From contig JAMWBK010000002.1 in the NCBI GenBank assembly GCA_029953675.1, forward strand, positions 806,001-870,000: a stretch of 64,000 bases of DNA, given 5' to 3'. The notes beneath the pieces are model-generated. The model saw only the letters and a list, made by a program, of their open reading frames with translations. It was not told where the DNA came from and searched no databases. This document shows positions 1-64,000 of the stretch, piece after piece. Position numbers and translations under genes: made by a program. The DNA comes from Rhodosorus marinus CCMP1338. Lineage: Eukaryota; Plantae; Rhodophyta. How positions within the stretch are numbered: position 1 is the stretch's first letter; each line of letters begins with the position of its first letter.

Positions 1-23150: not shown

Positions 23151-24779
23151 CTAAACGTAGCTTGGCAGGCCCTTCGGCAGAACCGCAGCGATTAGTGGGG
23201 ATTTGCCATGCAGAAGACCTCCTAGAACGTTTCCCAGCCCAAGTCTGTATGCCAATCGAGGCAGGGCAAGCAGAGCGGACGCCAGTTTAGGAGCAACTGC
23301 TCGCGTGTAAATTGAGGCAACTATCCCGTTAACAACAATCTTTCCTTCCATTGTGTGAGGGTTGTAGAGACCTTGCTTCTTGACAAACTTGACCGCACTT
23401 ATCTCTGTCTCGGAGCCGTCAGCTAGAACTACCCTGTCTCCAACCTTCGCGTTCATGGCAATCATCAGCTTGCCGTTCACTGGAAGGTAGTGGGTATGGC
23501 TCAGCTCTATTTCGGCGCCCCCCGCTTCCAGTCGGACGAAAGTCGTGAAAGCAGATTCGTCCTTATGTCCCCACGAGAACACGGTGCTGTATCGGCCACC
23601 CCCAACGTGCAGGGAATCTCCAATCTGCACCTGGTCAATCCGCTTCGTCGTTCCGTCAGCAGTTTCAACCATGGAGTCAGCGGGGAAGCAGGTATTAAGA
23701 TCTGCTGGGTCTCCGCTTTCAGAACCCTCATCATTTCCGTCACTGTCATCATCTCCGGTACCGTCATCATCCCCATTGCCGTCATCATCTCCAGTACCAT
23801 CATCGTCTCCAGTGCCGTCGTCATCCCCGCTGTCGTCATCATCTCCAGTACCGTCATCATCTCCAGTACCGTCATCATCTTCACTGCCGTCATCATCCCC
23901 ATTGCCGTCATCATCCCCATTGCCGTCATCATCCCCATTGCCGTCGTCATCCAAATTGCCGTCATCATCATCATCGTCGTCTCCATCTCCAATAATTCCT
24001 CTACATTGCCTTTTGAGGGAACGCTGAGCCTCGTCCAAATGGTCTTCGTCCACAAGTGGACAGCTCGATATGAACTCCTTGGCGCAGTTAATGAAATCGA
24101 GAGCTTCGTTGCAGCACTCTTCAAGACCGTCGTCCGAGTTGCAGACCGCAGCGGCACCGCATTTCTCGAAGAGCAGAAGAGAGCATTCCTCGTCCTCGTC
24201 ATCTCCATCTCCATCTCCGAGAGAGTCCTCACACTGTTCTCGGATATTTTCGCCAAGTCTTTGCAAATAATCCTCATCCACAAGCGGACATTCCGCGGCG
24301 AACTCCTCGGCACACTCGATGAAATCGGCGGCTGATTTGCAGCACTCGACAAGATTGTCACGCGGACTGCAAATTGCGGCTGCACCGCACTTCTCAAGGA
24401 GCTTAGCGGAACAATCATCGTCATTGTCATCTCCATCGCCGTCACCATCGTCCCCGAGTTCGCGGCAGTCCTCCTGCAAATCTTCTAGAAGTCCCTCGTA
24501 CGCCTCCAATCCAGGTACGTCACAAGACTCGATGAAGTCGAGAACGCATCGAGACCATATGTTCACAGTCCTGCAGCATTCCTCGATCGAATCGCTTCTC
24601 GGATCACAAGGCTGGATCATTCCGCACTTCAGAATCTCATTCTGGTCGCAATTTAGCTGATCCTCATTTTGGCGAGCTGATTTCGGGACGTCAAGATGGA
24701 CTGCGCTAGCACAGCACAAAACCCCAACCACTACCAAAAATACTAAACCACTCCTCATCCTGCTCATTAGGTCTTTCAT
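23151..24779 (-). CDS. Secreted Hog/Hint-domain autoprocessing protein: signal peptide, 3 Cys-rich modules, Asp/Gly repeat linker, Hint domain, SRR-like tail
   Basis: Signal peptide GLVFLVVVGVLCCASA. Hint start T|CFPADSMV, KRIDQVQIGD, ELSHTHYL, GLYNPHTMEGKIVVNGIVASIY. Intronless 542-aa ORF. Confidence 0.92.
   Translation of the reverse strand: MKDLMSRMRSGLVFLVVVGVLCCASAVHLDVPKSARQNEDQLNCDQNEILKCGMIQPCDPRSDSIEECCRTVNIWSRCVLDFIESCDVPGLEAYEGLLEDLQEDCRELGDDGDGDGDDNDDDCSAKLLEKCGAAAICSPRDNLVECCKSAADFIECAEEFAAECPLVDEDYLQRLGENIREQCEDSLGDGDGDDEDEECSLLLFEKCGAAAVCNSDDGLEECCNEALDFINCAKEFISSCPLVDEDHLDEAQRSLKRQCRGIIGDGDDDDDDDGNLDDDGNGDDDGNGDDDGNGDDDGSEDDDGTGDDDGTGDDDDSGDDDGTGDDDGTGDDDGNGDDDGTGDDDSDGNDEGSESGDPADLNTCFPADSMVETADGTTKRIDQVQIGDSLHVGGGRYSTVFSWGHKDESAFTTFVRLEAGGAEIELSHTHYLPVNGKLMIAMNAKVGDRVVLADGSETEISAVKFVKKQGLYNPHTMEGKIVVNGIVASIYTRAVAPKLASALLALPRLAYRLGLGNVLGGLLHGKSPLIAAVLPKGLPSYV
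23755..23975 (-). repeat. 18-bp coding tandem repeat encoding ~13 DDDG(N/T/S)G units
   Basis: Repeated CCATTGCCGTCATCATCC-like units on the + strand. Confidence 0.95.
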
Positions 24780-27425
24780 ACTCCAATTTCTTATCTCTAT
24801 CTACCAGCTCTCAGCATTGTCAACCCCTCTCGGCGGAAAACGTACGAGCCTTTTATACCTTTCAACTCCATCTACGCAACGTCGTTCAACGGGAGCCAAC
24901 TCCACCGAATTCGCTATTGAACTGAGAGCAAAAAAATTCATTTTGAGCACACGACTTTCACCCTCAGTTGCTTCCGCCTTGGCCGAAAGCTATTGAAAAC
25001 ATTGATCCCCTTCCCCCAACCCCAAGTGTTAAATTCGGTTCCAACATCACGTTTGCGGACTCACTCCGCCTGTAATCCAATTTAGTTTTCAGTAAACATG
25101 ACTATCCTCGAAAATTAAAGAAATAAATTGAAAAGATTGAGCAGCTTTCTTATGCTAAAATTCCCTTTAGATGAGTAAGAGAATTTAGGGTTGCGAATTC
25201 TTAGTTCCCTTCCCCCTCCCCCTCCGGAACAATTGACTAGATTTAAATGTAAGCAGCACTAATAAAATAAATTTATAATATTTATAGACGGTTCTGATAT
25301 CCATGCGTTCTCCATCCTTTTACCCCCCTTGCTAAATTCCGCATCATGTTCATATATTATTAACTAGAAACAAAAACTGGAGAGCGCTGTCGCGAAAAAA
25401 AATTTCCCAACTCTCTTCGCATTTTAATTCAAAAATAAAGAAAAACAACGAATCCTAGTTGACAAGCGCGGATTTTTGTCGGGTTGTCCTTTTTCGGTTT
25501 TAGAGTATATTATTAAATGGAAGTGTGAGATGAGGTCTGAAAAAGTGCCCGTGGAGAACGGGTGTTTATTAATTTTTTGTTATTATTACACAATCTCCTC
25601 ATATTTGTACGAAAACAATAAGAAAACAAGGAATTTTGTGTTTTGCCGAGGTTTCTCCGTGCCATCGTTTTTTATTTCTAAAAATGAAAATCCTGGCAGC
25701 TCCGTGCTGGGGGCATTCTGAGCCGTATGATTTGGTGGAGAGTTTGTTGGGGTTTTGCGAAAAGCGTAAGCAGCAACTCGTTGTAACTTGGCAATAATTC
25801 CTTTTGAATAAATTACTTCTTTTTAGTGTTTGGAGGTCGGTGGATGGTCGGCTGGCAATAACAACAAGCGAGGATGTTGATTTTTGTTAGTTTCTGCACT
25901 GGAATTTGTGGCACGCGGTAAGGCAGAAAACAAACGTGAATCTGGACATCTTTGGCATTGGTGGCAGTCCTTAGTTTGAAAAAAAGATGAAATTCGGCTC
26001 AAGGGGGAACGAACAAGCTGGGAATGCGGTGATGGTATTTCGGTGACCTTTGGCAGAGCAGCGCTGTGTGATTTGATATCTCTGCGGAAGTTCGCCAGTT
26101 TGCAAAGTCTTGTAGAGAATTGATCTAATTCGCTCCTTAAGGTGAGAACGTATCGCACTCCGTAGTGCGGTACTTGCTAAGTGCCTCTCGGAATCATATT
26201 CGACGGCTAAGATGTAGATAGCTCTGATTGATTCTGGTCCTTTTCCTCTTTTCTTGTTTTGATTTTGTATTGTTTGGGAAGGGTTGGTGCTGGTTGGTTT
26301 TTTTTCTTCTTTTGTTGAGGGCGGTCCGTAGGTTGTCGATCGCGCCTACCCTTTGGAGACAAACAAGACTTTTCTTCGATACCATTCAGAGACGAAGGCT
26401 TTTTCTTCCTCTCGTACTTGCGACTTCACGTCGCACAGGAAGGGCTCACCGGGAAGGGAGAGGGAATAAGCTTGACCAGAAACTGGTCAACAGATCAAGA
26501 CAAATTGTATCTAACAGATGGCTAATTCCCAAGCACGAACTTTGCTCCCAATTCAAGCGTTGGGTTTTCGAAAAAAGTTCGTGACATTCAGAGAACTTCA
26601 AGACGTTCACGTGATCAACTCCAGCGTAGAGGTTTTTCACGTCACCTTACTCGGCCCGCCTGCAAACTTGCTCATAGTGGAACCACCAAACCACACATCG
26701 ACAATGGTCCAGACCCAGACCCACATCGCTCTCCAAGATTATTTTTACCTTTTTTCAGAAAACAAATTCCGTTTCCACAGATCAAAAACACCATCCCTGA
26801 CTATTTTAATCATTATTACATTTTGTGTAATCTCGTATTCGTTTATATTGTTGCGCTATTGCTTTCCTTATATTGCAAAGAATTTGATGTGGCGTCCGCA
26901 GGATGAAGATATTCTTTTCTTTTGAATGTTTTCAACGCCTTTGGGTAATCCCGAAAAACCATTGGTTGGAGGAAACGAGTGCAGCAGAAAATTCTAACGC
27001 ACGCTCGCTCGGCCTCAGTGAGAAGGGGCTGGGAACCAATGTATTACCGAAGGCTCTTCAGTAAAATGTAGACGAGCTGAGCACATGACCTGCTGAGTAC
27101 ACAAGGGTTCGCGCGTTAACGCACTTTGTGAAGATGCGTAGGGTATTCAGAAGTTGGTCGCTCCCAAGTCCCTGTACGTAAGCATCACTTGGCAAGTGGC
27201 GAAAGGACCTACCTTGTCGCCCGTTTATTCTTTAATTTTTGAACACTGTAGTTCTGCTCTTCGAATAAGTTCTGACCGACCCGTTTTGGAGGGGATGTGA
27301 ATTTTTCCTCAATCCCCGCTTATCGTACCATACCACCATTTCGTTACCGACCAACAGTTCATTGAACCTAACCATAAATGCGGCACGCCATAGGCTTGTC
27401 TACCATTCGCAGACGCAGCACGAAT

Positions 27426-27895
27426 CCAAGGTGCGCCTGTTGGCTCTCGTCTATAGCGCTTCTCCCGAGCTGTTCTGCTTATTCACGGTTTAAATTGTTG
27501 TTGTATTTCATCATCTTTAACATCCTGCTTCTCACTATTTTGCACTGATTCTGTTTCACGTTTTCTCAGCACCCAACAACAAGTGATGGTTTTATAGCAA
27601 GCAGTGGAACTATCTGATCGACCTCCTCCAGCACCTGACCTTTCGAACTGGAGAATCACGTTCCAAGCTGCGCCGGTTGAATCTCGTCTATAGAGCTTCT
27701 CCGGAGCTGTTCTACTTCACCGTTTAAATAGTTGTTGTATTTCATCATTTTTAACGTCCTACCTCTCACTATTTTGCACTGGTTCTGCTCATGTTTTCTC
27801 AGCACCCAACAACAAGTGATGGTTTTATAACAAGCGGTGGTACCATCTGCTCGACCTCCTCCAGCGCTTTATATTTCGAACTGGAGAATCACGTT
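27426..27895. repeat. Diverged tandem duplication, 237-bp period, 2 copies
   Basis: 27426-27662 and 27663-27895 align end to end (for example GTTTTCTCAGCACCCAACAACAAGTGATGGTTTTATA occurs in both) with scattered substitutions. No intact ORF. Confidence 0.9.
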
Positions 27896-29248
27896 GCAAA
27901 TGCGAACAGTATCATGTGAGGAAGTTTCAGTATCCTCTGCTATGAGCGACATAACAAAGTCATGGTCTACCACGAACGTGATGCTTTGGACAAATCAACT
28001 AGGTGTCGTACATGGTCTCGCCCAGCTCTAAGATTCGAAGGTCAAGGCATCCCCTCTCAATCTTTGTGGACGTGCTCATACCTCGAGTGAACGACATTAA
28101 CAGTACTACTCGGCATTAGAACTATGGTTGTTGTACAGTAAGAAGTGTACCTCTTTCTCGAACGATGGACTAACGAGGCTTTGAGAAACTTAAGGGAACG
28201 GCTGCCGTCCTGGAGGATCAACCCGAAGACCTACTCAAGGAATTTATCGCAATGCAACCATACATAACCGACAATGAAATGGTACAAAAACTTCAGACAC
28301 AATTCTATGCGAACTTCAGAGCATCATATAGGGTCACGAAGAAGTACACCAATCTGGCTTACGATGGTTTTTGTTTGTTGGAGTATAAATGTGTACTCCA
28401 AGCCCAAAGAGTCACAATAAAATACCCGTCGCAACTGGCAAGCAGAGGAACACCTCATCCTTTCAGCGCAGCTACTGATCCAACCGATTTTGGTTTGCCT
28501 GCAGCAGACAGGTGTGGGGCTGGGGGGTGTACCAGTGGAGTCCTCCACCATAGAATCTCAATCAGTGCATGAACATTATGATTGATTCCGTGGTTTCCGA
28601 AAGCAATCAAAATACCAATCGGACTTCTTTTTCGATTGAAAATTCAATCCACAATTTCTGCGCCGGCCGCGGTTCACGGCGCAGCTTTGTATTTCTCATG
28701 TGAAGATCCAACCCCTTGTTTTTATCTTTCCAATAATCCCAACAGAGAAAAACGGAACAACCTCACCGCCCGTTCTTGGCTTGTTATCCTCATTAAAATA
28801 TCATATTTTCAAATAAAACTAGTATTTAGAAGACTTGCACCCCTTGGCTAAGAATACAGCATCGATTGGTTCAGAAATATTTACCCCGTTGAACGAACCT
28901 TTTTTGTTGTATTGGGACGATTCAGCACCGAAATTGACCCCGTGGGAGGGGGGAGCGACATATATTTTTGTGTGTATGTTTTTAGTGAATAAAATGAAGC
29001 CACTTTAATGAAAGTGAGCAGAATCTGGTTTCCAGGGTTTTTTTTGAGGGTTTGTTGTGGATGTTGGAAACGACGGTGGCGATGACGGAGCGTGGAGTTG
29101 TTTTGGGACGAAAAAACTTTCTTGCGGTTGGTGGGCAAGTTGTGGGGCAGGGGAGGGAGATAGCATTTCGGTGTGGGAATTTTAGGGAGGATTGTCTTCT
29201 CTTTTGCAGCCTGTGATTGGGTTTTTGATCAGCGAGGTTGGAGCAAGG

Positions 29249-30231
29249 ATGGTTGCTAAGTAAGTTTTTTTTTGTTCCGCTCTTTTTGTTGACCAGCTTG
29301 TTGGGGAGGCTTTGGTTTTTGAAGATGCCTTCGGAAAGCTGGGGGCTGGGCAAGGGGATACGGGAGAGATTTCTTGGTCTGACGGATTTTCGTTTTATTG
29401 TTGCTGATCTTTTAGGGTACCGGAATCCCACGCCAAGAAGGCTAAGAGGGATGAGGCTCTTGCCGAGGCTCTCACTGTCTCTTTGAAAGAGAAGAAGGCG
29501 AAGAAGAAGGCCACTAGGAAGGAGATTAAAGCTCGCGGTCTTAAGTATGCCGAAGAGTACGCCGCAGCCAAGCAGGCGGTCATTGACTCGACAAAGAAGG
29601 CGCGAAGCGAAGGTAATATTTTTGTTCCAGAGGGTCCCAAGCTTGTGTTCGCTGTCCGAATTCGTGGTATCAACGGAGTGGCCCCCAAGGAGAGGAAGAT
29701 TCTTCAGCTGTTGAGGCTTAGACAAATCCACAATGGCGTGTTCATCAAGTTGAACTACGCGACCTTAAGAATGCTGCAGAGAGTCGAGCACTACATCGCC
29801 TACGGGTACCCAAGCTTGAAATTGGTGAAGTCGCTGATCTATAAGAGAGGTTTCGGAAAGGTTGGGAAGCCAGGGGCATGGTCGAGAATTCCTCTTTCCG
29901 ACAACCAAGTTGTCGAAGCCAATCTCGGAAAGTTCGATATCCTTTGCGTAAGTTTCTCCCAGAATCGCGCTCTGAAGTTTTGTGTTTGATGGGCCCGTGC
30001 TCACGTGTGGATGTATCGCTTTGCAATGCACTTCAGATGGAGGATTTAGTGCACGAGATCTACACTGTGGGCCCGCATTTCAAGGAGGCAGCGAATTTCA
30101 TTTGGCCGATGAAGCTGAGCTCTCCGAAGGGAGGGTTCTCGAAGTTTTCCAAGTTGAAGCATTTCACCGAGGGTGGTGACGCCGGAAACCGAGAGCACTA
30201 CATTGCTGGCCTCGTAGGAAGAATGGTTTAA
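29249..30231 (+). CDS. RPL7: 60S ribosomal protein L7 (uL30), 3 exons
   Basis: MVAK|VPES...; [14 protein letters not shown]...[18 protein letters not shown]...[10 protein letters not shown]; C|[24 protein letters not shown]...EGGDAGNRE. Introns 29260-29415 and 29948-30036. Confidence 0.97.
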
Positions 30232-30778
30232 GTATCCGAAAGCGATTGGGTACTGAGAAGACTTGTTTTACATTTTATAATCCTGTTAAAAGAACTAAAA
30301 TCAGAATTCCTGAAGCGTTTCCGGCGCCCCTAGCGGATCAATGCTACTCTTATTTGCTGTACTCGCTGTCGGTTCCGAAGCCCATGCTACTCAGGCGCCC
30401 CCCCTCCCGCCAATTCAGAAATAGAAGATGGTAACGACCTGAGGCGACCACAAATGGCATTCCCATTGTTCGAATTTTCCTGGTTTCATCTCTGATCGCC
30501 GGAAGAATACGGTTGGGAAGATATGACCTTATCTGAATAAGCTTCTCATTGAGCCCATAGATGGTGATCCCAATGAACTAGTGGAGCCTTCTATCCAAGC
30601 TGAGGATTCCCGTTCATCCATCAAGTTAGTGAGTTTACGGACGCTGACCCGATACGTTTGGACAGAATTCTTAAAACCCTGGATCCCCGGAAAAGTGGCT
30701 AAACGCACAAGGAGAAGCGACTTTGTGAAGATAAAAAGATAATCAGTTAGAAGGCATTCACGGTGACCGATCCAATCG

Positions 30779-32181
30779 CTAGCTTTCAGCAAATGATAGA
30801 AACCTAATGGCGTTGGCTTTCCACGACGGCGCTTTGGACCATCTTCCAAGACGATGCTCTTGGCCTGTAGCTACTGCCAGCACCTTTCCAGACCGACCAA
30901 ACTTGATACTGTTGACACTCCCTCCCAAGTCTATGTTCAATACCTCATCCAGTGTCCTCTGGGCTTTGCCTCCGCCGGCCTTCCAGATGCTCAGACGTCC
31001 GTTCTGAAGGCCCGACGCACACAGATCTGAGTGTGAGCACGCAGCGACGCTAGTGATGCTTTTGTTTGGGTTCGAGTCTTCAATGAAATGGGTGTGGAGG
31101 GGCTAAACGAGAAGAAAGGAAGATATTCGAATTAGATCGTGGCTAGCCACCGAAAATCCGCTGAATCAGGATCCCGCAAGCAAGCACCTACCTTCTTTCT
31201 GTTGATGCCCCAGAGGGAGAGCGATCCATCGCTGGCGCCCGTAAAGAACAGTGAATCTTCAATGCACGCGACTGCGTCAATTGACTGAGCTGGAGATTTG
31301 AAGACGATCTGTGAAGATTCAGCAATCTTCCACAATCGAAGTGAACCGTCCATTCCTCCGGAGAGGTACCGCTCCCTGCTCAACGCATCAACCGAGATAA
31401 CTTCCGCCCCGTGGCCGAAGAGCGTCTCCACGTATGCCATTTCATCAAGGTCAAACATCTTCAGTGTCCTATCATTGGAGGCAGAAACAAGCTGCTTCGA
31501 ACCGTGCCTAAAACAAAGCGACGTGATCGTCTTGCGATGTCCAGGGAAAGAATGTACAGCGCCCTTCTTACGAACATCCCAAATTCGAACGAGGTGATCC
31601 TCTCCGCCACTTGCGACCAGCTTCCCATCATCGGTAACGGCGACCGCCAGCACGCTTTTCACGTGTCCTTTGGAGTCTTTCGCTTGTAGGTGGGTGTCGC
31701 CACCTTCAAATGTTGTGACAGCCTTACAAGTCTCCACATCCCACAAGTTCACTCTTCGGTCCTTGCCACCAGATACCGCAAAATCAGCGTTTGGAGTTAA
31801 ATCTACACAGCAGGGACTAAGACGATGGGCCTTATGTCTCACAGACACAGTCAACTTTGATGATGCGATCCCGTCTGCGATATCTCTAATCGTCAATCCA
31901 ATGTCCCGACGAGTAACCTCCTCAAGCTCTTCTGCATCCTCAGAGTCCTCCTCATCGACGCCAAGATCAGATAAGTACTTCTTCGCCAATCTCAGTCGCT
32001 TCTCAGCGACAGTCTCATTCAGCTCCTCCCCTTCCTCTTTCACCGAACCCCCCTCCTCACCAACACCCCCTCCTTCCTCACCACTATCCAACTCAGCCTC
32101 ATCGCTGTCAATCTCTTCGTCCTTATCGCTCACTTCCGGCCTTCTTCTCTTCCTCTTCGTTGGCTTGCCGTTCAAAACCAT
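30779..32181 (-). CDS. RRP9: U3 snoRNP WD40 protein RRP9/U3-55K, 2 exons
   Basis: Acidic N-terminus with ETVAEKRLRLAKKYL, WD40 repeats, YVETLFGH...RLWKIAESSQIVF. Intron 31103-31191, then the signature GQEHRLGRW. Confidence 0.93.
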
Positions 32182-32599
32182 CACGAAACTCTTTCGTAAA
32201 CTTCAGTCCCACTCCAAACTCCTCAGCCCGCTCAGCTCTGTCGATGACCGCCGTACCCAACAACAAACTTGAACCAGTCTTTCAGAACAAAGGTCTTCCT
32301 TTTACTCCTCTGGCAAAGAGAATTAGGCTCATCAGCTGAGCTCGATGGATTCTATCCTATGGCCGGCAGTCACAAGCACCCCTTACCGTCGACTTCTTCA
32401 AGAGCATCAAGAGCATCCATTCGATGAAAACGGTGCGTCGCACGGTCACCAAACTGGAAACCCTCAAAAAAGCATTGATTCTGGACGGGTGGGGAATTTC
32501 GGTTGTTGTCGGGAAATACAAGTCCTGTTGAGCCGTTTTGGTTGGATTTACCGCACTTGAAGGGCTACTGTGCGACGGAAGCTAGTCCTCTATGAGCAC

Positions 32600-33315
32600 G
32601 AGTCTATCCAACAGCTGGGCGTCCAGGTTACGGCGCTTTAGCACCAGTGACTAGCAAGGGTTGTGCCCTCGGTGAGCAAGCACGGCTGGAAAATCGTGGA
32701 GCAGCAGCTCTTAGCAGCTCTTAAGTAAGGCTTGGGGAACTAGACCGGCATATCACGGCAAGGCATTTCCATGGACAGTTCACTGGTGGTTCGGCGGGTG
32801 CCTCCTAATTTTGGTGCTCAGAAGCATATCCAACCCCTCCCACGACAGGAGCTAGACTCACTTCTGCTGGGATTTTGGACAGAACTGCTGTTGCTGATAC
32901 TACGTCGAATGGCAGCGGCTGCCCACCCCGTGGTGTCCCCAACGACGCGAACACATTGTACGAACGAGTAAGTGCAGGTAAGATGCAAAGCTCGTATGGA
33001 CTTCAAAGTCAGCCCAGAAGCCTTCCTCTTGTGACGGACGTTCGACGAAAAGACCGGTTTTCCCGGCACCAGGGTTGGGACAAGAGCATCATTTTGTCCC
33101 ATGCGAAGCCGTTTCTCTCGAATCAGTCTGCAGTCGTCGCACTGTCCACGACTGCGGTCTTTAACGCGGTGGTAGTAATCTGAGTATGGATATGGTGCGT
33201 CGTGGGAACGTAGAAACGGCCCAGCGCTACCGGAAGTGAGGGCACGAGTACGCCGATGCCGTGCGCCGCAGGACAGATGGGACATCGAAATCCCCGCTCG
33301 GGAGGACTTATTCAT
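32600..33315 (-). pseudogene. Possible decayed LTR-retrotransposon integrase fragment
   Basis: CDDC...G...LVPTLVPGKP and TCTYS...TTG..AAAIRRSI loosely follow the integrase Zn-finger-to-core layout. Catalytic residues are not recoverable. Confidence 0.3.
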
Positions 33316-33904
33316 TTGACGCCCGAGCTCTAGAATGGAGCAGCATCAAGAGACTCTATATCACGCTTAGATATCGCACCATGCTCAGAAGGATCAATGC
33401 GAAGAAAATCGGTGGGGAATATTCTCCACGACAAAGAGGAGACACAACTAACCTCTGACCGGCCTGGAAGATATCTGAGATATCTTCACCGAACATTTTA
33501 TCTTGCGTTTCGTATAGATTTATTTACTATATTTCAATCTATTTCAGATACTTAGATACTTACCAGTCCAATCCTCTTGGCAAAGGAGGAAGTACAGAGC
33601 CTGCTACACTTAAGCTTCTGAAACAGCGGAGGCGTGTATGGGTATTAAACACGCTTAGACGCCCTCAGGCGTCACTCAGTACAAGTACTAAGGATTATCC
33701 TCTCATCCTGAGGTCTGTTTCGGGAAGCCTTGGTCGCATGATGGGACTCCGCAATCGTGCGCCATAGGATGCAACGACCGCTCTCTTCCAGTTGCCTTGG
33801 TGTCCATAATACTGCAACCTACGAACCAGTCTAATAACAATTGTTGCTGGGTGTCGCTGGCGGTAGTGTTCATTGTGTCTGCGCTCATTTTTTCGGTTGA
33901 TAGT

Positions 33905-34339
33905 TCAAGGGTTCTGTCTCCAGCTCATGCCGTCCAAGCGGTGTTGTTCGGTCACACCTGGCTCTTCGTATTCATCGAAGGAGTTTGCCTCCTCAGAATT
34001 TTCTTCCTGCGCTTCTTCCTTTGTAACAAGTGTCGATAGCGGTGATTTTGGCAAATGCCTGTCCCGCAGAAAGCTGACGGCCTGCCTTGCCTCACTGAAG
34101 TCCGCCGGAGACAAGATCTGCGGGGTTTTCGGCTCCGTCAGAGGAGATTCGCTCACCAGCGGGGGGTTCGCATTAGTCGGACTGTCGAACTCCAGCAACT
34201 GTTTCAGGTCCATTTTATTTATACATGATGGAGTTGGCGCCGGTCGCTCCTCGGGGCGCTTGTCAGGAATCGACTTCAAAATCCGCTGTAACTCCGAGCT
34301 CCCGTATATTGGATCCTTCTCGTCCTTCTTCCTATCCAT
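33905..34339 (-). CDS. Hypothetical low-complexity protein
   Basis: Open frame from MDRKKDEK with S/P/E-rich composition; no family recognised. Confidence 0.3.
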   Translation of the reverse strand: MDRKKDEKDPIYGSSELQRILKSIPDKRPEERPAPTPSCINKMDLKQLLEFDSPTNANPPLVSESPLTEPKTPQILSPADFSEARQAVSFLRDRHLPKSPLSTLVTKEEAQEENSEEANSFDEYEEPGVTEQHRLDGMSWRQNP

Positions 34340-35899
34340 ATACGCACACCCTCCCCTACTCCCACCCGCCCGTGGTGGTGACCTTCTCGCCTTCGAAACT
34401 CCGATCTCAAACGATACGAGAACGTGGACATAAACCCCACCTCCCTCCCGCATACCCACAATCCACCTCGTCCAACAGCCTCATACCTTGATCCACTAAG
34501 TTCTGGTGACCCAATAAATCACGCGCAGACCATCCCTTGGATCTGAACAGTTCCCTCGCTCCCACACGAACATACACAGACCTCCCACTCAGCCAATGTG
34601 GACAACTCCGAAATGGAAAATCTTGACTGTAGAAAACCCTCTTTTGCCCCGTTTCTACAAGAAAACAAGAAAACATCCATGGCCCCATCCATTCCTGGTT
34701 TCGCGATCCCTCGGTCAGACAACCAAAAAAAAAAAATTTTACTTCAACACCACCCCGACCGGGTATTGTACATCAAATTCCGGATCCATAATCCTCCCAA
34801 ATTATTATCTCATACATCATTCTTCTACCTAAAACAAGGATTTCCCTACCCCTGTGGTTGGGAGACCTTCATTTTTGAGATGAAAACTCTATAAAAAAAA
34901 GAAGAGGCCCGGATACGATCAATCCCATTGAATTTTAGAATTTTTGGAAGCATACGTCGAAATTACTTGTGTAGGAACACACCTCCCCCTCCCCCCCAAA
35001 ACGCAGGGCCCTTTTTGTTAGCTGTTCCATTTTTGAAAATAATTAGACGCAATGAAGAAAACGCAAGCAAAAATCCTCCCCACCACCTCCCTGTTATTTG
35101 AAAAACATTAACTTCTTCCAGGCCCAACCTGCTTGGCTTTTTCTTCATCCGTTTTCGGCCAATGTTACAGCTCTTCACAAGAAAGAAATTTTCTGTGCCT
35201 ATAAAGCGGGACCGCCTTTTTTTTCTCGAAGAAAAAGAATGTATTCATGTCTCCTCGTTCTTTGCTTTTTTATTTGTTTTATCCAATATGTTTGTATTTT
35301 AAAGTGAAAAATAGAGTTGCAGAGAAACCTGCACTGGATTTCTATTTTTTTTTGTGGAAGCAACGTTTGTGTGGTCGGTTCAATGGGTCACAATTAACGA
35401 TGTCATGAAATGTCTGGATGAAGGTTATCAGACACGTCCAATACAAGACAAGATTAATAAATATTTAATAAACGAAGAAAATTTGAACATGGTAGTATTG
35501 GACTGCTTTTTTCAAAGCTTTTCGTACAATATATACAATTGTCTTCGTTAATTAGATATATTTGTGTACTAATTTATGTACTAAGATTCTATATCGGTTG
35601 GAAATATGACGCCTATATCGCAGAGGTTCAGTTTCATTGCGGTAGTATTTTTTTTTTGTCGTTGTGGACATTTTGGACAGATCTGCTACACAACGGGTTT
35701 TGGGGGTTTACCTAGTTGTGGGTGGGCCGCTGGGCAGAGCCGGGGGGCAAATCCCTGACTTCATAGCCGATCGAAGAGCGATTGGACTACCACCCCCTTC
35801 CCGCGCGATGTTCGGTTCGAGCTGCTCCCCTTGAAATGATAAGAAAACGTATAAGAATCACCTCAAAAGTTATATTATCCAAAGGGTATGGTAACACAA

Positions 35900-36060
35900 T
35901 TTTTACCCAGTCCAGGGAGACAACTTTGAGAAGAGGCGGTTTTTTTTTCCACCCTCGTACTTTCAAGGCTTGGCTCACCGTACTTTCGCTCACCGTTCGC
36001 AATTCAGCCCTCGTGCTTTTCTGGAGAAAGTTTGCTATCGTTTCTCTGTAAACACGAGCC
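35900..36060 (-). pseudogene. Possible Tc1/IS630-like transposase HTH remnant
   Basis: TRAELRTVSESTVSQALKVRGWKKK resembles the T..EL...VS.STV.R.L...G...K helix-turn-helix. No DDE domain or TIRs seen. Confidence 0.25.
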
Positions 36061-37234
36061 ACTGGAAAGGTGTTTCTCGTGCCTGTCTGTAGTGGGTACC
36101 CTGCGGTGTCATTTTTCTTTTGGGGTAGACTGGTCTGCGCAGATTGAAACACTTGTTCCTTGGGCGACTCACGATCTTTCACCGGAGCCTGGGATCCGGT
36201 TGCCGTTGCACGGAGAGAAAATATACGACGCTGTCGCCGCTTCGCGTGTTCGTGACTGAACTTAATAACTGACGCGTATGTACTGTGGTACCGTACATGA
36301 CGCGCGATATCAATGCGCAAACGTTGTAATGCAGCCGTGCGCGCTTGGACATGTCTTACAATTCCAGATACTCGGCCGGTTCCTCGTAAAAATGAACCCG
36401 GGATTACCACCCCGACGTAGAGTTTCTTTTTGAACCTTGACACCTACGATTTGCATGCTCCGAAAGAAACATGGGAAAGAAACTAAACAATCGTGCTGCG
36501 CCAGCCTCGAAACTTCACTGCAGTTGCAATTAGTCTACAATCCATGGCACGTGAGTTCTACGATAACAAAACCAACGGTACAGGCATACACAATAGGTAG
36601 ACCAAGAGATTCTGTGCCGCCCTGGGCACCTCAATAGGTGGTTGACGTTTTGAGGTAGCACATTGAACACATGTAGCTCCCACCAAAGTTCTGCCGAGTA
36701 CACAAACATGGTATAACCCGAAGCTGCAGACACCCACTTTGCGCTCCGGTTTCCCCCGGGTTCTGGCGATGCCAGCCCATCTCCAAAGCCGTACACGATG
36801 AGTTTCGTTCCTATGCAGCATTTCTCCATCGAACTGGATTCATAATAAAAAAAAAGGGTCGCCGCAACGTAGCGCCTCTGTAATGTCTCATCTATCCCGT
36901 AAAGGGTGTACCGGTCGTCCCGACGCGATCGAGGTCAAAACGTGAAGCTAGGGCTCTCAAGAGGGGAAGCAACCATCTTCCAAGTGCGCGTCCAATCAAC
37001 TAGGAATAGCGAAACCCATCCGCCTAAGAGGTAGGCTCGCTCTGCAGTTGCTGGCTCCTCGACAGGAGGTACACTCAAAGCGGCTTTTTCTTCTGGCGAA
37101 TTTCCTGAACGTATATCGAGGTCTTTTACGACTCGTTGAGCGGATCGAGCAGGACAGATAGCCGCCAGCCCAAGCCCGGTGACTCGTTTGGCAATCCGAC
37201 ACAAGATTAGGCTAAGCTGTCGTCAAGGACCTGC

Positions 37235-38161
37235 TCAGTCACCTAATTCTCCGGTGTGATTTTCCACCTCAACATAGAGTTCTTCATCGATCTGTGGAAT
37301 GATGCTTTGCATTGTACAGCTCAACACTTGTCTGGAATTGAACCCAAACCCTGTCTGCATATCCCTCGTGATGATCGGAATTTTGCCTTTCACTCGCATA
37401 ATTTTGCCACGAGCCAGCACCAGCCTCCCAAGGGAAAAAAGGACACCGAGATGTGATCCATACGCCAGCTGGACATCCAGCAACCTCAAAGAGTCACTCA
37501 AAGGAAGCACGCACATTCCCAGAGAGGAGATGTTGGGGAAAGCATATGCCTGCGGGATGAGCTTGAACTCGCTGAAACGAGTGTACAGCTCGGGGTCTAG
37601 CTGTCTGAGTAGTTTGTTCATAATGTTACATCCCCGATGTACACCGATGTACTTGAAAACATAGTCTGGAATTCTCTCCGTTAGGAAGACATCGAAAGAT
37701 AGGAAGGCCTCGGGTTCTGTCATGAGGAACAGGAACGGCGCTGCTAGAACGCTCATGCTCTGCAAGTACGTTTCAGGTTCGTTTCCACGCTCATGGACCA
37801 GGGCGTTGAGCAGACGCACAAGCATTTCCCGGGGAACACGAGACGTGTACTCTTCATGCTTTGAAAACGTCCGAGATACATCGATGGCGATCTTTTGATA
37901 GTCAACAGATGGGCCCCTGCTCACCAGCTCCTTGTAGTGGTCAACGTTAACCTCTCCAACCCCTAAAAGCGCTTTCCAAACCGTCCCACGCAAGGAGCCC
38001 CGCCCACAGCTACCAGAAAGGCTCGCGGAATCCGGTAGGCCTTGGAATAAAACCAGCTCTTTCAGCTTGCTCAGCCTATCATTCACATCCTCTTCAACAG
38101 CACCATCCCCGCGTCGAAGTAACCTCTCATACTCAGACATTAGAACGTCCTCACCGCCCAT
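37235..38161 (-). CDS. BUB2: Bub2/Cdc16-like TBC-domain GTPase-activating protein, paralog 1
   Basis: LRGTVWKALLG, R-finger IAIDVSRT, RLLNA, Q-finger YLQSMSVLAAPFL, GVHRG, DPELY, YAFP, LAYGSHL. Intronless. Confidence 0.85.
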   Translation of the reverse strand: MGGEDVLMSEYERLLRRGDGAVEEDVNDRLSKLKELVLFQGLPDSASLSGSCGRGSLRGTVWKALLGVGEVNVDHYKELVSRGPSVDYQKIAIDVSRTFSKHEEYTSRVPREMLVRLLNALVHERGNEPETYLQSMSVLAAPFLFLMTEPEAFLSFDVFLTERIPDYVFKYIGVHRGCNIMNKLLRQLDPELYTRFSEFKLIPQAYAFPNISSLGMCVLPLSDSLRLLDVQLAYGSHLGVLFSLGRLVLARGKIMRVKGKIPIITRDMQTGFGFNSRQVLSCTMQSIIPQIDEELYVEVENHTGELGD

Positions 38162-38171
38162 CCCGACCCAT

Positions 38172-38831
38172 TTAGATGTCCCACTTCATTAACCACACTC
38201 GAAGAGCGGAAACAGAGAAACCTTCCAATCCGTCCACTCTCCAAGCCAACCCGAACTGACCAGATTCCTTCAGAAACCTCTCAACGGTGGCGGAAGATAT
38301 CCCCCGCCCACATAAATAACAAATCCCCTTCTCCCCAATCTGCCCTCTGTCCACTAAATCTCTGCCGATTGAATCCCTTGTTTTTGAGTTTGTCCATGCG
38401 AACACTTTACTCCAACATTATTCTCCAAAACCCAAGAAAGAAACAACTAACTTATTCTGCTCCATCACCCTCCGGAACATAGAATAGCAGATACCCCCAG
38501 CCCCCACCCCGAATATTTTACTCTGCTCTATCACCCTTCGGGTATACCTCAACCCCAAAGCTTGCTCTGCTCTATAGCCTGCCGGGTATGTAGGATAGAA
38601 GATACTTAAATCCCAAAAGCTTACTACTGCTGCTCTTATCACCACTCTCCGGATATAGGATAGAAGATACCTCCAACCCGATGGTCGAGACCACCCTTCC
38701 CAATCCGCCACCGCGATCCTAGCGATTCTAACAAGTCCGCCACCATTACCGTCCTCTTCTGGGCGATGGCATAGATGACAAGAGCCAAGGCTTGAGGGAA
38801 GAAGGCAGATGCTACAGGGTGCGTTTGACAA
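38172..38831 (-). CDS. Possible hypothetical protein (one or two exons) between the BUB2 paralogs
   Basis: Two protein-like minus-strand ORFs (38418-38831 with CSIC...CHLC; 38172-38405) with a possible GTTAGT donor near 38450. Unassigned. Confidence 0.25.
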
Positions 38832-39995
38832 ACCGTCTATTCGGGTGCTCTAAAAGGGAAGATCACGAACAGGCGATAAAAATGTATTGTGGCGCTGAAA
38901 GAAACAACATGTTCCCTTTTCTTCTTCGGTTGTCCCGGGGTTCTGCCCTGCTGGAGTGACTAGTGCTTTTAGAACTGACTGGATGACCTCCCACCACAAG
39001 CCCAGCCTCAACTAAATTGCCGGACAGGCTCGACAGGAGCAGAAGAGACCTAAACAGATACAATTCTTTGCTCTCAAGCCGTCTCCCTCATATGTAGGGG
39101 TCACAAAATCCCCCTCCTCGATGCCGCGGGGGGCATCTTCTAGGTTTGATAGTGAAGGCCAAGAAAACTCTAGGCTTGCACGTGCCCTCTGGGACGGTGT
39201 CGTTGATCAAGAACGCAAGAAGCGATCAACAGTCTCATTGAAACTGAGGAGCCTTCCCTACACAAAGCTGGACTGAACCTAAATTCTATATATTCTGCAG
39301 TCCGGTTAGCATGACGCTCAGTCCGAACTATTTGTTTACCAAGGCATAGTAAAACAGAGCTCAACCTGTTGCTCGTGCTGTATACGATCCGCCTCTCCAG
39401 CCTAATCCGCCACCATGTCGTGTCCGACGAGAGGCAAGCACTTTCCGGTTCTGGCAAAGGCCGTTCTCGAAGGGGGAATCGATAGTAAACTGGCTTTCCA
39501 GAGGAACCGGTTCCGATTCTGCTCATCCACGCACCCAAAGCCGCGATCCCTCATTATACTGGATCTCAACCAGCCATAAAGGAAATAATCGATGGTGGCA
39601 CGCCACTGGCTTAGCTCGAAGAGAAGCACCAAACGAAGATAGAGAAGACGGCAACTGTGCCTTCTCCACATCCAGTCTAGTACAACCTACTATTCTCGGT
39701 ACTCCTGACGTTCGGTGTTAGCGCTCTTGAGGATCATACAACCACTTGAAACAAACGGGGGTCTTCATGAGGTATTTAATCCTTGACATTTGTTCCTATT
39801 ACGTGGAGGGGAGTTTCCAAATCTATTTTCACTTTAGTTACGTAACGGCGTACAAGAGAATCAAAAGCAGGGGTTGTCGGAGAGCACCATAACCAAAATA
39901 TCCGGAACGCCCGCCTTGCAAAAAAAAATCAAAAAAAATCTTCAAGTCTTGCACCTGAAACCCAAGTTCCGCTGCTGAAACGTTTTTAATATAAG

Positions 39996-40925
39996 TTACA
40001 GTCCCTTCTCTCCGGTATGTTGTTCCACTTGTTTGTACAGATCGTCATCGATTTCGGGTATAATTCTGGTCAGCGTATAGCTTAACACCTGCGCTGCTGA
40101 GAAACCGAATCCGTTCTCCATTTCCCTCGTCGTGATCGGCAATTTACCTCGAACTTGCATAATCTTCTCGCTCGCTAGCAGGAGCCTTCCGAGGGAAAAA
40201 AGCACGCCTAGGTGTGATCCATAAGCTAGCTGAACGTCCAGAAGCTGAATGGAATCATTCAAAGGTGATACGCACATTCCGAGGGAGGATATATTGGGGA
40301 ACGCGTACATCTGCGGAGTCAACTTGAACTCCAAAAAACGCTTATAGAGGGAAGGGTCTAGTAACTGCAAACACCTCTCCAGCAGATCGCAACCACGGTG
40401 AACGCCAACATATTTGTAAACGTATTCAGGTATTCTTTCCCGCAGGAAGATCTGAAATGAAAGAAATGCTTCAGGTTCGGGCATGAGAAACAAAAAGGGA
40501 GCGGCAAGCACGCTCATGCTCTGCACGTAAGTTCCTTTCGTGTTTCCTCTGTGGTGCACAAAAGCGTTAAGAAGTCGCACGAGCATTTCTCGCGGTACTC
40601 GAGACGTATATTCCTCGTGCTTAGAAAATGTTCTATACACATCATTGAATATCTTCTGGTAGTCATTCGATGCGCCCTTGTCCACTAGCTGCAAATATTC
40701 ATCGACGTTAACGTCCGCGACACCTAACAACGCCTTCCATACGGTCCCTCTCAAAGATCCTCTACCGCAAAATCCACCGTCGCTCGCGCTATCGGGCAAG
40801 CCTTCCCACAAAATCAGCTCCTTCAATTTCTCCAGTCGAGCATTGGCCTCGCCGTCAACGTTCTTACCATTCCCCCGCCCAAGCAATCCTTCATATTTAA
40901 ACTTCAGCTTTTCATCCCGTCCCAT
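39996..40925 (-). CDS. BUB2: Bub2/Cdc16-like TBC-domain GTPase-activating protein, paralog 2
   Basis: Collinear with paralog 1: IFNDVYRT, YVQSMSVLAAPFL, YAFPNISSLGMCV. ATG at 40925 (MGRDEK). Confidence 0.85.
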   Translation of the reverse strand: MGRDEKLKFKYEGLLGRGNGKNVDGEANARLEKLKELILWEGLPDSASDGGFCGRGSLRGTVWKALLGVADVNVDEYLQLVDKGASNDYQKIFNDVYRTFSKHEEYTSRVPREMLVRLLNAFVHHRGNTKGTYVQSMSVLAAPFLFLMPEPEAFLSFQIFLRERIPEYVYKYVGVHRGCDLLERCLQLLDPSLYKRFLEFKLTPQMYAFPNISSLGMCVSPLNDSIQLLDVQLAYGSHLGVLFSLGRLLLASEKIMQVRGKLPITTREMENGFGFSAAQVLSYTLTRIIPEIDDDLYKQVEQHTGEKGL

Positions 40926-41790
40926 CAGGCAGGTTAAAAATTCACCTACCACCCACCCACCTCCCGCCCCGCCTTCAAGACCACCACGATCTTCCTTCAA
41001 AATCCAACTGAGCACACGACCAAAAACAAGAGGTCTCAAAGAAAGCCAACCTTGACCCTTACCCCACTTCAAGCTCTAACCCCAATGTCCTCCTCCCACT
41101 CCCCACCCCCCCACCCCCCTCACTCTAACGAAAATGTCAAAGAGCCGCCTGCCTCTAAAAAGACTCAAACAGCTTCCCGTCAACCAAGGCAGGAAGATCC
41201 CCCTGCTTGACTCAATAAATCTCCTCAACACAAAATACGATCATAAAAATACACATCCGAACCCTGCCCCCTCCTCCCCTCAGCCCCCCACCCCCACCCC
41301 TGCTTCTCACTCAGTAACATCCAATTGCCTACATCAATCATCCCAATCAACAAACGATCTTTCCGTTCTCTTCCTCCACATAGAAGTTACTTCGCATTCC
41401 AAATCCTTGGCCCCCTCCCCATCCCCTTCCCCCTCCCCCCGCTCTCCTCATTGCCTTCTCCAGGAGATGATCATCCGTTCCTTGGCAACCTCCTCAGGAC
41501 GACGTGCATGTCTTGTTTCGCTCTGGAGACGAAGCCACCGACAATGATCTTCCTTTCCTATTCTTCCCAAATCCTATTCTCGTGACGTCGCAACATCTTC
41601 TTTGCGTCAAGTTCGTCTTCTTGTTCCATTGCTACTCCCTCACCACCGCAGCAGACTCTGTTGAAGTCTTTCTTATCCTTTTTGGTTACAAATGGAACGG
41701 GCTTTGCCCAGATCGGCCGCCTGGGTTTGGCTGCGAGTGGGTTTGCCATCTTCTCCAACAGCCCTCTGGTGCTGCTGCCTGTTTGAAGAT

Positions 41791-42082
41791 CTGAACTCTT
41801 TTGACAAGACCTCCTGGTCTTGGAACGACCGTCTGAACTTGGCTGGGAGTGGCTTTTCCACCTTCTCAAAAAGCACTTCCTGGTTGAAGCTCTGAACTCT
41901 TGACATGACTGATGGTCTTGGAACGATAGTCTGGACTTTGCCGGGAGTGAGTTTGGTATCTGCTCCAAAGCCCTTTAATGATGATTTCCCGTTCGAAGAC
42001 CTGAACTCTTGACTTGACTCCTAGTCTTGGAACGACCGTCCGGACTTGGGTGGGAGTGAATTTATCATCTGCTCCAAAGCCC
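41791..42082. repeat. Three diverged tandem units of ~100-110 bp
   Basis: CTGAACTCTT...GTCTTGGAACGA...GGGAGTG starts at 41791, 41892 and 42001. Confidence 0.85.
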
Positions 42083-42565
42083 TTCCTGCTTGAGGCGTTG
42101 TAAGAACGATCCCGGCTATTGGTTGCTCAGCTTCTCTACGCACGTTGGTGCTCCTTTAGATCTTTGAGCTGCTGACATGACTCGTTGCTTCTTGGTCTTC
42201 GAACAAGGATGAGTTTCCGTCCTTGGCAACCGGCCCCCACAGCTCTTTCCATAGCCTTCCTCGTCCCGGTTGTGGAGTAGAGAGATCGGGAGAACTCTCA
42301 CATCCTGGAAAGGGAAGTTGGCTTGTGCATGTTGAAAGTCTTTCGACAGGTTTCCTCGTTCGCCATCCAACTCCTGTGTTACGTTAGCCTGTGGATGCTG
42401 CTTTTTTTTTGCTTTGTCTGCTCTCGAAGACGAGAAAACGGAAGCGGATCTTTTGGTACGAGGAAGCAGACATCTTTGCCACGGAACCCTTAAACTCGTT
42501 CTTCTTCAACGAACGCTCTGAGAAGCAGCTCTGGCACGAGTGCTCCGCAAAGCTTGTTGAAGAAA

Positions 42566-43459
42566 ATGCGCGTCTTGCACGTGCGTCCGGTGAGAGGGTC
42601 AACAACCGGCTTTTGCGAAATGTATTTCGCAACTGCCGCTCGATGGGGGAACGGCAATGGTCTTCTACGACGTGTTTTCAACTCAACGAGAACCGCATCG
42701 ACCACGTCTTCACCACAACAGCTTGTTCCTAAAGAAGTCAAGCTCATCAGGAGAGAGAGAGTGAGAGCTTCTCAACCCCTTTGATGAACAAACCCCGTCA
42801 CAGACGTAAACGTATCCTAACGCCCGGTTGTTTCTTTTCCTGTTTTCTTAAAAAAGACTCTGAGACTGGAATATGAGGACGGCAAAGTTCACCTTCTTCC
42901 CGCCGAATTCCTCAGAGTCTACAGCCAAAGTGCCCTCGGCGAAGGACGCGTAGTAAGCGGCAGACGTCTTGTAAACATTATGAACGTAGAGGTCATTGGA
43001 AACTACGGTTTGAGGTGAACCCTGCCAAAAAGCTACCAAAAGGCTTTTTCTTCCTCTTCAAAAGAGAATTTTTTTTTTTGTTTTCCTTCTCCTCCTTCGA
43101 GTCTTCTCCCTCGTCATCGTCAAGTCTTTTGAAAAAGGTCTCTACGACGCAAGAGTTTGTGGAATTTGGGGGGGGAAGGGGAAAGAGGTTGGGAGTGTCT
43201 GTTCGGCTCTCTCCTTCATCCGGACTTTTTGAAGAATGTCTGAACGTCGACGTTGATGGATTTTATGATAAATTTTCTTTGTGTGGAGGTTAGGTTTGAT
43301 TTTGATGATCTTCACGGATCTGGAATCTACACATGGGAGACGTTAAGGACGATGGGAGATTCGAAGTTTTCGATGATGAGGGAATATGTTAAGAGTCTGA
43401 GGAAGGTTAATAAGAAGCGTGATCCTTTGAGAGCGAGGCTGGAGGTGAAAGCACGGTGA
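42566..43459 (+). CDS. DUF971 (GBBH N-terminal-like) protein with N-terminal targeting-like extension, 3 exons
   Basis: Introns 42761-42856 and 43015-43293 give LVPKEVKLIRRER|TLRLEYEDG...LPAEFLRVYSQSA...GRR.VNI..VE.IGNYGLR|FDFDDLHGSGIYTW. Confidence 0.85.
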
Positions 43460-43839
43460 TGATTTGTCGGGGTTCACGTGGAGTTAAAAGAGTTCTGAAG
43501 GATGTTTGAATGGCTTTCTTGGGACCGCGGAGGACCTATTTGCGTAGCTTAAACGGGATTAGCGAAGGCGGTGAGCAGTTTTGTTTTGAGAGGGGTGATT
43601 TGAGTAGCTTGGTTGATGAAGAGGTTAATGTCAACTCTGCAGAATGGGAAATGAACGACTGCTACGACTCCTCGTGCAGTTGGTAAGACGGACGGATGGG
43701 GACCTTTGAGCTGAGTCTTGATTGTGTTGAAAATAGTGTAAAGCCGGAGCGGCAGTATGAGATTTTTTGTTCGGAGCAGAGTCTGTAATTAGTAGACTTG
43801 ATCTTGGAGATGTCAAAGGGCGTCCGGGAGAAACGAAGA

Positions 43840-46800
43840 ATGGGGTTTGTGGTCGGCTGTGGATGGGATGGACGACCCATGGCTGGATCGCTGTGCTTGG
43901 AAAGGGGTTGGAATCGATGGAGAAGAAGGTCTGGGAGCGTTGCGATGGCTACGAATAATGAGAGTTTTGGCGATGACCCAAGCTCAAAGGGTTCGGAGAA
44001 GTTTCGTAAGCTGCGGCAGCTTTTTGAGGAGAATACGAGAATTGCGGATGTGATCGGTGAAAAGGTGGGTAGGCGTGATCTGAGCTGAGCTCTGCCTCCT
44101 CAACTCACATGAAGCTTTTTGGTGCGCTAAAGGATAAAGTTCGCTTTTGTCGGCGTTGTTGTTTCATGTTTTAGGTTGACCTTCGTCAAGCTGGATCACA
44201 CCTGGTCGGTTGCTGCCCCTTCCACGAGGAAAAGACCCCTTCTTTTACCGTTTACGAGGACACGAACAGCTATTTCTGCTTCGGTTGTCGTGAGCGAGGT
44301 ACAAGAGACGCGCAAGAAGGCATATCGCAGGCGCTTTTGCGTTATGCTTTTGATTTTGACCCTAGACGCATCTTCCCGCTCTACGTGTGCTGCCAGGAGA
44401 TATTATAAGCTTCGTTATGGAAACGCAAAACTTGAACTTTAGACAGGCTGTCATCAGCATCGCAAAAAGGTTCAACTTGGAGTCAAATTTACATGAGCTG
44501 TCATTCTTCGAGTCCGAATCCAAGGAGCAGCAGGTTGCTCGAGCTGAAGCGACTGCGAAAATTGGTGAGCCAAGTTCTTTCCAATTCCGACAGAATGAAG
44601 GAGGATCCGGAAGCAGTCCTCTCCATAGTCAGTGAGAAAGCTCAGCGCTCAACCTCGATTCGATCCGTTTTCATATCCAGATGAAATGTACAGAATCATG
44701 GAAAATTCTACGGAGTTTTACTTTACTTACCTTCGGAGCTCATCAGGAGGCGCAACGAAGGCGTTAGAGTATTTGAACAGTCGAGGATTTGATGAGGATA
44801 CCCTCCGACGGTTCAGAATAGGTGCCTCTCCAGATGCGGCGTAAGCTATAGCGATAAAGAGATGCAGGGGCTTGTTTACCTTCTAATGGATGCGAGGGGG
44901 GTTTTAGTCTGAGCGGATTCAACTCTTTTCTACGCAACGAACAGAGGGCAGCTGATAAAGTACCTGGAAAAGAAGGGCTTTGGGCCCAATTCAATCGCTG
45001 AATCAGGCGTAGCAATACGATCAAATAAGAACGAGCTTGTTGATGCCATGCGCGGCAGGGTCGTAGTTCCGATAATGAACGCTAGGGGTCACGTTATAGG
45101 TAGGAAACCTGGACTGTTGAGGAAGAGAGCAATTCCTTGAGGCTCGTTTTCCATCTAAAAGGATCTGTTTCTGCTTTACCCTCCCTGCATGCCGCTCTTC
45201 ACAACAGGGTTTGGAGGCAGAAAGCTTACCGAGGACGCCTGGGGCCCAAAGTACTTGAACACCAAGGAAACGCTAATATTTAAGAAGGGATCGACTCTGT
45301 ATGGAGAGAATTTCGTTCCGAAACCGCAGCCACCCGCCACTGCGGTGATTGTAGAAGGATACTTTGACGTTATTCAGTACGTTCTGTCAGACGATTTATC
45401 CCTAAACGGTACAGCAAATATCGCTGCCGGTGGTGCTCCTATTGCCTTCGATGCTCAGAAAAGCTCCACGTGGTTATGTCCAAAAGGCTGCACAAGCACA
45501 AAATGTTTTGGGCGGTATCATCCTTGGGTACGGGCCTGACAATTGAACAGCTGCGGCACGCATCGAGGCACAGTCGAGAGCGGGCAGTTACGGTCAATAT
45601 GGACAACGACGAAGCCGGGTTCAGAGCTGTTTTAAGGTGTGGCGGGTTTCAAGTTTAGGCGACTTTTGAGTGCTTTTTATTTCCGTTTGGCACTGCTGTC
45701 TGTCTCACCCAGATTGTAGAATATCTATGCCCAGACTACCATTGACCGTTTTTCCTGTTGCTTCTCGCTCAGGGCTTGTCAGTCAATATTTCCAACGGCT
45801 ATGAGGGAAGGGATCGACGTCAGGCTTGCGTTTTTGCCTCCAGCAGTGAAGGACGCGGACAGCTTCCTCGACGGGAAGTCAATCTCAGACTACGTCGACC
45901 AGGTTTGTGATTGAAACTTGAGTTTGAGTTTTGCGAAATTTTGAGCTTGAGGAACTGAGGAAAGGAATTGACCGCGTGCACCACAGGTCTTATCCCCTTC
46001 TCAGAGTTGGTTCCTTTGGTACTCCAAAGTATTGGCGAATGATGTAAATAGTATCGAAGGCTTGAGCAGTCTTCTCCACCGGCTTGGTGGGTTGCTGGCA
46101 GACAGCATTCCAGCAAGGTTCGTTGTACCAGCAACTTGAGGAATGCAGGACTCTCCCTTACCCATCTCCTATTTCCTCCGTTGCTGAAGGCTCTTCTTTC
46201 CCCCCCCTTTCCTTCGTTTCGCGGCTGTTCAGGAAGGAGGGCACAGGATTCGTTGCGAAGGAGTACGCAAGAACAATAGCGAAGGAGTTGGCGGACATTT
46301 TTGAGAGGCCGGAGTATGAAGAGGAGACCTGCAGGGAGATTTTACGAAGGTAGGCATAACCTTGGCAGAGGATAGCCACCTAGCAAGACATTCACGTTTT
46401 AATGAATCTGAAATTGAGCTTGAACTTGTCACCACATGTTAATGAATATCTGCAGTTTCTGGCTCAAGCGCACGGGTGGCCGTTTTGATCCTGAGCAAGG
46501 ACGAGAGTCAAAGTGGGATCGTAGGAAAGGTACAAGTTGCTCGACCCTGTCCTGCGGTTTGTTGGAGACGGTTGTTGTCTAATCCAAACAATATGCTTAG
46601 GAGAGTCTGAAGCGAAGTCTATCCGAAAAAAGTCGATAGGCACATTGCCGGGCTGGGAAAACGCCAACACATCTTTCATTCAGCGAGCGGAGCTGACGCT
46701 GTTGCGAGTTCTCGTTCAGGACCTGGATATTCGGCGGAATTGTATGGAGATTGTCGATAGACGAGGAATTAAGTGAGTGCCTGTGAATACGGAAGATCTT

Positions 46801-47319
46801 GGCGACATCAACGGCTGAAGGTTTCTGCCGGTCCTATAAATATTTTTTGCCCCAGATTTGCCGAAGAGGAGCACGTCCGGGTCTTCGAATGGCTGAAGGA
46901 AAACGCAGGAGATGGTGGACCTGATGAACTCTTCGAAGAGATGTCCTACGACAGATCTGTCAAAGACTTGCACCGCTACTTTTTCGAGTTCAGCCCGGCA
47001 GTGGACCTTGAGCGCGAGGTGACAAAGTCGGTACGTTGCTGCTGGCACGCTCCCCCATATGGCCACTTTTCGCCTGAAAGGAATCTTCTTCTACATTCTA
47101 CGATCGAAACGGAAGCTGAACGCTATGGAAATTCGTCGAAGTATGAACATTATATCAGCCGTTGATGTGATTGTAGAAGAACAGATGAAGGTCGACCAAA
47201 TGGAGCCAAGAGTCGCAACGTACGTCGAGGAGCTCCTCTCCCGTCGCAAGGAGCTTCAGATGCGGATTGGCACTCTCCACGATGAGCTAAGAAACTTGGA
47301 CCAGATTTCGGACGTTTGA
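43840..47319 (+). CDS. dnaG: Bacterial-type DNA primase DnaG, nucleus-encoded, probably plastid-targeted, intron-rich
   Basis: Transit-like MGFVVGCGW...; CHC2 finger CCPFHEEKTPSF...YFCFGC; GDIISFVM; RVVVPI...G.VIGFGGR; PKYLNTKET..FKKG..LYG; Toprim VEGYFDV, SLGTGLT, MDNDEAG. Confidence 0.93.
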
Positions 47320-47882
47320 CAAAAAGCCGCTCTAGCTCATCAACCTCAAAACCTCTCATAGTTGAATCCTCTGCCGCTCTCAACTCACGGCATCATACCA
47401 TTCAGCTTAGCGCATTGGGTGAAAACTACTAACTAACAAAAATCTGATTCAGTCTATCGACGATATCTAGTTACCGGTATCTTCTATGTCAACGTAGATT
47501 TGGGCAGGACAGGACATAGCCGAGGTAGCTCTTGCACAACCCTCAGTCGAGAGAAACGATCTCGTCCAAAGGTTCAAACGCACCTTGTACATCTTTGTAC
47601 ACCGTTTTAGCTGACAGCAAATCGTAAGTACATCATAGTATAATTTACAATTGTACAAAAAGAATTTAGTAGCCGCAATTCGCGAGAAAGCGCAAAAACT
47701 ACTTTGGACACGAGCGCTCGCGTTGTCATCCTTTTGGACGGGTGTAGTGCTTCAGTGAACCTTCAGATAATTGATCATAGATCTCAGTCAATCTATGATC
47801 TATTGACCCCCCCCCCCCCCGGCCCTGGAGGGTCGAGCACTGTCTAATCTTCTGAGAGGGAAAGCGACGTGCTGTTGTTCGT

Positions 47883-48752
47883 TCATCTTCTTCTTCGCTT
47901 GAAGCTGCGGTTGCTGTTTTGAGAGTGCTGGTCTTGATTCTTTCTGCGCCTTTTCGTCTTCGATTTGATGTCCTCCCTGAGCACCTCCTGTTCACGGCCA
48001 GTTTTTTCAAACCTGACAAGCACTTTGTCGTCTGAAAGTTCCTTGATTATGTGCACTTCATGCCATTGTCCATCTTCATAGTTCCTCGCAACCGTAATCT
48101 CTCTCTTCTCCTCTTCTATACTCTTCTGTTTCTGCTCCGTCTCCTGTTTCCCGGTCCGTGGCGCCTCAACTAGCTGTCCAAGCTCTCTTAGCCTTCTCTT
48201 CATAACTCCCATTAGGTACCTCCTGCGATTCTTCACTTTTCTGAAGCTAACTTTCGCAAGCTCCTCCAGTACCTTCTTTGAATCGTCCTGTGGGACAGTG
48301 AGGAGAAACTCCTTTATCGCATCATCCAGGTCAGCCACCTTCACCTCCATTTTCGGATTCTGCTCGAACATCTCCAGGAGATCCTTCTCAAACTCCTCCT
48401 TTCGACGATCCTGATCCTTTTGAAGCAGTCTCTTCAGTCCCCTTTTCCTCGAATCCCCGCCTCCTCCTACAGTCCTTTCAACCCTCAGTCTCCTTCCCTT
48501 CATCACGCTGTAGTCCATCTTAAGCGCCTTCTCGTAATCCTCCTTACTTTCAACGTCCAAAAACGCCATTCCCTTGAACTCATTCGACTCTTTCTTCGTC
48601 AACATTCTCACCAGCACTTTCCCCTCCAGCTCCCCGCCACTGAAGTGCCCCTCAATCTCCTCCTTCGAACAGTTAAACGGAATCTGGCCAACGAACACCG
48701 TAAGCCGTTGAGGCCCGGTTCCCTTCTTTTCGTTCTCCTTCGCCTTACTCAT
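47883..48752 (-). CDS. Nop6-like RRM protein with an additional NURR-like helical domain and a Tudor-like domain
   Basis: RNP2 VFVGQIPF, RNP1 KGMAFLDV and VERTVGGGG (Nop6-like tail); LDDAIKEFL...VKNRRRYLMGVMKR; ARNYEDGQWHEVHI...VLVRFEKTGREQEV; basic NLS-like C-terminus. Confidence 0.85.
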   Translation of the reverse strand: MSKAKENEKKGTGPQRLTVFVGQIPFNCSKEEIEGHFSGGELEGKVLVRMLTKKESNEFKGMAFLDVESKEDYEKALKMDYSVMKGRRLRVERTVGGGGDSRKRGLKRLLQKDQDRRKEEFEKDLLEMFEQNPKMEVKVADLDDAIKEFLLTVPQDDSKKVLEELAKVSFRKVKNRRRYLMGVMKRRLRELGQLVEAPRTGKQETEQKQKSIEEEKREITVARNYEDGQWHEVHIIKELSDDKVLVRFEKTGREQEVLREDIKSKTKRRRKNQDQHSQNSNRSFKRRRR

Positions 48753-49801
48753 TAGACCCTCAACAAACACACTCACAAACAAACCTCTATCTATCCCTGT
48801 CCACGGCAAAATTGTTATCACCACTTACAACTTTCACGTCCCAAACCCAAGAGCCAGTCCCCTCAAAGACAACAGTAAACTGCCACCGGCTTCGTCCACC
48901 CCGTCTGCTCCCCCCCCAATGTCGAGACGCCCAGGTCCGCAGTCCCACCGCCGGCGACAAACTAATGCCGTTTTCAACGCGCTCAACCAAAATTTGATAG
49001 TCCCCAATCGACATTCCTATCGACGTCGGCAGGGCGCTTCTCAACAAGAAGTTGACTACTTTCCCACTCTGGCGGTCGTATAAATACGACGGGAAGCCCC
49101 AAAGGGCATGAGGTTCACCAGAGGATCCTAAGCCCCCCGTACCTTCTCTCAGGGACTTATACCTCTTCTAGGCCTAGCGTTCAACTACTCTTTGAATCAG
49201 TGTCCCTACCACAAACGAAAACGACGACCATCATACGACTCTTGTCCTTTCGCCGTAGGCTTGGTCTCCGCGGGTTGAAAGGTGGTGAACCAGGCCAAGC
49301 ACAACTCTTGAACACGACAGGGACCATGGCACTGTTGCCCTTTCCTTTCAGAGCTCCTACGGCGCAGCTTCAGACGCTTCCGCTAGTAGGAAGGCTGGTG
49401 GTGAATTAGCTTTCACCCTTCATGGCAGCCTACGAAGGACGCCGACGATGGCAATGCTCGCTCAAAATGTCGCCCCTCTTACGGTCAACAAGCGCCTCCG
49501 GCTGCTCAGATCTCCTTGTAGCGAGGAGGAAAATGGTACCTTGGTCTTTCGAAGACGAAAGCGGCTGGAGGCTAGCTGCTTCTGGGTCTCCTCAAATCGA
49601 GAGATTCGCCAACAACTTGAATTCGATGAGGATAGATATCCCGTCTCGAGGCTCTTTGTTCAACTCTGTCCTCTTCATGACAATTGACGATAATCCAATG
49701 CTCAAGTCAAAAACGGACTGGGTCCTCACGAATCCTCCCCAAACTTGCGGATATTTTGGACAAGAGGGTAGTGGAATTGTGCTGCGCTAAGCCTGCTTAA
49801 G

Positions 49802-50825
49802 ATGCGTGACTATGGGGACGCGACGGTTACCCAAGAAGATGTGAAGCTGTTGAACACCGGTGGCTGGCTTAACGATGCGTTGGTCTGGTTTTTTGAAGAG
49901 TATCTACGTGTTGAAGTCGCCAATAATGATCCTCGAGTGTGTTTCGTTTCGCCTAACGTCGCGTTCTTGGTCGCACAGAGCCGCTGTGAGTTCGGACCTT
50001 CACCAAACCAAATCAAACGTTGGGAGCTTTCATGCCAGCGCCACTTCACTTTCTCAACGTCTGTGACTTTTTATCCCCTCTGGCAAAAAACGTCAACGAC
50101 AAAATAGCGAAAGAGATCGCTGCAGAACTTTTGACGTCGCTGAATCTACCTGAGAAGAAGCTCATCCTCGTTCCTGTCAACGACGCTGGGGATGGTCCCA
50201 CCCAACTCAATTACGACACAGCCGTGGGAAATCACTGGCAAGCCTATTTCGCCCTCAGCCTCTTTGATTCGCAACGCTTCTTTTTAAGCATCGGCGCTTC
50301 ATGGCACATAGGTCTCTGCTGGTGATCCACGAAAGGACTGGACCATGTGAGCTGAGTTCTGTTGAAGCGCGTTCCGTATCAGCAGCTGCGAGGCTCATCA
50401 CAAGTTTACTGCCGGTCAGGAAGACGTTGAGCAACGTCAAACTCCTACGCTCACCGAAGCAGAGCAATCACTCAGACTGTGGTGTCTATGTTTGCGCGAT
50501 GATGGTATAGCTTCGGTTTTATCTAGGAGTCCAAATCTCTCGATTCACGACGAGCTGACATTGCAATCCAACCCGGTATTTCTTCTCTGTGTTAGGAAAC
50601 TGTCTTGCAATCATTTCTCGCGGATGATCAGGTAGGATCTTGCGCTTCGTTCACAATGGCGAGGGCCCCCTTTCATTGAACCAGCAGCCCGGAAAACCTT
50701 TCCCCGTTTGCTCGATCTAGATGCAAGAGTTCAATGGTATTGCTGAAGAAGACCTTCCTTACAGCTCACCGGCGATTGTGAGATCAGAGATGAGGAAGCT
50801 CGTACGAGAAAAATGTGGCGTCTGA
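49802..50825 (+). CDS. SENP8: NEDD8-specific protease SENP8/NEDP1-like (Ulp1/C48 family), multi-exon
   Basis: DYGD..V...DV.LL..GGWLND...FFEEYL; LILVPVND; HWSLLV after splicing 50238-50311; QSNHSDCGVYV. The 5' start and distal exons are approximate. Confidence 0.8.
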
Positions 50826-51181
50826 TCGCCGCATGAGCTGTTCCATGCGCTTTACGGGTGGCAGGTCCTTAGTTTGGTTTCCATATTATAAAGAGACGCA
50901 TACAAGAAAGCAAAATCCGCGACGGTCAGTCCGGACAACACGATACCGAACCTCATCGCGAACTCACTAGATTCACAAAAAAAAAAAAGATCGATGCGAG
51001 GTAGAGGACATTTTCGCTCAGTCCATGTCGTACAGCGTTGAAGATGTATAGAGCACAAAAAGGGAGAAGCGCCGGGTCATAAACACTAGTTCCACAAAAA
51101 CAAGGTACATGTGAGGTAGTGGAGATATTCGCTCAGCCCTGGCCGAGACACATGCCCGCCAGTTCTTTCAATGAAATAAAG

Positions 51182-51265
51182 TAGTGCGTGTGGGGTTCGA
51201 ACCCACGCGGACTTTCGTCCATTGGGTCTTAAGTCCAACGCCTTAGACCACTCGGCCAACGCACT
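51182..51265 (-). tRNA. trnL-UAA: tRNA-Leu, anticodon UAA
   Basis: AGTGCGT/ACGCACT acceptor stem with discriminator A; D-arm GCCGAGTGGTCTAAGGC; anticodon loop CT-TAA-GA; long variable arm GGACGAAAGTCC; T-arm GGGTTCGAACCC. Confidence 0.96.
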
Positions 51266-51281
51266 ATATTCAATTTCCTCA

Positions 51282-51348
51282 TTTTTAATCTTTTATATAG
51301 TAATCCTATTTCATCGTTTTTAATCTTCTATATAGTAATCCTATTTCA
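51282..51348. repeat. 32-bp AT-rich direct repeat immediately upstream of the tRNA
   Basis: TTTTTAATCTT(T/C)TATATAGTAATCCTATTTCA twice; each copy contains TATATA. Confidence 0.8.
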
Positions 51349-52984
51349 ACTAACCCCCCGCTAATTGAATATAAAAATATATCGGTTTTATGAGTTTAGA
51401 AACATCCAAAGTTCTCATTACGTCTCCCAAAAACACCCAATCTCTCATAGAGATTATCCGATATAATTCTTCCCCTTAACCTTAGTTTTTCAAGAAACCT
51501 TTTTGTTTTAAAAAATGAAAAACCACTTTTGTTTGGTTCACAAACCGGTGCCATGACTCTTATTCGAAGGGGTTCAAATGCTAAAAGGGACTATTATTGG
51601 TTCTTGTATTGTTTGTCTCTACTATTGGCGTCCTCCCACGCGGAGTATGCCCGGCAAGTGTGCTGAGCGAATTGAAGAACCGTGGGCCAAAAAATGCACA
51701 AAGGAACAAAGCAGTTTTATTTTCTACACTCAATTGCGGGCAATAGGTACTTTTCTCCATTTGAGTAGTAGTTTGAGAAAAACATGGGCCCGGAGCAAGT
51801 TTTTCTACCAATCATTGTTCGTGCGGAGGCGCTGTTGCGTACAGGAAGCGTTTGATTGGTTTAAATAATAATATTTTGCCGACATATTAATTCATATTTT
51901 CTTCCTTTGGCCATCCTACAACTCCGTTCCCCACGAAAATGGATGACTTTGGGACCTACCCTTTTCAAAACGGGGTACAGTTTTCCTCTTTTTCAGTTTC
52001 CTAATACAGCCAATCATCTATGGAAAATCGTGAATACCGTAGTTGGCAGTATATTATTGGTATACCTCAGATTTTCTGAACGACTCTATTTTCAGAATAA
52101 TTTGAACAGATGTAGAAATTGCTGCGATTCGAAATTTGTCCGGGGTTTCGACTCAGTCCGTCCGTCACACTCCCCAATAGCCCTGTTTCGCAAATGATGT
52201 TTTTGGTCAGTTTCTTTTTCCCCTTCGAAGGCGCGATGAGAGAAAGTAATAAATCGAGCAAGTGATTGGTCGACTCAACCATGATTTCCTCATAATGTTT
52301 TAAGATTTTCTTTTCTAAATTAAGATTGCTCTCATCCTGAGCTGAGAATCCCGAGGTTTTATCTAAAACTTTTGTCCGGTCCATTGTATTGCTCTGATAA
52401 TATGATTTATTAGGACGATATCCGTCTAAACGTGATTGATTTAGTAGCATTTATCTTAGATTTAGAAGAGACTTTTGAGTTGGGGATGAGGGGCGCTCTT
52501 AACCGAAGTAATTTGGCATCCGGCGTGAAAGAAATTTTTTTCTTCGATCGTATTGCTCTCGTTAGCTAGGCGACGATTTAATGGATTCGTTTGGCGCTCC
52601 CATCCCATCTGCTTCGACTGCTTTGGATCTTCTTCTGAAAGAGATGTGCTCTAGTTCCGAGACCATCATCCTCGGTCTGGTCGGCCTCGAGTGGCACCGC
52701 AGACAACTCTGTTTTTTTTCTGAGTCTCTATCTTTGTGTGCGGATGAAGACGATTCTGATTTCCTCGAATAACATGCGACGCTGCGCACCCCGCCCCTGT
52801 GGATTGCTATTCGTGTTCATACACATAACAGTTTCTGAGGGACGCGAGCCGGTCTCTGATTTGATCTATGGGAGTAAGATATCTCTTATACAGTTATTTA
52901 TCTTGTTTAGCTTGTTAGTCCTAGTTTGTACTACATGTTTAAGGTTCCTTCCTCTATACAATGCAGAGCTTGGCTCTCGCCTTC

Positions 52985-53476
52985 TCAAATCTTAAAAGCG
53001 CTCTCTTTCAGCCTCAGAAACTCATTCCAGGCGATGTCTCCTTCAGCAGGACTCCCTGCATCTTCTTTCTCCAGCGGCTCTGATACCAGACGACCATTCC
53101 GGAAGAATATCTGGGCCCTCTCAGATACAAAGACAGGATGTACATCAGTCTTCTTCGCGCTTTTCACCCTGCGCATAGCAGTTTTACCCCCCCTAATCGC
53201 AGCCGGATTACTGCTGACCATAACGGAGTCCTCAACACCATTCCTCAAATTCCCCAACAAAGAACATGCAAGCTCAAAGGAATCATCGTCTTCCCTTAAC
53301 CTCTTCCTCATAACATCCCCTGACATACCGAACACCGCGGCTGTCATCTCCTCCTCTTCAGTAGGATACCACAGTTTTTCATTCAGTTCAGCTCCTTCGC
53401 TCCAACAACTCCACAACCAGCCTCCACCTCCTCCCCTGGACCAACGCCCCCTCCCTTTCCCCAAAACACAAGTCAC
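52985..53476 (-). CDS. Hypothetical protein (exon of an unresolved gene)
   Basis: 163-codon open frame with protein-like composition; start and family unresolved. Confidence 0.3.
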   Translation of the reverse strand: MTCVLGKGRGRWSRGGGGGWLWSCWSEGAELNEKLWYPTEEEEMTAAVFGMSGDVMRKRLREDDDSFELACSLLGNLRNGVEDSVMVSSNPAAIRGGKTAMRRVKSAKKTDVHPVFVSERAQIFFRNGRLVSEPLEKEDAGSPAEGDIAWNEFLRLKESAFKI

Positions 53477-55880
53477 AACCTCAACAGCTGAACTTCAGAA
53501 AAAGCTCTCCTTAAATCTTCACGTCATATAGTTTACTTCGCAATCCAAACATCTCTCTTGTTCCCTTGGGCCTCTCTCTCTTACGCACCGCCCATAGTCG
53601 TCCCCAACCATTGCCGCACCCTAACCACCCTTAAACTACACCATATATCCTCCCTGCCACCACTCACGCAGAAAACCTACTTTTCTACGCACACCCTAAA
53701 AACAGATCCAGAAGGAACCTCTCGAGAAAACAACTTTCTCACCCGAAACCCGAGATACGGCGATCCAATAAACCCTATGTATGATCGTATAAAACAATAC
53801 ATAGACGTTTTATTAATATTATGCTACTTTTTAGGGAGACGGAAGTACGCTACTGTATTGAATTCACAGTGCTATCGGGCTGTAACCTTTTGGGCGCGCC
53901 CTGCAATCATTTGGATGAGGAAAAAGGAGAGCGACCAAAAAAATGAAGAAAAAAAGAACTAAAAAGGGACGGAGGAGAACGCGTGTTTTCTCTGTCAAGA
54001 GAGCAAATAGGGGTTTGCGAAAAGGCTAAAAAGGGGTGTGGGCCGCAGGGAAGGGGTAGGGCGCGACACCCCATTTCTCTGAGAATGATGTTTTTCTCAA
54101 TTAATCATGAGATCTTTCTGGAAATACGGGGCGAGTGACGAAGAGTAGAAAACGCTGGTCTGCACACGCTGCTATTTTTGCTGGGCTGGTTTAACGGGAG
54201 GGTTTAGGGCGGTATCTAGAAATATCTGGCCAAAATTAGCCGCAACGGTCTATTTTGAGAAGGATATCAATGTTTTTGAAACAAATTGGCATTTGTGAGC
54301 TCTAAAATAAGCATGTAATATAGGGGAAGAACCCATTTTAAGAGTTTCACTCCCTCCCTTTCCACCCCTCCCCAAAAATCCTGATACGTTGAAAAATATC
54401 CTTTTTTAATATCAAATTCAACAAAGCGTTGAATCACGAATTTTTGTATTGTAGAAACGAAATTTTTAGGGAGGTACAGTTCCGGAGTTGAGGTTTTGAA
54501 GGTTTCAGGACGAAAGGAGTGTGGTGGGTGTCCCAAGTCACTTGTCAACCGCCACGACTATGAGGAAATTGACGGGAAGCATCCAGTCAATTTCAATTCC
54601 CATCGCGGAAAACAGATAATTATGCGAGCCTTACAACTCATAAATGTCAAACCTAACCCAGGGGTTAGGCGAGACAGCAAGTAGTTTTCTCGTTCTGATC
54701 CTGGGGATAAGGTATTCTTGGGTTCGAAAAATATCGTTTAATATTTATTTATTAAAAGAAAATTGATTTAGTATTAAGCTTTCCACCCCCTACTGTCGTG
54801 AGTTTACGCTTAGTCGGGTGTAGTTTTTTACAAAGGAGGGGAGGGGCAAATTGGAATTTGGAAACCCCACTAGGAGGACTCCAAGGCGATTCTACATGTG
54901 TAGTCAGCGGGGTGCTGGAGGTGCTTATCACCCCCCCATCGCGATGACGAAGCGAAGAAAAAAAGAAATCCTCCGTTGATCGCAGAATACAACTCTCGGT
55001 AAACGGTTCTTTCCAGAAGCAGGAATTTTCCGATTACGTTCAACTCACGGGGTGCCCCATGCATTCGAAGCGCAAGAGCTTGTTGGCTTCACTTTCTTCG
55101 CTGGATAAATGGATGAGCGTTATGTCGGGAGGGTTTTATTTTTTCTGGGATCCTGAACCTCTATGCAACATTTCGACCGCAACCTCGATCCTGTCTGCAG
55201 TTCAGAGTCGAATCCTTTTCTCGTGATGAATTGTACACTGTGTAGGGCGCGTACAGTGCAGACCGCTAAGGACATAGATTAGGTTCCTCGCACTCGTTTT
55301 CGATCCAATTTTGGACATGGACAGCACAGGCCGCTCTCCTCCGAAGTACTGCGAGGACCCTTCGTATTGTTTCCGGCTGAGAGTGCAACAAAATCACAGG
55401 CACTCCCTCCGCCTTCCCAGGACTTTCGAGTTTTTCTCCCTACTCGAAGGACTCGAACTCTTCCTCTCGCCAGGCAATCCTGCACTGTTTGTTAGATTCT
55501 TGTTGCACTCTCCGCAGTTTTTTGGGGTCAAGTCACTGTTCTGAGTACTCCATTAATCACGCTCTCGCAGAAGATATTTCTCCCGCCGGCAAGCGCCGTT
55601 GAGCTGCCCGACGTTAACAGCATCAATGGAACCGTACAGAGGAGGCACTTGACGCACTCGATGCGAGGGTGATCATCTTGTACGGTGTGTTCCATTGTAA
55701 TGGGTAATTGGGGACGTGACATGCCCAGCACCATGGTCAGGACTCCTTCGACGTTTTGGGCGACACATAGTGTAGTCACTTAGGTGATCTTAGCGTGCTC
55801 TTAGCGATGGTGGAGTCATAAAAAAGAGAGAAATAAGGATCGCAGATTTCATTCACAAAAAGCCATCCTTACCGCGTAGC

Positions 55881-55925
55881 CTTTATTCGGCAGCGACCTA
55901 CCGCAGCGGAACGCTACGCAAACAC
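55881..55925 (-). mobile_element. Isolated retroposon-like 3'-end motif
   Basis: GTTTGCGTAGCG...CGCTGCGGTAGGTCGCTGCCG-AATAAAG. 20/21 identical to 11667-11687 and shares GTTTGCGTAGCG with the CRE-like 3' UTR. Confidence 0.45.
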
Positions 55926-57122
55926 TGTCCAGGCAAAAAGCTGCCCAGTAATCTTATTCTCCCGGAATCTGAGGGAACACCCCCATCGGGTTGCGCATGG
56001 CTCGAGACGAGGCTTTCAAGAGTTAGACGCTAGTCTTGGGTGGCTCCGGTTCATATACATCTCCGTACATCTCACGCGCCGAGTATGATGACGAGTTCTT
56101 TCAGGTTGGCGCGAGGTTTGGATGCTACCAGGAGCCGATCACATCCGAGAAAAGGCAGTTACTGTGGAGAGTGCGTTTTCTCCTCATCCATGTACCCCGC
56201 ATTCTGAACTTTGTAACATGTGATCAGAACCCAACATGAAAATCCTTGTGCAATCTGAATGGAGGGTCTGAAAACACGCACCGAGCAGACGAGAAAATTC
56301 AAATCACGGTTTTGGCATCACCGTTGCACCTCCCCCCGCAAACCTGGTCGCAATCTAGTTCACTTCACTGGAAGCGATAGAGCACAGTCTCTAACAGAGC
56401 TCCAGAGTGGAGCCCAGAGATCCAACAAAATCCTTCGTAGTGGGGCAAACTGAGGCGTATTCAAACGCCAGCAGCCCCATAGAGCTCCAAAAGCGCTCTC
56501 GCAAATACGTTCAGCGCAGCCGCGTGTAAAAAAGCTCGGGTGTCTTTTTGCGTGACGCGAAGAATCGGAAACCCTTCGTCAGCCCACTTTTTGTCTGTGC
56601 AATGAGAACAAAGCAGATTAGATTCAAGGATCTGCACAATTCGAAGTGCTTTTCTAGAAGATCGAAAACGCAATCCTACGATACCGCTGCTCCGAGGAAG
56701 AAGTGACTGGACCAGTGACGTTCGCTAGTTGGTTTGTATCAGGACAATTCGGTTGGGCTCTCGACCACGTCCGAGTGTTAGCATTACATCTATACAGTAC
56801 AGCCAATCGTTGCACATTGCCACAGTTGGCTAGCATCCAATCCACTATGGCCGCCCTTGGAAACTGTAGAAGGGGCTTTCTCGAGTTTCACGGCGCGGTC
56901 TAATCTCACTACGGGTTGTTCTCGTTCATGGCGAAGTATAAGTAGAATAATAAAAGAGTTTGTTTCCATAGGGTTTCTATGCCAGGGCGCACAAACTATT
57001 CCGCACAGACTTCATAAACAAAAAAACTCATTAGTGATTAGAAAGTGAATTCGTGTAGGCAAAGTGTACCAATGAAACCAGCAGATATTTTCTGAAAATT
57101 AAGAAGTCAGAAAGGAAAAAGT

Positions 57123-57249
57123 TTTCGATCAACCTGAACCAAAAGCGGTCTGGGAAAGCGAACGATAGACGTGCAAAGAATTCACAAAGGAACAAGCTTT
57201 CGATCAACCTGAACCAAAAGCGGCCTGGGAAAGCGAACGATAGACATGC
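57123..57249. repeat. 52-bp direct repeat, 75-bp period, 2 copies
   Basis: TTTCGATCAACCTGAACCAAAAGCGG(T/C)CTGGGAAAGCGAACGATAGAC(G/A)TGC at 57123 and 57198. Confidence 0.9.
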
Positions 57250-59456
57250 TTTGCAGCAGCATCGAGAGGTCTTAACGAATAGGAGCGGTCCTTGCATAAA
57301 AAAAAAAGCAACGTTAAGCATATGGTTGAACGGGGACGCTAAACCCTACTCTGGAAAAGGTTCTTACAGATTCATTCCTATTTTGCGAGCTGTATGATCC
57401 CATGCAAGATTGGACACTTTTACTTCGCTTGTGTTTCTCTGACCATCTCTTCCCGGTTTGATGGAAGATTTCTCAGAGAAAACTACGAACCATGGACTAA
57501 GCACAAGCGCATAACTACAGGGTCCGAAACACAGGAAGAAGCGATTGGGAGACTACCAAAAAAAAAAAAAGAGCCTGAACAGCCCAAACGAAAAACCCTA
57601 ATACTTTCACATCACCAGTCCGGAGCAAGACACAACGACTTACACCTTTGAAAACGCACGCTGGCGTCTGCAAGAAGATGAATAGCCATGGAGATGTGTC
57701 CTTCACCCGCTCCATCGTTGCAACCCCACCCGTCCCGAATCGTTGGTTTTCAAGTAACCCAGACCGTTTCCCACCCCCAAAAAGCCAAGCCCAGCAATAC
57801 AAAACACCACCCCCTCGCTGTGGTGGGGTAGCACGCAACATGGTAAACACAGAGAAGGGCATTCTGTTGCACTGGTGGCAGTCAGACCGCTTAGTGGGAG
57901 ATCTAAACCGTTCTATCAAAGCCCTTTTTTATCTAACTTAAAGCTCACGAATCTATATTTACACATTAACGTAATATGTTTATAACAAAGCAATGATATT
58001 TAGACCAAAAATGATGTTCTATCCGAAATATGCCCACAATATGTCCCGTCGGATATGCATTGTGTTCTTTCGAGAAAGCCTTCCAAGCCGTGAAGCAGAG
58101 CTCGATCCTTCTTACAAAAAGATGAAAGTTTCTGTTCTATTTTCAAGTTTTTAGTTTTTCGAGGGGTCCGGTGGTTATCCCTTTTAGGGGGGGGGGGAGA
58201 GATTGGGAGAGCAACTGAATCTGGAGACGGTTTGGAAGAAGCGCAAACTTTCTGAATTGGATGGATTTGGTTCATGTTTATGAAAAATGAAATAAAGCCG
58301 AAGACGAATGTTGTGTTTGGAACTTGAAGTAACTATATTTAGTTGATCCTTGATTTACGATATCAAACGTCAATGAATTTAGATATATTCAATTGAATGT
58401 GGTTCCATATTGTACGACACCACCGCACACACACAAAAGGGGTTGTTAAATTTGCTTAGTAGGCGGTCCGCCCCCCCCCCCACCCCCACCCCAGGCGACA
58501 TACCTTTCCTTCACGTTGCTTGTTCTTCTTGTTTGTTTTTTCCTGATTACCCGCTTCATTTGGACTTTTCAATCTAATTTTTTCTTGACGAGAAAAAAGA
58601 ATCAAATTTCACTGTTTCTCTTCAACATCTCTCTGAAAGCTTTCAAACAATAGTACCCTGTGTGGGTAGAGTTTTGTAAGAAAATTCCATATTCTTAGGA
58701 TGGAACGATTTCTTCATCAATTTTCCTACCCCACAAGTTAGGAGGGGGTAGGGGGTATTCGATTCGACATCCAATTGCTCCCCAAGGCATATCTAACCTT
58801 TCGCTAATATTATTTTCCCGTTTTGTGCGCCGCCCAGATTTGATTTAATGAAGGGGGGGAAGGGAAGAAGGTGCAAGTTCTTCGATGAAAGCCTCAGTTG
58901 AAAAAAACACACGAAAAAACAACTAATAGGCACGCTTAAAGGCATCTCATTGGACTTGCAATAAGCAATTTCTTTTCTTTTCACTTTTTGATGGATGAAA
59001 TTTCTAGCGAATCATGATCGTTCCTTAGCAGGAGCAAAACTGTCATAATATATTGAAATTTTGAATAGTGAAAGAAGTATAAGCAAGTTGAAATTGATTA
59101 TTCGAGGAAAAAAGGTATCGTGAGAACGAGAACATGAAAGTTATGTAACGGCTACTTTCGATCTTGCACGCATACGTTATGTATCATCGTAATTACATGT
59201 TGTTCAGGGCAGTATTTATTTAAGGATTAAATATTGGGAGCTAATTGCGCGTGATCTGTATGTAGTTCAGAAGGAAGTGGCAACGTTCCCGTTTGCTATA
59301 TCGATCAAAACTCAGGAACCTGATGTGTGCAGAGTAGCTCGTTGATTTCATTTTTCTTGAGGGAACTGGCGATTCCAACGACCGCAACTTAGAGTGGAGT
59401 TGGTTCAATCTTCCAGCACAATGGCTAGCATGCAACAACCCCCGTCTTCAGTTGGA

Positions 59457-64000: not shown

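What the first reader, a model, noticed from the sequence alone, without database searches (positions are those of the whole stretch)
23990..24660. Three copies of an unrecognised 8-cysteine helical module as the payload of a Hedgehog-like precursor
Each ~63-aa module follows C-x7/8-C-x5-C-x8/9-CC-x8-C-x7-C-x18-C (for example CSAKLLEKCGAAAICSPRDNLVECCKSAADFIECAEEFAAECPLVDEDYLQRLGENIREQC), separated by D/G spacers. It recalls plant 8CM/prolamin folds but lacks the CxC motif, and I cannot assign it to a known family. With a signal peptide and a C-terminal Hint domain, the architecture parallels Hedgehog: a secreted domain released and possibly C-terminally modified by autoprocessing. This is a candidate undescribed extracellular signalling, adhesion or matrix system.
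Basis: partly seen in the sequence, partly recalled or inferred. Interest (0 to 1): 0.75.

Follow-up and report, generated by a model that had tools for sequence, protein, structure and literature searches.

The report
Red-algal Hedgehog-like precursor, new cysteine module
A gene of the unicellular red alga Rhodosorus marinus encodes a secreted protein with three copies of a previously uncatalogued 8-cysteine helical module, a very acidic linker and a Hedgehog-type self-cleaving end; this protein architecture was already described in red algae, and only the cargo module is new.

Summary
Window 23151-24779 (- strand) is one 542-codon ORF. It encodes a signal peptide, three mutually homologous ~63-aa modules (C-x7-C-x5-C-x8/9-CC-x8-C-x7-C-x18-C), a 103-aa Asp/Gly linker, and a Hint module with a short sterol/adduct-recognition tail.

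The Hint part is a good Hedgehog-type autoprocessing domain. Its Pfam PF01079 score is 76.6 bits. Its top structural matches are Drosophila Hh-C. It has Cys364, S427xxH430, and His405 at the general-base position. It lacks the motif-J cysteine.

The module matches no Pfam family and no PDB fold. A lead to the RGM N-terminal domain failed a profile-profile test. The only relatives found are one Hint-less Rhodosorus protein, a doubtful single-module Hog protein, and a distant two-module protein with a GPI-like tail.

The window comes from the R. marinus CCMP1338 genome. Its public annotation starts the gene at Met54, so it loses the signal peptide.

Hog proteins with lineage-specific N-terminal cargo were reported in red algae in 2008. 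This is therefore a new member of a known kind carrying an undescribed, narrowly distributed cargo domain.

The likely mechanism is self-cleavage in the ER at Thr363|Cys364, releasing an acidic, disulfide-rich surface or matrix protein that may be sterol-esterified. Processing, adduct and function are all untested.

The parts
23151..24779 (-). Complete single-exon ORF of the Hog precursor (542 aa + stop). The first in-frame ATG lies 7 codons after an upstream stop.
   Evidence: The public annotation calls only aa 54-542.
24702..24779 (-). Signal peptide, aa 1-26 (MKDLMSRMRSGLVFLVVVGVLCCASA | VH)
   Evidence: Read by eye, plus hydropathy. It is about 80% conserved in the transcript-derived Rhodosorus paralogue P0005.
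24462..24650 (-). 8-Cys module 1 (aa 44-106)
24414..24461 (-). Acidic D/G spacer 1 (aa 107-122)
24228..24413 (-). 8-Cys module 2 (aa 123-184). The AF2 model has three helices.
24186..24227 (-). Acidic D/G/E spacer 2 (aa 185-198)
24000..24185 (-). 8-Cys module 3 (aa 199-260)
23691..23999 (-). Poly-acidic linker, aa 261-363 (52 D+E, 27 G, no K/R). It holds about 11 hexapeptides DDDG[NT]G, encoded by an 18-nt tandem repeat (23745-23969, 12.5 copies). It ends ...GDPADLNT363.
23688..23690 (-). Codon of Cys364, the predicted nucleophile at the Thr363|Cys364 scissile bond
   Evidence: Alignment to Drosophila Hh-C Cys258. The residue is invariant in alignment A3.
23295..23690 (-). Hint core (aa 364-495) with H405 (position of Drosophila D303), S427xxH430 (the TxxH motif) and I490 (position of motif-J Cys400/C143)
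23154..23294 (-). C-terminal SRR/ARR-like tail (aa 496-542). Its first helix, APKLASALLALPRLAYRL, aligns with Drosophila SRR LAHWGLAPMRLL.

Best explanation
This is a Hedgehog-related 'Hog' precursor of the red alga Rhodosorus marinus. The proposed mechanism runs in five steps.

(1) The N-terminal signal peptide takes the protein into the ER and is removed after Ala26.

(2) The three 8-Cys modules fold as small three-helix, disulfide-locked domains with four disulfides each. One of these is probably C3-C4.

(3) The Hint domain performs an N-to-S acyl shift at Thr363-Cys364, assisted by S427/H430. His405 occupies the general-base position.

(4) The thioester is resolved by a nucleophile presented by the short SRR/ARR tail. 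This is most likely a 3-beta-hydroxysterol, and cholesterol is the main red-algal sterol. The alternative nucleophile is water.

(5) This releases a 337-aa, extremely acidic cargo (pI about 4) made of three modules on a roughly 100-residue Asp/Gly stalk. The stalk is probably Ca2+-binding. If the cargo is sterol-esterified, it stays tethered to the outer membrane leaflet or the cell coat.

Shown here: the domain architecture, the conservation of the catalytic residues, the Hint fold, and the repeat homology. Inferred: secretion, cleavage, the identity of the adduct, calcium binding, and surface or matrix function.
For: Hint domain:
- Pfam PF01079 scores 76.6 bits against a cutoff of 29.7.
- PDB sequence hits are to Drosophila Hh-C.
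- The AF2 model has pLDDT >90 over the core.
- Foldseek top hits are 6tyy and 1at0 (Hh-C), E = 3e-12 and 6e-12, target TM 0.83, ahead of inteins.

Catalytic positions:
- C364, S427xxH430 and H405 are conserved in the three nearest relatives.
- The Drosophila D303H swap keeps activity and widens sterol tolerance (PMC9163320).

Other features:
- The first SRR helix aligns with Drosophila SRR and is conserved in relatives.
- There is no C-extein, since the ORF ends 47 aa after the Hint core. This is therefore cleavage, not splicing.
- Signal peptide and module 1 are conserved in a transcript-derived Rhodosorus protein.
- The modules are under purifying selection.
- Cholesterol is the major sterol of red algae (PMC5104453).
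- The same layout (signal peptide, cargo, disordered acidic or S/T/P linker, CFP-Hint) appears in 23 other protist loci and in Buerglin 2008.
- A distant module relative carries a GPI-like tail instead of a Hint. This fits a lipid-tethered surface module.
Against: - No expression or protein evidence exists for this gene. No orthologue of the Hint part was found in the R. marinus transcriptome-derived proteins.
- The public annotation uses Met54, which gives no signal peptide.
- The motif-J cysteine (Hh C143/C400) is Ile490 here. In animal Hh this cysteine forms a branched intermediate and is required in cells (PMC12054796).
- The residue at position -1 is Thr, not Gly.
- Only the first SRR helix is recognisably conserved, and the tail is modelled at low confidence.
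- No non-metazoan Hog has been shown to transfer a sterol, as far as the papers read here say.
- No Patched- or Dispatched-like gene was seen in the window among the ORFs scanned.
- The calcium-binding idea rests only on a motif pattern.
Confidence: 0.55

Rival explanations
1. The Hint domain works only as a self-cleaving, hydrolytic release device, or uses a non-sterol nucleophile. The acidic cysteine-rich cargo is then a soluble secreted component of the mucilage or cell coat, or a Ca2+ buffer, with no lipid anchor.
For: The motif-J Cys is absent (Ile490) and the SRR-like tail is short and only partly conserved. Buerglin called this region ARR precisely because the adduct is unknown outside Hh. 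The cargo is extremely acidic and has no hydrophobic segment.
Against: The SRR first helix is well conserved across all relatives, which suggests it is needed. A residue capable of acting as general base (His405) is retained. A simple release function would not need a conserved 47-aa tail.
Confidence: 0.3
2. The gene is not functional as read. Either it is a silent or decaying locus, or the true product is the annotated 489-aa protein from Met54, which would be cytosolic and unprocessed.
For: The public annotation starts at Met54. No orthologous transcript-derived protein was found for the Hint part.
Against: The 549-codon open frame sits in DNA where other unannotated frames rarely exceed 150-200 codons. 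A start at Met54 would cut module 1 after its second cysteine and leave an odd set of 6 Cys. The region upstream of Met54, including the signal peptide and Cys1-2, is conserved in the transcript-derived P0005. All catalytic residues are intact. dN/dS between modules 2 and 3 is about 0.27.
Confidence: 0.07
3. The module is a divergent member of the RGM N-terminal-domain type of three-helix, disulfide-locked ligand-binding domain, and acts as a binding module for a secreted partner.
For: The distant relative P0006 scores 22.8 bits on Pfam RGM_N, against a cutoff of 24.2. The core spacing C-x8-C-x7-C, followed by a loop and a third helix, is shared with the RGMs. RGM_ND is a three-helix bundle with three disulfides (PMC7354924).
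Against: hhalign of the Rhodosorus module profile against RGMA/B/C gives probability 0.5%. P0006 against RGM gives only 7%. The window modules have no RGM_N hit. In Foldseek, RGMB_ND appears only at E = 8.2 with TM 0.41.
Confidence: 0.08

Closest known systems
Hog (Hint + SRR/ARR) proteins of red algae and other protists (Buerglin 2008, BMC Genomics 9:127)
   Same: It shares the signal peptide, a lineage-specific N-terminal region, and a Hedgehog-type Hint with a C-terminal recognition tail. The motif-J cysteine is replaced, as reported for red algae and mosses. The N-terminal region has no similarity outside the lineage.
   Different: The cargo here is a threefold repeat of a defined 8-Cys module plus a long poly-Asp/Gly stalk. 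At the motif-J position it has Ile rather than Ser, Thr or Asp. It comes from a stylonematophycean unicell that was not sampled in 2008.
Animal Hedgehog (Hedge + Hog)
   Same: It shares the self-cleaving C-terminal domain, with Foldseek TM 0.83 to Drosophila Hh-C. It also shares the Cys nucleophile, the (S/T)xxH motif, the first SRR helix and the secretory precursor logic.
   Different: There is no Hedge/HH_signal domain. His replaces the Asp general base. The C143-equivalent cysteine is missing. Thr rather than Gly sits at -1. The tail is shorter. No pathway partners were found nearby.
Nematode Hedgehog-related families (warthog, groundhog, quahog, ground-like)
   Same: Cysteine-rich lineage-specific cargo domains occur both fused to a Hog domain and alone. 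Here the window gene is the fused form, and the Hint-less Rhodosorus protein P0005 is the free form.
   Different: There is no sequence relationship and no Pfam hit. The Rhodosorus family is tiny. P0005 may also be an incomplete transcript.
RGM N-terminal domain (PF06535)
   Same: Both are small secreted three-helix, disulfide-locked domains with a C-x8-C-x7-C core.
   Different: Profile-profile comparison gives no support (0.5%). The module has 8 Cys rather than 6, and its N-terminal spacing differs.
Plant 8-cysteine-motif (nsLTP/2S albumin/prolamin) and fungal CFEM domains
   Same: All have eight cysteines in a small helical secreted domain. The plant motif also includes a CC pair.
   Different: The module has no CxC and its spacing differs. 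It matches none of these Pfam families.

Membership tests
Hog / Hedgehog-related autoprocessing proteins | Hint module of the Hedgehog type (Pfam PF01079) above the curated cutoff | tested here: met
   76.6 bits against a cutoff of 29.7, aa 353-513. Foldseek top hits are Hh-C 6tyy and 1at0.
Hog / Hedgehog-related autoprocessing proteins | Cys as first residue of the Hint module (motif A, 'CF') | tested here: met
   C364-F365-P366 aligns with Drosophila C258-F. The residues are invariant in A3.
Hog / Hedgehog-related autoprocessing proteins | Motif B, TxxH | tested here: met
   S427-H-T-H430 aligns with Drosophila T326-P-A-H329. Relatives have T or S at this position.
Hog / Hedgehog-related autoprocessing proteins | General base at the position of Drosophila D303 (D46) | tested here: inconclusive
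   The position holds His405, not Asp. The engineered D303H is active with broader sterol tolerance, so the residue is plausibly functional. This was not shown for this protein.
Hog / Hedgehog-related autoprocessing proteins | Motif J cysteine (Drosophila C400 / C143) | tested here: not met
   The position holds Ile490. This agrees with Buerglin's note that red-algal and moss Hogs have replaced this Cys. It is typical of animal Hh but not defining for protist Hogs.
Hog / Hedgehog-related autoprocessing proteins | C-terminal SRR/ARR extension after the Hint core, and no C-extein | tested here: met
   A 47-aa tail follows the core. Its first helix aligns to Drosophila SRR and is conserved in relatives. 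The stop codon comes directly after it. The second half is modelled at low confidence.
Hog / Hedgehog-related autoprocessing proteins | N-terminal secretion signal | tested here: inconclusive
   A typical n/h/c-region with ASA|V is read by eye, and hydropathy agrees. No signal-peptide predictor was available. The public gene model omits this region.
Hog / Hedgehog-related autoprocessing proteins | Autoproteolysis with transfer of an adduct to the cargo C-terminus | not testable with these tools
   This needs biochemistry.
Hedgehog proper | N-terminal Hedge / HH_signal domain (PF01085) | tested here: not met
   There is no hit at E <= 1.
RGM N-terminal domain (PF06535) | Profile match to RGM_N | tested here: not met
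   The window modules give no hit. hhalign of A4 against RGMA/B/C gives probability 0.5%.
Plant 8CM (nsLTP / prolamin superfamily) | C...C...CC...CxC...C...C pattern and a Pfam match | tested here: not met
   The CxC is absent (sequence). There is no Pfam hit.
Inteins | C-terminal Asn plus a downstream extein nucleophile, giving splicing | tested here: not met
   The ORF ends ...LPSYV with no extein. Intein-type Pfam families score only E = 0.03-0.13.

The most novel reading that the evidence does not exclude
Protein sterylation operates in a unicellular red alga. On this reading, this Hog domain (natural His general base, no branched-intermediate cysteine) esterifies cholesterol to Thr363. 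It thereby anchors a new family of disulfide-locked three-helix modules on a Ca2+-binding poly-Asp stalk at the cell surface. Hint-less paralogues would serve as free forms. That would be a non-animal counterpart of lipid-tethered Hedgehog-type ligands, with a mechanistically simpler autoprocessing route.
Probability: 0.25. Interest if true: 0.65.

Novelty: new member of a known kind. Interest (0 to 1): 0.35.

Why it matters
Whether Hog domains outside animals attach sterols is still open, and so is what their cargo does.

This protein is a convenient test case for four reasons:
- It is a single exon.
- Its cleavage site is clear.
- It naturally carries the His general base that was engineered in Drosophila.
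- It naturally lacks the C143-type cysteine, in an organism whose main sterol is probably cholesterol.

It could therefore show whether the branched intermediate is dispensable in ancestral-type Hogs.

The cargo module is a compact, undescribed disulfide-rich helical domain that may deserve a family entry. Its distribution seen here is very narrow, so its wider importance is probably limited.

There is also a practical result. The public gene model is N-terminally truncated and hides the signal peptide.

Tried and rejected
1. A word-index homology search with the three-module region found nothing. The same search with a 7-sequence module alignment also found nothing.

2. An exhaustive HMM search of 1.84 billion representatives with the module profile gave three hits.
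   - One is spurious (P0004, an unrelated repeat protein).
   - One is real (P0005, Rhodosorus).
   - One is distant (P0006).
   - The window's own annotated protein never appeared in these searches. Close orthologues clustered with it could therefore have been hidden.

3. RGM_N lead. I rebuilt RGMA/B/C N-domains from PDB alignments and ran hhalign. The lead is rejected for the window modules.

4. Foldseek of the module model against the PDB gave nothing below E = 3.7. Short helical bundles are weak queries for this method.

5. P0001 is the closest Hint relative (53% identity) and also has 8 Cys with CC-x8-C in its cargo. Even so, hhalign against the module profile gives only 5%. It is kept as pattern-level similarity only.

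6. I scanned 23 metagenomic Hog loci for the module and found none. One of the two DNA patterns used for that scan required the His, so the universal His in those loci is partly selection bias.

7. I looked for a second copy or a paralogue in the window and found none.

8. I looked for Patched-, Dispatched- or acyltransferase-like neighbours among 27 ORFs and found none.

9. Reading the protein as an intein was rejected, because there is no extein.

Full report
**What is in the sequence**

Window 23151-24779 on the minus strand is a single open frame of 542 codons. Reading from the N-terminus it contains the following (coordinates):
- A typical secretion signal, aa 1-26. It has K2/R7/R9, then GLVFLVVVGVLCC, then ASA|VH.
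- Three modules of 62-63 aa: aa 44-106, 123-184 and 199-260.
- D/G-rich spacers separating the modules.
- A 103-aa linker, aa 261-363, with 52 acidic residues, 27 glycines and no basic residue.
- A Hint domain starting at Cys364, followed by a 47-aa tail.

Each module has eight cysteines spaced C-x7-C-x5-C-x8/9-CC-x8-C-x7-C-x18-C. The modules are clearly homologous to each other, with BLASTP E = 7e-12, 6e-10 and 3.5e-28. Modules 2 and 3 have diverged to 61% DNA identity, with dN about 0.42 and dS about 1.6. The triplication is therefore old and selectively maintained.

The linker is encoded by an 18-nt tandem repeat of 12.5 copies at 84% matches. It reads as about eleven hexapeptides DDDG[NT]G, which fit the first half of the EF-hand/DxDxDG calcium-loop pattern. 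That fit is a pattern match only.

The released cargo (aa 27-363) would have pI about 4, 116 acidic residues against 19 basic, 24 cysteines and no N-glycosylation sequon.

**Where it comes from**

A neighbouring ORF, a RabGAP at 37235-38161, is present letter for letter in NCBI assembly GCA_029953675.1, contig JAMWBK010000002.1. It is 95% identical to a Rhodosorus marinus MMETSP protein. That accession is the nuclear genome of R. marinus CCMP1338, a unicellular stylonematophycean red alga (PMC10250338).

The window holds ordinary nuclear genes:
- a single-exon four-domain voltage-gated channel
- a WD40 protein
- ribosomal protein uL30
- two RabGAPs
- an RRM protein
- an XPG nuclease
- a C2H2 protein
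- a DnaG-type primase
- retroelement debris

None of these is an obvious partner of the Hog gene.

The public annotation calls the gene as a 489-aa product beginning at Met54, with no Pfam hit on record. That model removes the signal peptide and cuts module 1 after its second cysteine. The longer model is supported by P0005, the transcript-derived R. marinus protein A0A7S0G9Q5. It aligns from Met5 through the signal peptide and the whole of module 1 (47% identity, E = 9e-28).

**The C-terminal half**

Several lines of evidence identify it as a Hedgehog-type autoprocessing domain:
- It scores 76.6 bits on Pfam Hint PF01079, against a cutoff of 29.7.
- It aligns to Drosophila Hh-C.
- An AlphaFold2 model built with three relatives has pLDDT above 90 over the beta-core.
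- That model's best PDB matches are Hh-C 6tyy and 1at0 (E = 3e-12 and 6e-12, target TM 0.83). These rank ahead of inteins, BIL and Vint domains.

Mapping the alignment to Drosophila numbering gives:

| Drosophila residue | Residue here | Note |
|---|---|---|
| C258 (nucleophile) | Cys364 | conserved |
| TxxH (T326, H329) | S427, H430 | conservative Ser for Thr |
| D303 (general base) | His405 | Asp replaced by His |
| C400 (C143, motif J) | Ile490 | cysteine lost |
| SRR first helix LAHWGLAPMRLL | LASALLALPRLAY | aligns |

Two of these points need comment. The engineered D303H enzyme is active and accepts more sterols (PMC9163320), so His405 is plausibly functional. C143 forms a branched thioester intermediate and is required in mammalian cells (PMC12054796). 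Its replacement here matches what Buerglin reported for red-algal and moss Hogs.

The ORF stops 47 residues after the Hint core. This is therefore a cleaving domain and not a splicing one.

**The cargo module**

The module matches nothing catalogued:
- There are no Pfam hits for the region or for single modules, even at E <= 10.
- There is no PDB sequence match.
- The AF2 model of module 2 (pLDDT 78; helices at positions 4-10, 18-42 and 48-62) finds no fold match better than E = 3.7.

An exhaustive profile search of 1.84 billion cluster representatives returned only two credible relatives:
- P0005 is from Rhodosorus. It has the same signal peptide, one module and no Hint.
- P0006 comes from an AT-rich organism in a marine metatranscriptome. 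It has two 6-Cys modules and a GPI-signal-like hydrophobic tail.

P0006 aligns to the Rhodosorus module profile with hhalign probability 89.5%, and to modules 2-3 by tblastn with E = 5e-7. It lacks exactly the third and fourth cysteines. This suggests that C3 and C4 form one of the four disulfides.

P0006 scores just under the Pfam cutoff for the RGM N-terminal domain (22.8 v 24.2 bits). That domain is a three-helix bundle with three disulfides and the same C-x8-C-x7-C core. I tested this lead directly. The Rhodosorus module profile against RGMA/B/C gives probability 0.5%, and P0006 against RGM gives 7%. Membership of RGM_N is not supported.

P0001 is the closest Hint relative (53% identity) and comes from a JGI transcript. 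Its cargo also has eight cysteines, including CC-x8-C. The profile comparison is nevertheless not significant.

**How common is the architecture**

Buerglin 2008 described Hog proteins in red algae (Chondrus, Porphyra, Gracilaria, Griffithsia), mosses, alveolates, cryptophytes, jakobids and others. Several of these have signal peptides and lineage-specific, sometimes cysteine-containing, upstream regions with no matches elsewhere.

A scan of metagenome contigs with the Hint alignment returned 23 further loci. Their reading frames show the same plan: a signal-like N-terminus, a variable cargo, a disordered S/T/P-rich or acidic D/G/E linker, then x|CFP[AG]. None of them carries the 8-Cys module.

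The 'system' is therefore a known kind. What is new is the cargo, and its distribution appears very narrow.

**Most likely mechanism**

The steps below are the inference; the architecture and residues are what is shown.
1. The precursor enters the ER, loses its signal peptide, and forms twelve disulfides.
2. Cys364 attacks the Thr363 carbonyl to give a thioester.
3. A nucleophile held by the tail resolves the thioester and frees the acidic cargo.

I rate self-cleavage as likely (about 0.8). All first-step residues are present and the domain is conserved.

I rate a sterol adduct at about even odds.
- For it: the SRR first helix is conserved, a competent general-base residue is retained, and red algae have cholesterol as their main sterol (PMC5104453).
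- Against it: the C143-type cysteine is lost, the tail is short and only partly conserved, and Thr sits at -1.

If the cargo is esterified, it would sit on the outer membrane leaflet on a long, probably calcium-loaded polyanionic stalk. The GPI-like tail on the distant relative P0006 fits a membrane-tethered role for this kind of module. The biological function (adhesion, coat organisation, signalling) cannot be decided from sequence.

**Caveats**

- There is no expression evidence for this gene. No orthologue of its Hint part turned up among transcriptome-derived Rhodosorus proteins.
- The search tools never returned the window's own annotated protein, so close orthologues clustered with it may have been hidden.
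- The signal peptide was judged by eye.
- The module model has only moderate confidence, and I could not inspect its coordinates for disulfide geometry.

**Verdict**

This is a new member of the known Hog protein class, with an undescribed and narrowly distributed 8-Cys cargo domain. Interest is moderate to low (0.35). It would rise if sterol transfer by this naturally His-bearing, C143-less Hog were demonstrated.

Noticed in passing
window 24621-24779 (-): The public annotation of GCA_029953675.1 starts this gene at Met54 (489 aa). That drops the signal peptide and the first two cysteines of module 1. No Pfam domain is on record for that product.
   Followed up: yes
window 15923-20779 (-): A single-exon 1618-aa four-domain voltage-gated cation channel lies 2.4 kb downstream of the Hog gene. 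It has Ion_trans x4, a PKD_channel-like segment and a weak GPHH match.
   Followed up: partly
window 2249-2956 (-) and 7021-8171 (-): These are retroelement remnants. The first has zf-CCHC, Pol beta-barrel and SH3-like pieces. The second is a reverse transcriptase split across two frames.
   Followed up: partly
window 37235-38161 (-) and 39996-41072 (-): Two adjacent RabGAP-TBC paralogues. The first served to identify the genome: it is an exact match in NCBI and 95% identical to the R. marinus MMETSP0011 protein.
   Followed up: partly
window ~43810-47319 (+) (L026 843-4352): An annotated 727-aa nuclear gene has bacterial DnaG-type primase domains (Zn_ribbon_DnaG, DNAG_N, Toprim). It is presumably organelle-targeted.
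   Followed up: no
P0006 / L025 50-619: A marine metatranscriptome protein from an AT-rich organism has two 6-Cys versions of the module and a GPI-signal-like tail. It sits just under the Pfam cutoff for RGM_N. It lacks exactly C3 and C4 of the 8-Cys pattern.
   Followed up: partly
P0003; L017-L019 (upstream of the CFPADA site): Unrelated GC-rich protist Hog genes also place an acidic D/G/E low-complexity linker directly before the Hint cysteine. Most other loci use S/T/P-rich linkers. A disordered stalk before the cleavage site looks like a general feature of these proteins.
   Followed up: partly
window 23745-23969 (-): An 18-nt tandem repeat (12.5 copies, 84% matches) encodes the DDDG[NT]G hexapeptides. 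It is a likely length-variable locus, and a likely cause of broken short-read transcript assemblies.
   Followed up: no
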